DNA from: Synergistales bacterium
GTDB lineage: Bacteria; Synergistota; Synergistia; Synergistales; JAFGMB01
Direction: 5' to 3'
NCBI GenBank assembly: GCA_963666205.1
Contig: OY762654.1
Location: 2,816,001-2,880,000 of the forward strand
DNA length: 64,000 nucleotides
Shown: positions 1 through 64,000 of the stretch, in pieces
Numbering within the stretch: position 1 is the first letter of the stretch
How the letters are laid out: the number at the start of each line of letters is the position of its first letter
The notes under the pieces: model-generated
What the model saw: only the letters and a program-made list of their open reading frames with translations
Told to the model about the DNA's origin: nothing
The model's database searches: none
Made by a program: the position numbers and the translations under genes

Positions 1-1243
1 ATATCCTATCCTTTTTTCAATATCCGTTCCGTCCATGATCTATATACTTTTATCGGGAGTCAGTCCTGCCGTTATCATGGATCAGATGGTAATAGGATTC
101 GAGAAACAGTTTGTCCTACTTGCGGTACCTCTATTCATCCTTGCTGCCAAGATAATGAATGAAAGTCTTATAACAGAGCGCCTTTTTGACTTTGCAAACA
201 GGATGATGGGTTCCCGAAAAGGTGGTTTGGGACACGTCAACGTGCTGGTCTCAATAATCTTTTCAGGAATGACAGGCTCGGCGATCGCAGATGCTTCTGG
301 CCTTGGTTTAATTGAGATCAAGGCGATGAACGATGCTGGATATGATCCTGAATTCAGCTGTGCTGTTACATCTGCAAGTGCGACCATTGGTCCGATCATA
401 CCTCCCAGTATACCCATGGTTATATATTCCATGATCTCAGGGGCCTCTCTGGGCTACCTGTTTATTGGAGGCATAATTCCTGGGCTTTTCCTGGGGGTAT
501 CAATGATGGTTTATATCGCTTATATTTCACATAAACGGAACTATCCATCGGGGGAACCCTTTCATCTCAGATCCCTTGCCAGGTCCTTTTACAAGGCTTT
601 TTTCCCTCTCCTGACCCCTGTTATTCTCCTCTGGGGAATTTATGGCGGAGTTTTTACTCCTACAGAGGCCGCTGCAGTGACAGTCCTTTATGCTCTGATA
701 CTTTCAGTATTCGGTTACCGCATACTGGGATTGAGAAAACTTTTGCATATTTTTAAGGATTCTGCCCTCAGTACCGGTTATGTTTCAGCAATGGTGGCTG
801 GAGCTCTTCTTTTCAGCTACATAGTATCCCGTGAGCAGCTTCCTGCACTTTTAACTAATTTTGTTATGAACTCGGGAATAATAACCAACAAATACACCTT
901 TCTGCTTTTCGTAAATGTTCTTTTACTTCTTCTGGGATGTGTCATGGATCCTATCGTCGGAGAACTTATCGTTATGCCTATTCTTGTCCCCATCGCTATA
1001 TTTTTCGAAGTCGACCTGATCCATCTGGGAGTTGTTTCGGTCCTTAATTCCATGATCGGTCTATCGACGCCACCCTATGGTGAAAATCTGTTCATAGTAA
1101 GCGCCTTATCAAAGGTTCCTTTGGGAGGGATCATAAGGGAAATGTGGCCCTTCCTTGGTGTTCTTATATTTGTGTTGTTAACGTGTACCTATATCCCGGA
1201 TATTGTTCTGCTTCTTCCCAAAATGGCTGGGTATATGCCATAG
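1..1243 (+). CDS. dctM: TRAP transporter large permease (DctM family), 5'-truncated by the window edge
   Basis: DctM motifs LLAVPLFILA, FSGMTGSAIADA, IGPIIPPSIPM, GVFTPTEAAA, IGLSTPP. The frame is open from base 2 to the ATG at 35, so the true start is probably upstream. Confidence 0.92.
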   Translation, partial: YPILFSISVPSMIYILLSGVSPAVIMDQMVIGFEKQFVLLAVPLFILAAKIMNESLITERLFDFANRMMGSRKGGLGHVNVLVSIIFSGMTGSAIADASGLGLIEIKAMNDAGYDPEFSCAVTSASATIGPIIPPSIPMVIYSMISGASLGYLFIGGIIPGLFLGVSMMVYIAYISHKRNYPSGEPFHLRSLARSFYKAFFPLLTPVILLWGIYGGVFTPTEAAAVTVLYALILSVFGYRILGLRKLLHIFKDSALSTGYVSAMVAGALLFSYIVSREQLPALLTNFVMNSGIITNKYTFLLFVNVLLLLLGCVMDPIVGELIVMPILVPIAIFFEVDLIHLGVVSVLNSMIGLSTPPYGENLFIVSALSKVPLGGIIREMWPFLGVLIFVLLTCTYIPDIVLLLPKMAGYMP

Positions 1244-1313
1244 TTCATTATATGTGTTCTGACCATATTCTTATTATTCCAATTACTGTAATAAGCAGGA
1301 GGAAAGAGTATTA

Positions 1314-2051
1314 ATGAAAACAATAGGAGTTATCCCGTCAAGATACGGTTCCACCCGGCTCCCCGGTAAACCATTGAAAGATATCTGTGGAAAATCCATG
1401 GTTCAAAGGGTATATGAAGCCGTTCAGGGTGCTTCAATGATCGATGAGGTAATTGTTGCAACTGATGATGAAAGGATAGTTGAAGAAGTAAGGAGTTTTG
1501 GAGGTAGGGCTGTAATTACCTCCCCGGAACATCCCAACGGTACATCACGGATAGCCGAGGCAGTTGAATCTCTGGATGTGGATCTGGTTATCAATATCCA
1601 GGGTGATGAACCATTCATAAGGGGCGTTATGATAGATGAGCTTCTTGAAGTTATGATAAAGGATCCCGGGATCTCAATGGCGACCCTCTGTTATCAGCTG
1701 ACTGACCCGGCAACCTTTACAAACGAGAATGTCGTAAAGGTTGTTTCAGATATCCATGGTAATGCCCTCTACTTCAGCCGGTCCATGATCCCCTTTCCCA
1801 GAAAGGCAGATTCGCTCAAAGTATATGAACATCTGGGCATATACGGTTACAGGAAGGACTTCCTCGAAAAATACATCGCTCTGGAGGATACTCCCTTATC
1901 AATGACTGAATCTCTGGAACAGCTGAAGGTCCTGGAGCATGGTTACAGAATATTTGTAGTTGAGACAAAACATGAGTATCACGCTTTAAGCATTGATACT
2001 CTGGAAGATCTTGAAGAAGCCAGACGGATAATACAAAGCAGAGGAGTGTAA
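1314..2051 (+). CDS. kdsB: 3-deoxy-manno-octulosonate cytidylyltransferase (CMP-Kdo synthetase)
   Basis: IPSRYGSTRLPGKPL, INIQGDEP, VKVV, ALYFSRSMIP, HLGIYGY, ESLEQLK are KdsB-type motifs; AGGAGG RBS upstream. Confidence 0.93.
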   Translation: MKTIGVIPSRYGSTRLPGKPLKDICGKSMVQRVYEAVQGASMIDEVIVATDDERIVEEVRSFGGRAVITSPEHPNGTSRIAEAVESLDVDLVINIQGDEPFIRGVMIDELLEVMIKDPGISMATLCYQLTDPATFTNENVVKVVSDIHGNALYFSRSMIPFPRKADSLKVYEHLGIYGYRKDFLEKYIALEDTPLSMTESLEQLKVLEHGYRIFVVETKHEYHALSIDTLEDLEEARRIIQSRGV

Positions 2052-2093
2052 CGGTTTTGTAGATTTCTGTTCAATTCACAAGAGTATTGATTT

Positions 2094-2125
2094 CACCCCT
2101 GGAAGGTCTCCAGGGGTGTTTTTTT
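2094..2125 (+). terminator. Intrinsic terminator after kdsB
   Basis: CACCCCTGGA-aggtc-TCCAGGGGTG perfect 10-bp stem followed by T7. Confidence 0.85.
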
Positions 2126-2263
2126 ATTCCATAAAATCCTGAATACTTCTGAAATACATGAAATCCATGGGGTTATCTCCTTAACTGATTCCAAAATAAG
2201 ATGAATTAGTGATAATATATCTTATTAAAGAGCCACAGTATTGAGAATAGGAGGTATAGTCCT

Positions 2264-3157
2264 ATGATCAGGATGCAGGACCTTGTAGTACCTGTTATTA
2301 CTCCATTTGATAAGAATGGTGAAATTGATCCGCTGGGCATTCGGGATCTCTTTGATTTTCTTATCAGAGCTGGAGTTCGGAATTTTTATATTCTGGGAAC
2401 GACTGGGGAAGTCTTTCTGATGGACAAGGAGGAACGGAAAAGAATTACAGAACTTGTTGTAGATCATGTTTCAGATAACGGAAATGTCTATGTTCATGTC
2501 GGCTCTTCTTCAACCAGGGAAGCATGTGAACTTGCAAGGCATGCTGAAAGCCTTGGAATCGCAGGAATTGGTGCTGTTACTCCTTTTTATTTTCATGTTA
2601 GCCAACGGGAAATGGAACAGTATTATCTTGAAATAGCCAGAAGTGTGAGTGAAGATCTTCCTGTCTACCTTTATAACATTCCAGGGTGTTCCACCAATGA
2701 CCTTCTTCCCCGGACAGTTGCAAATCTCGCTGAAATCACAAATATTGTGGGTATAAAGAACAGCATGGCAGATATATTCAGGCTGAGTCAGCTCATCGAT
2801 GAGACCCCGGATGATTTTGATGTTCTTATAGGGGCAGATAACATCCTTTTGTCAGCTATCCTTTATGGAGCAAAGGGAAGTGTTTCCGGGAATGCCAATG
2901 TTTTTCCGGAAATATTCCTGGATTTTTATAAGGCCATGCATGATAGAGACTACGAACGGGCTCACTCTCAACAGATCCTTATCAATCGGATTGCAAACCT
3001 GTTAAAAAATGGTGCGAATCTGGCTTATTTTAAACATGCCCTTTTATGCAGAGGATGTCGGCCTATGTTTACAAGGAAACCCCTGATGGGTCTCGAAGAG
3101 AGTGAAAAAAAAGAACTTCATAAAGAGATAGATGAAATAGTGGCAAGCTATATCTGA
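2264..3157 (+). CDS. DapA/NanA-family class I aldolase (probably not DHDPS)
   Basis: ITPF, GTTGE pyruvate-binding motif, LYNIP Tyr, GIKNS Schiff-base Lys; AGGAGG RBS. Confidence 0.88.
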   Translation: MIRMQDLVVPVITPFDKNGEIDPLGIRDLFDFLIRAGVRNFYILGTTGEVFLMDKEERKRITELVVDHVSDNGNVYVHVGSSSTREACELARHAESLGIAGIGAVTPFYFHVSQREMEQYYLEIARSVSEDLPVYLYNIPGCSTNDLLPRTVANLAEITNIVGIKNSMADIFRLSQLIDETPDDFDVLIGADNILLSAILYGAKGSVSGNANVFPEIFLDFYKAMHDRDYERAHSQQILINRIANLLKNGANLAYFKHALLCRGCRPMFTRKPLMGLEESEKKELHKEIDEIVASYI

Positions 3158-3259
3158 TCCTTTTATGGATCGGAAACCGGTCTTCGATGGAAGAGTTTCC
3201 CATTACCCGGTATTTTACGTAACCATCTTGTAGGACAAGTCTTAAGGAGGGGGTAAAAG

Positions 3260-5056
3260 ATGCCCATAGTGAAAAACAGACTTCAGGGAGCAATGCCCAA
3301 GGTTGGCATACGTCCTGTTATCGATGGCCGCAGAAGGGGTATAAGGGAATCCCTTGAAGATCAGACCATGGACATGGCTCATGCTGCCGGCCGACTTATA
3401 TCGGAGAAACTCAGGCATCCTGATGGGTCTCCTGTGGAATGCATATTTGCTGATACTACCATTGGTGGTGTGGCGGAAGCTGCAAAATGTGCAGAGAAGT
3501 TCGCCAGGGAAGGTGTAGGTGTTTCACTCTCTGTTACTCCATGCTGGTGTTATGGAATGGAGACTATAGATATGGACCCTCTTATTCCAAAGGCTATCTG
3601 GGGTTTTAACGGTACAGAAAGACCTGGAGCAGTTTATCTTTCTGCAGCATTGGCTGCTCATGACCAGGCAGGACTTCCCGCTTTCGGGATATATGGCCGG
3701 GATGTTCAGGATGCCAATGATAAAACTATCCCGGACGATGTTCAGGAAAAGATACTCCAGTTTACTAAAGCAGGTCTGGCTGTTGCAACTATGAGGGGCA
3801 GGTCATATTTATCCATCGGAAGTGTTTCCATGGGAATAGCCGGTTCTCAGGTCAATGCTTCATTCTTCCAGGATTACATGGGGATGAGAACTGAATATGT
3901 GGATATGTCCGAGATCATACGCAGGATAGAGGAAAAGATCTACGATGAAGAAGAATTCATAAAAGCCCTTGAGTGGGTGAGGAACAACTGTCCGGAAGGA
4001 GAGGATCGTAACAGGAATGAAATAAAGCACTCCCGTTTACGCAAAGATGAAGAATGGGAAATGGTAGTAAAAATGACCATCATAGCAAGGGATCTTATGG
4101 TAGGGAACGAAAGGCTTGGATCACTCGGATACGAAGAAGAAGGGGAGGGGCATAATGCCATAGTTGGAGGTTTCCAGGGGCAAAGGCAGTGGACTGACCA
4201 TTTCCCGAACGGAGATTTTACAGAAACCATTCTCAATTCTTCCTTCGACTGGAACGGGATCAGAGAAGCCTTTGTTTTTGCCACAGAAAATGACAGCCTC
4301 AATGGAATTACCATGCTTTTCAACCATCTTCTGAGTGACAGGGCCCAGATCTTTTCCGACATAAGGACCTACTGGAGCCCCGAAGCAGTGAAAAGGGTAA
4401 CGGGTATAGAATTGAAGGGACTTGCCGCTAATGGTTTTCTCCATCTTATAAATTCAGGGTCTACTACGCTGGATGCTACGGGTGAACAGAAGGAGAATGG
4501 AGAATCTGTGATGAAGCCCTTCTGGGAGATAACGAAGGAAGAAACGAAGGCTTGTCTCGAAAGTACAAAATGGTCTCCAGCGAGCCTGGAGTATTTCAGA
4601 GGAGGCGGTTTCTCTTCAACCTTCCGTACAAAAGGGGTCATGCCTGTCACCATGGCCAGGGTAAATCTGATAAAGGGACTTGGACCTGTTATACAGATCG
4701 CTGAAGGCCATACAATGGATCTTCCTCCGGAAGTTCATCGTACCATTGATGACAGGACGGATCCTACCTGGCCGACCACTTGGTTCGTTCCCCGTCTTAC
4801 AGGAAAAGGAGCCTTCACCGATATATATTCCGTAATGAATAACTGGGGTGCCAATCATGGCGCTATCAGTTACGGTCATATAGGTAAGGACCTGATAACT
4901 TTAGCCTCCATGCTCCGTATACCTGTTTCCATGCACAATATACCGGAAGAAAAGATCTTCAGACCAAAAGCCTGGGCCTCCTTCGGTACCTTTGGCCTTG
5001 AAGGTGCGGATTTCAGGGTATGTCAGAGTTTTGGCCCATTATACGGCAGAAGGTAG
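3260..5056 (+). CDS. fucI: L-fucose/D-arabinose isomerase
   Basis: IGIRP-like [57 protein letters not shown]; 598 aa. Confidence 0.96.
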
Positions 5057-5068
5057 AGGCATTTTAAG

Positions 5069-6727
5069 ATGAGTAAATATGCTCTTGGCCTCGATTTCGG
5101 AACATTGAACGGCAGGGTGCTCCTTGTGGATGTTGATACAGGTGAAGAGGTGGGTACATCAGTATATGCCTATAGTTGCGGTGTTATCGATAAATACCTT
5201 CCGGACAGTGAAATAGAACTTGGCCTGGATTGGGCACTTCAGAATCCTGCCGATTATATCGATGTACTGGAACATGCTGTTCCAGATGTTTTGCAAATAT
5301 CAGGTGTCTCACCGGAAGATGTCATAGGTATCGGTGTCGATTTTACTTCTTCTACGATTCTGCCCATTGATGCAGATGGAGTTCCCCTGTGTCTGTACGA
5401 TCAATGGAAAGAAGATCCCCATTCATGGGTCAAACTCTGGAAGCATCACGCAGCAGAACCTTATGCAAACAGGCTCAGAGATATTGCTTACATGCGTAAA
5501 GAGAAATTTATATTCCGTTACGGGGGAAAGGTTTCCTCGGAATGGATGTTGCCCAAAATATGGCAGGTTCTGGAGGAAGCACCTGAAATATACAAGGCAG
5601 CTCATCATTTTATTGAGGCGGGAGACTGGATAGTGCTTCAAATGACGGGCAATGAAAGACGCAGCTCCTGTAATGCCGGTTATAAGGCTATTTGGGACAA
5701 AAGAGAAGGTTATCCTTCTCAGGCCTTTTTTGCCGCCCTCAATCCTGATTTGAAGAATGTAGTAGAGGAAAAACTTTCGACGGATATTTACCCTCCAGGT
5801 TTTAGGGCGGGCGGTCTGACTTCAGATATGGCTCAAAAGACCGGATTGAAACCAGGAACACCTGTCGCGGTGGGGATAATAGATGCCCATGCCGCTGTCC
5901 CGGGTTCTACGGTGACCGGACCTGGCAAGATGGTCCTGATAATGGGAACATCCACATGTCATATGCTTCTGGACTCGAGCCAGAAATTTATCAAAGGGAT
6001 CCCGGGTGTAGTAGAGGATGGGATCCTTCCAGGATACTTTGGTTACGAGGCTGGACAAGCGGCTGTCGGAGATAGCTTTGACTGGTTTGTTTCAAACTTT
6101 ACTCCCGGGTTTTATGAAAGGGAGGCCATGAAAAGGGGAATAACTATTTATGACCTCCTGGAGGAAAAGGCTTCGAGACTGAAACCGGGAGAAAATGGAC
6201 TTCTGGCCCTTGACTGGTGGAATGGCAACAGGTCCATCCTTAATAATGCTGATCTTTCCGGAATGATATTGGGTTTTAACCTTAATACGAAGCCAGAAGA
6301 GATCTTCAGAGCTATGGTAGAGGCAACTGCTTTTGGAACGAGAATGATCATCGATACTATTGTGGAAAATGGGGTTGAAATAGAAGAACTTTATGCCTGT
6401 GGCGGAATGCCCCATAAAGATAGAATGCTTATGCAGATCTATGCGGATGTTACAGGACGTGAGATCAGAGTTGCTGCTTCCAGTCAGGCTTCAGCCCTTG
6501 GAGCAGCAATGTTTGGAGCCCTTGCTGCCGGAAGTGCTGGCGATGGATATGATTCAATAGAAGATGCTGTGGCCGTAATGGCTTCAATAGAGGATAAGAT
6601 ATATGAACCTGTCCCGGAAAATGTCAGTATTTACAATAGATTGTTTGACGAGTTCAGAAAAATTCACGATTATTTCGGCAGGGGAGAAAACCCGGTAATG
6701 GAGTTTCTGAAGTCTGTAAGACTTTAA
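5069..6727 (+). CDS. araB: Ribulokinase (FGGY family, AraB-like)
   Basis: GLDFGT, GVDFTSST, KLWKHHAA, YGGKVSSEW, IDAHA, GTSTCH, EAGQAAVGD, LDWWNGNRS, EATAFG match Bacillus-type AraB. Confidence 0.88.
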   Translation: MSKYALGLDFGTLNGRVLLVDVDTGEEVGTSVYAYSCGVIDKYLPDSEIELGLDWALQNPADYIDVLEHAVPDVLQISGVSPEDVIGIGVDFTSSTILPIDADGVPLCLYDQWKEDPHSWVKLWKHHAAEPYANRLRDIAYMRKEKFIFRYGGKVSSEWMLPKIWQVLEEAPEIYKAAHHFIEAGDWIVLQMTGNERRSSCNAGYKAIWDKREGYPSQAFFAALNPDLKNVVEEKLSTDIYPPGFRAGGLTSDMAQKTGLKPGTPVAVGIIDAHAAVPGSTVTGPGKMVLIMGTSTCHMLLDSSQKFIKGIPGVVEDGILPGYFGYEAGQAAVGDSFDWFVSNFTPGFYEREAMKRGITIYDLLEEKASRLKPGENGLLALDWWNGNRSILNNADLSGMILGFNLNTKPEEIFRAMVEATAFGTRMIIDTIVENGVEIEELYACGGMPHKDRMLMQIYADVTGREIRVAASSQASALGAAMFGALAAGSAGDGYDSIEDAVAVMASIEDKIYEPVPENVSIYNRLFDEFRKIHDYFGRGENPVMEFLKSVRL

Positions 6728-6782
6728 ACCAGCTTGCTGAACTGAATTGTTCTTCTTGCATTACAACATTATCCTAATCTTG

Positions 6783-6817
6783 GGACAGTTCCTGTGAATC
6801 AGGATCTGTCCTTTTTT
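6783..6817 (+). terminator. Intrinsic terminator after ribulokinase
   Basis: GGACAGtTCCTG-tgaat-CAGGAtCTGTCC stem plus T6. Confidence 0.75.
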
Positions 6818-6985
6818 GTCCTTCGTAGTTTTCTTCTCCAATACCTCTATTTAATGTATTTACAACTCGGCCTTGTTCTAGTACTACCAGTAGTGGTAGA
6901 GTTAATTGTTATAATGATAGCTGTTTTTTCAATTTAAGGTTTTTTGAAATCCCAATCCTTGATAGAGAAGGTGGAAGAATAAACT

Positions 6986-8665
6986 ATGGAAGAACGAATA
7001 CAGAAGGGGAGCAATTTTATCGAACAGATCATTCTTGACGATCTTGAAGCGGGTAGGGTCAGTAAAATAATCACCCGTTTTCCGCCTGAACCCAATGGTT
7101 ATCTCCATATAGGCCATGCCAAATCCATTTGTCTGAATTTCGGTATTGCAGAGCAGTTTAAAGGGGAATGTAATCTTCGTTTTGATGATACCAATCCATC
7201 CAAAGAAGAAACAGAGTATGTCGAATCCATCAAAGAAGATGTAAGGTGGCTTGGTTTCAAATGGGCGAACCTCCGTTTTGCCTCTGATTACTTTGACCAG
7301 TTTTATGGATGGGCCATTGAACTTATAGATTCTGGTAAGGCCTATGTGGACCACCAGTCGGCAGAGGAGATCAGGCAGACCAGGGGCACGTTAACGGAAC
7401 CAGGCATGGAATCTCCCTATCGAAACAGGTTTCCTGAAGAAAACCTGGAACTCTTTGAGAAAATGAAAAACGGAGAATTCGAAGAAGGGGAATGTGTTCT
7501 CAGGGCGAAGATAGATATGGCTCACACAAATCTTAACATGCGTGATCCAATACTTTACAGGATCCTTAAACAATCTCACCATAATACAGGTGACAAATGG
7601 TGTATCTATCCCATGTATGATTTTGCCCACGGTTTTGAAGATGCCATCGAAGGTGTATCCCATTCCATTTGTACTCTTGAGTTTGAGGCTCACCGACCAC
7701 TTTATGACTGGTTCCTTGACAATGTGAGTGTTCCTAGCCGTCCCCATCAGTATGAATTTGCCAGATTAAACCTTACATATACCCTGATGAGCAAGAGGAA
7801 GCTTCTTGAGCTTGTTACCCAGAGATATGTTTCGGGCTGGGATGATCCCCGCATGCCAACCATAAGTGGTGTAAGAAGGAGAGGTTACTCACCATCGGCA
7901 ATAAGACGTTTCTGTAGGGATATAGGTGTATCGAAGGCCAATAGTCTTGTGGATATTGAGTTCCTTCAGTATTGCATAAGAGAGGAATTAAATCGTACTA
8001 CTGACCGTGTAATGGCTGTTTTAAATCCTCTGAAAGTTGTAATAGAGAATTATCCGGAGGGACAGACTGAATACCTTGATGCACTCAATAATCCGGAAGC
8101 TGAAGAGCCGACCTACAGAAAGGTTCCTTTCACCAGGACCATATATATTGAAAAAGATGACTTTATGGAAGAGCCTCCCAGAAAATTCTTCCGACTTGCT
8201 CCAGGAAGGGAAGTCCGGCTGAAACATGCATATTTCATTACCTGCAGGGAAGTTATCAAGGATGAGAATGGCGGAATAGTCGAGCTCAGGTGTGTCTACG
8301 ACCCTGAAACAAAGGGCGGGGATGCTCCCGACGGAAGAAAGGTTAAGGGAACCCTTCACTGGGTTTCTGCTGAACATTCTCTTAAGGCGGAAGTTAGACT
8401 TTATGATCACCTTTTTACGATCAGCAATATGGATGAGATGGAAGAGGGCAAGGATTATAAAGATTATCTTAACCCGGATTCACTTAAAATCCTGACCGAA
8501 TGTTTCGTTGAACCTTCTCTTGAGAATTCTCAGGTTATGGATAGATTCCAGTTCCTTCGCCATGGCTATTTCTGTGTTGATTCCGACAGCAGACCTGGAA
8601 AGCTGGTATTCAACAGAACCGTTTCTCTGAAGGATACCTGGGCCAAGATGCAGCAAAAGGGTTAA
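6986..8665 (+). CDS. glnS: Glutamine--tRNA ligase
   Basis: [59 protein letters not shown]. Confidence 0.97.
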
Positions 8666-8680
8666 ACTATCCGGATTCCT

Positions 8681-8713
8681 AAAGGTCAGTCCGTTCAGGG
8701 GCTGACCTTTTTT
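8681..8713 (+). terminator. Terminator between convergent glnS and the DMT gene
   Basis: AAAGGTCAGTCC...GGGCTGACCTTT plus T run; overlaps the last codons of the minus-strand gene. Confidence 0.7.
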
Positions 8714-9606
8714 AATGTTTTTTCGCTTGATACTATACATATAGCCATAATTATGAGAATTCCTCCTGTAACCTCAGTTATCATAGGAGGCTGATTTAGG
8801 AACAGGGCACTCAGAGACATGGCTGTCACTATTTCAATGCATGATACTATGCTGGCAGTTGTGGCGTTTACCCTTCGCAGGCCAATGAAATAAAGGGAGT
8901 AACCTATAAGGCTTCCAATAAGACTGATATGAAGGATCCATTTAAGTTGTTCCCATTGAAGGGTGGGTATGTCAGCCCATCCTGAAGCAAAAGTTTTGAT
9001 GAATGCCATCCAGAAAATACCGAAAAACTGTATATAAAAGAATAAAGCAGTCTGATTTACAAACCCGGTTTTAGCTGATAAACGGCCTGAAATTGAATAA
9101 ACAGACATGGCCAGGGCTGCAAATAGGCACCATAGTATGCCAGTGAGATCAAAAGATCCTGGTCCACTGAAGCTGTTAAGAGCAGCAGTGCTGACACCTG
9201 TAACAGTAAGGATAGCACCTGCGATCTGGAATCTGGTGGGTGGTTCCCCTGTTATGATAGCAGAACCAAGGGCTGTAATAAGAGGGTGACTGAAAAAAAT
9301 AACAACTGTAAGAGAAACGGAAAGATGCTGCAGTGAGAAAAAGTAACCTGCGTATATTCCACCTATTGTAATTCCCGATAATAGAACCAGGAATAGGCAT
9401 TGGCGGGCTGTTATTCTGAAGAGTTCTCTTTTTCTTAAAAAAATATATATACCAATGGTGGAAGACATAAGAACAGTTCTCAGAAATGCAACACTCAGCA
9501 TGTCTGTATTAAGAATTGCGAGTTGTTTTCCTGCAGGGCTCATGGTTCCCCAGAATATCCCAGCGGCTAAAATGGGAAGAAAATCAAGATTAAATCGGAT
9601 CTTCAA
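8695..9606 (-). CDS. DMT/EamA-family transporter
   Basis: About 10 hydrophobic segments in two repeated halves (FWG, AFLR, LFLNQP); TTG start with GAGGAG RBS. Confidence 0.88.
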   Translation of the reverse strand: MKIRFNLDFLPILAAGIFWGTMSPAGKQLAILNTDMLSVAFLRTVLMSSTIGIYIFLRKRELFRITARQCLFLVLLSGITIGGIYAGYFFSLQHLSVSLTVVIFFSHPLITALGSAIITGEPPTRFQIAGAILTVTGVSTAALNSFSGPGSFDLTGILWCLFAALAMSVYSISGRLSAKTGFVNQTALFFYIQFFGIFWMAFIKTFASGWADIPTLQWEQLKWILHISLIGSLIGYSLYFIGLRRVNATTASIVSCIEIVTAMSLSALFLNQPPMITEVTGGILIIMAICIVSSEKTLKKVSP

Positions 9607-9836
9607 TTTATCGTCTCCTCGTATATCCTCTATGTGCTCTATAGTAACCTATCTGAAGAAATCAGGTTTATTATTCGATTTCCAGAAGCCGAATACAACT
9701 ACAGGTCTGGTGAGTTCTTTACAAACATTCTTTCCAGCCTGTATTTTTTCTCCATCGTTATGCCGAATTGACAATAAGAAATCAAAAGAATTATAAATTT
9801 ATGTTGAAATATGACTGTTAGTTTAATATGTATATA

Positions 9837-9864
9837 TTGACAAATAGTAAGCATGAGATATAAT
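9837..9864 (+). promoter_or_regulatory. Consensus sigma70/sigmaA promoter
   Basis: TTGACA-16 nt-TATAAT; a second TTGACA...TATAAA lies at 9768-9797. Confidence 0.7.
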
Positions 9865-9896
9865 TACACACAGTAAACATTATGGAGGTGAAGGTA

Positions 9897-10004
9897 ATGA
9901 CCAATATGCTTTGTGATGCTGACTTTTTTAATAAACACCGGGTTTTCAGGCTGATAAGAAATCTTATTCCTGTTACCTTTCTTCAGAGGTGTGCAATTAA
10001 GTAA
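9897..10004 (+). CDS. Putative 35-aa small protein (not in the ORF track)
   Basis: GGAGGTG RBS 6 nt before the ATG; MTNMLCDADFFNKHRVFRLIRNLIPVTFLQRCAIK*; flanked by a promoter and a terminator. Confidence 0.55.
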   Translation: MTNMLCDADFFNKHRVFRLIRNLIPVTFLQRCAIK

Positions 10005-10063
10005 TTGTGTTCGCCTTAACCATGTTTGGTTCCCCTTTGATTTATTTCAGGTTGTTCATGCCA

Positions 10064-10098
10064 GGCCCTCTTCATCCAGTAGGGGGCCATTTTTATTG
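10064..10098 (+). terminator. Terminator after the small ORF
   Basis: GGCCCTCT...AGGGGGCC stem followed by ATTTTTATT. Confidence 0.65.
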
Positions 10099-10208
10099 AC
10101 AAGAAATACCTTGGTTTCACTTTGCGACCTGGAATTGATTAAAACATATCATAGTGATATGCTAAACAGATGAAATAGGTAAAATTCTGATGAAGGAAGT
10201 GACTGGAT

Positions 10209-10619
10209 ATGTCAGGGAGTATTAGAAGAACGAGTGAATTGAATTTCCTGGTAGTGTTCCTTTTAATAATTTTTTGTTGTACTATGGCCTTTGCCTATAA
10301 CAAGGAAACCGTTGTGTCCATTGACCCTCTTATGATAAATAATCAGATTGCAGAAGATAATATAACTTCAGAAAAACTTATCTTCCTTTCCGGTTCCGTT
10401 GCATCTCGTCCCGGAATTACCGCCCTTACATGGCGAAACAATAGAGGTGGAGGAGGTCAGGCAATTCTCAGGATAGGCAATTATAAGGAACCAAATCTCA
10501 ATGGCAAATGGTTCATAGGTGCTATACCATTAATGTATGGTAAAAATATTATTACAGTTACAGCCAGGGATATTAAAGGAGTTCGAAGTCCTGAACAGAT
10601 AATAGTGATTAGAGATTGA
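10209..10619 (+). CDS. Hypothetical exported protein, possible single Ig-like beta domain
   Basis: Hydrophobic signal-like stretch ending AFA; LSGSV...W...IPLMYGKNIITVTARD pattern. Confidence 0.6.
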   Translation: MSGSIRRTSELNFLVVFLLIIFCCTMAFAYNKETVVSIDPLMINNQIAEDNITSEKLIFLSGSVASRPGITALTWRNNRGGGGQAILRIGNYKEPNLNGKWFIGAIPLMYGKNIITVTARDIKGVRSPEQIIVIRD

Positions 10620-10696
10620 GTATTTGCGGAAAGTGTTTTAAACTTAATCTCGTAAAGACAATCTTTACTTACTTAGTGCTAAAAAGTAAATAGTGT

Positions 10697-10725
10697 TTGA
10701 CAAAATGAAGTTAATGATTTATAGT
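10697..10725 (+). promoter_or_regulatory. sigma70-type promoter upstream of the riboswitch
   Basis: TTGACA-17 nt-TATAGT. Confidence 0.7.
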
Positions 10726-10744
10726 CTGAAACTGAGGTAGTTTT

Positions 10745-10833
10745 TTTATACGAAAGGGCAAAATCGTCGAAAGGCGATGACGCAAAACCACGGGTCTAAA
10801 GCCGGAAGGCTATGATGGCCGGGTTGCCGAAGA
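10745..10833 (+). ncRNA. Cyclic di-GMP-I (GEMM-I) riboswitch aptamer
   Basis: AGGGCAAA-ATCGTC-GAAA-GGCGAT-GACGCAAAACC...GGTCTAA...TATGATGGCCGGGTTGCCG matches the GEMM-I consensus (GNRA tetraloop and receptor). Confidence 0.93.
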
Positions 10834-10845
10834 CATGGTTTATAG

Positions 10846-10880
10846 ATGAGCCTTCGGGAAACCGGAAGGCTCATTTTTTT
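10846..10880 (+). terminator. Riboswitch expression-platform terminator
   Basis: ATGAGCCTTC...GAAGGCTCAT stem plus T run. Confidence 0.88.
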
Positions 10881-10910
10881 GAAGTTATACATTATCATGG
10901 GGGTGATCGT

Positions 10911-11429
10911 ATGGCCGGTCTCAGCAGTGCTGATATTTTTTCAATTCTGGAAGAAGAAATAGGTAAAAATGACCAGGAACGGCAGTCAAATGATCCAAAA
11001 TCTGATGGAGAGATAATTATTCAGAATTCCGATAACCCCGGTACGATCGTCCAGACCGGTTCAGAAGTAAATAACGCTGTTGATAGCTCCCGAAAAGTAA
11101 TAGCCCATGACTTCACCAGACCTATGAATGATGCACCCTCAAATGCAGAAGCCACAACTTCATCTTCCTACCGGTCAGAATTTGCTGCTACCGGAACTGA
11201 TGATGTTCAGGGATATACCCCTTCTCCTGAGAGAGGGAAGGAAAGTCGAGGTGCCAAAATGAAAAAGACCCTTAGGATACGCCAGGTTGGAGAACAGATC
11301 AATGTTCGAGTTTTTGTTGATGGCGAAGAGCTATGTGGAATGGCTTTGACAAAGGAAGCAGGAAACAGCATTTCCCTTGCCGGGGTAAACCTTTTTATTG
11401 AAGGGGACGAAACGGTTCTGGAAGTATAA
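10911..11429 (+). CDS. Hypothetical protein under c-di-GMP riboswitch control (172 aa)
   Basis: GGGGGTGA RBS before ATG 10911. The ORF-track start at 10812 lies inside the riboswitch and is unlikely. Confidence 0.8.
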   Translation: MAGLSSADIFSILEEEIGKNDQERQSNDPKSDGEIIIQNSDNPGTIVQTGSEVNNAVDSSRKVIAHDFTRPMNDAPSNAEATTSSSYRSEFAATGTDDVQGYTPSPERGKESRGAKMKKTLRIRQVGEQINVRVFVDGEELCGMALTKEAGNSISLAGVNLFIEGDETVLEV

Positions 11430-11453
11430 AATCTGTCCTCTGAGTATTGATCT

Positions 11454-11479
11454 AAGAGGGGATTTTCCCCTCTTTTTTT
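11454..11479 (+). terminator. Intrinsic terminator
   Basis: AAGAGGGGA-ttt-TCCCCTCTT plus T run. Confidence 0.8.
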
Positions 11480-11804
11480 ATTTTCATAAATAGGTTCTTT
11501 TAGAGCAAAATAAGTTATAGGAACCAGTTAACCTCTCCATTATGTTTGATATCGGTAACCGGACAAGTTGATATTTTAACCTATAATCCTTTTCTGCCAG
11601 ACAAGCCTTTTATCCCTATCCTCCAGGAAGTATAATTTACAGAGTAAAAAGATAAATCAGTAGTGCAAAAACTGGTATCATAGATGTCTGGATGGGCATA
11701 TCCTGTGTTATTTTGTAAAACAACAGGATATGTGAAGTTATACTTGTGATGGAAACTTTTCCATGAATCAATGAGGGATAATTTAATAACAGGAGGTACA
11801 AAAA

Positions 11805-12305
11805 ATGGATTTTATTCTTTCCAGAAGGAGCATCAGGAAATATACAGCAGCACCGGTAGAAGAAGAAAAAATTTCATCTCTTTTAAGAGCTGCAATGAGT
11901 GCACCTTCGGCTCATAACCAGCAGCCATGGGTGTTTGTGATAATTGATGACAGAGAAGTCCTCGATAGGATCCCGGAGTTCCATCCCTATTCCAGTATGC
12001 TTCTGCACGCGCCCATAGCTATTCTAGTTTGTGCTGATACTTCGAATCTTTCAAGTCCTGAATTCTGGCCTCAGGATTGTTCTGCCGCTACAGAAAATAT
12101 TCTTCTTGCAGCTAATTCCTGTGGTCTTGGATCCGTATGGCTAGGTGTTTATCCACGTGAAGAACTTATGAGCGGCCTTTCCAGGTTATTGCAGTTACCT
12201 GAAAACATCCAACCCTTTTCTTTGGTCTCTCTGGGATATCCGGCCACGGAAAAAGTTGCGTCCAAACGTTTTGATCCGGCAAGGATTCACCGGAATCACT
12301 GGTAA
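11805..12305 (+). CDS. Nitroreductase family protein
   Basis: RRSIRKY, APSAHNQQPW, QDCSAATENILLAA, GLGSVW, SLGYP. Confidence 0.93.
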   Translation: MDFILSRRSIRKYTAAPVEEEKISSLLRAAMSAPSAHNQQPWVFVIIDDREVLDRIPEFHPYSSMLLHAPIAILVCADTSNLSSPEFWPQDCSAATENILLAANSCGLGSVWLGVYPREELMSGLSRLLQLPENIQPFSLVSLGYPATEKVASKRFDPARIHRNHW

Positions 12306-12323
12306 ACCTGGAAAGGAAAAACA

Positions 12324-13901
12324 ATGAAGAAGCTCAAGGCTGCATGTATTCAGATCCAGGCGATGGATGTTACAGATTATCTTGAGGCCGAGAGGCAGAT
12401 CCTTGATAGTATTGTGGATGCCTGCGAAAAAGGTGCAGATCTTATCATCCTTCCTGAGTGTGCATATCCTTCCTACTATGTAGGAAATGATCCGTTGTCA
12501 TTTTCCAGAGCAATGGAGCATTTTAATGAACTGGCCCACACAATTTCTGAACTGGCTAGAACATACCAAGTTCATGTCGCATCAGGATTTCTGTCCATTG
12601 AGAATGATCACCTCTATAACATGGGAATACTCTGGGGTCCTGACGGAAAAGAAGTCGGACGGGTACGAAAATCGAATATGTGGCATTTTGATTCGAAATA
12701 TGTACATTACGGAAAAGATTTTGATGTATGGGACACAGAGATCGGAAAAATCGGAATGATCATCTGCGCAGATGGTAGAGTACCCGAAATAACCCGCATC
12801 CTGGCTCTTCGGGGAGCAGAGATAATTATAGATATGGCCAATCTTGTCACTACAGGAAGAGACATTGCAAGTCTTTCCAATCCCCAGGTCGAATATATGC
12901 TGCCAGCAAGGGCCAGGGAGAACGGTGTATGGCTCCTCATGGCTGATAAAGTCGGTCTCGAAGCAGGTACAGTCCTTAATACAGGATTGAGCTGTATTAT
13001 TGATCCATTCGGGAATGTGCAGATCAAGGCTTCGTCAGACAAACCTGAGACTATTATGGCAGATATTGTTCTGAACGGTGAAAGACCCTATATTCCTTCG
13101 AGAAAACCAGAGTTGTATCGGTCACTGGTAAGACCTCATGACGAATTGCCTGTGACAGCAATGATGTCTGAATATATCTTTTCAGGAAAAAGGGAAGTGT
13201 TTTCTTCAGTTGTACATTTTTCTTATTCTTCGACATCAGAATATATTAAAAAGGCGGTTTCCTTCACAAGAATCCTGGAAGATCAGGGAAGTTCCCTGAT
13301 AATGCTTCCTACCTTAAGAGAAAACATTCCGATTCCCGAGATTGAGAGTGAACTAAGAACAAATCTTTCATCTCCTGATGTGATCGTTGCCTTATCAGGG
13401 TATGTCAATAATGGAGATCTAACCAGGAGGTCGGCTTCTCTTTTTACCATAGACGGAAACCTCGGCTATTTCTTTGCGAATCATGGCGGGTTCTTCTCAT
13501 CCAATTCTCCACTTGTTCCCATTAAAACACCTTCAGGGAACCTGGCTGTCATCTTTGATGAGGAGGGGCTTGTCCCGGAAGTATCAAGGTGCTTAATGCT
13601 TGAAGGAACAGAGATCCTTCTATGGTTCGATGTCGGTAATTCTAGATTTTCCGAGATATTAAGCAGGACAAGGGCTTCTGAAAACAGGATCTTTTTAATG
13701 AGGAATGGAATTTGTGACGGTGATTCCCACGGGATTATCATTGCTCCATCTGGTCAGGTAACATCTGCAGCTATTCCAGGGACGGACCAGGCTGTATCTG
13801 CTCTTCTTTCAAGGGCTCTTGCCAGATCGAAGACAGTAGTACCTGGAACAGATGTGGTTTTGGGTAGAAGACCGGAACTTTATCAGCAACTTGTAAGATA
13901 A
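12324..13901 (+). CDS. Carbon-nitrogen hydrolase (nitrilase superfamily) with two tandem domains
   Basis: N-domain triad LPEC / RKSN / ICADG; both halves have an RAxEN motif and end in R(K/R)PELY. Confidence 0.88.
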   Translation: MKKLKAACIQIQAMDVTDYLEAERQILDSIVDACEKGADLIILPECAYPSYYVGNDPLSFSRAMEHFNELAHTISELARTYQVHVASGFLSIENDHLYNMGILWGPDGKEVGRVRKSNMWHFDSKYVHYGKDFDVWDTEIGKIGMIICADGRVPEITRILALRGAEIIIDMANLVTTGRDIASLSNPQVEYMLPARARENGVWLLMADKVGLEAGTVLNTGLSCIIDPFGNVQIKASSDKPETIMADIVLNGERPYIPSRKPELYRSLVRPHDELPVTAMMSEYIFSGKREVFSSVVHFSYSSTSEYIKKAVSFTRILEDQGSSLIMLPTLRENIPIPEIESELRTNLSSPDVIVALSGYVNNGDLTRRSASLFTIDGNLGYFFANHGGFFSSNSPLVPIKTPSGNLAVIFDEEGLVPEVSRCLMLEGTEILLWFDVGNSRFSEILSRTRASENRIFLMRNGICDGDSHGIIIAPSGQVTSAAIPGTDQAVSALLSRALARSKTVVPGTDVVLGRRPELYQQLVR

Positions 13902-14002
13902 GAAAATGAACTTTCTTCGTATTTTCTGTTATTAACCGAGGAGGACTTTAAAATATCTGAATTTCTTGATACAATTCTCGCCGTCCCAAAGATTGAATTC
14001 TT

Positions 14003-14530
14003 ATGGGGGAGTGTGTTCTCTCTGTGATTTATGAACAGGATAGGCAGTTCATGAAGGCAGCTATTGAACAGGCCCTTGTTGCTGAGCAGGAAGGGAATGT
14101 TCCTGTAGGAGCCGTTATAGTAAAGGACGGAGTCCTAATATCTTCCGGTCATAATATAAAAACCAATGACCCGACTGAACATGCGGAAATAATTGCTATA
14201 AGAAAAGCCTGTTTGAAACTGGGACATTGGAATCTTAAGGGATGTACTCTCTATGTGACACTTGAGCCATGTTCCATGTGTGCGGGAGCCATTGTTCAGG
14301 CGCGTATCAGTCAGCTTGTCTACGGTGCAGATGATCCGAAAGCAGGAGCATGCGGAACATTATATAATATTGTTAACGATCTCAGACTTAATCATCGGAG
14401 CAGAATCAGAAAAGGTGTAATGGCCGAAGAATGTGCTGCGCTGTTGCAGGAATTCTTTATTCGTAGAAGGTCAAATATGACGTGGAGGGATGGCCGAGTG
14501 GTCGAAGGCGGTCGACTCGAAATCGATTAG
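14003..14530 (+). CDS. tadA: tRNA adenosine(34) deaminase (start may be GTG 14024)
   Basis: VPVGAVIV, DPTEHAE, LYVTLEPCSMCAGA, DPKAGACG, LNHR. Confidence 0.93.
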   Translation: MGECVLSVIYEQDRQFMKAAIEQALVAEQEGNVPVGAVIVKDGVLISSGHNIKTNDPTEHAEIIAIRKACLKLGHWNLKGCTLYVTLEPCSMCAGAIVQARISQLVYGADDPKAGACGTLYNIVNDLRLNHRSRIRKGVMAEECAALLQEFFIRRRSNMTWRDGRVVEGGRLEID

Positions 14531-14576
14531 GCAGTTCATAGCTGCCTCGTGGGTTCAAATCCCACTCTCTCCGCCA
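14484..14576 (+). tRNA. tRNA-Ser(CGA)
   Basis: GGAGGGA acceptor stem, anticodon arm GTCGA-CT-CGA-AA-TCGAT, long variable arm, GGTTCAAATCC, discriminator G plus encoded CCA. Confidence 0.95.
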
Positions 14577-14633
14577 ATTTAAATTTTGATAGTAGAAAAA
14601 TTTCCAAGAAGTTGTTATAATACCCTGCGTTGC

Positions 14634-14721
14634 GGAGAAGTGGCCGAGTGGTCGAAGGCGGGCGCTTGGAGAGCGTCTGAACCGTGAGGTTCCGTGGGTT
14701 CAAATCCCTCCTTCTCCGCCA
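14634..14721 (+). tRNA. tRNA-Ser(GGA)
   Basis: GGAGAAG/CTTCTCC acceptor stem, GGCGC-TT-GGA-GA-GCGTC anticodon arm, long variable arm, GCCA end. Confidence 0.95.
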
Positions 14722-14750
14722 TTTTTGTATTTTAAGATCGACATATGAAT

Positions 14751-14885
14751 AGGGCAGTTCTCTGCTGGAGGCTCAGTCCTGTGCGGCGAAGGCCCGCGAA
14801 CCCCGCCAGGTCCGGAAGGAAGCAACGGTAAGCGGTGATCTTTGGGTGCCACAGGTCAGCTGGGTCTCCAGCAGAGAACTGCCCT
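14751..14885 (+). ncRNA. ffs: Signal recognition particle RNA (small, 4.5S type)
   Basis: Helix-8 signature CAGGTCCGGAAGGAAGCAAC inside one long hairpin closed by a perfect 20-bp stem. Confidence 0.93.
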
Positions 14886-14909
14886 TTCTGTATCATATAA
14901 ATGTCTTTT

Positions 14910-15224
14910 CTATTCTTCGAGGTTTACTCCGGTGGGTGCTACGTCTATCAAGGCATTGATAAGTTTTTCAAGATTTTCGATATCAGGCTCAGCTGCTTCA
15001 CTAAGGCAATCAGTTATGGAATTCTTCAGGATAACGATACAAGCCTTCTGCATAGCTTTTCTTGCGGCTGAAAGCTGGAGTAGGATGTCGTAACAGGCTT
15101 TATCTTCAATGATCATTCTCTGGATGCCCCTTAACTGTCCTTCAACCCTTCTCAACCTGTTGAGCATGGCTTTTTTCTCTTTGGGTAAATTATCCAACTG
15201 GTCAATAAGTGATGCCTTTGCCAT
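14910..15224 (-). CDS. CsoR/RcnR-family transcriptional repressor
   Basis: LNRLRRVEGQLRGIQRMI..C.DILLQLSAARKA signature. Confidence 0.92.
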   Translation of the reverse strand: MAKASLIDQLDNLPKEKKAMLNRLRRVEGQLRGIQRMIIEDKACYDILLQLSAARKAMQKACIVILKNSITDCLSEAAEPDIENLEKLINALIDVAPTGVNLEE

Positions 15225-15293
15225 TATTAAAATCCTCCCCTATGGGTATCTTTAGTTAGTGAAAATACTGGGTATATATTACTAACAGGAAAC

Positions 15294-15452
15294 TTGAAGG
15301 TCAAGAGCAATTTATGTTATACTTTCCGGCGGCCCTTATCACACACATGGATTGATGGTCCTGGTGGTGCTGGATAGATAGTCCCTTGATCCAGTTCCAG
15401 GCCCAGCAGATGTTCATGGAGGGAAACTGAACTAAATTTAGGAGGGATTATT
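15294..15452 (+). promoter_or_regulatory. rpsB promoter and structured S2 leader
   Basis: TTGAAG-18-TATACT with extended TG; about 120-nt leader with CACAC, GGTGC, a CTGGAT/ATCCAG stem and a GGAGG RBS. Confidence 0.6.
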
Positions 15453-16271
15453 TTGGCAGTAGTTAGTATGAAACAGCTTTTGGAGTGTGGTGTACATTTT
15501 GGTCATCAGACCAGGCGCTGGAACCCAAAGATGAAACCTTACATCTTTACTGAGAGAAACGGCGTTTACATCATCGATCTTCAGAAAACCGTCAAGGGTC
15601 TTGAGAATGCTTACAATTTTATTCGTGAAGTATCCAAGGATGGCGGTAACATTCTTTTTGTCGGAACCAAAAGGCAGGCCCAGGAAACTGTAAAGGAAGA
15701 AGCTCTTCGATGTGGACAGTATTACATTAATCAGCGTTGGCTCGGTGGGCTTATGACTAATTTCCAGACCATTCGTAAGCGTGTTAACCGTATGATCGAG
15801 CTTCGTAAAATGGATCAGGAAGGTGAACTTGACAAGTATTCAAAGAAGGATGCGATCCTTCTCAGAAAACAGCTCGCAAAACTGGAAAAATATCTCAGCG
15901 GAATAGCGAATATGAAGGGTGTTCCTGATGCAGTATTTCTTATAGATCCTCGTCGTGAGGATATCGCTGTTCTTGAAGCCAGAAAACTTGGTGTTCCTGT
16001 TGTAGCTATTGTTGATACCAATTGTGATCCTGACTTCATCGATTTCCCAATTCCCGGTAATGATGATGCTATAAGAGCTATCAAGCTCATTGCGAAGCTT
16101 ATGGCAGATGCATTTATTGAAGGCAGACAGGGTATGGATGGTGCCGTAGAAGTTGAGGAAACTGCAGATGAACCTGTCGACCTTTCTGACGACGATATAA
16201 TCGAAGTCAAGGAAAGGCTTCACGAGACATATGAGAGTGATGGAGAAACTCCCGTCGCTGATGTTGAATAA
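15453..16271 (+). CDS. rpsB: 30S ribosomal protein S2
   Basis: [39 protein letters not shown] start. Confidence 0.98.
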
Positions 16272-16309
16272 ATAGAAAAGTTTTTTGACCCTAAGGAGGA
16301 TTATTTACT

Positions 16310-16903
16310 ATGGCTGTTGATGCAAAGACAGTTAAAGAACTCAGAGATCGTACAGGCAGTGGGATGATGGATTGCAAGCATGCCCTTGTAGAAACAGATG
16401 GAGATATGGAAAAGGCCATAGATTATCTAAGGGAAAAGGGACTGGCTAAGGCTGCGAAAAAGGCTTCCAGATCTGCCCAGGATGGCAGGATCTTTACTTA
16501 TATCCATACTAACGGCAAGATAGGTGCCATGGTCGAACTTAATTGTGAGACTGATTTTGTCGCCAAAACTGATGAATTCCAGGGACTTGGACATGAGCTT
16601 TGCATGCAGATCGCTGCTGCTGCTCCCCAGTATGTCAAGCCTGACGATATTCCCGAGGATGTTATTAATAGAGAAAAAGAAATATATAAACAGCAGGCTC
16701 TCGAAGAGGGTAAACCGGAAAAGATACTCGAAAAGATCGCAGAAGGTAAGCTTAACAAGTTCTATGAAGTCAGTTGCCTGATGGAACAGTCCTACATTCG
16801 CGATGGAGACAAGAAGATCAACGATCTTATTGTTGAGAATATAGCTAAGCTTGGTGAAAATATTGTCGTAGGTCGGTTCTCACGTTTCTCAATCGGTGAA
16901 TAA
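16310..16903 (+). CDS. tsf: Elongation factor Ts (short form)
   Basis: [31 protein letters not shown]. Confidence 0.98.
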
Positions 16904-16916
16904 CATGTTTTTCCAG

Positions 16917-16949
16917 GGGCGAGACAATTAAATGTCTCGCCCTTTTTTT
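16917..16949 (+). terminator. Terminator after tsf
   Basis: GGGCGAGACA-attaaa-TGTCTCGCCC plus T7. Confidence 0.88.
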
Positions 16950-17021
16950 GTACTATAATTTTCTATTGGAACAGGACAAGAACACTATTCAATATAAATA
17001 TCTTACCGGGGGGGATTATTC

Positions 17022-17744
17022 TTGACTTCATATAAGAGAGTCTTACTCAAGCTTTCAGGCGAAGTGTTAGCCGGGTCGCTCGAGAGCGGACTGGATTTTG
17101 ATGCTATCAGATCTATCTGTGAAGAAATTGCCCAGGTTGCAAAAGAGGGAATAGAAATAGCCGTGGTAGTAGGTGGAGGGAATATACTCCGAGGTAAAGA
17201 TGCAGCAGAACAGGGTATCGAAAGGTCTCAGGCTGATTACATGGGAATGCTGACAACAGTTATCAATGCCCTGTCCTTGCAGGACACCCTTGAAAAGCTG
17301 GGCATCCCCACCAGGGTTCAGACAGCTGTAGAGATGAGACAGATAGCCGAACCATTCATAAGAAGGAGAGCTCTTCGGCACATAGAAAAGGGCCGTATTG
17401 TTATTTTTGCAGCAGGAACCGGCTCTCCCTATTTCTCAACAGATACGGCCGCTGCTCTTCGTGCGGCTGAAATTGGTGCTGACTGCTTATTGAAAGCAAC
17501 TAAAGTAGATGGTATATATAATAAAGATCCTCTTAAAAACGAGGATGCAATTCTGCTTCACAGGCTTACCTACATGGAGGCCCTGCAGAGTCAACTTTCA
17601 ATTATGGACGCAGCAGCGTTTTCCCTTTGTATGGAAAACAGGATTCCTATGGCTGTGATCAACATCCTCAGCAGAGGAAATCTTGCCAGATTCCTTCTTC
17701 AAGGCGAAGAAATTGGGACGATTGTTTCATCAGATAAGGAGTGA
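17022..17744 (+). CDS. pyrH: UMP kinase
   Basis: RVLLKLSGE, VGGGN, DYMGML, GSPYFSTDTAAALRA, ATKVDGIY. Confidence 0.97.
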   Translation: MTSYKRVLLKLSGEVLAGSLESGLDFDAIRSICEEIAQVAKEGIEIAVVVGGGNILRGKDAAEQGIERSQADYMGMLTTVINALSLQDTLEKLGIPTRVQTAVEMRQIAEPFIRRRALRHIEKGRIVIFAAGTGSPYFSTDTAAALRAAEIGADCLLKATKVDGIYNKDPLKNEDAILLHRLTYMEALQSQLSIMDAAAFSLCMENRIPMAVINILSRGNLARFLLQGEEIGTIVSSDKE

Positions 17745-17751
17745 TCTCAGG

Positions 17752-18312
17752 ATGCCGCAAAAGGAAATGAAAGAACTTAAAGAAAAGATGCAGAAGGTAG
17801 TAGACCACCTGGCAGAGGAGTTTGTAGGAATACGGACCGGTAGAGCCCATCCTGCTCTGGTCAGCGATATAAAGGTGGAATACTACGGTGCTCCTACACC
17901 TATTAAACAGCTTGCTACAATCAATATCCCGGAAGGTAGGGCGATTGTAATTTCACCATTTGACAAGAATATCCTTAAAGCAATCGAAAAGGGTATCCTT
18001 GCTTCATCCCTGGGTGTCACACCTCAGAGTGACGGAGATGTAATCAGAATAAACCTTCCAGAGCTTACGAATGAAAGAAGAGTTGAGCTCACCAAGATCG
18101 TCCGAAAATATGCTGAAGAAGCAAAGGTTATCGTAAGGAATCTCAGAAGGGATTCTAATGACAATTATAAAAAAATGGAGAAAGATTCTGAGATAAGTGA
18201 AGATGAAATGCACAAGTACATAAAAGATGTACAGGACGTAACCGATGAATTTATCAAGAAGGTGGACCTGGTCCTGAAGAAAAAAGAAGAAGAGATAATG
18301 TCTGTTGATTGA
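17752..18312 (+). CDS. frr: Ribosome recycling factor
   Basis: IRTGRA, VEYYG, PELTNERR, RNLRRD; start moved to ATG 17752 after an AAGGAG RBS. Confidence 0.96.
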   Translation: MPQKEMKELKEKMQKVVDHLAEEFVGIRTGRAHPALVSDIKVEYYGAPTPIKQLATINIPEGRAIVISPFDKNILKAIEKGILASSLGVTPQSDGDVIRINLPELTNERRVELTKIVRKYAEEAKVIVRNLRRDSNDNYKKMEKDSEISEDEMHKYIKDVQDVTDEFIKKVDLVLKKKEEEIMSVD

Positions 18313-18334
18313 GATCTTTATTAAAAATCTATTT

Positions 18335-18367
18335 AAAGGGAGTGCATTTTTATGCACTCCCTTTTTT
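18335..18367 (+). terminator. Terminator after frr
   Basis: AAAGGGAGTGCAT-tttt-ATGCACTCCCTTT plus T run. Confidence 0.88.
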
Positions 18368-18582
18368 AATCAGAAAATCGTTTTTATGTATCGATCAGAT
18401 ACCTGGAATGGATATTGATTGTTGAAATCTTTAGTTTCTCTGTAAAAATATTATTTATAAATGGATATAGCAATGAATTCTATTCCCGTTTCCACGCGAT
18501 ATGAAAAGGAGATTGGAAAAAAGGCAGATGATGTAAGAACCCTATCCGTCCAGTTGTTGGAATCTGGATCTCAGGTACAGAA

Positions 18583-19773
18583 CTATCCGATCTCTTTGAG
18601 GAATCGACTCAGCCTTTTCATACCTTCTGTGATCTCTTCTTTGGAGTTAGAATAAGAGATCCTGATATTTCCAGGTGCCAGGAATGCGTTTCCAGGTACA
18701 GCTGCTACATATTCATGGTCCAGGAGGAGACTGCAGAAAGAGCTGTCATCAGAAATCTCCAAACCTCTATATTTGAGTCCTATGGTCTTTTCAACATTGA
18801 TCCACACGTAAAAAGCGCCTCTTGGTTCCTCGAAGGAAATATATGGCATATCCTCAAGAAGGCTTAGTATGAGATCTCTTCGTTTGCTGAATTCTATTCT
18901 CATAATCTCAATATCAGGCTCAGCATGTCTTATGGCTCCCAGGGCTGCCCATTGAGCTATTGAACAGGGATTTGATGTCATATGTCCCTGGATAGCTCCC
19001 ATTTTAGAGATAATTTCATTGGGACCTATGGCATAACCGATTCTCCAGCCTGTCATGGCATAGGCCTTGCTGACGCCATTGATAATGACTGTCAGATCCC
19101 TGACCCTTGGCTCAACTGCCACGATCTCGTGATGAGATGCATCTCCGTAGACAAGCCTTTCGTATATTTCGTCGTATACAATAACAATATTATTTTCAAT
19201 CGCTATATCTGCTATGGCTTTCAATAATTTGCTGCTATATACTGATCCAGTGGGATTGTTGGGTGTATTAAGTATCATACATTTTGTTCTTGGAGTTATT
19301 GCTTTTTTAATTTCTAGAGGGTCTGGTACGAATGATGTATCCTTCGTATCAACTATAACTTCTTTCCCGCCAAAGAGCCTAATCTGTTCCACATAGCTGA
19401 CCCAGGCAGGGGCAAAGACTATTACTTCGTCACCTTCATCAAGAAGACATCCCATGGCCTCATAAAGAAGAGGTTTGGCACCGGCTCCGACAATTATTTG
19501 TTCAGGATCATATTCAAGGTCAAAATGTGTTCTGTAATAAGAAGCTATGGCTTCCTTTAATTCCGGGATTCCTGTTGCTGGTGTATAATGAGTTTTCCCA
19601 TTTTCTATCGCATCTGTTGCATATTTCAAAGCAGAAGAGGGAGATGAAAAATCAGGTTCTCCAGCGCCAAAGGAAATAACAGGTTTCCCCTCTCGTTTTA
19701 AGCTTTTTGCTTTTCCTACCACTGCGAGAGTTCCGGAAGGTAGTAAATTCTGTGCTCTTTTCGAAAGATCCAT
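18583..19773 (-). CDS. PLP-dependent class I aminotransferase (aspartate aminotransferase-like)
   Basis: GAGEPDF, NTPNNPTG, DEIYE, SKAYAMTGWRIG, RISY. Confidence 0.93.
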   Translation of the reverse strand: MDLSKRAQNLLPSGTLAVVGKAKSLKREGKPVISFGAGEPDFSSPSSALKYATDAIENGKTHYTPATGIPELKEAIASYYRTHFDLEYDPEQIIVGAGAKPLLYEAMGCLLDEGDEVIVFAPAWVSYVEQIRLFGGKEVIVDTKDTSFVPDPLEIKKAITPRTKCMILNTPNNPTGSVYSSKLLKAIADIAIENNIVIVYDEIYERLVYGDASHHEIVAVEPRVRDLTVIINGVSKAYAMTGWRIGYAIGPNEIISKMGAIQGHMTSNPCSIAQWAALGAIRHAEPDIEIMRIEFSKRRDLILSLLEDMPYISFEEPRGAFYVWINVEKTIGLKYRGLEISDDSSFCSLLLDHEYVAAVPGNAFLAPGNIRISYSNSKEEITEGMKRLSRFLKEIG

Positions 19774-20009
19774 TTGTATATCAAACTCCTTTCTTGAGGC
19801 CTGAAAACAGGCTAAAGGTTATTATACTAAAATTATGGATATTTTTTCCCTTTACCTAACAAAAGATAATTCTAAAAGGATCACCTTTAGAGTAGCTGAA
19901 ACTGAAAAGATAAGCAGATAATTAAACCAGCAAAGTATTAAACAGGATTGCTCTAAATTATCACGGATGTTACAATAAACAAAATCGTACTTGGATTGGA
20001 GGGGTATTT

Positions 20010-20555
20010 ATGGACATACGCTTTTTAACCAGGAATGTTGAAATGAACGACGAGCTTCAGGATTACATGGAGTCCAAAATGTCCAAACTGGAGAAGTTCT
20101 TCAGTAAGATACTCAATAGCCAGGTAGTGATCTCTTTTCACCGTGGAAAGTACGGTGTTGAGGTGACTTCCAACGCCAATGGTCTGATAATGCGTGGTGA
20201 AGAGCGAGACGCTGATGTTCGCAGGGCTTTTGACAAGGCTTTGAAGAATCTGGAAAGACAGATCAAGAAACACAAAGAATATTTAAAGGATAGAGCTAAG
20301 CTTAAAACCCAGGAAGTTTCTTTTAATATCGAAGGTTTCATGAATGAAATCGAGAGCGCTTCCTCTGAAGAAGAACGGGAAATAGTCAAAACCAAGACTT
20401 TTTCTGTTCGCGCAATGACAGCTACAGAAGCGACTATGCAGATGGATCTTTTGGGACACAGTTTCTTCCTTTTCAAAAATATGGATACTGGTTCCCTCAA
20501 CGTGGTATATAAGAGGCAAAAGGGTGGTTATGGTCTTTTAGAGCCAACGGAATGA
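20010..20555 (+). CDS. hpf: Long ribosome hibernation promoting factor
   Basis: N-terminal RaiA domain plus C-terminal EA..QMDLLGHSFFLF...NVVYKR..GGYGL. Confidence 0.95.
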   Translation: MDIRFLTRNVEMNDELQDYMESKMSKLEKFFSKILNSQVVISFHRGKYGVEVTSNANGLIMRGEERDADVRRAFDKALKNLERQIKKHKEYLKDRAKLKTQEVSFNIEGFMNEIESASSEEEREIVKTKTFSVRAMTATEATMQMDLLGHSFFLFKNMDTGSLNVVYKRQKGGYGLLEPTE

Positions 20556-20573
20556 TAGGTTGATGTTTATTTT

Positions 20574-20599
20574 AGGGACCCTTTCGAGGGTCCCTTTTT
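20574..20599 (+). terminator. Terminator after hpf
   Basis: AGGGACCCT-TTCG-AGGGTCCCT plus T run. Confidence 0.9.
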
Positions 20600-20704
20600 G
20601 TTTGTCTGAATAAAGGGTGCCAAGGTTGAATTCAGAAGTACCTTGCCGTTATACTAAGCTTTTCGCCGGGGGGTAATCCTCCTGGCAGAAGATGGAGGTT
20701 AAGC

Positions 20705-21058
20705 ATGCATGAAATGTCCCTGGTAGAGTCCATAATGGATGCTATCCTTGAAATGAAAGAACAGAACGAATGGGGTGGGATCAGAAAGATTGTTCTTAGA
20801 ATAGGGGATATGAGGCAGGTTATCCCTGAAATAATGGTATTTGCTTTCAGGACTGCTTCAGTTTCAACACCTCTTGAAGGTGCCGAACTTGTTATAAAGG
20901 CGGTAAAATTACATTTCAAGTGTAATGACTGTCAAAAAGAGTGGGGAGAGGAGAATATGGCTTTTCTCTGTCCTTTTTGTGGAAGTTTTGAAGTTAAACT
21001 GATTCATGGAATGGAATTGGAAATTGAAAGTCTGGAGGTTGACGATACAAATGACTAA
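20705..21058 (+). CDS. hypA: Hydrogenase nickel metallochaperone HypA
   Basis: N-terminal MHE, two CxxC motifs (CNDC, CPFC), GMELEIESLEV. Confidence 0.95.
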   Translation: MHEMSLVESIMDAILEMKEQNEWGGIRKIVLRIGDMRQVIPEIMVFAFRTASVSTPLEGAELVIKAVKLHFKCNDCQKEWGEENMAFLCPFCGSFEVKLIHGMELEIESLEVDDTND

Positions 21059-21707
21059 AAAAGTGGAAATCAAACAATCAGTTATGGCAGCTGATGAAAA
21101 GATAGCTCAAAAGATCAGGTCGGTCAGCAGGGATAAGGGTATTCTGATCATAAACCTTATTGGATCACCGGGAGCAGGTAAAACTACGGTTCTTGAGGCG
21201 ACCTGTAAAGCTGCTGATTTCAGATTTGCTGTAATCGAAGGTGATATAGCAACTACCCGAGATGCTGAGCGTATAGCTTTATTAGGGGTTCCTGCAGTTC
21301 AGATCAATACTCATGGTGGCTGTCATCTTGAAGCTAACCTTGTCGAAAGCGCTTTTAATGAGCTGGATCTTGATTCTCTCGACGTGATCTTTATAGAGAA
21401 TGTGGGTAATCTGGTATGTCCTGTTGAATTTGACCTTGGCGAAGATTATAAGGTTGCAGTCAACAGTATTCCGGAAGGTTCTGATAAACCACTCAAGTAT
21501 CCACACCTTTTCCATAAGGCTGGAGCTGTCCTTCTTACAAAACTGGACCTGCTTCCATATATCAGTTTTGATAAGGAACTTTTTGAAAGTGATGTTTTTA
21601 AACTTAACCCCAGGGTTTCTTTAATAGAGATGGTACCTGTTCAAGGGAAAGGTATCGAGGAGTGGGTAAAACTTGTTAAAGGGTGGCTTGAGGAGAAGCG
21701 TGGCTGA
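21051..21707 (+). CDS. hypB: Hydrogenase nickel incorporation GTPase HypB
   Basis: GSPGAGKT, IEGD, GCHLEA, ENVGNLVCP, DKPLKYP, TKLDL; start at ATG 21051 after GGAGG. Confidence 0.95.
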   Translation: MTKKVEIKQSVMAADEKIAQKIRSVSRDKGILIINLIGSPGAGKTTVLEATCKAADFRFAVIEGDIATTRDAERIALLGVPAVQINTHGGCHLEANLVESAFNELDLDSLDVIFIENVGNLVCPVEFDLGEDYKVAVNSIPEGSDKPLKYPHLFHKAGAVLLTKLDLLPYISFDKELFESDVFKLNPRVSLIEMVPVQGKGIEEWVKLVKGWLEEKRG

Positions 21708-23683
21708 TGGTTTTAAAGGAGAACATCCTCAATACCCTTAACCCTATGCAGAAAGAAGCTGTTGAATACTGTATGGGGCCCCTTCTTGTCCTTGCAGGAG
21801 CTGGTAGCGGCAAGACAAGGGTTCTTACACACAAGATCGCTTTCCTGATAGAAGAAAAAGATGTGGATCCTGCCTCAATACTTGCTGTAACTTTTACCAA
21901 TAAGGCAGCAAATGAAATGAAAGAGAGAGTGAGCAGGCTTATCGGACCGTCTTCATCGAGAATGCAGGTTTCTACTTTTCACGCCTATGGGCTTAATTTT
22001 CTGTTTCGTAACAGAGATCATCTTGAAAAATTCGGTTTAAAGAAACACCTTGTTATTTTCGACAGAAATGACAGTAGATCCCTGGTAAAAACTATTCTCG
22101 ATGAATTGAATCTGGATCCGAAACAAATAGAACCATCCTGGGTTCTTGACCAGATCTCTAAAGCAAAGACCGGTTCTGACCCCGTAACTCTTGTCCCGAG
22201 GAATCTCGAAGGTGTAATGATCCAGATCTTTGAAAAATATCAGAAGTCGCTCATGGCGCAGAGTGCCATTGACTTTGATGATCTTCTCCTTTTGCCGCTT
22301 CATCTTCTGTCTACAGAAAAAACTCTCCTGGAGAATGAAAGACGCAGGATCGAATGGATTCTTGTTGATGAGTACCAGGATGTGAACCAGATTCAATACC
22401 AGCTTCTGCGCAAGCTTATTGGGAAGGGTAAAAATATCATGGTAGTCGGAGATCCTGACCAGTCGATCTATGGCTGGAGAGGTGCTGATATGTCTATGAT
22501 ACTGAACTTTGAGCATGATTTTCCCAACGCCAATGTTGTAATTCTGGCGCAGAATTACAGATCTACCGGGAATATTCTCAATGCATCAAATGCACTTATT
22601 ATGAGTAATGCAAATCGCAAGAAGAAGGATCTCTGGACAACAAATAATATGGGAGACAAGGTTTATCATCTTCTTGCTGGAAATGAGAGGGAGGAGGCCT
22701 TTTTCCTGGCCTCAGAGATAAAAAAACTGGTAATGCAGGGTCACAGGTACCAGGATATTGCTGTTCTTTACAGGATAAATGCAATGAGCCGCCTGTACGA
22801 AGAAGTTTTTATCAGAATGAATATTCCGTACAGAATCGTAAGAGGTACTGCTTTCTATGAAAGAAAGGAGGTAAAGGATGTCCTTTCTTTCATGAGATTG
22901 GCGGTGAACCCAATGGACCGTCCTTCCATGTTCCGCGTGGGGAATCTTCCTTCAAGGGGCATTGGGAAAAAAAGCCTTGAAAAACTTTCTTCCTTTGTCT
23001 CAGAGTTTCAGGATCAGGAAGCTTCAGAAATCTGGCAGAGGCTTGTTCAAAGTCAGGGAGATCTGAGGGGAAAGGCCGGTTTGGGAGTTAGTGAATTAGC
23101 CGGGCATATGCTAAGGATACTTGAACTTTCAGAAGATCCATCTTCAATGCTGTATTATATTCTTGATAATATAGGTTACGAAGAAATCCTTCGTAAGGAT
23201 GCTCCTGATAACTGGCAGGACAAGGTGGATAATGTCAGAGAACTGTTATCCCTGGTACCACCTGGAGGAAATCTCACCGAGATCCTTGCGCAGGTAGCAC
23301 TTTTTACTGATCTGGAAATGGGAGGAGACGAAGATCAAGCGTGTGTAAATCTTCTGACCCTTCACGCGGCCAAGGGTCTTGAATTTCCTGTGGTCTTCCT
23401 TGTAGGATTGGAAGAGGCCATCTTCCCTCATTTCCGGTGTCTTGAAAGCCGTGATGATCTGGAAGAGGAACGTAGACTCTGCTATGTCGGAATGACAAGA
23501 GCCGAAGAAAAACTATATATGGCTGGAGCAAGGAGCAGGAGATTATTCGGTACGGTCTACCGCAATGGTTTTTCCCGCTTTTTCTGGGAGATCCCTGATA
23601 AATACAAAGTCATTGATGACAGGGGCAAGGAGGAAAAAGTCGATGCTGGTCTTGGGGGTAACTGGAGACGTAGGAGCTGGTAA
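21707..23683 (+). CDS. pcrA: UvrD/PcrA-family DNA helicase
   Basis: AGAGSGKT, TFTNKAA, VDEYQD, VGDPDQSIYGWRGA, QNYRST, TLHAAKGLEF, EEERRLCYVGMTRA. Confidence 0.95.
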   Translation: MVLKENILNTLNPMQKEAVEYCMGPLLVLAGAGSGKTRVLTHKIAFLIEEKDVDPASILAVTFTNKAANEMKERVSRLIGPSSSRMQVSTFHAYGLNFLFRNRDHLEKFGLKKHLVIFDRNDSRSLVKTILDELNLDPKQIEPSWVLDQISKAKTGSDPVTLVPRNLEGVMIQIFEKYQKSLMAQSAIDFDDLLLLPLHLLSTEKTLLENERRRIEWILVDEYQDVNQIQYQLLRKLIGKGKNIMVVGDPDQSIYGWRGADMSMILNFEHDFPNANVVILAQNYRSTGNILNASNALIMSNANRKKKDLWTTNNMGDKVYHLLAGNEREEAFFLASEIKKLVMQGHRYQDIAVLYRINAMSRLYEEVFIRMNIPYRIVRGTAFYERKEVKDVLSFMRLAVNPMDRPSMFRVGNLPSRGIGKKSLEKLSSFVSEFQDQEASEIWQRLVQSQGDLRGKAGLGVSELAGHMLRILELSEDPSSMLYYILDNIGYEEILRKDAPDNWQDKVDNVRELLSLVPPGGNLTEILAQVALFTDLEMGGDEDQACVNLLTLHAAKGLEFPVVFLVGLEEAIFPHFRCLESRDDLEEERRLCYVGMTRAEEKLYMAGARSRRLFGTVYRNGFSRFFWEIPDKYKVIDDRGKEEKVDAGLGGNWRRRSW

Positions 23684-24533
23684 GTCTACTGTAACGAAAA
23701 TCTTTGCTGAATATGGAGCCTCTACAATAAATGCAGACCATATAGCCCATGAAATGTGGAAAAAGAAAGAGGTCCTTGCACAGGCAGCCGGAAGATGGGG
23801 AGAAGATATTATCCTTCCAGATGGCCGGATCAATCCCAGCCGGGTTGCTTCTATCGTTTTTTCTGATCGAAATGAATATGACTGGCTTTGCAATGTTTTA
23901 CATCCCCTTATACGTTCAGAAATGGAAAGAAGAGTCCTTTCCCTCGGAGGTTTTGTTGTTGCCGAGATCCCCCTCCTTTTTGAAAATGGGGTTCCCTGGT
24001 GGATAGATATAACAATGTATATTTCATCATCCTTTATAGAACGGGGAAAAAGGAATCTATCCCGTGGCTGGGGAGAAGATGAGATATTGAGAAGAGAAAG
24101 CTTCCTTCTTGATAGGAATGAAAAGATTTCCATGGCTGATATTGTTATAAGGAATGAAGGGCCTCTGGTATCCCTGAAGGAAAATATGTTATCGCTTTCT
24201 TCTAAGATGAAGAATTTTGCCTTCCTTTCGGAAATAACGATTATACTTCCTTCGCAACATGAGGCGATGATCCTGTCTTCATGTCTACTTTCAAGAAAAC
24301 TTGCATTAAATGTTGAATTATATCCTGTTTCGACCGTCTCTGTGTCGAACCAGGAACAGCGTGAGAATAAGCATTGGAAACTCGTTCTTCTGGCTTTTCA
24401 GAAGAACTTTAATCAGATACTTCAGACAACAACGGATTCTGGAGTGCCATCTGTAATAGCGCCTTTCCTGAAAGACGTAAAACGGCCCGGGAGTATATGG
24501 AAAAACTATATTCCAGAGGAAATAAGGGTATGA
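23643..24533 (+). CDS. coaE: Dephospho-CoA kinase with a C-terminal CutA-like extension
   Basis: LGVTGDVGAGKSTV, NADHIAH, LHPLI, EIPLLFE; start at ATG 23643 after AGGAGG; about 100 extra C-terminal residues. Confidence 0.88.
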   Translation: MLVLGVTGDVGAGKSTVTKIFAEYGASTINADHIAHEMWKKKEVLAQAAGRWGEDIILPDGRINPSRVASIVFSDRNEYDWLCNVLHPLIRSEMERRVLSLGGFVVAEIPLLFENGVPWWIDITMYISSSFIERGKRNLSRGWGEDEILRRESFLLDRNEKISMADIVIRNEGPLVSLKENMLSLSSKMKNFAFLSEITIILPSQHEAMILSSCLLSRKLALNVELYPVSTVSVSNQEQRENKHWKLVLLAFQKNFNQILQTTTDSGVPSVIAPFLKDVKRPGSIWKNYIPEEIRV

Positions 24534-27151
24534 AACTGATAACCAGTCACATCGGCAGTGATTTTGATTCACTTGCCAGCATGGTTGCTGCTTCCAAGCT
24601 TTACGAAGGAGCCGTCATGTGCTTTTCGGGTTCAGCCAGTCGTAATGTCAGGGAATTTGTGAAACGGTATCAGACAAGATGGAAGATCCTTACTCCCAGG
24701 AAAATCGATCTGGACGAAGTAACGAGCCTTATTGTTGTGGATACCAGATCCAGATCCAGAATAGGTAGTTTTACAACCCTTTTGGGAAGGCATGATATTG
24801 AAGTCCATGTGTATGATCACCACCCTTCCTCTTCTGATGATATAGCTGCTGATTACATGGTTATTGAATCCGTCGGTGCCACTACAACACTGCTGGTTGA
24901 AATTATCCTTGAAAAGGGGATACCAGTGTCATCTCATGAAGCAACTCTTTTTGCAATGGGAATTTACGAAGATACTGGCGGTCTGACTTTCGGAGCTACC
25001 TGCAGCAGAGATTTTGAAATGCTTTCAAGAATGAAAGAACTTGGAGCCGATCTTACCATGATCCCGTCACATGTGGAGATGTCCCTCAATGCATCAGAAA
25101 GAAGGATCCTCGATCTTCTTATTGAAAATGCCTGGCAGCGATATATAAATGGGGCCAGGGTAGTCCTTTCATATACAGCCTCATCGACATATATTGAAGG
25201 GCTCTCACTATTTGTGCATCGAATGAGAGATTATTTCGATGCTGATGTTGCAGTAGCTTCTGTCAAAATGGACAACAGAATTTATGTTGTTGCAAGAAGC
25301 CGTGAAGAAGTGCTTGATGTCGCTGCCTTTCTCGCCCCTCTTGGCGGAGGAGGTCACCCTCAGGCTGCTTCTGCAACACTGACTAACCGAAGGCCTGTCT
25401 CCATCCTGAAAGAACTTGAAAAAGAACTTGAAAAGCAGATAAAACCATCTATCACTGTGGCAGATGTTATGACTTCTCCTGTAATGGCAGTTGATCCCCG
25501 GACTTCAATAGATGATGCTTATCGTGCTATGATACGGTACGGTCATTCTGCGCTGCCCGTTATCCTGGAAGGTGATCCTGTAGGTATAATCACGAGAAAA
25601 GATCTGGATAAGGCCCGGTTGCATGGTTTTGGTCTTGCTTTTGTGGAAGAATTCATGACAGAGGGTATAATTACTATCCCTGTAAAGGCTTCGATTGCTG
25701 AAGCTCACCATATCCTTGTTGTTCACAACATAGGACGGATCCCTGTAATGGAAGGAAAGAACATTGTGGGGATTGTTACCAGGACTGATCTTTTAAGGGC
25801 TCTGTATCCTGCTTCACTGCCACCGGAGGACAGGCTTCTGACCAAGGAATTACCCTGGATGGAAGATCTTGGTGAGTACATGCATAAGATCCTTCCTTCA
25901 TGGTTGGAAATACTTCTTTACAAGCTGGGTTCCCGGGCTGCTGAGTTGGGTATGAACGCATATGTGGTTGGGGGTTTTGTCAGAGACCTGATCCTCAAGC
26001 GTCCTAATCTGGATCTCGATGTTGTTATCGAAGGAGATGCCATCAGTTTTATAAAATCCTGGGAGAAGGATGCCTGTCATGTCGCTATTCATTCCAAGTA
26101 TAAAACTGGAACCATAGTATTCCCGGATGGGAAAAAGGTTGATATTGCCACGGCAAGAAGAGAGTTTTATGAATACCCTGTGGCGCAGCCACAGGTCTCG
26201 AGTGATTCTCTCAAGCACGATCTTTACCGAAGAGATTTTACTATTAATGCCATGGCTATATCTATAAACTCGTCCAACTGGGGCCAGCTTATTGATTATT
26301 TCGGTGGCCGTAGAGACCTCCAGCGCAAGACGCTTAAAGTCCTTCACAATCTGAGTTTTGTCGAGGACCCTACCCGTATTATCCGAGGTATTCGCCTTGA
26401 ACAGAGATTAGGCTTTACACTTGAAGATAATTCATTGAGATTACTCAACAGCTGCGTAAAGGGGGGGTTGCTTTCTCTACTTTCCGGGTTCAGATTAAGA
26501 AGTGAACTGGAACTGAGTTTTATGGAAAAAAGACCCCATACTTTTCTTTATAGAATGGAGGATCTGGGTGTCTGGGAAATCCTTTTTCCAGGAATAAAGA
26601 TCGGGAAAATATCTTTACGGGTATTCAGAAGACTTTCTGCTTTTCTAAAAAGGATCTCTAAAGATCTTCCTTTCTTTGACGGAAAAGAATGGCTCGCATT
26701 TTTATGTGCTATGGTAATGGAATCAACAGATATTGTGCAATTTTCTGTGGAGGATAGATTGCATCTGTCTCCAGGAGAACGAAGGATCGTTAACAGTGCC
26801 CTTTCGGGTCTTGGGGCAGCAGAGCAGGAACTTGGTTACAGAACACCTGTTGCAAATTCCCTGATTTATATGTATTTATGGGAGTACGACTTTATTACAT
26901 GCCTTTTCTGGGCTGCTGTTACTAACAGATCCCGTGTCAGAAGAAGGATCATTCTTTATCTTACGCGACTTCACAGAGTAGAACCTATGCTAACTGGACG
27001 GGATCTCCTGGACCTGGGATTCAGGGAAGGTCCACTTATCGGAGATATTATTTTTGATCTGAAACTTGCTCGCCTGGATGGTGAATTGGAAACAAGGGAA
27101 GAAGAAATGGATTGGATCCGTAATAAATATATTGAAACCAAAGGAGAGTGA
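24530..27151 (+). CDS. cca: tRNA nucleotidyltransferase with N-terminal DHH/DHHA1 and CBS domains
   Basis: DFDSLAS, YDHH, GGGGHPQAASA, CBS pair, VGGFVRD, DLD, RRDFTINAMA, EDPTR. Confidence 0.9.
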   Translation: MKLITSHIGSDFDSLASMVAASKLYEGAVMCFSGSASRNVREFVKRYQTRWKILTPRKIDLDEVTSLIVVDTRSRSRIGSFTTLLGRHDIEVHVYDHHPSSSDDIAADYMVIESVGATTTLLVEIILEKGIPVSSHEATLFAMGIYEDTGGLTFGATCSRDFEMLSRMKELGADLTMIPSHVEMSLNASERRILDLLIENAWQRYINGARVVLSYTASSTYIEGLSLFVHRMRDYFDADVAVASVKMDNRIYVVARSREEVLDVAAFLAPLGGGGHPQAASATLTNRRPVSILKELEKELEKQIKPSITVADVMTSPVMAVDPRTSIDDAYRAMIRYGHSALPVILEGDPVGIITRKDLDKARLHGFGLAFVEEFMTEGIITIPVKASIAEAHHILVVHNIGRIPVMEGKNIVGIVTRTDLLRALYPASLPPEDRLLTKELPWMEDLGEYMHKILPSWLEILLYKLGSRAAELGMNAYVVGGFVRDLILKRPNLDLDVVIEGDAISFIKSWEKDACHVAIHSKYKTGTIVFPDGKKVDIATARREFYEYPVAQPQVSSDSLKHDLYRRDFTINAMAISINSSNWGQLIDYFGGRRDLQRKTLKVLHNLSFVEDPTRIIRGIRLEQRLGFTLEDNSLRLLNSCVKGGLLSLLSGFRLRSELELSFMEKRPHTFLYRMEDLGVWEILFPGIKIGKISLRVFRRLSAFLKRISKDLPFFDGKEWLAFLCAMVMESTDIVQFSVEDRLHLSPGERRIVNSALSGLGAAEQELGYRTPVANSLIYMYLWEYDFITCLFWAAVTNRSRVRRRIILYLTRLHRVEPMLTGRDLLDLGFREGPLIGDIIFDLKLARLDGELETREEEMDWIRNKYIETKGE

Positions 27152-27783
27152 GGGTATTGTTAGGATTCCCTTCTTTACCGATATTACTTTTAAGTATTCC
27201 TGCTGTTTTATGGGCAATAACCTTTCATGAATTCTGTCACGGATATGCGTCTTATAAACTTGGTGATCCAACAGCCTACATAAGGGGTCGATTGACTCTG
27301 AACCCATTAGCACATCTGGATCCCATAGGTGCATTGATGCTCCTGCTGTTCCGTTTCGGCTGGGCAAAGCCAGTTCCTGTAGATCCTCGATATTACAAGA
27401 ACCCCAAGAGGGATATCTTTATAGTATCCATAGCAGGTGTAACGGGGAACATAATTACTGCAATTCTGGTAGGTCTCATGGTTCGATTTCTCCCTGTTGC
27501 TGTTTTGAAAAACTTCGCTGTTTTCATGTTCATTCAGATGATGGTACTGATAAACATAGGACTGGCAGTTTTTAATCTTGTTCCTATTCCGCCTCTGGAT
27601 GGTTCCAAGCTGATTTATCCCCTGCTTCCCAGATCACTGCTCCAGAAATATTTCTGGCTTGAACGATACGGAATGTTTGTATTAATGGCACTCCTTTTTC
27701 TTGGTGTCCTTCAAAGAATAATGACGCCTATAGTAGGGCTTGTTTATCACATTATCCTCCCGAGCTATATGTGGCTCTTTTAA
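27148..27783 (+). CDS. Site-2 protease (peptidase M50)
   Basis: HEFCH zinc motif, GRLTLNPLAHLDP, FNLVPIPPLDG. Confidence 0.93.
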   Translation: MRVLLGFPSLPILLLSIPAVLWAITFHEFCHGYASYKLGDPTAYIRGRLTLNPLAHLDPIGALMLLLFRFGWAKPVPVDPRYYKNPKRDIFIVSIAGVTGNIITAILVGLMVRFLPVAVLKNFAVFMFIQMMVLINIGLAVFNLVPIPPLDGSKLIYPLLPRSLLQKYFWLERYGMFVLMALLFLGVLQRIMTPIVGLVYHIILPSYMWLF

Positions 27784-27798
27784 CTGGAGGATTTCATA

Positions 27799-28581
27799 AT
27801 GAAAATATTGCTGACGAATGATGATGGGGTATTTGCTCCAGGTATTTCCGTTATGGCCAATTTCCTGAATAAAAAGAATTACAATTCCTTTGTAGTGGCT
27901 CCAAACAGGGAAAGAAGCAGTGTGGGACATGCTATCACCCTCCACAGGCCACTAAGACTCTGGCGGGTTGAAAATGGCCCATATCCGGTTGGCTATCAGA
28001 CCTATGCATGTGACGGTACTCCTTCTGATTCGGTTGTTCTTGCGGTAGAAGAACTGGAACCAGAGACTTCCCTTGTCGTTTCAGGAATAAACAGAGGACC
28101 CAATGTCGCTGATGATCTTACCTATTCCGGCACGGTCTCAGCAGCAATGGAAGGTGTTATCCTCGGGTGTCCGGCTATAGCTGTTTCTCTGAATTCCAGC
28201 AGAGATGATGATGATGAAAATTATGAAACAGCAGCACACATTGTCTGCAAGGTCATTGAATGGATAAATGAAAACCCCCTTCCAAAGGGTGTACTTCTGA
28301 ATATCAATGTACCCAATGTTCCTTTATCACTCATTAAGGGTGTAAGGGTAACAAGGAAGGGAGTCCGGATATACGAAGGGAAAGTTACAAAACTGAACGA
28401 TCCCCACGGTAGAGTATATTTCTGGATTTCAGGCCGCCCCGAGGATCAGCTTGTAGAAGGATGTGATGTGTGGGCTCTGGCAAGGGGATATGTATCAATA
28501 ACACCCATACATATGGATATGACCTGTTATGAATGTCTGGAGGAAGTCAGAAATGGAGGATTGGAAACAATACTTTCATAA
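27799..28581 (+). CDS. surE: 5'/3'-nucleotidase SurE
   Basis: ILLTNDDG, DGTPSD, SGINRGPN, YSGTVSAAMEG. Confidence 0.97.
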   Translation: MKILLTNDDGVFAPGISVMANFLNKKNYNSFVVAPNRERSSVGHAITLHRPLRLWRVENGPYPVGYQTYACDGTPSDSVVLAVEELEPETSLVVSGINRGPNVADDLTYSGTVSAAMEGVILGCPAIAVSLNSSRDDDDENYETAAHIVCKVIEWINENPLPKGVLLNINVPNVPLSLIKGVRVTRKGVRIYEGKVTKLNDPHGRVYFWISGRPEDQLVEGCDVWALARGYVSITPIHMDMTCYECLEEVRNGGLETILS

Positions 28582-28596
28582 AAATCCTGCAGTATA

Positions 28597-28624
28597 TTGA
28601 CATCGGTTTAAAAAAGGATATAAT
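28597..28624 (+). promoter_or_regulatory. sigma70-type promoter of the argGH leader
   Basis: TTGACA-16 nt-TATAAT. Confidence 0.65.
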
Positions 28625-28704
28625 ACGTAACCATAGTTCACTTGATAGTCAGCCGAACTATGGTTTTTTATTGTAAGATGGCGGTATAAAAGAAAAACAA
28701 TAAT

Positions 28705-28956
28705 GAAACAGGCAATGAAGGGGAAGAGTAGGTGGAAAGCTCCGACAGAGAAGGGAAACCATGGCTGAAAGTTTTCCTGGGATGACTTGCACTGAATAGA
28801 GCCCTGGAGCTCGTTTTGAAAAAAGACATTTTCAGTCAAGTAGGAACGCGGGCAGTTCCCGTTATAGAACTTGAAGCGGACAATGCTTATCATTGTCAAT
28901 GTGGGTGGTACCGCGGGTTTATAGCTCGTCCCTTTTCTCTGGGGACGGGCTTTTTT
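28705..28956 (+). promoter_or_regulatory. T-box riboswitch (Arg, AGA specifier) with terminator
   Basis: Stem I motifs GAAG...AGTA, AGAGA, GCTGAAA; specifier loop GAAT-AGA-G; CCGTTA; T-box AATGTGGGTGGTACCGCG; terminator GCTCGTCCC...GGGACGGGC-T6. Confidence 0.93.
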
Positions 28957-28991
28957 GAACTGACACTATTTCTCAAAGGAGTGGTTATAAA

Positions 28992-30230
28992 ATGGAGAAA
29001 AAAGGGAAAGTAGTACTTGCCTATAGTGGAGGGCTGGATACCTCTGTTGCAGTTCTATGGCTGCAGGAACAGGGATACGAAGTAATTACATTTACAGCCG
29101 ATGTGGGTCAGACTGTAGATCTTGAGGCTGTAAAAAATAAAGCTCTTAATGTCGGAGCTACAAAAGCATATGTGATGGATCTCAGGGAGGAATTTCTGCA
29201 GGACTTTATATGGCCTTCTCTTAAGGCAAATGCGATGTACCAGGGAACATATCCCCTTAATTCCGCCTTTTCAAGGCCACTTATTGCGAAAAAACTTGCT
29301 ATGATAGCTCAAAAAGAGGGGGCTGTAGCTGTTGCCCACGGATGTACTGGCAAGGGACAGGATCAGGTGCGTATAGAAGTTTGTACAAATGCACTGGATC
29401 CCAATCTCAAGGTATTAGCTCCTGTCAGGGATTGGCATTTTACCAGAGAGGCAGAAATGGAGTATGCTATTGAACATGGGATACCGGTAAAGGCAACGGC
29501 TGATTCTCCCTACAGTATAGATGAGAACATGTGGGGGCGATCCATAGAGTGTGGAGCTCTCGAGGATCCCTGGATCGAACCTCCGTCAGATGCCTTTACT
29601 TTGACAGTTGATGCCAGCAATGCACCTGATGAGGCTGAGTACCTGGAGATAGCCTTTGAAGAGGGTATTCCCATAGCTTTGAACGGAGAGCAGATGGAAG
29701 GTGTTCTTCTTGTAAAGAAGCTTAATGAAATTGGTGGGAAACACGGTGTTGGAAGAATCGATATGATAGAAGACAGACTGGTAGGCTTCAAGAGTCGCGA
29801 AGTATATGAGTGCCCTGCTGCCATTATTCTACTCGACGCCCACAAGGCGCTTGAAACCCTCACCCTTCCAAAGCAGTTAAGGAATGTAAAAAAAGATCTT
29901 GAGTGCCAGTATGCAGAACTAACGTATGTGGGTTACTGGTTTTCTCCGTTAAAGGATGCTATTGATGCCTTTGTTGAAACTACTCAGAAACATGTAACGG
30001 GTATTGTGAAAATAAAACTGTTTAAGGGAAATGCTGTTGTTGCAGGGATGAAGTCAGCACAATCAATATACGATCTGGGGCTCGCTACATATTCAGAGGG
30101 AGATGCCTTTGATCATAATGCTGCAGTCGGATTTATCAAGATCTGGGGACTTCCTATCAAGAACTGGAGGCAGAAACATCCTCAGAAAGAAGACCTGCAG
30201 GTTCCGGGGATTGAAATCCCCTGTCAGTAG
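28992..30230 (+). CDS. argG: Argininosuccinate synthase
   Basis: VLAYSGGLDTS, HGCTGKG.DQVR, YSIDENMWGRS, GFKSREVYE. Confidence 0.97.
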   Translation: MEKKGKVVLAYSGGLDTSVAVLWLQEQGYEVITFTADVGQTVDLEAVKNKALNVGATKAYVMDLREEFLQDFIWPSLKANAMYQGTYPLNSAFSRPLIAKKLAMIAQKEGAVAVAHGCTGKGQDQVRIEVCTNALDPNLKVLAPVRDWHFTREAEMEYAIEHGIPVKATADSPYSIDENMWGRSIECGALEDPWIEPPSDAFTLTVDASNAPDEAEYLEIAFEEGIPIALNGEQMEGVLLVKKLNEIGGKHGVGRIDMIEDRLVGFKSREVYECPAAIILLDAHKALETLTLPKQLRNVKKDLECQYAELTYVGYWFSPLKDAIDAFVETTQKHVTGIVKIKLFKGNAVVAGMKSAQSIYDLGLATYSEGDAFDHNAAVGFIKIWGLPIKNWRQKHPQKEDLQVPGIEIPCQ

Positions 30231-30241
30231 GAGGTTATTGA

Positions 30242-31681
30242 ATGTGGAAAGGGCGTTTTGGCGAAGAAACTGCCGAAGTTGTTCTCCAGTTCACTCAGTC
30301 TCTTGATATCGACTGGTGTCTGGCAGTATATGATATCGCTGGAAGTATAGCCCATGCAAGGATGCTTCAAAAAATTGGCATATTGAACGAAGATGAATTG
30401 AAAATCATCGTTCAGGGCCTACTTGTTATCAAAAGAGATATTGAGACAGGGAAATTTGAACCTGCGATAGAACTTGAAGATGTTCACATGAATATTGAAA
30501 AGAGGCTCATCGATACCCTGGGTCCCGTCGGTGCAAAACTTCATACGGGAAGAAGCAGGAATGACCAGATCGCCACTACTATGCGACTGTTCCTGAGAGA
30601 CAGACTCTTAACCCTTGGTCGGAGTGTTTCCATATTGCTGGAAAGCCTCATGGACAGGGCTGAGAAACATGCACAAGTCATAATTCCTGGTTATACGCAC
30701 CTTCAACAGGCTCAACCGATAAACCTTGGCCATTACTGGATGTCCCATTTCTTTTCTTTTCGAAGAGACTGTAACAAACTGCTTTTAGCTCTTGATTCTC
30801 TTGATGAGTCACCACTGGGAACAGGAGCCCTGGCTGGCTCAACCATACCTCTGGACAGGGAATTCACAGCCAGGGAGATGGGTTTCAGCCGCATAACTGA
30901 TAATAGCCTCGATACAGTTGCAAATAGGGACTATCTTCTCGATTACCACTATTTTTCATCAGTATTTTCTCTTCATTGCAGCAGACTGGCTGAAGATCTC
31001 ATAATCTACAGCAGTCAGGAATTTGGCTGGATACTTCTGCCGGATGCTTTCTGTACGGGATCTTCCATGATGCCACAGAAAAAGAATCCAGATGTTCTTG
31101 AACTGGTCAGAGGAAAGACTGGCCAGATAATAGGTCATCTGCTGGACCTGATGATAAGCCTTAAAGGATTACCTCTCACCTATGACAGGGATCTTCAGGA
31201 AGATAAAAGAGGACTCCTTTCATCCCTCAAGACGATGGAAGGTGTCATTGGAGTTCTTGCTCCTCTGATAGCGAGGATAGAGGTTGATGAACAAAAGGCT
31301 TTGACGGGATTGAAAACTGGAATGACCCTTGCTACTGATGTTGCAGAATACCTTGTCCTCAAAGGTGTTCCTTTCAGAGACGCTCATTGGAAGGTAGGCC
31401 AACTTGTCAAATGGTGCATTCATAATGGAAAGGATCTTCAGACTTTGTCTATCAGTGAATGGAAACACTGTATACCTGATGTTGACGATGATATCCTTGG
31501 GATCATGAACCTTGATTCATCAGTTTCCAGAAGGAGAACTCCGGGAGGGACGTCCTTCTCGAATCTGGAAGTGCAGTTAATAACAGCAAGACATTATCTG
31601 GATACTTTTCGTAATGACATGAAAAAATATGAAGTATTGCTTTTCCCGGAAGACCTGGACACAGAAACGATAAGCAACTGA
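30242..31681 (+). CDS. argH: Argininosuccinate lyase
   Basis: W.GRF, EDVH, HTGRSRNDQ, PGYTHLQ, GSSMMPQKKNPD. Confidence 0.97.
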   Translation: MWKGRFGEETAEVVLQFTQSLDIDWCLAVYDIAGSIAHARMLQKIGILNEDELKIIVQGLLVIKRDIETGKFEPAIELEDVHMNIEKRLIDTLGPVGAKLHTGRSRNDQIATTMRLFLRDRLLTLGRSVSILLESLMDRAEKHAQVIIPGYTHLQQAQPINLGHYWMSHFFSFRRDCNKLLLALDSLDESPLGTGALAGSTIPLDREFTAREMGFSRITDNSLDTVANRDYLLDYHYFSSVFSLHCSRLAEDLIIYSSQEFGWILLPDAFCTGSSMMPQKKNPDVLELVRGKTGQIIGHLLDLMISLKGLPLTYDRDLQEDKRGLLSSLKTMEGVIGVLAPLIARIEVDEQKALTGLKTGMTLATDVAEYLVLKGVPFRDAHWKVGQLVKWCIHNGKDLQTLSISEWKHCIPDVDDDILGIMNLDSSVSRRRTPGGTSFSNLEVQLITARHYLDTFRNDMKKYEVLLFPEDLDTETISN

Positions 31682-31710
31682 TTTATCCCATACAGGAATG
31701 ACTTTTTTAT

Positions 31711-31747
31711 AACAGGGAGGATGTATTTTCCAGACATCCTCCCTGTT
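31711..31747. terminator. Hairpin after argH, probable terminator
   Basis: AACAGGGAGGATGT...ACATCCTCCCTGTT 14-bp stem; weak U tract. Confidence 0.6.
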
Positions 31748-31844
31748 CATGTATACTTATTAAGAGTGGTAGAATTAGTAAGAAATCTATTCATTCGCAG
31801 CATGTGCCAGTCTTTTGCCCTGTTTTCGGGAGGTGTGGTGAAGT

Positions 31845-32033
31845 ATGGAAAGAAAACCCCTTAGTGCCAGGGGAAAGGTCCTGATGGTTCTTACTCCGGT
31901 TGTTCTTGCTATATTTGTGCTTAGCGCGGTAGTGGGCAAAGAAAGGATAGCTTTTCTATTTTCCGGTTATCTCAAGTTCTTCTGGATAATTGTGCTTCTT
32001 GGTCTGGGTGTTTTTTCAACAAGGATCAGATGA
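31845..32033 (+). CDS. Small hypothetical membrane protein (2 TM)
   Basis: GGAGGTG RBS; two hydrophobic segments flanked by basic residues. Confidence 0.65.
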   Translation: MERKPLSARGKVLMVLTPVVLAIFVLSAVVGKERIAFLFSGYLKFFWIIVLLGLGVFSTRIR

Positions 32034-32040
32034 ATAGGAT

Positions 32041-32709
32041 ATGGCAGAACTGATAGATAAAGCTCCAGGCAGAGAAGGGCTCGAATATGCTCTCTACAGG
32101 AGTGGTGATGAGTATATAATCAGGGTCAACGGTTATGAGCTTATGACAAGTTATTGCCATGGATCTGAAGAAAAGCTTGCCTTGAGTACCTTCGAAAACA
32201 TAAAGTCTGCAAATGCTCCAAGGGTTCTTGTTGGGGGATTAGGGATGGGGTTTACTTTAAGAACACTTCTTGATCTCCTGCCTCTTGAAAGCGCAGTGGA
32301 TGTTTCGGAGATCGAGCCATCTGTGATCAGGTGGAATCGCAGTATTTTCAGGAATATAAATGGAAATGTCCTTTCGGATCCCAGAGTGAACCTTCATGAA
32401 AGTGATGTGGCTGTCAGGATAATTGGTCCTGAACTTTATGATGCCATTATTCTGGACATTGATAATGGTCCACATCCTCTCTCTGCCCCCGGGAACAGTT
32501 GGTTATATTCTGATGAGGGTATAGCCTGTATCTATGGATCGCTTAAAACGACAGGGGTCTTTACCCTATGGTCCGCTTTCATGGATAAGATGTTTCTTGA
32601 AAGGCTTGAGAGCTCAGAATTTAAAGTAATAGTGGAACACACTTTTTCTAATAATGACAGGAGTTCCGGAGAATATATCATATATAAGGGCCTTAAGATG
32701 GGAAATTGA
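32041..32709 (+). CDS. SAM-dependent methyltransferase / spermidine synthase-like protein
   Basis: SEEKLA, RVLVGGLGMGFTL, YDAIILDIDNGP, LWSA. Confidence 0.82.
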   Translation: MAELIDKAPGREGLEYALYRSGDEYIIRVNGYELMTSYCHGSEEKLALSTFENIKSANAPRVLVGGLGMGFTLRTLLDLLPLESAVDVSEIEPSVIRWNRSIFRNINGNVLSDPRVNLHESDVAVRIIGPELYDAIILDIDNGPHPLSAPGNSWLYSDEGIACIYGSLKTTGVFTLWSAFMDKMFLERLESSEFKVIVEHTFSNNDRSSGEYIIYKGLKMGN

Positions 32710-32833
32710 AGATATTTTATTCTTTTTTTGAATAGGAAAAGAAAGTAGTATCAAAAATGTATTTTAATTTTCCAGGGATGAACCTGTTCCTCCCTTCGGG
32801 GATTATTGATAACCCTTTTATTTTCGTGGTACA

Positions 32834-32866
32834 AGTTGGGTCGAAAAAACTGTTTCCGACCCAACT
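32834..32866. terminator. Hairpin between convergent genes, probable pur operon terminator
   Basis: AGTTGGGTCG...CGACCCAACT 10-bp stem 6 nt beyond the purE stop. Confidence 0.6.
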
Positions 32867-32872
32867 GTATCT

Positions 32873-33391
32873 CTAAAAAGCATCTTCAGGTGCTGAGGGA
32901 AGGTCTCCTATTTCCTGCCTGGATCCTATAACCTTTTCTGATTGTTTTTCCATGTAACTGGCAAGCCTCGACGAAATAGTCTCATCTGAAATTGCGAGGA
33001 TTCTTGCTGCAAGCAGAGCACCATTTCTGCCATTATCGATGCCTACAGATGAAACAGGAATACCTGGAGGCATCTGGGTGATTGATAGAAGAGCATCCAT
33101 CCCACCGAGGCTTCCAGCTGAAACAGGGACACCTATTACAGGGAGAAGAGTATGGGCAGCAACGACACCAGGCAGGGCTGCAGATAACCCTGCAACCGCT
33201 ATTATTACTCCGATCCCTCTAACCACCGCTTTTTCTGAATAGCTTTTTACGTCTCCAGGTGTTCTATGTGCTGATGCTATCGTTACTTCGTAAGGTATTT
33301 TCAGTTCTTTAAGGATAGTTCCGGCCTTTTTCGCCTGTTCAATGTCTGAAATAGAACCTAGAATGATACCTACTTTCTTTTCTCCACTCAT
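32873..33391 (-). CDS. purE: N5-CAIR mutase / AIR carboxylase
   Basis: GSISD, SAHRTP, AGLSAALPG, PVIGVP, QMPPGIPV; start moved to ATG 33391 after AGGAGG. Confidence 0.96.
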   Translation of the reverse strand: MSGEKKVGIILGSISDIEQAKKAGTILKELKIPYEVTIASAHRTPGDVKSYSEKAVVRGIGVIIAVAGLSAALPGVVAAHTLLPVIGVPVSAGSLGGMDALLSITQMPPGIPVSSVGIDNGRNGALLAARILAISDETISSRLASYMEKQSEKVIGSRQEIGDLPSAPEDAF

Positions 33392-33408
33392 ATTTAAGGT
33401 CCTCCTGT

Positions 33409-34692
33409 TCAAGAAAAATCTTTTGCTTTTGATGCTATATCTTTTCTGAAATGCATTCCTTCAAAATGGATCTTCTCAACAGCCAGGTAGGCTCGTGAAA
33501 CCGCATTATCGAGACTGTCCTTATCCATCCCTACGATGCTCAGAACTCTTCCTCCGCTGGTGACTATATTTCCTTTATCATCTTGACTTGTCCCGGCATG
33601 GAAAATTAGAACATTTTCAATGGCATTCGCTTCGTCCAGGCCTTGAATTACGATATCCTTCTTGTATTTTCCAGGATATCCACCAGATGCTATAACTACA
33701 TCTGCAGCCCATTCTTCAGTTTCATCCATTTTTGCATCAGCGAGTTTTCCTAAACAGCATTTTTCCATTATCTCTGCGATATCCCCCTTGAGTACCGGGA
33801 GTACCACCTGCGTTTCCGGATCTCCGAAACGAACGTTATATTCGATAACCCATGGATTCTTGTTTTCATCTATCATCAGGCCTGCATAAATTACTCCGCA
33901 GAAGTCAATCTTTTCTCTTTTAAGACCATTTAAGGTTGGTTCTAGAACTTCAGAAACAACTCTATCCATGAGTTCAGATCCTGCCCATGGAACAGGGGAG
34001 TAGGCCCCCATACCACCTGTATTAGGGCCCTTGTCATTATCATATATTCTTTTATGATCCTGACTTGGAGAGAGTGGGCGTATTGTATGGCCATCTGTAA
34101 TGGTAAGGACGGTCAGCTCAGTTCCTTTCAGACAATCCTCTATGATTATTTTTTCTCCAGCTTTGCCAAGAGATCTATTTACAAGAAGGTCCTCCGCTTT
34201 GGAGATGGCTTCTTCAATGGATTCAATGACAAATGCACCCTTCCCAGCGGCCAGACCGTCTGCTTTTACTATATAAGGGGACTTTCTTTTCAGTAGAGCA
34301 TCCCTGGCCTGATCCATGTTGGTGCATATGTCAAAAGATGCTGTTGGTATACCGTTCCTTTTCATAAATTCCTTGGAAAAAGCTTTACTACCTTCAAGTC
34401 TGGCTCCATCTTTACCTGGTCCGAAAACCTTGATCCCAGATTCTCTGAGAAGATCAGCGACACCTTCTACAAGAGGAGCCTCTGGTCCTATTACTACCAT
34501 ATCTACATTGTTCTTCAGTGCCAGGGCCCTGACTGCTTTTCCGTCACATGGATCAAGATCCGATATTCTTGCTATATGAGCAATTCCAGGGTTACCTGGA
34601 GAAACTGTTAAGTCAGTCACCTTTGGTGAACGTGATAAAGCCCATGCCATTGCATGTTCTCTCGCACCTCCACCGAGTAAAAGAACTTTCAT
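33409..34692 (-). CDS. purD: Phosphoribosylamine--glycine ligase
   Basis: GGGAREHA, GPEAPL, LEGSK, KADGLAAGKG, QDHKR, NTGGMG, RFGDPETQ. Confidence 0.97.
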   Translation of the reverse strand: MKVLLLGGGAREHAMAWALSRSPKVTDLTVSPGNPGIAHIARISDLDPCDGKAVRALALKNNVDMVVIGPEAPLVEGVADLLRESGIKVFGPGKDGARLEGSKAFSKEFMKRNGIPTASFDICTNMDQARDALLKRKSPYIVKADGLAAGKGAFVIESIEEAISKAEDLLVNRSLGKAGEKIIIEDCLKGTELTVLTITDGHTIRPLSPSQDHKRIYDNDKGPNTGGMGAYSPVPWAGSELMDRVVSEVLEPTLNGLKREKIDFCGVIYAGLMIDENKNPWVIEYNVRFGDPETQVVLPVLKGDIAEIMEKCCLGKLADAKMDETEEWAADVVIASGGYPGKYKKDIVIQGLDEANAIENVLIFHAGTSQDDKGNIVTSGGRVLSIVGMDKDSLDNAVSRAYLAVEKIHFEGMHFRKDIASKAKDFS

Positions 34693-34710
34693 AATGGATT
34701 TCCCCCTTAT

Positions 34711-36240
34711 TTAATGGCGAAAGGTTCTCCAGTCACTGATAAACATGCTTATGCCAAGTTCCTTTGCCCTGGCAAACACTGATTCATCGTTTCTGGAACC
34801 ACCTGGCTGAATGATTGCATGTATTCCAGCAGCAGCAGCAGATTCTACAGCATCAGGGAAAGGGAAGAAAGCATCCGAGGACATCACAGCTCCCTGGGCT
34901 TTAGTACCAGCCTGTTCAACTGCAAAATTAACTGCAAAAACTCTGCTGCAGAATCCCATACCTATACCGACGGCCTCGCCATCTTTGACAATCGCCACTG
35001 AGTTGCTTTTTGAAACATAAGCTGTTTTCCATGCAAGAATAAGATCTTCCCAAAGGTCTGGTCTTGGTTCGCCTATCCATACGCCCTTTTCTTCAACCGG
35101 GAGAGGAGGAAGGTCGTCATTCTGGATAAGAATGCCGCTCCATGTTCCTGTAACCTGGAATGAAAGTATCCTTCCGCCTTTCCACCTGAGTATCCTCAAA
35201 GAGGGTTTATTTTCCGAGAGGAAGAGAAGGGCTTCTTTATCATATTCTGGAACGAGAAGGACTTCTGTGAAATTTTCTGAAATTGCTTTTGCAGTTTCGA
35301 GGTCAAGTTTTCTCGTAAGACCTACTATGCCACCGAAAGCTGAAAGGGGATCACATCGGAAAGCTTTTTCATAGGCTTCTCTAGTGGTTTTTCCATAGGC
35401 CATACCGCAGGGAGTTGTGTGTTTAATAACGAGGCATCCGCAACTATCCTGCATTATGGAACAGCCTCTCATCGCACAATCCAGATCAAGGATATTGTTG
35501 TAGGAAAGGGGTTTGCCCGATAATTGTTCCCAAGGTAGTTCTGAAAGGGGAGGAAGATATAATCCGGCCTTCTGGTGAGGATTTTCACCATATCTCAAGG
35601 ATTGATGGAGATGGAGGTTCATGGGAATAGTTTCTGCAAGTCCATCTTCTTCCAGTCCCGTACTTGCTTTGAGCCCTGTATAAATAGTAGTGTCATATTC
35701 TGCTGTATGGCAAAATGCTTTTAGCGCTAATCTTTCCCTTGTCTGTAGGGGCAGATCTCCCTCAGAATGCATATCTTCCAGGATGACTGCGTAATCTTGT
35801 GGGTCAGTACAAATGATAACCTGGCTAAAATTTTTTGCAGCAGCCCGAATAAGGGTAACTCCACCGATATCTATATTTTCAAGAAGTTCGTCCAGTTCGC
35901 TTCCTTTCCTGGCTGTTTCTTCGAAAGGGTAGAGATTGCAGACTACCATATCGATAAGGGGGATTTTAAATTGTTCTACATCTGAAAGATCATTGCTCAA
36001 GTGTCTCCGGGCAAGAATTCCTCCGAAAATTGCTGGATGAAGGGTTTTAACTCTCCCCCCCAGCATTTGAGGATATCCAGTCAGTTCCGATACCTCAAGA
36101 ACCTCAAGTCCAGCATCCCTCAACCTCCGGGCAGTACCGGAACTTGATACTATCTGCCATCCCATGGATGCTAATCCATGGGCGAATTCCTCTATGCCTG
36201 TTTTATCATATACTGATATAAGTACTCTTTTTTCAGCCAA
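34711..36240 (-). CDS. purH: Bifunctional AICAR transformylase / IMP cyclohydrolase
   Basis: LISVYDKTG, GRVKTLHP, IDIGG, LRYGENPHQ, SDAFFPF, IQPGGS, FRH; likely TTG start at 36240. Confidence 0.96.
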   Translation of the reverse strand: MAEKRVLISVYDKTGIEEFAHGLASMGWQIVSSSGTARRLRDAGLEVLEVSELTGYPQMLGGRVKTLHPAIFGGILARRHLSNDLSDVEQFKIPLIDMVVCNLYPFEETARKGSELDELLENIDIGGVTLIRAAAKNFSQVIICTDPQDYAVILEDMHSEGDLPLQTRERLALKAFCHTAEYDTTIYTGLKASTGLEEDGLAETIPMNLHLHQSLRYGENPHQKAGLYLPPLSELPWEQLSGKPLSYNNILDLDCAMRGCSIMQDSCGCLVIKHTTPCGMAYGKTTREAYEKAFRCDPLSAFGGIVGLTRKLDLETAKAISENFTEVLLVPEYDKEALLFLSENKPSLRILRWKGGRILSFQVTGTWSGILIQNDDLPPLPVEEKGVWIGEPRPDLWEDLILAWKTAYVSKSNSVAIVKDGEAVGIGMGFCSRVFAVNFAVEQAGTKAQGAVMSSDAFFPFPDAVESAAAAGIHAIIQPGGSRNDESVFARAKELGISMFISDWRTFRH

Positions 36241-36835
36241 TGAAAGCACGCCTCCCCTCAATCTTTACAAGGTTTCCTAAGATAAGTTCCTTAATTGTTT
36301 TCCAGTAAATATTGTGTTCAACAGAATGTATTTTCCCTTCTAGATCTTCAATAGAATCAGATTCTTCCACCATGACGGGTATCTGGGCAAGGATAATCCC
36401 ATGATCAACTTCTTCGTCTACGAGATGTACCGTAACTCCTGTTATCTTTACGCCATAATTCCATGCATCTTCTATCCCTTTGGCTCCCGGGAAGGATGGG
36501 AGTATAGATGGATGGATGTTCACTATTTTCCCCTGATGTTGTTTTACAAATTCAGATGAAAGGATCTTCATGAAACCGGCAAGTACTATCCACTCAGTAT
36601 CAGTTTCTTTTATCAATCTAGCCAGATGCTCTTCAGCAGCCTTCCTGTTACCTCTATCGTATGGAAGAAGTTCGGTTCTAAGTCCTGCTTCCTGTGCTTT
36701 TTTCAGCCCAGCTGATCCGGGGTTATCGCTGGCTATAAAAGTCAGTTCTGCGGGAAGGTCTCCTGACTCGATCTTCCTGCAGATAGATTCCATATTTGTA
36801 CCTCTTCCAGACACAAGGATCGCCATGCGTGTCAT
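36233..36835 (-). CDS. purN: Phosphoribosylglycinamide formyltransferase
   Basis: SGRGTN, LAGFM, NIHPSILP.F.G, GVTVH, DHG. Confidence 0.97.
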   Translation of the reverse strand: MTRMAILVSGRGTNMESICRKIESGDLPAELTFIASDNPGSAGLKKAQEAGLRTELLPYDRGNRKAAEEHLARLIKETDTEWIVLAGFMKILSSEFVKQHQGKIVNIHPSILPSFPGAKGIEDAWNYGVKITGVTVHLVDEEVDHGIILAQIPVMVEESDSIEDLEGKIHSVEHNIYWKTIKELILGNLVKIEGRRAFIG

Positions 36836-37828
36836 TCAGGAAACCTCTCCGATTATAGCCGGATCTTCTCCGATCTGTGAGAGGAGGTCAACAAGTGAGC
36901 TCTGGTTATCCTTTCCCACGATGAATGTATAACCGATACCCAGGTTGAAAACCCTTCTCATTTCTTCTTCATCTATACCTCGAGAGGCTAGTAAAGAGAA
37001 AACAGGAGGCCGTGTCCACGCTGAAAAATCGAGTCTGGGGTGTAATCCTTTGGGTAAGATCCTTGAAATATTTTCCTGAAGGCCTCCACCTGTAATATGG
37101 GCCATTCCTTTCACTGAGCCACTTTCTGTTGCTTTTAAAGCCTGGTTGACATATAGCCTGGTAGGTTTGAGAAGAGCATCAGCAAGGGACTCTTCAAGCT
37201 CAGGATACACGGAATTTATTTCCAGAGGTGAGTCTTCTCCGAAAAGAACTTTTCTGACAAGAGAAAATCCGTTACTGTGAATTCCCGAACTGGGTAGACC
37301 AACAATAAGGTCTCCTTTTTCTATGGAGGTTCCGTCGATAACATCAGATGGATCCAGGATCCCAACAGCAAATCCAGCCAGGTCAAACCCGTCCTGTGGA
37401 TAGACATCGGGCATCTCTGCGGTTTCTCCGCCGAGAAGCGCACATCCACATGAACTACAAGCATCTACAATACCCCGGACGATTTCGGAAAGTACATCAG
37501 TATTCAATCTTCCACAGGCTATGTAGTCCAGAAAAAACAGTGGCCTGGCTCCGCCTGTGACCAGGTCATTAACGTTCATGCCTACCAGGTCCTGACCCAG
37601 CCCTCTGTATTTCCCAGCTGCTCTGGCAATTTCCAGTTTTGTACCGACACCGTCACAACATGCAGCCAGAAACTGATTGTCGTTCAATCGGTAAAGTCCA
37701 CTGAATCCACCAATACCACCAATAACGTTACTGTCAGAAGGGACATCAGAAAGAATTGTTTTGACCATATCTACCCAGTTATTGCCTTTAGATATGCTTA
37801 CGCCGGCTTTTTCATAGTTCCATTTCAT
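36836..37828 (-). CDS. purM: AIR synthetase
   Basis: Y..AGV, DGVGTK, FFLDY, GGETAEMP, SSGIHSNGFS, HITGGG, FNLGIG; start moved to ATG 37828. Confidence 0.96.
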   Translation of the reverse strand: MKWNYEKAGVSISKGNNWVDMVKTILSDVPSDSNVIGGIGGFSGLYRLNDNQFLAACCDGVGTKLEIARAAGKYRGLGQDLVGMNVNDLVTGGARPLFFLDYIACGRLNTDVLSEIVRGIVDACSSCGCALLGGETAEMPDVYPQDGFDLAGFAVGILDPSDVIDGTSIEKGDLIVGLPSSGIHSNGFSLVRKVLFGEDSPLEINSVYPELEESLADALLKPTRLYVNQALKATESGSVKGMAHITGGGLQENISRILPKGLHPRLDFSAWTRPPVFSLLASRGIDEEEMRRVFNLGIGYTFIVGKDNQSSLVDLLSQIGEDPAIIGEVS

Positions 37829-39185
37829 CTGTATGGTCTCCTTCCATATAGTTCCCTGTAAAGCAGGCTGTACAGACATCACGTGTGGGAAGTCCGATAG
37901 CTTCGATAAGATCCTCCTCGGTGATATAGGCTAGAGAATCGGCCCCTACCTGGCTCTCCAACTGTTTAATATTCATCCGGGCGGCTGCAAGCTCCTCTCT
38001 GGTCGGAGTATCGATTCCGTAATAACATGGAAAACGGACCGGAGGAGAGGATATCCTTACATGTACTTCTTTTGCGCCATGATCTTTGATCATGGCGATC
38101 ATACGCTGACAGGTAGTACCCCTTACTATTGAGTCGTCTACTATTACTACTTTTTTGTCCTTGATCATGTTCATTATCGGGTTCAGCTTGATCCTTACGC
38201 CAAGGTCTCTGACTCTCTGAGTAGGTTCTATAAAAGTCCTTCCAACATAGCGATTCCTTACGACAACCTTTTCATAGGGAAGTCCCGAAACTTCTGCATA
38301 CCCCATTGCAGCTATGGTCCCACTGTCAGGCATTCCTGTAACAAGGTCTGCATCCGGACAAGGTGCTCTTTCTGCCAGTTTCCTTCCCAGTGCTTTTCTT
38401 ACTTCATAGACAGTCTTTCCATTAAAGATGCTGTCAGGTCTAGCGAAATATACATATTCGAAAGAACAGGCAAAACCTTTTTTTACATCCTTGGGAATTC
38501 TCATGGAATGAAGACCTTTTTCATCAATTACTATTACCTCACCTGGTTCAACTTCTCTTATAATAGAGGCTCCCACAAGATCCAGGGCGCAACTTTCAGA
38601 TGAGACGTATACAATGTTGTCCCTTTCTCCAAGTATAAGGGGTCTGTTTCCCCAGGGGTCTCTTGCGGCAACCAGTCTTGAATCAAGAATAACTGCAAGA
38701 GAGTAGGCTCCTATGAGACGTCTTAAAGAGTCAACAAAGGCATCCAGCCTTGGTTTATGGGGTTGATGAGCCATCAGATGAAGAATGGCTTCCGTATCTG
38801 TCCTTGACTGAAAGATTGCCCCTCTGTTTTCCAGATAGTTTTTAATCCCTTCAGCATTTGTAAGGTTGCCATTATGAGCAATAGCGACGGAACCTCTGGA
38901 GGACGTAGCAGTAAGAGGTTGAGCATTAGTCAGTTCTGATCCTCCCGCGGTGGAATACCTTACATGACCAATGGCACAGTTTGTATCGATGGAAGAAAGC
39001 TGCTGTTGGTTGAGGGCAAGATGGACCAGTCCTGTACCCTTGAGGGAGTGCATGATCCCCCTGGTATTTATCCAGGCAACTCCTGCTGATTCCTGTCCTC
39101 TGTGCTGGAGCGCGTATAGACCTAGATAAACATCTTCAAGGACCGATTGACCATTTTTCGCAAAGGCTCCAAATACACCACACAT
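37812..39185 (-). CDS. purF: Amidophosphoribosyltransferase
   Basis: MCGVFG, QHRGQESAG, GHVRYST, HNGN, YFARPDS, VDDSIVRGTT. Confidence 0.97.
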   Translation of the reverse strand: MCGVFGAFAKNGQSVLEDVYLGLYALQHRGQESAGVAWINTRGIMHSLKGTGLVHLALNQQQLSSIDTNCAIGHVRYSTAGGSELTNAQPLTATSSRGSVAIAHNGNLTNAEGIKNYLENRGAIFQSRTDTEAILHLMAHQPHKPRLDAFVDSLRRLIGAYSLAVILDSRLVAARDPWGNRPLILGERDNIVYVSSESCALDLVGASIIREVEPGEVIVIDEKGLHSMRIPKDVKKGFACSFEYVYFARPDSIFNGKTVYEVRKALGRKLAERAPCPDADLVTGMPDSGTIAAMGYAEVSGLPYEKVVVRNRYVGRTFIEPTQRVRDLGVRIKLNPIMNMIKDKKVVIVDDSIVRGTTCQRMIAMIKDHGAKEVHVRISSPPVRFPCYYGIDTPTREELAAARMNIKQLESQVGADSLAYITEEDLIEAIGLPTRDVCTACFTGNYMEGDHTDEMEL

Positions 39186-39187
39186 AT

Positions 39188-41344
39188 TTATTCCTGCCTC
39201 CAGATCTTTTGAAGTTCTTCCACTGGTATATTGAGGTGTCCTTCAATGTAAAGAGATCTGCCTCCAGCTTTTGCAAGCATTACAATGGGGAATCCCCTCC
39301 ATGTGTGGCGAAATTCAACTATCTTGTCAGATGGAACTGCATAAATTGCCCTGGGTCCTCCTTCTCCAAAAAGGAGAATATCCTTGCGGGTTGGAATGTT
39401 GAGTTTCATTTCTGCCCCTATGCCGCTGGAAATACATTCTTTCGCAAGTGCTGAAGCAAGACCCCCTCCAGCGATGGCTCGTCCACTTCTGGCCAGTCCT
39501 TCCCTCGCTGTTTCAAGTGCCCTGGCAACGAAATCCGATTCTGCCTGTCCGTTAAAAACGAGTGGTCTTCCTTTAGGAGTACCCATTTTCTGCATCTGAT
39601 AATGACTTCCGGAAAGAGATGGATCAGAAAGACCTACATAAAAAATATGGTCGCCTTCTTCCCAGGATCCACATCCGAGCATTGCATTCTCATTTCTTAT
39701 CAGTCCAACGACTCCCACGAGAGGAGAGGGAAGGATTCTCTGGGATGCTGTTTCGTTATAAAGACTTACATTTCCTGATACAACAGGACAATCCAGTTCA
39801 GAGCAGCATGCAGCCATACCTTTTACACTTTCTGAAAGTTCCCAGAACTGTTCAGGGATCTCTGGTGAAGGGTAGTTCAGGCAGTTCGTCATACCTAGAG
39901 GTTCGGCTCCCGCAACAGCCAGAGCACGAATGGATCTTGCCACCGTTTCTGCCCCCCCCCTGTAAGGGTCAAGGTAGCATTTCCAGGGATCTGACTCCAT
40001 TGATACTCCTACAAGCTTTTCTGAACCTTTTATCCTCAGAACGCTTATGTCTCTGTTTCCTGGTCCTGTTACTGTGTTGAGCTGGACCATCTGATCATAC
40101 TGTTCATAGATCCATTTCTTGTCTCTAAGGTTGGGAGATGATATCAGTTCCCTTAGATCAGGAGTCAGATCATTGTTAAAGGGAATATCCTCTACATCGA
40201 AATTCCATCTTTCATCAAGATCTGAAGGAACAGATGATTTCCAGTCTGGAGAAGGGCAGTCACTTCCAATGAGGGTAGCCGGGAGATCTACAACTATGTT
40301 TTCCCCGTCCTTAATAATATAGTCATTCCCTTCAATTACCTCACCTATCACGGCAGCATCAAGATCCCATTTTTCTGCAATGGAAATTACACGGGAGACA
40401 TTCTCAAATTCAACGATCATAAGCATTCTTTCCTGAGATTCGGAAAGAGCTATTTCCCATGGTTCCATACCTGTTTCTCTAAGGGGGACCCTGTCAAAGT
40501 GCATTATCATTCCAACACCGCTCTTTGCAGCAATTTCACTGGATGACGATGTGATACCTGCAGCTCCCATATCCTGCATACTGATTATTAATCCCTTTTC
40601 CTTAAGTTCAAGACATGCTTCTATCAGGAGTTTTTCAACAAAGGGATCACCGATCTGGATGTTAGGCCTGCTGGATTTTGTATCTTCTGACAGTTCTATC
40701 GAGGCAAATGCCGCCCCTGCTATCCCGTCTCTGCCTGTTTTGGAGCCAATAAGCACCACTGCCTGTCCAGGACGGGCAGTCTGCGAACTTATAATCTGGT
40801 CGAGTTTTACATGGCCCAGGCACATGGCATTTACAAGGGGATTATCAGTATAGGATTTATCATATATGGTCTTTCCCCCAACAGTAGGGACTCCTACAGG
40901 GTTTCCATAGCCTCCTATACCTCTGACTATTCCATCGGAAAGGTTCTTGGTTTTCTGAATTTCCGGATCTCCGAAAAAAAGGCCATCGAGGGAAGCTATT
41001 GGACGGGCTCCAAGAGCCAGAATATCCCGGATAATACCTCCTACTCCTGTTGCCGCTCCCTGGAAAGGGGCAACAGCAGAAGGGTGATTGTGGCTCTCTA
41101 CCTTGAAGGCTATTCCATTTCCGTCACCTATATCAACTATTCCAGCATTTTCGCCTGGTCCCAGGACGACACTTTTCCCTTCAGTAGGGAAAAGGCTCAG
41201 TAATGGTTTAGTTGACTTGTAACTGCAATGTTCAGACCACATTACACCCATAATAAGCAGTTCACATTCATTGGGTTCTCTACCCAGAGTCTCGACAAGG
41301 GCCTTGTATTCATTCTCCCTCAGACCAGCTTCGCTGTAATGCAT
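39188..41344 (-). CDS. purL: FGAM synthase subunit PurL
   Basis: WSEHCSYKS, ESHNHPS, DMGAAG, SESQERM, SGNVSLYNE; start ATG 41344 or GTG 41353. Confidence 0.96.
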   Translation of the reverse strand: MHYSEAGLRENEYKALVETLGREPNECELLIMGVMWSEHCSYKSTKPLLSLFPTEGKSVVLGPGENAGIVDIGDGNGIAFKVESHNHPSAVAPFQGAATGVGGIIRDILALGARPIASLDGLFFGDPEIQKTKNLSDGIVRGIGGYGNPVGVPTVGGKTIYDKSYTDNPLVNAMCLGHVKLDQIISSQTARPGQAVVLIGSKTGRDGIAGAAFASIELSEDTKSSRPNIQIGDPFVEKLLIEACLELKEKGLIISMQDMGAAGITSSSSEIAAKSGVGMIMHFDRVPLRETGMEPWEIALSESQERMLMIVEFENVSRVISIAEKWDLDAAVIGEVIEGNDYIIKDGENIVVDLPATLIGSDCPSPDWKSSVPSDLDERWNFDVEDIPFNNDLTPDLRELISSPNLRDKKWIYEQYDQMVQLNTVTGPGNRDISVLRIKGSEKLVGVSMESDPWKCYLDPYRGGAETVARSIRALAVAGAEPLGMTNCLNYPSPEIPEQFWELSESVKGMAACCSELDCPVVSGNVSLYNETASQRILPSPLVGVVGLIRNENAMLGCGSWEEGDHIFYVGLSDPSLSGSHYQMQKMGTPKGRPLVFNGQAESDFVARALETAREGLARSGRAIAGGGLASALAKECISSGIGAEMKLNIPTRKDILLFGEGGPRAIYAVPSDKIVEFRHTWRGFPIVMLAKAGGRSLYIEGHLNIPVEELQKIWRQE

Positions 41345-41345
41345 C

Positions 41346-42050
41346 TCAAGCACCCTCCCTATCGATCCAGGTTTTGATTGAATTCCACATCAAGGCACCA
41401 TCTGCTCCACCCATGATATGCTCGCTTGCTCTTTCAGGATGAGGCATGAGACCAAGGACGTTCCCCTGTCTGTTAACTATCCCCGCAATATTATTCAGCG
41501 AGCCATTAGGATTCCCATTTTCTGAAATCTCGCCTGAGGAAGTACAGTATCTGAAAACGACCTGTCCATTCTTTTCTATTTCCCTAAGGCTGTCCTGAGG
41601 CAGGAAGTAGAGTCCCTCGTGGTGAGCGATGGGGAATTGTACGACCTGGTCGTTTTTATATTTGAGAGTGAAGGGAGTGTCTGTTTTTTCCACTTTAAGG
41701 AAGCATTGTTTACAGATAAAGGTAAGGGTTTTATTTGCCAGCAGAGCTCCAGGGAGAAGTTTGGATTCTGTAAGTATCTGGAAACCGTTACAGATACCAA
41801 GAACTAGTTTTCCCCTGGATGCATGTTTTTTAACAGATACCATTATGGGAGACCTGGCTGCCATGGCGCCACATCTGAGATAGTCGCCATAGGAAAACCC
41901 TCCAGGGATTATGACCAGATCAGTTGACGCAGGGATCGCTGTATCCTTGTGCCATACAGGAACAACTACTGAGCCTGTTATCTCCCTGACTGCATGGATT
42001 ACATCCCTGTCGCAGTTGCTCCCGGGGAATATCACAACTGCAGTTTGCAT
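41346..42050 (-). CDS. purQ: FGAM synthase glutaminase subunit
   Basis: FPGSNCD, PGGFSYGDYLR, GICNGFQ, MPHPER. Confidence 0.97.
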   Translation of the reverse strand: MQTAVVIFPGSNCDRDVIHAVREITGSVVVPVWHKDTAIPASTDLVIIPGGFSYGDYLRCGAMAARSPIMVSVKKHASRGKLVLGICNGFQILTESKLLPGALLANKTLTFICKQCFLKVEKTDTPFTLKYKNDQVVQFPIAHHEGLYFLPQDSLREIEKNGQVVFRYCTSSGEISENGNPNGSLNNIAGIVNRQGNVLGLMPHPERASEHIMGGADGALMWNSIKTWIDREGA

Positions 42051-42302
42051 TTACTGTTCCTCCACTTCAATGCTGTAATCTTCGATCAATTCATTCACCA
42101 GAAGGTCATCACACATTCTGTCTGCTTCCTGATAAGCCTTTTCCGCTGAATCTGCATCGATCCATAGCTGGATATATTTACCCACTCTGGCGTTTCTCAA
42201 GTTGGAATAGCCTGAATCAGTGAGAGATTTAGCAACGGTCTTTCCCTGGGTGTCAAGAACCCCTTCTTTTAAATAGATCAGGATCCTGGCATGAAAGGTC
42301 AT
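42051..42302 (-). CDS. purS: FGAM synthase subunit PurS
   Basis: LKEGVLDTQG, RVGK, LLVNELIEDY; lies between purC and purQ. Confidence 0.95.
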   Translation of the reverse strand: MTFHARILIYLKEGVLDTQGKTVAKSLTDSGYSNLRNARVGKYIQLWIDADSAEKAYQEADRMCDDLLVNELIEDYSIEVEEQ

Positions 42303-42305
42303 AGT

Positions 42306-43022
42306 CTACTCATCTCTCGAGGAAATTCTTTTCCAGATTTCCTCGTATGCACCAAGAACATTGCCCAGATCTTTTCTGAATCTGTCCTTGTCGAGTTTTT
42401 CTCCGCTTTGGATATCCCAGAATCTGCATGTATCAGGTGAGACTTCGTCGGCAAGGATAAGGTTTCCCTCACTATCCCGACCAAATTCAAGCTTGAAATC
42501 GACAAGAATTATGCCAAGCTCTTTAAAGTAATCGGATAGAAGGGAGTTGACCTTGAGAGTTATTTCCTTGATCTGATCAAGTTCTTCTTTTGATGACCAT
42601 TTAAACAGGATTGCGTGATCTTCAGTGATTATAGGATCCCCAAGTTCGTCATTCTTAAAATAGAATTCTACAAGAGGGTAGGGTAGTTTCATTCCTTCTT
42701 CCACTCCGAGCCTTTTGCAGAGGGTTCCTGTGGTGATATTTCGAGTAACTACTTCTACAGGGATTATGTCAACTCTTTTTACAGTTTGATGGTTATCGTC
42801 TATCTTCTCTAAAAAATGGTTTGGAATCTGATTTTCTGTAAGAAACCTGAAAATAGTTGAGCTGATCAGATTGTTCAGAACTCCTTTTCCTTCCATTTCT
42901 GCTTTTTTCTGTGCATTGAAGGCAGTCAGTGAATTTTTGTACTCAATAAGAAGAACATTTTCATCTTCAGTGGTAAACATCTTTTTAGCTTTCCCTTCAT
43001 AAAGCATTTTCCCTTTTTTCAT
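42306..43022 (-). CDS. purC: SAICAR synthase
   Basis: YEGKAK, IPVEVV.RN, LVDFKLEFG, LADEVSPDTCRFWD, DKDRFR. Confidence 0.97.
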   Translation of the reverse strand: MKKGKMLYEGKAKKMFTTEDENVLLIEYKNSLTAFNAQKKAEMEGKGVLNNLISSTIFRFLTENQIPNHFLEKIDDNHQTVKRVDIIPVEVVTRNITTGTLCKRLGVEEGMKLPYPLVEFYFKNDELGDPIITEDHAILFKWSSKEELDQIKEITLKVNSLLSDYFKELGIILVDFKLEFGRDSEGNLILADEVSPDTCRFWDIQSGEKLDKDRFRKDLGNVLGAYEEIWKRISSRDE

Positions 43023-43051
43023 GGGGCACCTCCAGAGGAATATTTGTTTAC

Positions 43052-43080
43052 ATTATTCCTAAGGTATCCTTAAAAGTCAA
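43052..43080 (-). promoter_or_regulatory. pur operon promoter
   Basis: On the minus strand TTGACT-17 nt-AATAAT, about 30 nt before the purC ATG. Confidence 0.55.
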
Positions 43081-43412
43081 TAGAAACAAATACAGGAGAC
43101 CATGATCTTGTGTTGGAAATTAAGTTATATCCACCATGTGATTCTTTTTTTTAATTTTCTTATTAACATTTTCCCGGGTCTTTTACTGTAAAATACAATA
43201 GATCTGTTTACGTAAGGAGAGCAGTTAGCATATAATCGATTCCCTAGCGGGAGAGATTGATGGATCAAGAATAATACCTGGTGTCTTTAAACCCGGCTTA
43301 CTTATAAGATCTTGGGAAATCTCGAGAAAACATGGTCTGAACAATATTTTATTTCAGACCGAAAGGAAAATAGTTAAATATAGATGAATCTTCAGAGAGG
43401 TGTGTATCCTTT

Positions 43413-45227
43413 ATGGATCTGGAAAGAATAAGGAATTTTTGCATTATTGCTCATATAGATCATGGGAAGTCAACTATTGCAGATCGTCTTCTTGAAATTA
43501 CAAATACGGTTGATTCCAGAATGATGAAAAACCAGGTACTGGATTCCCTTGAACTTGAAAGAGAAAGAGGGATCACAATTAAACTTGTTCCTGTAAGGAT
43601 GAATTATAAAGCCCTGGACGGGAAGGATTATGTCCTTAACCTCATAGATACTCCTGGACATGTCGATTTCGGCTATGAAGTATCCAGGTCTCTTGCTGCC
43701 TGTGAAGGTGCACTGCTTGTTGTGGATGCTGCCCAGGGAGTAGAAGCGCAGACTATGGCAAATGCCTATATGGCAGTTGAACAGAATCTTGAAATAATTC
43801 CTGTTATCAATAAGATCGACCTCCCATCGGCAAGGCCGGAATATGTCAAGAACGAGATTGAGGAAATTATCGGGCTCGATGCCTCCGGTGCTATTCTTGC
43901 CAGTGCCAAGGAAGGAAAGGGAATAGTCGAGATACTTGAGGAAATAGTGCATACGATTCCTCATCCTTCAGGAGACAGTTCCGCTCCTCTCCAGGCTCTT
44001 GTCTTCGATTCCATATATGATAATTATCGCGGTGTAGTTTGTAATATAAGGGTTGTAAATGGAACCATCCGGACTGGCCAGAATGTACTTTTCATGGTAA
44101 CGGGAAAGAGCTATCTTGTAGAGGAAATAGGAGTTTTCAGACCATCTTATCAGCCCGTAAAAGAACTTGGTCCAGGAGAAGTTGGATATATCATTGCAAA
44201 TATTAAAAGTCTATTTGAGGCTCATGTAGGGGATACTGTCACAGATGCTTCTCATCCTTCAGCAAAACCTCTTTCAGGATATAAAAATCCTAAACCTGTG
44301 GTTTTCTGTGGTTTTTATCCCGTTGAAAGAGAGGATTACAGTCAACTGAGAGAGGCTCTGGAAAAATTACAGCTTAACGATTCCGCTATTTCTTTTGAAC
44401 CAGAAACTTCAGTTGCTTTGGGTTTTGGTTTCAGATGCGGTTTTCTTGGACTACTTCATATGGAAATTTCGAAGGAGAGACTCAGAAGAGAGTTTGGAGT
44501 GGAACTGATAGCAACGGCTCCTAATGTTATCTATAGAATAGACACAAAGGAAGGGGGTTTTGTTGAGGCTCACCGTCCTTCCGACTTTCCTGAGATCGGA
44601 GATATTCATGCTGTTCATGAACCTATCATACGTCTTACAGTTTTTGTTCCATCTGAATATGTCGGAAAGGTAATGCAGTTATGCCAGGAAAAAAGGGGAG
44701 AGTATGTATCTATGGATTATCTTTCTCCTGAAAGGGTCAGAATTGTCTATAATCTTCCCCTTGCCGAATTTATTCTTGATTTCCACGATAAACTTAAGTC
44801 TCAGACCAGAGGATATGCTTCACTCGATTATGAACATAAGGGTTTTAGGGAGGCAGACCTGGTCAGAGTGGATGTTCTTATTCAGGGAGAAGCCGCAGAT
44901 GCATTTTCCTTCATTTGCCATAGAGATGAGTCCTATAGAAGGGGGCAGGCCGTAACAAGAAAACTTAAGGACCTCATACCTCGACAGCTTTTTGAAGTTC
45001 CCATTCAGGCCTCGGTTGGTAAAAAAGTCATTGTTCGCCAGAATATCAAAGCATTGAGAAAAGATGTTCTTGCTAAGTGTTATGGTGGAGATATAACCCG
45101 AAAGAGGAAACTTCTTGAAAAGCAGAAGGAAGGGAAGAAGAAAATGAAAAAGATCGGCAAGGTGTCTATTCCACAGGAAGCATTCCTTGCATTTCTTAAA
45201 GTAGAAGATGAAGAAGAAAAAAAATGA
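43413..45227 (+). CDS. lepA: Elongation factor 4
   Basis: [51 protein letters not shown]. Confidence 0.98.
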
Positions 45228-46380
45228 ATTGATCTTCAAGACAGGACTCCTGGAGAAAGAACATAATAATTCTCTATCAGTCTATGTTCATATCCCATTC
45301 TGTATAAGCAAATGTCCCTATTGTGCCTTTTATAGCAGGCTTGTAACTAATGATGATATCAACCTATACCTTGAGGCTCTTTCCAGAGAGCTCGAATGGT
45401 GGAGTTCTTTTTTCCCGAAAAGGAGGATCGTTACAAAAACTCTCTATATCGGGGGAGGTACTCCCACTATTCTTTCTGCTTATCAATGGGAACAACTTAT
45501 TTCCATCCTTGATCATCATCTTGATCTTTACCAGGGCTGTGAAATCTCTGTAGAAGCAAATCCTGGTTCCGTAACAAAGGAACACCTTTGTTTATGGAAG
45601 GATTGGGGGCTGACCAGAGTGAGCCTGGGTGTTCAGAGTCTTCACAATGACGAACTTAAGTGGCTTGGAAGGGCCCATGATTCAGCTACAGCCATAAAGG
45701 CTCTTAAACAGATCAAGGATGCAGGATTTGATCTCAGTGCCGATTTGCTTTTCGGGTTATCCGGACAGAGCATCAGAAAATGGTATGATTCCCTTAAGGG
45801 AGTTCTTCAATATGGTGTCGATCACATTTCTGTTTATCAGCTTATGCTGGAAAGAGGAACTCAATGGGGGAAAAGACCTCCACAAGGGGTTTTTAACGGT
45901 TATCCTCACTATCGTTTTGCCCAGTGGTATCTTGCTCACAAGGGACTGGATCAGTATGAAGTAGCAAGTTTTTCCAGACAGGGGAAATGGTGCAGACACA
46001 ACATTGCATACTGGTACCAGAAAAATGTTCTTGCCCTGGGACCTTCTGCCTGGGGGTACTTCAATGGTGCTAGATACTGGAACCACAAAAACTTTTCTGA
46101 TTATCTGATTGCAACAGAATCGAAAGAGGGTGCTACTGCGGGATTTGAGTTTCTTGAAGAAGAGAGAAAGATCCGCGAGGCCGTCATACTTGCTACGAGG
46201 ACAAAATGGGGTGTTTCACTCAATAATTTCTATAATAAGTTCAATAGGGAGATTCTTGACAATATCCTTTCAGAGCTGAGTGAGATTCCTAAGGATCTTT
46301 TCTCAAAGGAAGAACTTCGAATTGCCCTCAGCGCAAAGGGAATGAGAGTCGGGAACGCCATATGGGAAAGAATCGTTTAA
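45208..46380 (+). CDS. hemW: Radical SAM heme chaperone HemW (start uncertain)
   Basis: YVHIPFC..KC.YC, GGGTP, YEVASF, HN..YW; follows lepA. Confidence 0.88.
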
Positions 46381-46407
46381 ACATTCTTCTGGGAAGGTGA
46401 TCCTGGT

Positions 46408-47001
46408 ATGGAGTATGGGCTTATCAAAATATCAGAAACGAAAGAAACCTTTATCGAAAATCTTCTTATATCTCTTGCTGGTTATAAACCTCAAGCAAGT
46501 TCTTTTTCCGGCTATCAGTTCAAGGTTCATGATTCTTTGAAAGATGTGCTCTGTTTTCTTGATGGAGAAGATGACGAGTTTAAATGTATCCTTGAAAGAC
46601 AGTTATTCAGAGTATACGCATGTTCAGAGGAAGATGTCGATGAGGTGCTTGTGGTGGGTGATTCCCTCAAAGGATGGGGTAAGGTTTTTGTAAAGGAGAA
46701 CCAACTGAGCGAATCTGTTTTGTCAGTTCACATTTTTTCCTCCTGCAAGGAAGAAATTGAGTGGGGACTTATCGGAATAGCAGCACCCGGGTGGGTACTG
46801 CTATTTGAGGAAGATCTGGATTACGCTGTCAAGGATTACCTTAATGATACCATCAAAGTAGGATACATTCCTGCAGATGAATCGTTTCTGGATTCTGTAG
46901 GGCCGTCTTTAAATTCAAATATTATGCTTCAATCCCTGCTTGAATTGATCCTTCAAAACCTGCCCCGTAGAAAAAACAGAAATGACTATGAACTAGATTG
47001 A
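46408..47001 (+). CDS. Hypothetical protein
   Basis: 197-aa ORF with AAGGTGA RBS; no motif recognised. Confidence 0.7.
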   Translation: MEYGLIKISETKETFIENLLISLAGYKPQASSFSGYQFKVHDSLKDVLCFLDGEDDEFKCILERQLFRVYACSEEDVDEVLVVGDSLKGWGKVFVKENQLSESVLSVHIFSSCKEEIEWGLIGIAAPGWVLLFEEDLDYAVKDYLNDTIKVGYIPADESFLDSVGPSLNSNIMLQSLLELILQNLPRRKNRNDYELD

Positions 47002-47589
47002 AATTACTTTATCAACTTTCATCAGACTTTCTGTTATATCAAACATGTTTGATATAACTCCCACACCTACTTCTTCCGTGACCCCGAAATGGTTTGTACA
47101 TGTTCCGCAAACAAGGATCTCGCAACCCTTTCTTTCAAGTTCCTGGAGATAGTCACATGTGGAGGTTCCCTTAAGTGCAAGTCTTATGCCTTCATTCATC
47201 AGAGAAATATATCTGGGAGGGAATTCCATCTGCACGAGAGTCCCAAGGAAAGATTTGATGAGGACCTCTCCCAGTTCCCTGTCATTTCCTCCTATTATTT
47301 CTCTTGAAATCAATATTGTGAGATTTCCCTTTTCAATTATGTCTTTGCTTTTCATGGATGTCAGGACAGTCTCATTATTCGATGAGATATTGCCTCTGAC
47401 AGTTATCAGATCATTCTTTTCTTCTGTGCTGGTTTTATAGCCCATCTTCTCCAACAGTCGTTTGACATTTCCGGAAGCAACCTTGTTATCAACAATTACT
47501 TCAACCTCATCAGGTCTATCACTTATGATCTTTCTTGTCATAATAACTGGTTGAGGACAGGACTTACCCCTTGCATCCACTATTTTCAA
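46993..47589 (-). CDS. yedF: Selenium metabolism protein YedF (TusA/SirA plus DsrE-like domains)
   Basis: VDARGKSCPQPVI, VDNKVA..NV, ELGEVLIKSF, CGTC, VGVISNM. Confidence 0.88.
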   Translation of the reverse strand: MKIVDARGKSCPQPVIMTRKIISDRPDEVEVIVDNKVASGNVKRLLEKMGYKTSTEEKNDLITVRGNISSNNETVLTSMKSKDIIEKGNLTILISREIIGGNDRELGEVLIKSFLGTLVQMEFPPRYISLMNEGIRLALKGTSTCDYLQELERKGCEILVCGTCTNHFGVTEEVGVGVISNMFDITESLMKVDKVISI

Positions 47590-47609
47590 CTGATCAACCT
47601 CCCTGTATT

Positions 47610-48212
47610 TTATTCTGTATTTAAAGATGAAAGGTTTCTCTTCACCTCGGCCGAGGAAGATACAGTCACTCCAGCATTCATCATCTTTTCAAATGCCATG
47701 TAAATATCTCCTTCGGTGACCTCAACTCCCCGAACTGCATCTTTAACTACAATTACCCTGAAACCTTCTTCTACACCATCGAGGGCGGTGGATTTTACAC
47801 AATAGTCAGTCGCTAGTCCACAGATGATAATACACGTTACTTTTTGATTTCTTAATATCTGCAAAAGTTCAGTGCCATCAAAAGCCGAATATGCCTCCCT
47901 GTCCTTTTCTGTTGCTTTATTGACTATCCTGGAATCAGATGGAATCTTCAGAAGGGGGTGAAAATCAGAACCTTCTGTTCCTTTTACACAATGTTTTGGC
48001 CAGATACCTCCCTCATCGGTGAAGCTCATGTGATCAACAGGGTGAAAATCCCGGGAAAAGATTACCGGCAGGCTATTGGCATGGAAGATGTCTATTAAAT
48101 CGTTGATAACAGGTATGATAGAATCACCTTCAGATATTCCAAGAGCACCTCCGGGACAGAAGTCAATCTGAAGGTCAACCACGATGAGTGCGTATGTTAT
48201 TTGTCTTACCAT
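47610..48212 (-). CDS. pncA: Nicotinamidase / pyrazinamidase
   Basis: VDLQIDFCPGGAL, DFHP..H.SF, WPKHCV, YSAF, GLATDYCV; start 48212 or 48221. Confidence 0.92.
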   Translation of the reverse strand: MVRQITYALIVVDLQIDFCPGGALGISEGDSIIPVINDLIDIFHANSLPVIFSRDFHPVDHMSFTDEGGIWPKHCVKGTEGSDFHPLLKIPSDSRIVNKATEKDREAYSAFDGTELLQILRNQKVTCIIICGLATDYCVKSTALDGVEEGFRVIVVKDAVRGVEVTEGDIYMAFEKMMNAGVTVSSSAEVKRNLSSLNTE

Positions 48213-48365
48213 GGTTATCATCCCTCTTTATGGAATAATTATTATAAAATTATAGCATGAGTTTTTCTTTCGATAATCTGGAGAAGTAATGAAAATTCTT
48301 TTGTAGCTGTTTTTATGATATGTTTGAGCAGGAGAAAAATATAACTTTTTTACTCTGGAGGAATC

Positions 48366-49775
48366 ATGCAAATGGAAAATTCTCAAAGACAGATACTGAG
48401 GTCGTTGCCTCCAATGGACGAACTTCTTGAAAATGAATGGCTCTTTCCCTATTATCAGGAACTTGGGAGAGATACAGTTAAAAAAACATTAAGTGATCTG
48501 ATGAGTAATATAAGGGAAAAAGTGATTGATGGAAAAGTTAAGACAGTAACTATGAACTATATCAGGACCGGAGCAGAAACTATTCTCGAGTCCAGGCGTA
48601 AAATGAGTCTCCAAAAGGTTGTTAATGCTACAGGAGTGGTTGTCCATACCAATCTTGGAAGATCATGTCTCGCTTCTGCTGCTGTAGAGGCGGTAAAAGA
48701 AGTGGCTTCCGGATACAGCACACTGGAGTATAACCTTGAAAAGGGAAAAAGGGGACAACGTAACGAACATGTAGAATGGCTTTTGTGCCAGGTTACGGGA
48801 GCAGAAGCCGCACTGGTTGTCAATAATAATGCCGGGGCAGTTATGCTGTGTCTTGCTGCTCTCGCGAGAAACCGGGAGGTTATCGTTTCGAGGGGTGAAC
48901 TTGTGGAGATTGGAGGTTCTTTCCGTATCCCGGAAATTATGGCTTTTTCAGGATCTCAACTAGTAGAGGTAGGGGCTACCAACAGGACACATTTAAGAGA
49001 TTATGAGGGAGCGTTAACTGATAATACAGTTATGTTTCTGAAAGTTCATCCCTCTAACTTCAGAATAGAAGGCTTCTTTTCTGATGTCCCCAGAGAGGAC
49101 CTTGCCCAATCTGCTCATGATAATGATCTTATCTTCATGGAGGACCTGGGAAGCGGAATTCTTGTTGATGTAAGTAATTTGGGTCTTTCTGGAGAACCTA
49201 CTGTCAGAGATTGCGTGAGCTCGGGAGTAGACATTGTTACTTTCTCCGGAGACAAAATGCTTGGAGGACCCCAGATCGGGGGTATAGTGGGGCGAAAGAC
49301 TATCATAGACAAATTAAGAAACTATCCTCTTCTTAGAGCATTAAGGGTTGACAAGATGACCCTGGCTGCTTTTGAAGCCACATTGAGACTTTATTTAAAA
49401 GGTAAATGGAGAGAGATACCTACACTGACTATGCTTTCTCTTACAATGAAGCAAATGAAAAACAAGGCATCTTCTTTGGCCAGACGACTGAAACAGATCA
49501 TCCCAGAGGCGGAAATCAGGGTTCTGGAAGTCGAGGATGCTGTAGGTGGAGGTGCTTTCCCTGCCACTATCCTTCACGGTTATGGTATAGCTATCAAAAA
49601 ACACCCCTGGGGAAGTTCCGGCAGACTGCAATCTTTGCTGCGTTCTGGAGATATACCTGTAATAGCTGGTGCGGGAGATGATTCTGTAGTAATACATGTC
49701 AGGACTCTGCTCGAAAGAGATGACAGACTTCTGTTGGAGGCATTTTCTTCGCTTCCTGGTAGAGGGGATGATTAA
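48366..49775 (+). CDS. selA: L-seryl-tRNA(Sec) selenium transferase
   Basis: NATGVVVHTNLGR, VNNNAGA, SRGELVEIGGSFRIP, EDLGSG, FSGDKMLGGPQ, RALRVDK. Confidence 0.97.
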   Translation: MQMENSQRQILRSLPPMDELLENEWLFPYYQELGRDTVKKTLSDLMSNIREKVIDGKVKTVTMNYIRTGAETILESRRKMSLQKVVNATGVVVHTNLGRSCLASAAVEAVKEVASGYSTLEYNLEKGKRGQRNEHVEWLLCQVTGAEAALVVNNNAGAVMLCLAALARNREVIVSRGELVEIGGSFRIPEIMAFSGSQLVEVGATNRTHLRDYEGALTDNTVMFLKVHPSNFRIEGFFSDVPREDLAQSAHDNDLIFMEDLGSGILVDVSNLGLSGEPTVRDCVSSGVDIVTFSGDKMLGGPQIGGIVGRKTIIDKLRNYPLLRALRVDKMTLAAFEATLRLYLKGKWREIPTLTMLSLTMKQMKNKASSLARRLKQIIPEAEIRVLEVEDAVGGGAFPATILHGYGIAIKKHPWGSSGRLQSLLRSGDIPVIAGAGDDSVVIHVRTLLERDDRLLLEAFSSLPGRGDD

Positions 49776-49776
49776 A

Positions 49777-51699
49777 TTGAGCGGTAAAGAAATCTCTCTT
49801 GTTCTCGGAACGGCTGGCCATATTGATCACGGAAAAACTACTCTTATAAAGGCAATCACCGGGGTAGACTGTGATAGCCTGGTAGAAGAAAAAAAAAGGG
49901 GTATAACAATTGAACTTGGTTTTGCCCCGTTGAGGCTGCCAAGTGAAAAAATTGTAAGCGTAATAGATGTTCCTGGCCATGAAAAGTTTATTAGACAGAT
50001 GGTCGCAGGTGTTTCCGGAATTGATGCCGTCCTTCTGGTTGTTGCAGCTGACGAAGGTGTAATGCCTCAGACCAGGGAACATCTGGATATTCTGGAGCTT
50101 CTTGGTATCCATGATGGTTTTGTTGTTCTTACAAAGGCAGATCTCGTCGATGATGAAATGATAGAAATGGCTACAGAAGACGTAAGTGAACTCCTTCAAG
50201 GTTCCTTTCTCGAAGGAAAGAAGATAATTCCAGTTTCTTCAGTTACACGTAAAAATCTTGATACGGTGATAGATGAAATAGAAAGGCTAGTATCCTCTTC
50301 ACATCCAAGGAGTAGAAAAGGACCATTTTTCATGCCCATAGACAGAGCTTTCCCTGTCGCTGGTTTCGGGACTGTTGTAACAGGTACGGCATATGGGGGT
50401 AAGATCTTCCCGGGAAGAGAAGTTAGCATTTTACCTCTTGAAAAAGATGCAAGAATCAGGAGTGTTCAGGTACATAGTTCCATGGTAGAGGAGGCATGGG
50501 CAGGGCAGAGGGTGGCCATGAGCTTAACGGGAGTATCAGTAGATGATCTCCACCGGGGTGATGTAGTATGTGAAAAAGGGCTTTTTAAGAAAACTAGCTG
50601 TTTTGACACCTATCTTAAAATTCTTCCCTCATCACCGGAACCCCTTACCCACTGGCAGAGGATAAGACTTCATATAGGGACTTCTGATGTCCTGGGGAGG
50701 GTATCCCTTCTGGGTGAAAAGGAAATTCTACCTGGTCAGGTTGGTTTTGCTCAAATAGTTACTGAAGAGGATGTAGTAGCATCTTTTTCAGAACGTTTTA
50801 TCATTCGTTTCTATAGCCCCCTTGTAACAATAGGTGGGGGAGAGGTTCTGTTCCCTTATGGTCGTAAACCGCGTGGACGTACTTCCAGAATTGAATATCT
50901 CAAGATGCTTTCAGATCTCAAAAAAGCTCCACCAAATGAAGGTAAACTGGCGGCTATAGTTCTATCCCGGGAAATGATCCCTGTTTCTGAAGCAAGCATT
51001 CTTATACAGGAATCTGAACAGAATCTTCTTGCTAAGCTGAAGAAAATGGAGAAACAAGGAGATGTCCTGGTTACAGAATCGTCACCAAGGATGATCTTTT
51101 CCAGGAGGGCCATTGAAAAATATTCAAATGAGATTAATGAGATCCTTTCTTCCTTCCATGAGGAGCAACCTTATAGTCCTGGTCTTTTACCACCAAAACT
51201 GGCAGAACTTATAAAATGGAATTATGATATCAAGGCTCTGAAAACTCTTCTTTCATACCTAAGTGAACTTTCAATAGTTTCTTATGAAGATGGGATTGTA
51301 TGCCAGTATGGTTTTACTGCTCAAGATGACAAGTTCTTTGAAGAAAACAGTAAAAAAGTTCTGGATCTATGTATCCATAAGGGTTTTCATTTCCCGACAA
51401 TAGAAGAGATATCACTTGAACTGAACTTGGATAACAAACGTTTTTCCTCTTTCTTTGAAAATCTTAGGAACATGGGAGAGGTAGTTATTCTCCAGGGGAA
51501 TTTTGTCCTGCACAAAGAACTTCAGAGCAGATTTGTAGATCTTTTAAAGGATATAAGACAGGATATTACTATCGCAAGTGTCAGGGATAAAACGGGAAGT
51601 TCCAGAAAGTTCATACTTCCGGTTCTGGAATATCTGGATTCCAGAAAGATAACCCGAAGGGTAGGAGATAAGCGTATTTTACTTCTGAAAAATTTATAA
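49777..51699 (+). CDS. selB: Selenocysteine-specific elongation factor
   Basis: GTAGHIDHGKT, RGITIELGF, DVPGHE, C-terminal SRKFILPVLEYLD...TRRVGDKR; start TTG 49777 or ATG 49768. Confidence 0.96.
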   Translation: MSGKEISLVLGTAGHIDHGKTTLIKAITGVDCDSLVEEKKRGITIELGFAPLRLPSEKIVSVIDVPGHEKFIRQMVAGVSGIDAVLLVVAADEGVMPQTREHLDILELLGIHDGFVVLTKADLVDDEMIEMATEDVSELLQGSFLEGKKIIPVSSVTRKNLDTVIDEIERLVSSSHPRSRKGPFFMPIDRAFPVAGFGTVVTGTAYGGKIFPGREVSILPLEKDARIRSVQVHSSMVEEAWAGQRVAMSLTGVSVDDLHRGDVVCEKGLFKKTSCFDTYLKILPSSPEPLTHWQRIRLHIGTSDVLGRVSLLGEKEILPGQVGFAQIVTEEDVVASFSERFIIRFYSPLVTIGGGEVLFPYGRKPRGRTSRIEYLKMLSDLKKAPPNEGKLAAIVLSREMIPVSEASILIQESEQNLLAKLKKMEKQGDVLVTESSPRMIFSRRAIEKYSNEINEILSSFHEEQPYSPGLLPPKLAELIKWNYDIKALKTLLSYLSELSIVSYEDGIVCQYGFTAQDDKFFEENSKKVLDLCIHKGFHFPTIEEISLELNLDNKRFSSFFENLRNMGEVVILQGNFVLHKELQSRFVDLLKDIRQDITIASVRDKTGSSRKFILPVLEYLDSRKITRRVGDKRILLLKNL

Positions 51700-51720
51700 T
51701 CAATTTCTGCTTAAAGGTAC

Positions 51721-51778
51721 TTGCTTTTTTCTTGACATGTTATTATAATTTGAGATTTCCTTACTATTCTGATATAAT
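51721..51778 (+). promoter_or_regulatory. Tandem sigma70-type promoters upstream of veg
   Basis: TTGCTT-17-TATAAT (51721-51749) and TTGAGA-17-TATAAT with extended TG (51750-51778). Confidence 0.65.
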
Positions 51779-51810
51779 TATTTAAAATGTGTACAGAGGG
51801 GAAATGTCCT

Positions 51811-52056
51811 ATGGCAGCATGTCTGTCTGAAATAAGGAAAAAGGTGGCCCTTTATAAAGGTGCCAGGATCAAGTACCGAACTTCTAAAGGGAGAAGAAAG
51901 GTAGAAGAGAATCAGGGGGTTATCATTGAGACTTACCCTAACATTTTTACCCTCTGGGTTGAATCTCAGAAAAGTAAAATCTCTTTTAGCTATGCAGAAT
52001 TGCTTACCCGTGAAGTGGAACTTGAATTGATGCCTGTGAACAAAAAGTCCGGTTAA
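51811..52056 (+). CDS. veg: Veg family protein
   Basis: GRRK...GVIIETYPNIF, SFSYAELLT; upstream of ispE; start moved to ATG 51811. Confidence 0.9.
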   Translation: MAACLSEIRKKVALYKGARIKYRTSKGRRKVEENQGVIIETYPNIFTLWVESQKSKISFSYAELLTREVELELMPVNKKSG

Positions 52057-52079
52057 TAGTTCTCTTGCTTGATCGCCTT

Positions 52080-52113
52080 ACCCCGGCGCAATGATAATTG
52101 CGCCGGGGTTTTT
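52080..52113 (+). terminator. Terminator after veg
   Basis: ACCCCGGCGCAAT-gata-ATTGCGCCGGGGT plus T run. Confidence 0.88.
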
Positions 52114-52133
52114 CTGTGAATTGGAGAGTAGCC

Positions 52134-53006
52134 ATGTATAACGAAGAATTCAGTCCATGTAAAGTCAATCTTTCCCTTAGGATAACCTCTATCAGAGATG
52201 ATGGATTTCATGATCTGGTATCCCTTTTCTATAAAATTCGCAAAGTCGAAAGGTTGACAATTAACGAAATAACCAGTAATAATGTTAAGGATGACATTAT
52301 CTGTCATAATTTCAATATTCCACAACAGAATATCATTGAAAAAGTCTTGTCTATCCTCAGGGAGGAAGGGTGGAATATCCCTCCACTGGAAATTGAAATA
52401 TTCAAGGAACTTCCCCCTGGGACAGGCCTTGGCGGCGGAAGTGGGAATGCATCCGCTCTTTTGAATTGGTTGGGGAAAAGATATAGCATACATATTCCTC
52501 CCGAAAGATCAAGAAATATTGGTGCCGATGTAGCTTTCCTTAACAGCAGGTACAGTTGCGCTCTCGTCAGTGGAATAGGGGATCAATTTGTTCCAAGATC
52601 GATCATTCCGGGTCTTGTTTTTGTGATTTTTATCCCCAAATGGACTTCAGGGACTATTGAGTCCTACAGGAATATTGATATGTGGTACAAGACACAAGGG
52701 TTTCCCCTTCGAAAACCTGCGGCTGAAGCAGAGGCCGATGCTATAGTTGCCAGACTGAACAAAAGGTTGCGGTGGGGCTGTCTTCCTAACGATTTCCTGC
52801 CAGTACTTATTCATGAATGGCCGGAGTATTTACATCTTTTTGATTCGCTGGATAAGACTGATGCTCTTGCGTGGGGGATAACAGGCAGTGGAAGTGCTTC
52901 TTTTGCAATATTTCAAAATGATAGAGAGAAGATTGAACGGTGCTTGAACGTCTTTAATTCATTTACGTGGCTTAATAGAATCTTTTTATGGAGTGATGAT
53001 CGATGA
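52134..53006 (+). CDS. ispE: 4-diphosphocytidyl-2-C-methyl-D-erythritol kinase
   Basis: PCKVNLSL, RDDGFHDL, PGTGLGGGSGNA, IGADV, NDF, TGSGS; start ATG 52134. Confidence 0.9.
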   Translation: MYNEEFSPCKVNLSLRITSIRDDGFHDLVSLFYKIRKVERLTINEITSNNVKDDIICHNFNIPQQNIIEKVLSILREEGWNIPPLEIEIFKELPPGTGLGGGSGNASALLNWLGKRYSIHIPPERSRNIGADVAFLNSRYSCALVSGIGDQFVPRSIIPGLVFVIFIPKWTSGTIESYRNIDMWYKTQGFPLRKPAAEAEADAIVARLNKRLRWGCLPNDFLPVLIHEWPEYLHLFDSLDKTDALAWGITGSGSASFAIFQNDREKIERCLNVFNSFTWLNRIFLWSDDR

Positions 53007-53800
53007 AAGGACAAAGAACAGAACGTCTTATCCAGACTGCTGCAAGATTTCTCAGTGCTCCTTCCAGGCAACTTTCTTTAACTCAACTTGCGGAAAACTT
53101 TAGTGTTTCGAAGACTGTGATAAGTGATGATGTTTCCATTATCGACAAAGCTCTTGTTCATGAAGGACTTGGCGGTATTCATGTTGACAGGGGGCGAACA
53201 GGAGGAGCATCCTTTACACCTTCTGTCTCAGATGAATATAGGAAAAGTCTGCTTCAGGACATCGTTTCCCAACTTTCGTCTCATGAAAGAGTTCTCCCGG
53301 GAGGATTGATCTATTATAGTGACATCCTCTTTAATCCAGCCTATGCAATGCCCCTGGGCCTGACGATGGCTTCAATGTTCAGAGATACTAAACCGGACAT
53401 AGTTCTTACGACTGAAGTAAAGGGTATACCCATTGCAATTTTCACAGCCCATGCTCTTGGAGTTCCTCTGGCCGTCTGCCGGTTCAGGAACAGGCCGAGT
53501 GATGGGTCTGCAGTTTCAGTCCATTATCCAACCAAAAATGGAGATGTCCGGGCTATGTATCTTGGAACCAAAAAACTAACCAGAGGGAACAGGGTCCTGA
53601 TTATTGATGATTTCATGCGTGGCGGGAGTACTGCTTCAGGAATGCTTCTTGTGGCAAAGGAATTTATGGCAGAAATTGCAGGAATAGGGTTCTTTATGAC
53701 TTCATCAGAGCCTGAAATCAAGGCTATATCAAGATATAAGTCTCTGTTAACCCTTCACGGAGTCAATCAGGAGAATCCTAAAGTTGAGGTTTCTCTCTGA
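53003..53800 (+). CDS. purR: Bacillus-type pur operon repressor (wHTH plus PRT domain)
   Basis: SKTVISDD, GGLIY.SDIL, T.EVKGIP, VLIIDDFMRGGST. Confidence 0.9.
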   Translation: MKGQRTERLIQTAARFLSAPSRQLSLTQLAENFSVSKTVISDDVSIIDKALVHEGLGGIHVDRGRTGGASFTPSVSDEYRKSLLQDIVSQLSSHERVLPGGLIYYSDILFNPAYAMPLGLTMASMFRDTKPDIVLTTEVKGIPIAIFTAHALGVPLAVCRFRNRPSDGSAVSVHYPTKNGDVRAMYLGTKKLTRGNRVLIIDDFMRGGSTASGMLLVAKEFMAEIAGIGFFMTSSEPEIKAISRYKSLLTLHGVNQENPKVEVSL

Positions 53801-53872
53801 TATGTATACATTAAGTTTGACTCTGGCCCGTTCCTGATATAAAATCCTCCCGTAAAGGAGGTGGCCGTTCTC

Positions 53873-54058
53873 GTGCGAGTTACCCTGGATGAAAATGAAT
53901 GTATAGGTTGCGGAGTATGTGCCCAGATATGTCCGGAAGTGTTCCTCCTTGATGAAGATGCTGGCGTATCCAAGGTCATAAGACCCGAAGGTTCTGATTG
54001 CGTGAAAGAAGCTGCAGATAGTTGTCCTGTTTCCTGTATCTATGTTACAGAGGACTAG
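53873..54058 (+). CDS. Single-cluster ferredoxin
   Basis: CIGCGVC...CPEVF...AADSCPVSCI; GTG start after AAGGAGG. Confidence 0.92.
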   Translation: MRVTLDENECIGCGVCAQICPEVFLLDEDAGVSKVIRPEGSDCVKEAADSCPVSCIYVTED

Positions 54059-54160
54059 TGGCGGAACAATTTAAACTTTCTGGAAAAGGGCGGGGGGAAA
54101 ATTTTTTTATTTTAAGGCTTGCATTTTCCCCATGAAGGAGCTTATAATTAGCTTCGCTTT

Positions 54161-54237
54161 GGGCCTATAGCTCAAGTGGCTAGAGCCACCGGCTCATAAC
54201 CGGAAGGTTCCTGGTTCGAGTCCAGGTAGGCCCACCA
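54161..54237 (+). tRNA. tRNA with CAT anticodon, most likely tRNA-Ile2 (lysidine)
   Basis: Cloverleaf with CT-CAT-AA loop. G1-C72 is paired, so not an initiator; C4 and C5 in GGGCCTA fit Ile2/TilS determinants. CCA encoded; promoter TTGCAT-18-TATAAT at 54119-54148. Confidence 0.88.
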
Positions 54238-54248
54238 AAGCCAGAACA

Positions 54249-54279
54249 GCCGCTTCCTGTATTGGAAGCGGTTTTTTTT
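54249..54279 (+). terminator. Terminator after the tRNA
   Basis: GCCGCTTCC-tgtatt-GGAAGCGGT plus T run. Confidence 0.88.
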
Positions 54280-54407
54280 ATATTCCGTGTGCTAGTGAAT
54301 GTGTAGTTTTATCGGTTCCTTTTTCCATCGGTTAGCATTTTCTTATATAAAGTATAATAAACTCATAAAGGGAAATTGTTATATCCTGTAACTGAAAGGA
54401 ATAATCC

Positions 54408-55187
54408 ATGAATATTAGAGCCTTTCTGGATTCGATCAAAGACTTTGCTGATCTTGAGTGGGCCGAGGAATGGGATAATTCAGGTATTATGGTTGGTTCT
54501 CTTTCCTGGGAAGTCTCCAAAATCGGTGTTGCGCTGGATGCCCTCGAGGATACCATGGTAGAAGCAGTCAGGAATAGTTGTGATCTTTTGGTTGTCCATC
54601 ACCCTCTGATCTTTTCTCCATTAATGAAGATAGACATGTCTGATCTTTCTTCAAGACTGGTTTATTACGCTATCGAAAAAAAGCTTGGAGTGATAAGCCT
54701 CCATACCAATTGGGATGTTTCACCAAAAGGGGTCAATGTATGTCTTGCTGAATCCATTTCCATTTCCAGGATGTCTCCCCTGATCCCGAATTCAGACTCT
54801 TCGTGGGGAATGGGGATCTCTGGTTGTCTGGAACCCTATTTACCTATGGACAGTTTTGCAGTGAGAGTTAAAAAAAGATGGAATCTTTCCTGGCTCAGGG
54901 TTTACGGATCTACCAATGAACCTGTCAGGAACGTAGCCCTTTGCGGGGGATCTGGTGGAGAACTCTGGAAAAAGGCTTTTGAAAAGGGTGCTGATACGTA
55001 TATTACAGCTGATATGAAATATCATCAGATCCTTGAAGCATGTTCCATGGGTATGAGGGTCATGTTAGTAGACCACGGCGAAATGGAGAAAGTATCCATC
55101 CCTGCTCTTGCAGATCTCATTTCAGAAAATACGGGTTTTCCCGTGAAACTACTTGATTCTGCTGGTCCAGAATGCAGAATTATCTGA
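54408..55187 (+). CDS. Nif3-like dinuclear metal protein (DUF34)
   Basis: WDNSG, VHHPLIF, HTNWD, CGGSG, TADMKYH, DHGEME. Confidence 0.92.
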   Translation: MNIRAFLDSIKDFADLEWAEEWDNSGIMVGSLSWEVSKIGVALDALEDTMVEAVRNSCDLLVVHHPLIFSPLMKIDMSDLSSRLVYYAIEKKLGVISLHTNWDVSPKGVNVCLAESISISRMSPLIPNSDSSWGMGISGCLEPYLPMDSFAVRVKKRWNLSWLRVYGSTNEPVRNVALCGGSGGELWKKAFEKGADTYITADMKYHQILEACSMGMRVMLVDHGEMEKVSIPALADLISENTGFPVKLLDSAGPECRII

Positions 55188-55274
55188 TTAATTATCTTTA
55201 AGGTATTTACATATACGAATCCTGATTGTCTAATCGTAGTTTTTACCATCAATCTTTTTATGGGGTGATTTTTA

Positions 55275-56270
55275 ATGAAAAAAAGAGTTTTCAGCGGAAT
55301 GCGTCCTACAGGTAAACTTCATCTCGGCCATCTGGCAGGTGCTCTTACTAACTGGATCAAACTTCAGGATGACTATGAATGCGTCTATGGAATAGTTGAT
55401 TGGCATGCCCTGATGTCTGATTATGCAGATAGTAGCAAGATAAGGGGAAATTGCAGGGAGGTCCTGCTTGACTGGCTTTCTTCCGGTCTGGATCCTGATA
55501 AGAGTATAATATGTGTTCAATCCCATGTGCCTCAGCATGCTGAACTTCATCTGGCGCTTTCGATGATCACTCCCCTTGGATGGCTTCAGCGATGTCCTAC
55601 ATATAAGGAACAGATAATCAATATACAAAACAAGGATCTGAGTAATTATGCCTTTCTTGGTTATCCGGTACTTATGGCTGCAGACATTCTTCTGTATAAA
55701 TCACATTTGGTACCGGTAGGAGAGGATCAGTCGGCACACCTTGAAATCTCAAGAGAGATAGTCCGGAGATTTAATAATTTTTACGGAGAAATCCTTGTAG
55801 AGCCACAGATATTACTTACCCCCACTCCCAAAGTACCAGGAACAGACGGTAGGAAAATGAGCAAGTCCTACGGAAATGCAATAGATATTTCAGATTCTCC
55901 TGAAGCTATGTGGGAAAAACTAAGAACCATGATGACGGATCCGGCAAGGGAAAAAAGGAAAGATCCGGGCACTCCAGAGAAATGCCCAGTCTGGGATATA
56001 CATAAGGTCTTTAATAATGATGAAGATCAGAAAGCTGAAATTCATGAAGGTTGCCTGAATGCTGGTATAGGCTGTGTAGAGTGCAAAAAAAGACTTAGAG
56101 AGCATGTCGAGAGAGTCATGGCTCCTATAAGGGAGAGAAGAGCATATTACGAGAAAGATGAAGACCTTCTTACTGATATTCTGATCGAAGGGGCCAGTAA
56201 AGCTAAAATAATTGCCCAGGAAACAATTGATCAGGTAGTGACGGCGATAGGATTTGTCCCAAGAGGCTAG
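55275..56270 (+). CDS. trpS: Tryptophan--tRNA ligase
   Basis: SGMRPTGKLHLGH, YPVLMAADIL, VPVGEDQ, KMSKS. Confidence 0.97.
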   Translation: MKKRVFSGMRPTGKLHLGHLAGALTNWIKLQDDYECVYGIVDWHALMSDYADSSKIRGNCREVLLDWLSSGLDPDKSIICVQSHVPQHAELHLALSMITPLGWLQRCPTYKEQIINIQNKDLSNYAFLGYPVLMAADILLYKSHLVPVGEDQSAHLEISREIVRRFNNFYGEILVEPQILLTPTPKVPGTDGRKMSKSYGNAIDISDSPEAMWEKLRTMMTDPAREKRKDPGTPEKCPVWDIHKVFNNDEDQKAEIHEGCLNAGIGCVECKKRLREHVERVMAPIRERRAYYEKDEDLLTDILIEGASKAKIIAQETIDQVVTAIGFVPRG

Positions 56271-57051
56271 AACTGTCAGTACTATAAAACGTTTATCAGA
56301 GCTGGAGGTTTCTGTTGAGGGCTTTTCGGGTCCTCTGGATCTTCTGTGCTGTCTTGTGGAAAATAGAGAAGTCGAGATATCTTTAATCAAGATCAGTGAG
56401 ATCGTAGGCATTTATGGGGCCTTTCTTTCAGGTTCTGGAAGGGCTCCTCTGAATGTGATCGCAGACTTTATTTCCGCAACAGCAGGGCTTATCCTTGAAA
56501 AGGTTCTGTCTCTACTTCCTGGATATTTTCAGGAATCTCCAGAAAAACAGACAGAAAGGGAAATATCAGAGGAAGAACTTCGTGTGATCCTGGAAAGATA
56601 TCTTCCCTATCGTAATGCTGCCAGGCATCTACTTGTTTTGAAATCGGAACGGGATCTGCTTTTTTCCCCAGAGCATGAAGAAGAAAGCCCTCTTTATACT
56701 CTGGGGGATCTTTTCAGCTTATCTTCACTCTGGTGGGAACTTCTTGAAAAAAAGGTAGTAAAGTCCAAGATAAATACAGGTAAAAGATCTCTTCATCTTG
56801 AAGGAATGCCAGTACCCGTTCCGGATGAAAAACAGGTTGAAACCAGAATATCGGAATTGATGGTTCTGATGGAACGTGTAAAAGATGTTAACTTGCGTAG
56901 AGTTATGGGTTCTCAATCCGATATTCCCAGATTTGTGGTCACCCTTCTGGCTCTCCTGGAGTTATCCAGATTAGGCAAGATATCACTACAACAGGAGGAA
57001 ATGTTTGGAGATGTCAGGATCATCTGCTGTGAAAAACTTGACAGAAATTGA
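56254..57051 (+). CDS. scpA: Segregation and condensation protein A
   Basis: FSGPLDLL, TLLALLEL...Q.EMFG. Confidence 0.9.
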   Translation: MSQEARTVSTIKRLSELEVSVEGFSGPLDLLCCLVENREVEISLIKISEIVGIYGAFLSGSGRAPLNVIADFISATAGLILEKVLSLLPGYFQESPEKQTEREISEEELRVILERYLPYRNAARHLLVLKSERDLLFSPEHEEESPLYTLGDLFSLSSLWWELLEKKVVKSKINTGKRSLHLEGMPVPVPDEKQVETRISELMVLMERVKDVNLRRVMGSQSDIPRFVVTLLALLELSRLGKISLQQEEMFGDVRIICCEKLDRN

Positions 57052-57586
57052 AATGAAGATAGAGGCTATCCTTTTTGTTGCTTCTCAACCTGTGACGATT
57101 AAAGAGTTTAATGAAGTTCTTTCCTCGAAAAACAGGGAAATCGTACAGGCTCTGCAGAACCTTCAGGTTCATTATGATAGTGGACATGGTTTGTCTTTAA
57201 AAAAGATCAGTGGTGGATGGAAGCTCTTTACAGATCCCTCTCTTAATGAGATTTTATCAATATTCAGAGATACTTCAGAAAGACAGCATGTTCGCCTTTC
57301 AAAGGCTGCAATAGAGAGCCTGGCTGTTATTGCATATAATGAACCCGTTACACGCTCTGAAATCGAAGAGATAAGAGGAGTAAGGTGTGAGAGGGTCATA
57401 GAAACACTTCTTTCCCACGGATTGATAAGAATAGCTGGGAGAGGTAAAGGTACCGGTTCTCCTCTTTTGTACAGAACAACTCCAGATTTTCTTGATATCT
57501 TCGGGCTGGATTCCATTTCTGAACTTCCTACTCTTGACGAACTCAAAGATTTATCTGCAGAATTCTCTTTGACTGGAGTCGAGTGA
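57005..57586 (+). CDS. scpB: Segregation and condensation protein B
   Basis: IEAILF, LSKAAIESLAVIAY.EPVTR.EIEEIRGV, LYRTT..FL..FGL. Confidence 0.95.
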   Translation: MEMSGSSAVKNLTEIEMKIEAILFVASQPVTIKEFNEVLSSKNREIVQALQNLQVHYDSGHGLSLKKISGGWKLFTDPSLNEILSIFRDTSERQHVRLSKAAIESLAVIAYNEPVTRSEIEEIRGVRCERVIETLLSHGLIRIAGRGKGTGSPLLYRTTPDFLDIFGLDSISELPTLDELKDLSAEFSLTGVE

Positions 57587-58350
57587 GACTCATGCGGGTT
57601 TCGGATAGTAAGAATGGGAGATTAGAAGAGGATATAAGGTTGAATCGTTACCTGGCCATGTGCGGTCTGGGTTCCCGCAGAGAAGTGGAATCTCTTATTA
57701 TTGCCGGAAGAATAACAATCGATGGAGATCCGGTCATTGCCCTTTCTACCAGAGTCAAAACAGGTAGTGAAGTGATGCTTGACGGAAAAATAATCTTTCC
57801 GGAGTCCAATTTATACCTTTTAATGAATAAACCCCTGGGAGTAGTTTGTGCAGTAAAGGATAAATATTATATTACAATAACGGGAATACTTCCTGAGATA
57901 TACCAGAAGAAACATGTCTTTCCCGTAGGAAGACTTGACAGAATGACATCTGGTCTGATAATCCTTACAAACGATGGAGACTTTGCCCAGAAGGTAATTC
58001 ACCCAAGGGCCGGAATCGAAAAGATGTATGAGGTACTCCTGAGCAGAAAACTTTCTGATGAAGACCTTTCTAAATGGAGAAAAGGAGTCCGTATCGATAA
58101 CAAACACCTTGTACCGGTTTCAGTCATTCCTATTTCAAGAGAGCCTTATGGTCAATGGGTAAGGGTTACCCTTAGCGAAGGTGTTAAGAGAGAGATCCGG
58201 GTAATGGCCCAGCTCCTTGGATATTCAGTGAGTAAACTTTCCAGAAAAAGAATAGGGAAAATGGAATTAACGGACCTTCCCCCTGGTAGTGTGAAAGCAT
58301 TAACCAAGGAGAAGATATGGGAGATGATAACCAGGGGCGGTAAGATCTGA
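57583..58350 (+). CDS. rluB: RsuA/RluB-family pseudouridine synthase
   Basis: S4 domain RLNRYLA..GLGSRR, NKP.G, PVGRLD..TSGL, EG.KREIR. Confidence 0.88.
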   Translation: MRLMRVSDSKNGRLEEDIRLNRYLAMCGLGSRREVESLIIAGRITIDGDPVIALSTRVKTGSEVMLDGKIIFPESNLYLLMNKPLGVVCAVKDKYYITITGILPEIYQKKHVFPVGRLDRMTSGLIILTNDGDFAQKVIHPRAGIEKMYEVLLSRKLSDEDLSKWRKGVRIDNKHLVPVSVIPISREPYGQWVRVTLSEGVKREIRVMAQLLGYSVSKLSRKRIGKMELTDLPPGSVKALTKEKIWEMITRGGKI

Positions 58351-58400
58351 GGAATGATTATTGAATCCTTGCATTAAAAAATCTTGTGGAGGCAGTATTA

Positions 58401-59075
58401 ATGATAGAGAGAATGATTATTGCAATTGATGGTCCATCCGGTTCTGGAAAAAGTACCATAGCAAAGCTTGTGGCGAAGAAACTAGGACTTCGCTACCTGG
58501 ACACAGGTGCAATATACAGGGCAGTAGCATTTATCCTTGATGAGTCGGGCATTGAACCAAAGGAAGGTCCTGACCTTGAAAATGAGCTAGACAGAATCAA
58601 CGTAAATCTGAAGGATGCTTCTGTCGTAGTGAATGGAAGGGATGTTTCAGATAAAATCCGAAATCCTCATATAAGTGCTATGGCTTCCCTTTTTTCCGCC
58701 CTGCCGGCAGTCAGGCAAAGGCTGCTTCATATCCAGCGGGCACAGGTTGATTCCGGAGGTATTGTTGCTGAGGGACGAGACATGGGTACTGTCGTTTTTC
58801 CGGAGGCCAGGGTCAAGATTTTTTTGACAGCCAATGAAGAGGTACGAGCTTATAGAAGATGGTTAGAACTGAATAGAAAAGGAATTAATGTAGAGAGATC
58901 TGAGATCCTTTCAAATATCCGTCTCAGAGATCAAAATGATTCCAGCAGGAGGATCGCTCCTCTGATCAAGGCAGATGATGCGGTTCTGATTGACACATCA
59001 GATCTTAGCATTGAAGATATAGTTGAAAGGATACTTGATCTAATTAAAGAGCGTGTGACATTGGACGATCGCTAG
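58401..59075 (+). CDS. cmk: Cytidylate kinase
   Basis: IAIDGPSGSGKST, LDTGAIYR, EGRDMGTVVFP, RD..D..R..APL. Confidence 0.96.
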   Translation: MIERMIIAIDGPSGSGKSTIAKLVAKKLGLRYLDTGAIYRAVAFILDESGIEPKEGPDLENELDRINVNLKDASVVVNGRDVSDKIRNPHISAMASLFSALPAVRQRLLHIQRAQVDSGGIVAEGRDMGTVVFPEARVKIFLTANEEVRAYRRWLELNRKGINVERSEILSNIRLRDQNDSSRRIAPLIKADDAVLIDTSDLSIEDIVERILDLIKERVTLDDR

Positions 59076-59082
59076 AGAGAGG

Positions 59083-59736
59083 TTGATCGTGAAAAAGATT
59101 TTTTATGTCTTTACAAAAATGTTTTTTTTCATCTGTCTCAAGGTCTATAATCGTTTTAAGGTAATCGATATTACAAAGATTCCTCATAATGGCAGAGTAA
59201 TAGTTGTAGCCAATCATTGCAGTAATCTTGATCCTATAGCTGTTGGAGTAGCTTTCCCAGGCAGGCTTAGTTATCTTGCGAAGGCAGAGCTTTTTAAAAA
59301 CCCCATCCTTTCCTTCTTCATGAAAGCTATTGGAGCTATTCCTGTAAGCAAGGAAAGTAATCAGTCTGCAGGGGCTGCACTAAAAGCTTTCCTGGATATT
59401 CTGGAATCCGGATCAAGTGTTCTCCTTTTTCCTGAAGGAGCACGATCTTTTAACGGTAGGCTCCAGCCCCTCGAGGGTGGAGCTGCTCTAATAGCCCTGA
59501 AAAGCAAAGTCCCTGTCCTTCCGGTATATATTTCTGGAACACATGAGGCTATGCCAAGAGGGTCTTCCAAGATCAGACCAGTAACAATATCAGTTATTTT
59601 TGGTGATGTCATAGATCCTGAAGACGTATCTGAGGGGTTCTCTTCAAAGGAATCCAGAAAACTGATGATCCGCAAGATAGAAGAATCTCTTCTTTCACTG
59701 GAAAGCAAATATGGGAAGAAGCTTGATTCAGATTGA
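59083..59736 (+). CDS. plsC: 1-acyl-sn-glycerol-3-phosphate acyltransferase
   Basis: NHCSNLD (HX4D), AKAELF, FPEGARS. Confidence 0.92.
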   Translation: MIVKKIFYVFTKMFFFICLKVYNRFKVIDITKIPHNGRVIVVANHCSNLDPIAVGVAFPGRLSYLAKAELFKNPILSFFMKAIGAIPVSKESNQSAGAALKAFLDILESGSSVLLFPEGARSFNGRLQPLEGGAALIALKSKVPVLPVYISGTHEAMPRGSSKIRPVTISVIFGDVIDPEDVSEGFSSKESRKLMIRKIEESLLSLESKYGKKLDSD

Positions 59737-60863
59737 AAATCTATAATAAAGCAGTCATTGTAGGGATTGAAACTCCTGATGATATTTTTGAGACTTCTGT
59801 GCTGCTTGAGGAGCTTAAACTTCTCCTTTCAAATCTGAACATATATGTTGTCGGTGAGGTAGTTCAAAAAAGGAGAGCCCAAGACCCGGCTTTTCTTATA
59901 GGAAAAGGCAAAAGTACAGAGGTGTCTCTTTTTTGTAAAACCCAAGGTGCAGATCTTCTTGTTACTGATGAAGAGCTGACCCCGATCCAAAAGTTGAACC
60001 TGAAGAAAGCTACAGGACTAGAGGTCTGGGATCGTCCCTATGTGATAATGAAAATCTTTGAAGCCAGGGCTCATACAGCAGAAGCCAAACTTCAGGTTGA
60101 GCTTGCCAGATGCAGGTATGAAATTCCCCACCTGAAGGGACTTGGATTGCAGATGTCAAGACCTGGTGGTGGAATAGGGACTAGAGGACCGGGTGAAACT
60201 GAGTTTGAAAGGCATAGGCGAAAGCTGGAGAGAAAAATAAAAAACATTTCAGCCAGTCTTGATGAAGTAAAAAAACGGAGGAGCCTCCAGAGAAAGCGAA
60301 GAAAGAAAGCGGGTCTTGTCACTTTTTCTCTTGCCGGTTATACGAACAGTGGTAAATCAACACTTCTGAAGATTCTTTCTTCTGATAAGAGCATCATTGT
60401 AAAAGATCAGCTTTTCTGTACACTTGATACTTTTGTAAGACAAATCCTTCTCCCCAGCGGGAAGAAAGTATTGTTAGCAGATACGGTTGGCTTTATAAGG
60501 AAATTACCGCCGGATCTTGTGGCAGCATTCAGGACAACCCTTGAAGAGATTGTCCTTTCAGATGTTATCCTGATAGTACTTGATGGCAGTCTCGAAAAGG
60601 TTATGGAGCATTTTGCGGTAATTCAGGAAACGATTCATAATTTTGGAGCGTCCCGGATACCCCGGTTGATAATCTTAAATAAAATGGATCTGGTAACTGA
60701 AGAAGATAGAAACTTTTTACTTTCAAGGTTTATCCATATGGGTGAAAATGTGGTTGCAGTTAGTGCTTTAACCGGGTTAGGTCTTGATACGTTAAAAGAA
60801 AAACTGGAGAAGGAAACTATCCTTTCCAGGGATATGAAGAGGAGTGAAGGTTATGCTTCTTAG
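59733..60863 (+). CDS. hflX: GTPase HflX
   Basis: EAKLQVELA, GTRGPGE, GYTNSGKS, DTVGFI, NKMD. Confidence 0.96.
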   Translation: MKIYNKAVIVGIETPDDIFETSVLLEELKLLLSNLNIYVVGEVVQKRRAQDPAFLIGKGKSTEVSLFCKTQGADLLVTDEELTPIQKLNLKKATGLEVWDRPYVIMKIFEARAHTAEAKLQVELARCRYEIPHLKGLGLQMSRPGGGIGTRGPGETEFERHRRKLERKIKNISASLDEVKKRRSLQRKRRKKAGLVTFSLAGYTNSGKSTLLKILSSDKSIIVKDQLFCTLDTFVRQILLPSGKKVLLADTVGFIRKLPPDLVAAFRTTLEEIVLSDVILIVLDGSLEKVMEHFAVIQETIHNFGASRIPRLIILNKMDLVTEEDRNFLLSRFIHMGENVVAVSALTGLGLDTLKEKLEKETILSRDMKRSEGYAS

Positions 60864-61737
60864 CATGACGGGTTTCAGTAGAGTCTCCAGGGATTTTAAT
60901 TGGGGCAGAATTTCTGTGGAAATGTCCTCGATAAATCACAGATACCAGGAAATAACGCTACGACTTGCAAAAGAACTGAGCTCTTTTGAACCTCAGATAA
61001 ACCAACAGATAAGAAAATCTTTCAGAAGAGGCAAGATCAAACTCAGAGTTGATCTTGTTCTGGCGGCAAAAATATGTGCAGCCCAGATTAATAGCGAAAT
61101 TCTTGAACGCTATTATCGACAGCTTGATGAGTCCAGAGATCATTTGAAAATAATCGAAAATATTCGAATAGAGAGTCTACTGCAACTTCCAGGAGTTCTG
61201 GATTCCCCATCATTTACCAGCCTTATCGAAGAGGAGGGGGAGTCCTGCCTTTCTCAAGTGGTAGATGAAGCAATAACATCTCTTATTGAGATGAGACAAA
61301 ATGAAGGAGAACATCTCTTTGAGGATATTTCAATGAACCTTGCATCTTTTGAGAAAATAATTGATTCAATTGATTCTTATTGGGATAAGGGCAGAGAAGA
61401 ATCTTTATCAGCTTTTCAGCAACGTCTGGGTAAACTTATTACAGATCATGAAGGAGATCTGGATGTTGGCAGACTAGCCCAGGAAGTTGCTATCCTTGCA
61501 GATAAATGGGATATTTCTGAAGAACTCTCCAGATCCAGAAGTCATCTTTTAAAGTTCAGATCCACCCTTGCCATGGCAACTTCTGAAGGTAGGAAACTTG
61601 ACTTTCTGCTTCAGGAAATGAATCGTGAGATCAATACAATGGGTTCCAAAATATCTGATGCAAGTCTGAGATGGATGGTAGTCGAGGGTAAGACTTTTCT
61701 TGAAAGAATACGGGAACAAGTCCAGAATGTGGAGTGA
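60853..61737 (+). CDS. yicC: YicC/YloC family endoribonuclease
   Basis: [45 protein letters not shown]. Confidence 0.94.
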
Positions 61738-61742
61738 TAAGA

Positions 61743-62006
61743 ATGCCGTATAAGCTAGTTCATATAGGTTTTGGCAATATGTTAGTGGCGGAACGTATTG
61801 TTGCAATTATTCATCCATCCTCTGCCCCTATAAAAAGGTTGAAAGAGGAGGCAAAAGAAGGAGCTCGTCTTATTGATGCTACCCAGGGAAGGAAGACAAG
61901 GGCCATTATAGTTACGGACAGCAATCATGTTGTGCTCTCTGCAATTCAACCTGAGACAATCGTCCATCGTTTTGAGAGTGAAAGTGAAGATGCATCACAG
62001 GATTAG
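61743..62006 (+). CDS. remA: RemA/DUF370 family regulator
   Basis: [33 protein letters not shown]. Confidence 0.92.
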
Positions 62007-62556
62007 TGGACATCTTTTTATAATTTCCGGACCAAGTGGTGCTGGCAAGGGTACTTTGAGAAAGCTTCTTTTTGAGAGAATACCTGATCTGATATTTTCT
62101 ATTTCCTGTACAACACGCTCTCCAAGAGAGGGTGAGCTTGACGGGGTTGACTATCATTTTATTGATGAAGTATCTTTCAGACGTATGATAGCAAGAGGTA
62201 AATTTCTTGAATGGGCTAAGGTGCATGATAATTATTATGGAACCTTAAGAGAAGATGTAGAAAGAGAATTATGTGCCGGCAAAAATGTTATCCTTGAAAT
62301 AGATGTCCAGGGTGCTCATCAGGTCAAGATGAATTGCCCTGGTGCAATCATGATATTCGTTGCTCCTCCATCTATTTCAGAACTGGAGAAAAGACTTAGG
62401 AAAAGAGGGACTGAAGAGGAAACAGTTCTTCAGGTCCGTCTTCAGAATGCCATTGCAGAAATGGATGATTCTTACTGTTTTGACCATCTGATAGTGAATG
62501 ACGAGGTTGCACGGGCAGTTAACGAACTGGAAAATGTCATACATAGTTATGAATAG
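61990..62556 (+). CDS. gmk: Guanylate kinase
   Basis: [36 protein letters not shown]; start ATG 61990. Confidence 0.96.
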
Positions 62557-62584
62557 AAGAATTCTGATACTGGAGGAATGAAAT

Positions 62585-62839
62585 TTGAAGTTTTATGATA
62601 TTGATAAACTTGCTGAAAAAAATGGTATTACAAACAAATATCTTCTGACATCCATGGTTTCAATAAGGGCGAGACAGATCAGCGAGTCCAAGTTAAGGTT
62701 GCTGGAAGAAGGGAAGGAAAAATATATTTCTCTTGCTCTGGAAGATCTGGATAAGGTAAAGATAATGATCCTCGATCCGGAGAAATCTTTCGAAGAAAGA
62801 GGATCAGGAGAGCAAACTGATGTTAAGTTGGAAGAATAA
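62585..62839 (+). CDS. rpoZ: RNA polymerase omega subunit
   Basis: NKY.L...RARQI...K.ISLALE; lies between gmk and coaBC. Confidence 0.85.
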   Translation: MKFYDIDKLAEKNGITNKYLLTSMVSIRARQISESKLRLLEEGKEKYISLALEDLDKVKIMILDPEKSFEERGSGEQTDVKLEE

Positions 62840-64000
62840 TCGAAAAGTTCTTCTTGGAATAACGGGGGGCATATCCGCGTATAAAACGCCCGATATCCTC
62901 AGAGAGCTTATCAAGAATGGCTGTGATGTTGAGGTTGTGTTGACCGAAGATGCCGAGAATTTCGTTAGCCCTATGGTACTCTCAACACTGCTGTCCAAGA
63001 AGGTCTGGAGACAGAAAGACTTTCTTTCCTCAGATGAGGGCTGGAAAATCCCCCATATCCATCTTGCTGATTGGGCCGAGATAATTCTGATAGCGCCCGC
63101 AACTGCAGAAAGTATTTCAAGAGCAGCCAGGGGGGAAGCCAGTTCTTTGTTGGGCGCTGTTTTACTGGCTGCCAGGTGTCCTGTTCTGTTTTTCCCGGCT
63201 ATGAACGTTAACATGTGGGAGCACAAGGCTACAGGTTCAAATCTGGCTGCTATTACGGAAATGGGTTACCAGATCGTTGAACCTGCATCTGGAGATCTTG
63301 CATGCGGCTACAGTGCAAAGGGAAGGCTTCCAGACAAAGAAGTAATTATTCATGAAATCTGGAGAACTCTTTGCCCGGTGCAAGATCTTTCTGGGAAAAA
63401 CGTACTGGTAACGGCTGGTCCTACCTGGGAGTTCCTTGATCCCGTTCGCTTCCTTTCCAATCCCAGCAGCGGGAAAATGGGTTTTGCACTGGCTCGAACA
63501 GCCTGGTACCGTGGGGCAAATGTCACTGTCGTAAGGGGTCCCGTCGAATTATCTGATATTCATGATCTTGTCATTATCCCCGTTACCTCGGCAAAAGAGA
63601 TGCTGGATGCTGTAATTAGTGTACTTCCAGGGGCCGATTATATCGTTAAGGCTGCTGCAGTAGGCGATTACAGGCCTGCCTCAATCTCGGAGCATAAAAT
63701 CAAGAGGCATGAAAAAGATACGGTTCTCCTTGAACTTATACAGAATCCTGATATAGCATTTGAAGTTGGAAGACGAAAAAGGCATGATCAGATACTTGTA
63801 GGATTTGCTGCTGAAAGTCAGAACCTTCTCAGAAATGCCACAATGAAAATGCAGAAAAAGAATCTTGATTTCATTGTGGTTAACGATATAACTGCCTCTG
63901 ATGCCGGTTTTCGCACAGATACCAATACTGTTAAGATAATAAATTCTTTAGGTACCTCCCGTGATATTTCAGGATCAAAAGAGTATGTTGCTTCTACTAT
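62820..64000 (+). CDS. coaBC: Bifunctional PPC decarboxylase/ligase CoaBC, 3'-truncated (not in the ORF track)
   Basis: Translated by eye from ATG 62820: LLGITGGISAYK, APATA, PAMNVNMW, LACG...GRL, VTAGPT.E..DPVRF.SN.SSGKMG, AAAVGDY, GFAAES. Confidence 0.95.
   Translation, partial: MLSWKNNRKVLLGITGGISAYKTPDILRELIKNGCDVEVVLTEDAENFVSPMVLSTLLSKKVWRQKDFLSSDEGWKIPHIHLADWAEIILIAPATAESISRAARGEASSLLGAVLLAARCPVLFFPAMNVNMWEHKATGSNLAAITEMGYQIVEPASGDLACGYSAKGRLPDKEVIIHEIWRTLCPVQDLSGKNVLVTAGPTWEFLDPVRFLSNPSSGKMGFALARTAWYRGANVTVVRGPVELSDIHDLVIIPVTSAKEMLDAVISVLPGADYIVKAAAVGDYRPASISEHKIKRHEKDTVLLELIQNPDIAFEVGRRKRHDQILVGFAAESQNLLRNATMKMQKKNLDFIVVNDITASDAGFRTDTNTVKIINSLGTSRDISGSKEYVAST

Follow-up and report, generated by a model that had tools for sequence, protein, structure and literature searches.

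The locus described here raises the question of why kdsB, the gene of an enzyme that activates Kdo (3-deoxy-D-manno-octulosonate), should stand between the genes of an importer and those of a sugar-degrading branch. Kdo is the sugar acid that anchors lipopolysaccharide (LPS); nearly all LPS-bearing bacteria produce it, as do plants, in rhamnogalacturonan II. The window, i.e., the whole stretch of DNA that was analyzed, comprises 64,000 nt from Acetomicrobium (Synergistota), and genes upstream of it are given in genome coordinates (G000:C1). Judged from family assignments and gene neighborhoods, the set dctP-dctQ-dctM-kdsB / aldolase-fucI-araB probably serves the uptake and use of free Kdo. The locus would most likely be an anaerobe's means of importing Kdo, to burn or to reuse, and would put genes on the Kdo-splitting activity.

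The five co-oriented genes listed in a preliminary description were all found where it had placed them, on the + strand of window positions 1 to 6727: the 3' part of dctM (2..1243), kdsB (1314..2051), a DapA/NAL-superfamily aldolase gene (2264..3157), fucI (3260..5056), and the gene of an AraB-type FGGY ribulokinase (5069..6727), whose start lies 12 bases past the fucI stop codon. The dctM part, encoding the TRAP large permease (PF06808, E 8e-102; TIGR00786, 394 bits versus a cut-off of 268), belongs to a full gene at G000:C1:2815951-2817243 that starts 50 bases before the window and whose full-length product gave E 1e-103 and 397 bits (versus 268) with the same two models. Upstream, outside the window, lie dctP for the TRAP binding protein (G000:C1:2814259-2815287; PF03480, E 6e-65; TIGR00787, 198 bits versus 175) and dctQ for the small TRAP membrane protein (G000:C1:2815424-2815957; PF04290, E 9e-24), making dctP, dctQ, and dctM three consecutive genes that encode the three TRAP components. 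Of the upstream genes named in the preliminary description, these two were thus recovered, but neither a regulator nor a glycosidase was adjacent, and no regulator, DUF386 protein, or Kdo-releasing hydrolase was found in the Acetomicrobium cluster. Upstream of these follows a divergent ORF of 91 aa with a Cys-Pro-x-Cys motif, a candidate glutaredoxin-like protein by that motif alone. A gap of 212 bases separates kdsB from the aldolase gene and contains a hairpin (2094..2118, + strand) with a 10-pair stem, seven of the pairs being G-C, followed by seven T's; this consensus match ranked first among 14 terminator-like sites, while shuffles gave 6.9 ± 2.7. Because it lies between kdsB and the aldolase gene, the terminator-like hairpin suggests two separately transcribable units, dctPQM-kdsB and aldolase-fucI-araB. 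RNA-library contigs, in which DNA carry-over is possible, had pieces on all five genes, including pieces that bridge dctM and kdsB (1-2037 and 1-1534) and one that bridges the aldolase gene and fucI (3029-3386).

Regarding the enzymes, the kdsB product exceeded the equivalog cut-offs for CMP-Kdo synthetase (3-deoxy-manno-octulosonate cytidylyltransferase; TIGR00466, 220 bits versus 155; NF003952, 304 bits versus 193), which predicts that activity, and its best solved relative was 1gq9 (E 7e-59), the top 13 solved relatives all being KdsB entries. The aldolase has the Pfam domain (PF00701, E 4e-70), the Schiff-base Lys, and the catalytic Tyr of the class I aldolases of the DHDPS/NAL superfamily, with Lys165, Tyr137, and Thr46/Thr47 invariant in all 22 aligned sequences; we take the columns of Lys165 and Tyr137 to be those of the catalytic residues of NanA. 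It scored below every named NCBIfam equivalog cut-off and was equidistant from the solved structures of DHDPS, YagE, and NAL. An assignment as DapA (4-hydroxy-tetrahydrodipicolinate synthase) was rejected (TIGR00674, 181 bits, below the cut-off of 206), and the residue five after Tyr137 is Cys142, at the position where DapA presumably carries Arg. Likewise rejected was an assignment as NanA (N-acetylneuraminate lyase; NF003164, 178 bits versus 281; TIGR00683, 139 bits versus 382). FucI, a predicted L-fucose/D-arabinose isomerase, matched all three domains (PF07881, PF07882, and PF02952) and scored above the equivalog cut-offs (NF008220, 1074 bits versus 775; TIGR01089, 1031 bits versus 850), as did the ribulokinase (NF003154, 724 bits versus 428; TIGR01234, 708 bits versus 583). 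The fucI gene is single copy at E 1e-20, and no second fucI or araB was found in the genome. Because the genome, which is 100% complete, lacks araA (no match to AraA_N, PF02610), the kinase was rejected as part of an araBAD pathway for L-arabinose. The genome's one class II aldolase, with FucA as best match, lies 2.2 Mb away from the cluster.

The nearest solved relative of the binding protein DctP by sequence was 4pf6 (171 bits, E 3e-49), the TRAP binding protein RD1_0742 (EFI-510239) of Roseobacter denitrificans. It was followed by the sialic acid-binding SiaP proteins (149 bits, E 2e-42), which fill rows 2 to 7 among the solved relatives in the sequence search. 4pf6, whose ligand we take to be Kdo, was also the best Foldseek match (E 1.5e-22), at an identity of only about 30-33% compared with 28-30% for SiaP, and the top rows of a fold search were tied (Z 28.5 versus 27.9-27.4), with a model of poor quality at residues 201-240. 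All 10 aligned homologues share Arg179 and Asn219, Arg179 aligning with the Arg of the SiaP LRVP motif and Asn219 with the Asn of DGQ-E-N-P. As set out in the abstract of PMC4646407, TRAP binding proteins require a carboxylate ligand, with which a conserved Arg pairs; DctP has this conserved Arg in Arg179. Kdo is a candidate ligand of DctP on these alignments.

Taken in order, the TRAP transporter would import Kdo, the class I aldolase would split it into pyruvate and D-arabinose, FucI would isomerize D-arabinose to D-ribulose, and the AraB-type kinase would form D-ribulose 5-phosphate for the pentose-phosphate pathway, while KdsB would convert Kdo, both from import and from KdsA, to CMP-Kdo for LPS. 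The aldolase is thereby a candidate Kdo aldolase, a candidacy argued from genomic context. The activity (EC 4.1.2.23) was reportedly described by Ghalambor and Heath in 1966, and its reaction, Kdo <-> pyruvate + D-arabinose, is the one proposed for the window enzyme; unlike the latter, it is an activity without a gene, and we know of no reference sequence for an enzyme so defined by activity. Kdo aldolase appears in a table of a 2007 orphan-enzyme survey (PMC1940265), and according to a passage of a 2023 paper (PMC10619137), the annotation of E. coli BW25113 contains none. The literature searched yielded no description of genes for Kdo catabolism. The locus supplies four clonable candidates, i.e., binding protein, aldolase, isomerase, and kinase, and a coupled assay could close this orphan-enzyme gap. 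If the Kdo reading is true, a binding protein and an aldolase specific for Kdo would also become available, for use in sensing or in making Kdo analogues chemo-enzymatically.

The proposed route has parallels in known systems. Sialic acid scavenging in Haemophilus influenzae employs the SiaPQM TRAP transporter, the NanA lyase, the NanQ/YhcH anomerase, and CMP-Neu5Ac synthetase. Similarly, the present system has a binding protein of the same branch as SiaP, a class I aldolase of the same superfamily, in its Atribacterota versions a YhcH-family protein, and a cytidylyltransferase by which the sugar taken up would be shared out between catabolism and surface glycans. It differs in that the cytidylyltransferase is KdsB rather than NeuA/SiaB and is encoded inside the cluster as the cell's only copy, that FucI and a ribulokinase take the place of NanK/NanE/NagA/NagB, and that the aldolase falls below the NanA cut-offs. 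In E. coli, D-arabinose is degraded by FucI and then by D-ribulokinase (E. coli B) or FucK/FucA (K-12); here too FucI as D-arabinose isomerase would be followed by a ketopentose kinase, although of an AraB-type equivalog rather than FucK, and D-arabinose would form in the cell from Kdo instead of being imported. In the canonical Kdo pathway (KdsD-KdsA-KdsC-KdsB-WaaA), as in the salvage of Kdo through NanT in E. coli reported by Nilsson in 2018, imported Kdo can reach LPS because KdsB uses free Kdo, but in contrast to the canonical arrangement kdsB is here detached from kdsA-kdsD-waaA and joined to a dedicated importer of high-affinity type and a catabolic branch.

The gene neighborhoods of 80 loci encoding relatives of the aldolase were compared. 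Results revealed that kdsB adjoins the aldolase gene in all seven loci with an aldolase at least 61% identical (L011-L017) and in none of the 73 others, and on the aldolase tree the window enzyme falls within a starred nine-row clade of which eight rows are kdsB linked. The preliminary description would have been refuted if kdsB never occurred elsewhere with the aldolase-fucI-kinase trio; this refutation failed, kdsB adjoining the aldolase gene in 7/7 of the close loci and the whole set being present in L015. The same block occurs in another phylum, in Atribacterota MAGs (L012-L017), where the order is LacI-dctPQM-UNK-kdsB-DUF386-aldolase-(URO-D-like, FucU)-fucI-araB; dctPQM, kdsB, aldolase, fucI, and araB are all together in L015, L012 has no araB within 10 kb of the aldolase gene, the FGGY kinase of L017 is only 28% identical, and the FucU/RbsD mutarotase is in one cluster. 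These clusters carry an extra LacI regulator and a NanQ-like anomerase (YhcH/DUF386), whose best named NCBIfam match, N-acetylneuraminate anomerase, reached 102 bits, short of the 160 required. More distantly, five Bacillota loci (L038, L048, L066, L068, and L071) combine an aldolase gene with fucI, without kdsB and in differing gene orders, four of them (not L048) having TRAP genes, three (L048, L066, and L071) araB, and L071 also DUF386. On the aldolase tree, fucI linkage required seven changes, versus 10 to 11 in the 10 shuffles listed. The grouping is more than chance on this comparative sequence evidence, recurring as it does in another phylum and, as aldolase-TRAP-fucI(-araB), in the five Bacillota loci. 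Since the block is common to Acetomicrobium and Atribacterota through horizontal transfer, these two count as one event and not two. The claim that differently annotated genes form one Kdo route is thus supported on comparative evidence, and no computational refutation of it succeeded.

A different substrate handled by the same architecture is the strongest competing explanation, although a rather unlikely one. TRAP transporter and aldolase would then have a different ulosonic or 2-keto-3-deoxy sugar acid as substrate, the aldose product (D-arabinose, L-fucose, or L-galactose configured) would still be a FucI substrate, and KdsB would act on an analogue or be a passenger. The near tie of DctP between 4pf6 and the sialic acid binders allows for this, as does the lack of a characterized equivalog that fits the aldolase; moreover, the fucI-linked aldolases, 38-43% identical to that of the window, are scattered over a broad family with most members in other contexts, and a 2-hydroxyacid dehydrogenase and a PfkB kinase in L066 hint at different chemistry there. 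Against it stand the KdsB score above the CMP-Kdo synthetase cut-off and the linkage of its gene in all seven close loci. Furthermore, among the common natural ulosonic acids, to our knowledge only Kdo yields a FucI substrate on aldol cleavage, Neu5Ac giving ManNAc and KDN giving mannose.

Chance adjacency is less probable still, and we regard it as doubtful. It would make dctPQM-kdsB one unit with a purely housekeeping kdsB, and aldolase-fucI-araB a second, unrelated operon that handles D-arabinose, L-fucose, or a keto-deoxy acid; in its favor, the single kdsB of the genome, the hairpin with the gap that follows, and the missing regulator to tie the genes together can be adduced. However, the same neighbors occur in Atribacterota, where kdsA, waaA, and lpxC were each over cut-off in none of the five cluster-bearing MAGs (of unstated completeness), the cluster copy is the sole kdsB over cut-off in 5/5, and a housekeeping kdsB would be senseless; the TRAP transporter needs a carboxylate, the aldolase is the only enzyme present that turns an acid into a FucI substrate, and the aldolase-TRAP-fucI grouping recurs in Bacillota. 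KpsC/KpsS-type Kdo transferases were searched for as well, and none were found. A passage of PMC13408713 likewise describes Atribacterota without the genes to make and attach Kdo. With kdsA missing, the cluster kdsB would therefore be fed by imported Kdo only, and Kdo scavenging, if true, would account for the retention of kdsB in organisms that do not synthesize Kdo. Reverse flow, in which FucI turns D-ribulose into D-arabinose, the aldolase adds pyruvate to give unphosphorylated Kdo, and KdsB activates it, replacing KdsD/KdsA/KdsC in Atribacterota, would suit MAGs with kdsB but no kdsA over cut-off and the reversibility of class I aldolases, yet it is highly improbable given an ATP-dependent ribulokinase that draws D-ribulose off, a TRAP importer, LacI regulator, and ring-opening anomerase homologue that fit catabolism, Bacillota versions without kdsB, and neither WaaA nor the KpsC/KpsS-type enzymes to use the product.

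A wider version of the Kdo scavenging reading, which we put forward tentatively, sees in Kdo not only a nutrient but also a building block of the envelope that is traded: Atribacterota might take it up and, after activation by KdsB, add it to an envelope glycoconjugate with the participation of an uncharacterized NAD-fold enzyme that travels with KdsB, burning the surplus via the first gene-assigned Kdo aldolase, while LPS core synthesis in Acetomicrobium might depend on a kdsB in a nutrient-uptake operon. As the genome has no other match over cut-off, the window KdsB is also the housekeeping enzyme. The proposed diversion of imported Kdo to CMP-Kdo is accordingly inseparable from de novo LPS synthesis; given the sole kdsB copy and the hairpin, the position of kdsB in the Acetomicrobium genome could be historical. 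In the kdsB tree, the Atribacterota cluster copies form the sister group of the Acetomicrobium clade (support 100/99), and the window kdsB is 65-72% identical to these and 39-58% identical to other Synergistales copies. Because it groups with Atribacterota and not with other Synergistales, the native Acetomicrobium kdsB was probably replaced by the cluster copy, which, if true, would document how a copy gained by horizontal transfer took the place of an essential LPS gene. In other Synergistales, kdsB follows kdsA-kdsD-waaA, and in 11 of the 14 Synergistales loci examined kdsA and kdsD were no more than about 5 kb from kdsB, while the Acetomicrobium genome has kdsA-kdsD-waaA-UNK at 2549-2553 kb without kdsB. 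This UNK is 78% identical to a same-family copy and 65-67% identical to the Atribacterota copies; therefore, the neighboring gene UNK appears native and kdsB does not.

The Acetomicrobium genome (G000) is a single contig of 2.95 Mb with a G+C content of 44.5%, in which the window corresponds to G000:C1:2816001-2880000. The five co-oriented genes of the preliminary description were borne out, at their coordinates, by ORF listing and family scans, all on the plus strand: the 3' part of dctM (2..1243, by family scan), kdsB (1314-2051; TIGR00466, 220 bits versus a cutoff of 155), the gene for a DHDPS-family aldolase (2264-3157; PF00701, E 4e-70), fucI (3260-5056; NF008220, 1074 bits versus a cutoff of 775), and an AraB-type ribulokinase gene (5069-6727; NF003154, 724 bits versus a cutoff of 428). 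The next gene is glnS, starting at 6986. Among the upstream genes that had been expected, dctP (G000:C1:2814259-2815287), dctQ (G000:C1:2815424-2815957), and the start of dctM were present, whereas no adjacent regulator or glycosidase was found. Next to dctP on its upstream side is a divergent ORF of 91 aa, glutaredoxin-like by its Cys-Pro-x-Cys motif as read by eye, and an Rfam scan of the 1.5-kb gap upstream of dctP gave no match. Farther upstream, two other complete TRAP systems lie in tandem (L002:2773-12714; G000:C1:2802773-2812714), making three in 15 kb with the putative Kdo-type one. At the far end of this pair stand genes for a GntR/FCD regulator and a serine recombinase (L002:1743-2297, minus strand). 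In addition, two directly repeated, 100% identical copies of a sequence of ≥300 nt (L002:6730-7029 and L002:9156-9455; G000:C1:2806730-2809455; 2426 nt start to start) flank two genes, one SDR epimerase-like and the other nitrilase/deaminated-glutathione-amidase-like; an HbpS-like gene of 154 aa begins within each copy.

Considering genomic context and sequence comparison together, the earlier reading of this cluster as a system for scavenging Kdo (3-deoxy-D-manno-octulosonate) received moderate support, and we consider it fairly probable. An acid would be imported by the TRAP system and then cleaved by the aldolase, yielding pyruvate and D-arabinose from Kdo, after which FucI and then the ketopentose kinase would act. 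TRAP binding proteins are described as requiring a carboxylate ligand (PMC4646407). Arg179 of DctP, the counterpart of the carboxylate-pairing Arg, was invariant among the aligned homologues. The cluster contains neither a dehydratase nor a dehydrogenase; therefore, the aldolase must act directly on the acid that is taken up. The aldose released must be a substrate of FucI. D-Arabinose is among the sugars that FucI isomerizes, and D-ribulose is among those phosphorylated by E. coli AraB. Conversion of Kdo to pyruvate and D-arabinose is established chemistry (cited in PMC10619137). Neither a second fucI nor a second araB was found in the genome, and its one class II aldolase, FucA-like, lies 2.2 Mb from the cluster. 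By sequence, DctP was closest to 4pf6 (E 3e-49, 171 bits), a structure that we take to have been solved with Kdo bound, followed by SiaP sialic-acid binders (149 bits). A fold search with the DctP model, in which pLDDT is <50 across residues 201-240, could not tell ligands apart, as the 20 best rows lay within ∼1.3 Z units of one another. KdsB is Kdo specific by family assignment. These comparative observations converge on Kdo.

Other assignments of the individual enzymes fared less well. A role of the kinase in L-arabinose catabolism was rejected because no araA was found in the genome. Identification of the aldolase as DapA or NanA was likewise rejected, since its scores fell under the equivalog cutoffs of both (dapA, 181 versus 206; nanA, 178 versus 281 and 139 versus 382); it also scored below the cutoffs of all other named models. 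Assignment of the organism to Acetomicrobium (Synergistota) is based on the 93% identity of this aldolase to one from an Acetomicrobium record.

The cluster would work in the same way as sialic-acid scavenging (SiaPQM importer, NanA, NanQ, and CMP-sugar synthetase), except that KdsB replaces NeuA and the D-arabinose branch replaces the ManNAc branch. A 2007 survey of orphan enzymes includes Kdo aldolase (EC 4.1.2.23) in its table (PMC1940265), and a 2023 paper gives its annotation as absent from E. coli (PMC10619137). Full-text search of a library with few subscription journals turned up no account of genes for Kdo catabolism; a Kdo cluster may already be discussed in a key 2015 TRAP paper and its supplement. 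The Kdo-scavenging cluster is plausible and testable, its activity being predicted.

At E ≤1e-60, the aldolase was matched in 2 of 61 genomes (G000 and its sole congener); the remaining 59, all from other Synergistales, gave no match. Protein search returned ∼90 relatives with 62 to 92% identity, and the few with a named source were mostly from Atribacterota. Scanning one genome per species gave 80 loci, each of which was searched with the seven proteins of the cluster. The linkage of kdsB to the aldolase recurred in other genomes, contrary to the refuting case of the preliminary description, in which kdsB would never accompany the aldolase-fucI-kinase trio elsewhere: kdsB adjoins the aldolase gene in all seven loci with aldolase identity of ≥61%, with fucI and araB also present in L015, and kdsB was found in 0 of the remaining 73. 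The seven are L011 from Acetomicrobium, five from Atribacterota (L012, L013, L015, L016, and L017), and L014, whose 4.5-kb contig was binned as Verrucomicrobia. Among the seven close loci, dctPQM was present in six (L014 begins within kdsB), fucI in five (the L013 and L016 contigs stop short of that position), and araB in L011 and L015. In the aldolase tree, the G000 protein falls in a starred clade of nine rows, eight of which are kdsB linked.

In Atribacterota, the genes run in the order LacI-dctP-dctQ-dctM-UNK-kdsB-DUF386-aldolase-fucI-araB; UNK denotes a conserved gene often beside kdsB. The DUF386 protein belongs to the YhcH/YjgK/YiaL family (127 bits versus 45.5), and its best named model was N-acetylneuraminate anomerase (102 bits, under the cutoff of 160). 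A URO-D/MtaA-like gene lies directly 3' of the aldolase gene in L012 (L012:11057-12163, 368 aa), where a FucU/RbsD mutarotase gene comes next, and in L016 (L016:11077-12189, 370 aa); the same placement was seen in a Halanaerobiales locus (L021:10964-12055, 363 aa). No homologues of DUF386, FucU, or the URO-D-like protein were found in G000 at E 1e-5. In L017, no araB-type kinase gene follows fucI; another FGGY kinase (L017:1207-2805, 532 aa, 28% identical to AraB) is encoded upstream of the LacI regulator and is possibly a non-orthologous ketopentose kinase.

An aldolase with 38 to 43% identity was also joined to fucI in five Bacillota loci, with TRAP genes in four and araB in three of them. 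Their gene orders vary, as follows: aldolase-dctPQM-LacI-fucI in Halanaerobium (L038), fucI-araB-aldolase in L048, LacI-aldolase-dctPQM-...-fucI(-araB) in two Bacillaceae (L066 and L068), and aldolase-dctPQM-fucI-araB-second DHDPS-DUF386 in Clostridium (L071). These five loci occupy four separate places in the broader aldolase tree, on which fucI linkage (11 positive rows) required 7 changes versus 10 to 11 in the 10 shuffles listed. Given this scattered recurrence, acid importer, aldolase, FucI, and ketopentose kinase have come together on more than one occasion. For the catabolic branch, kdsB is dispensable.

The identity of KdsB, described earlier as diverting imported Kdo to CMP-Kdo, was upheld, and its role was refined: the gene is the sole kdsB of the genome and its housekeeping copy, which is probably xenologous. 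Because kdsA, kdsD, and waaA are present, grouped at 2549-2552 kb, the organism makes Kdo and LPS. In 11 of 14 kdsB loci examined from other Synergistales, kdsA and kdsD lie within ∼5 kb of kdsB, with waaA also there in 7 of those 11, the usual order being kdsA-kdsD-waaA-(UNK)-kdsB; Acetomicrobium retains kdsA-kdsD-waaA-UNK with no kdsB at that place. The Acetomicrobium KdsB is 39 to 58% identical to those of other Synergistales and 65 to 72% identical to the Atribacterota cluster copies. Moreover, when 38 KdsB sequences were analyzed by maximum likelihood, the Acetomicrobium clade (5 rows) and the Atribacterota clade (8 rows) were sisters (support, 100/99), both apart from the kdsA-linked Synergistales copies. 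UNK behaves in the opposite way, the Acetomicrobium protein being 78% identical to a same-family copy and 65 to 67% identical to Atribacterota copies. The cluster is common to Acetomicrobium and Atribacterota through transfer, and the simplest scenario would be that it came with its own kdsB and that the native kdsB was lost afterwards; the two KdsB clades are reciprocally monophyletic, a pattern that fits an original transfer in either direction. Among solved structures, KdsB (1314-2051) was best matched by 1gq9 (E 7e-59), presumably the E. coli capsule-specific CMP-Kdo synthetase, with the other listed KdsB entries reaching E 3e-55 at best.

Each of the five cluster-bearing Atribacterota genomes, which are MAGs of no stated completeness, holds exactly one kdsB over the cutoff, the cluster copy (coordinates checked for L012). 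In none of the five did kdsA exceed its cutoff (best scores, 122 to 143 bits versus 314), and the frames with these best scores, of 342 to 358 aa, were taken as DAHP-synthase paralogues. The WaaA N-domain and LpxC were likewise found in none of the five, nor was a KpsC/KpsS-type Kdo transferase (PF05159), a result that does not imply absence given the unstated completeness. A published account likewise describes Atribacterota as without genes for the synthesis and attachment of Kdo; unlike these MAGs, Caldatribacterium is reported there to carry lpxABCD (PMC13408713). On gene content, the cluster-bearing Atribacterota are predicted to be organisms that cannot make Kdo, which leaves import as the only source of Kdo for their KdsB.

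The top terminator-like site of the region, a 10-pair hairpin with a T-run, lies at 2094-2118, just 3' of kdsB; 14 such sites were found versus 6.9 ± 2.7 in shuffles. Promoter scans did no better than chance (17 sites versus 14.3 ± 4.4 and 19 versus 12.4 ± 3.3). RNA-library contigs were available from two studies, in which DNA carry-over is possible and contigs are no proof of single transcripts. Runs X1 and X2 gave short, near-identical pieces over all five genes. A 2280-nt contig from a 96%-alike strain covers dctM through kdsB (1-2037), ending a few bases from the kdsB stop codon; another covers 1-1534, and a third (3029-3386) spans aldolase and fucI. Contigs from runs X3 and X4 covered dctM-kdsB and glnS but left most of aldolase-fucI-araB bare, a hole that is no evidence on expression. 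These data are compatible with two transcription units, dctPQM-kdsB and aldolase-fucI-araB, as the locus is probably organized. A 17-pair hairpin lies directly 3' of dctP, before dctQ (L002:15319-15355; G000:C1:2815319-2815355); such a placement occurs in binding-protein operons that overproduce the binding protein.

UNK, of 400 aa and matching no Pfam family, adjoins kdsB in all five Atribacterota loci that reach this stretch; among Synergistales, it does so in 6 of 14 loci. It is strongly conserved, with a mean column identity of 72% over 11 sequences. The G000 copy follows waaA (G000:C1:2552241-2553463; 8242-9464 of locus L118) and is frameshifted near codon 55, because it is a genuine pseudogene or because the assembly is wrong by one base; in the congener, it is intact (407 aa). 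Language-model look-up assigned UNK, with very high confidence, to a group of 3,704 proteins that bears the automatic name "putative deoxyhypusine synthase." Its AlphaFold model (pLDDT 77, pTM 0.82) matched the AgrE C-terminal domain (Z 17.5), an LOR/SDH protein (Z 16.1), deoxyhypusine synthases (Z 14.9 to 16.2), and, more weakly, sirtuins (Z about 10 to 11); the modeled fold is an NAD-binding one.
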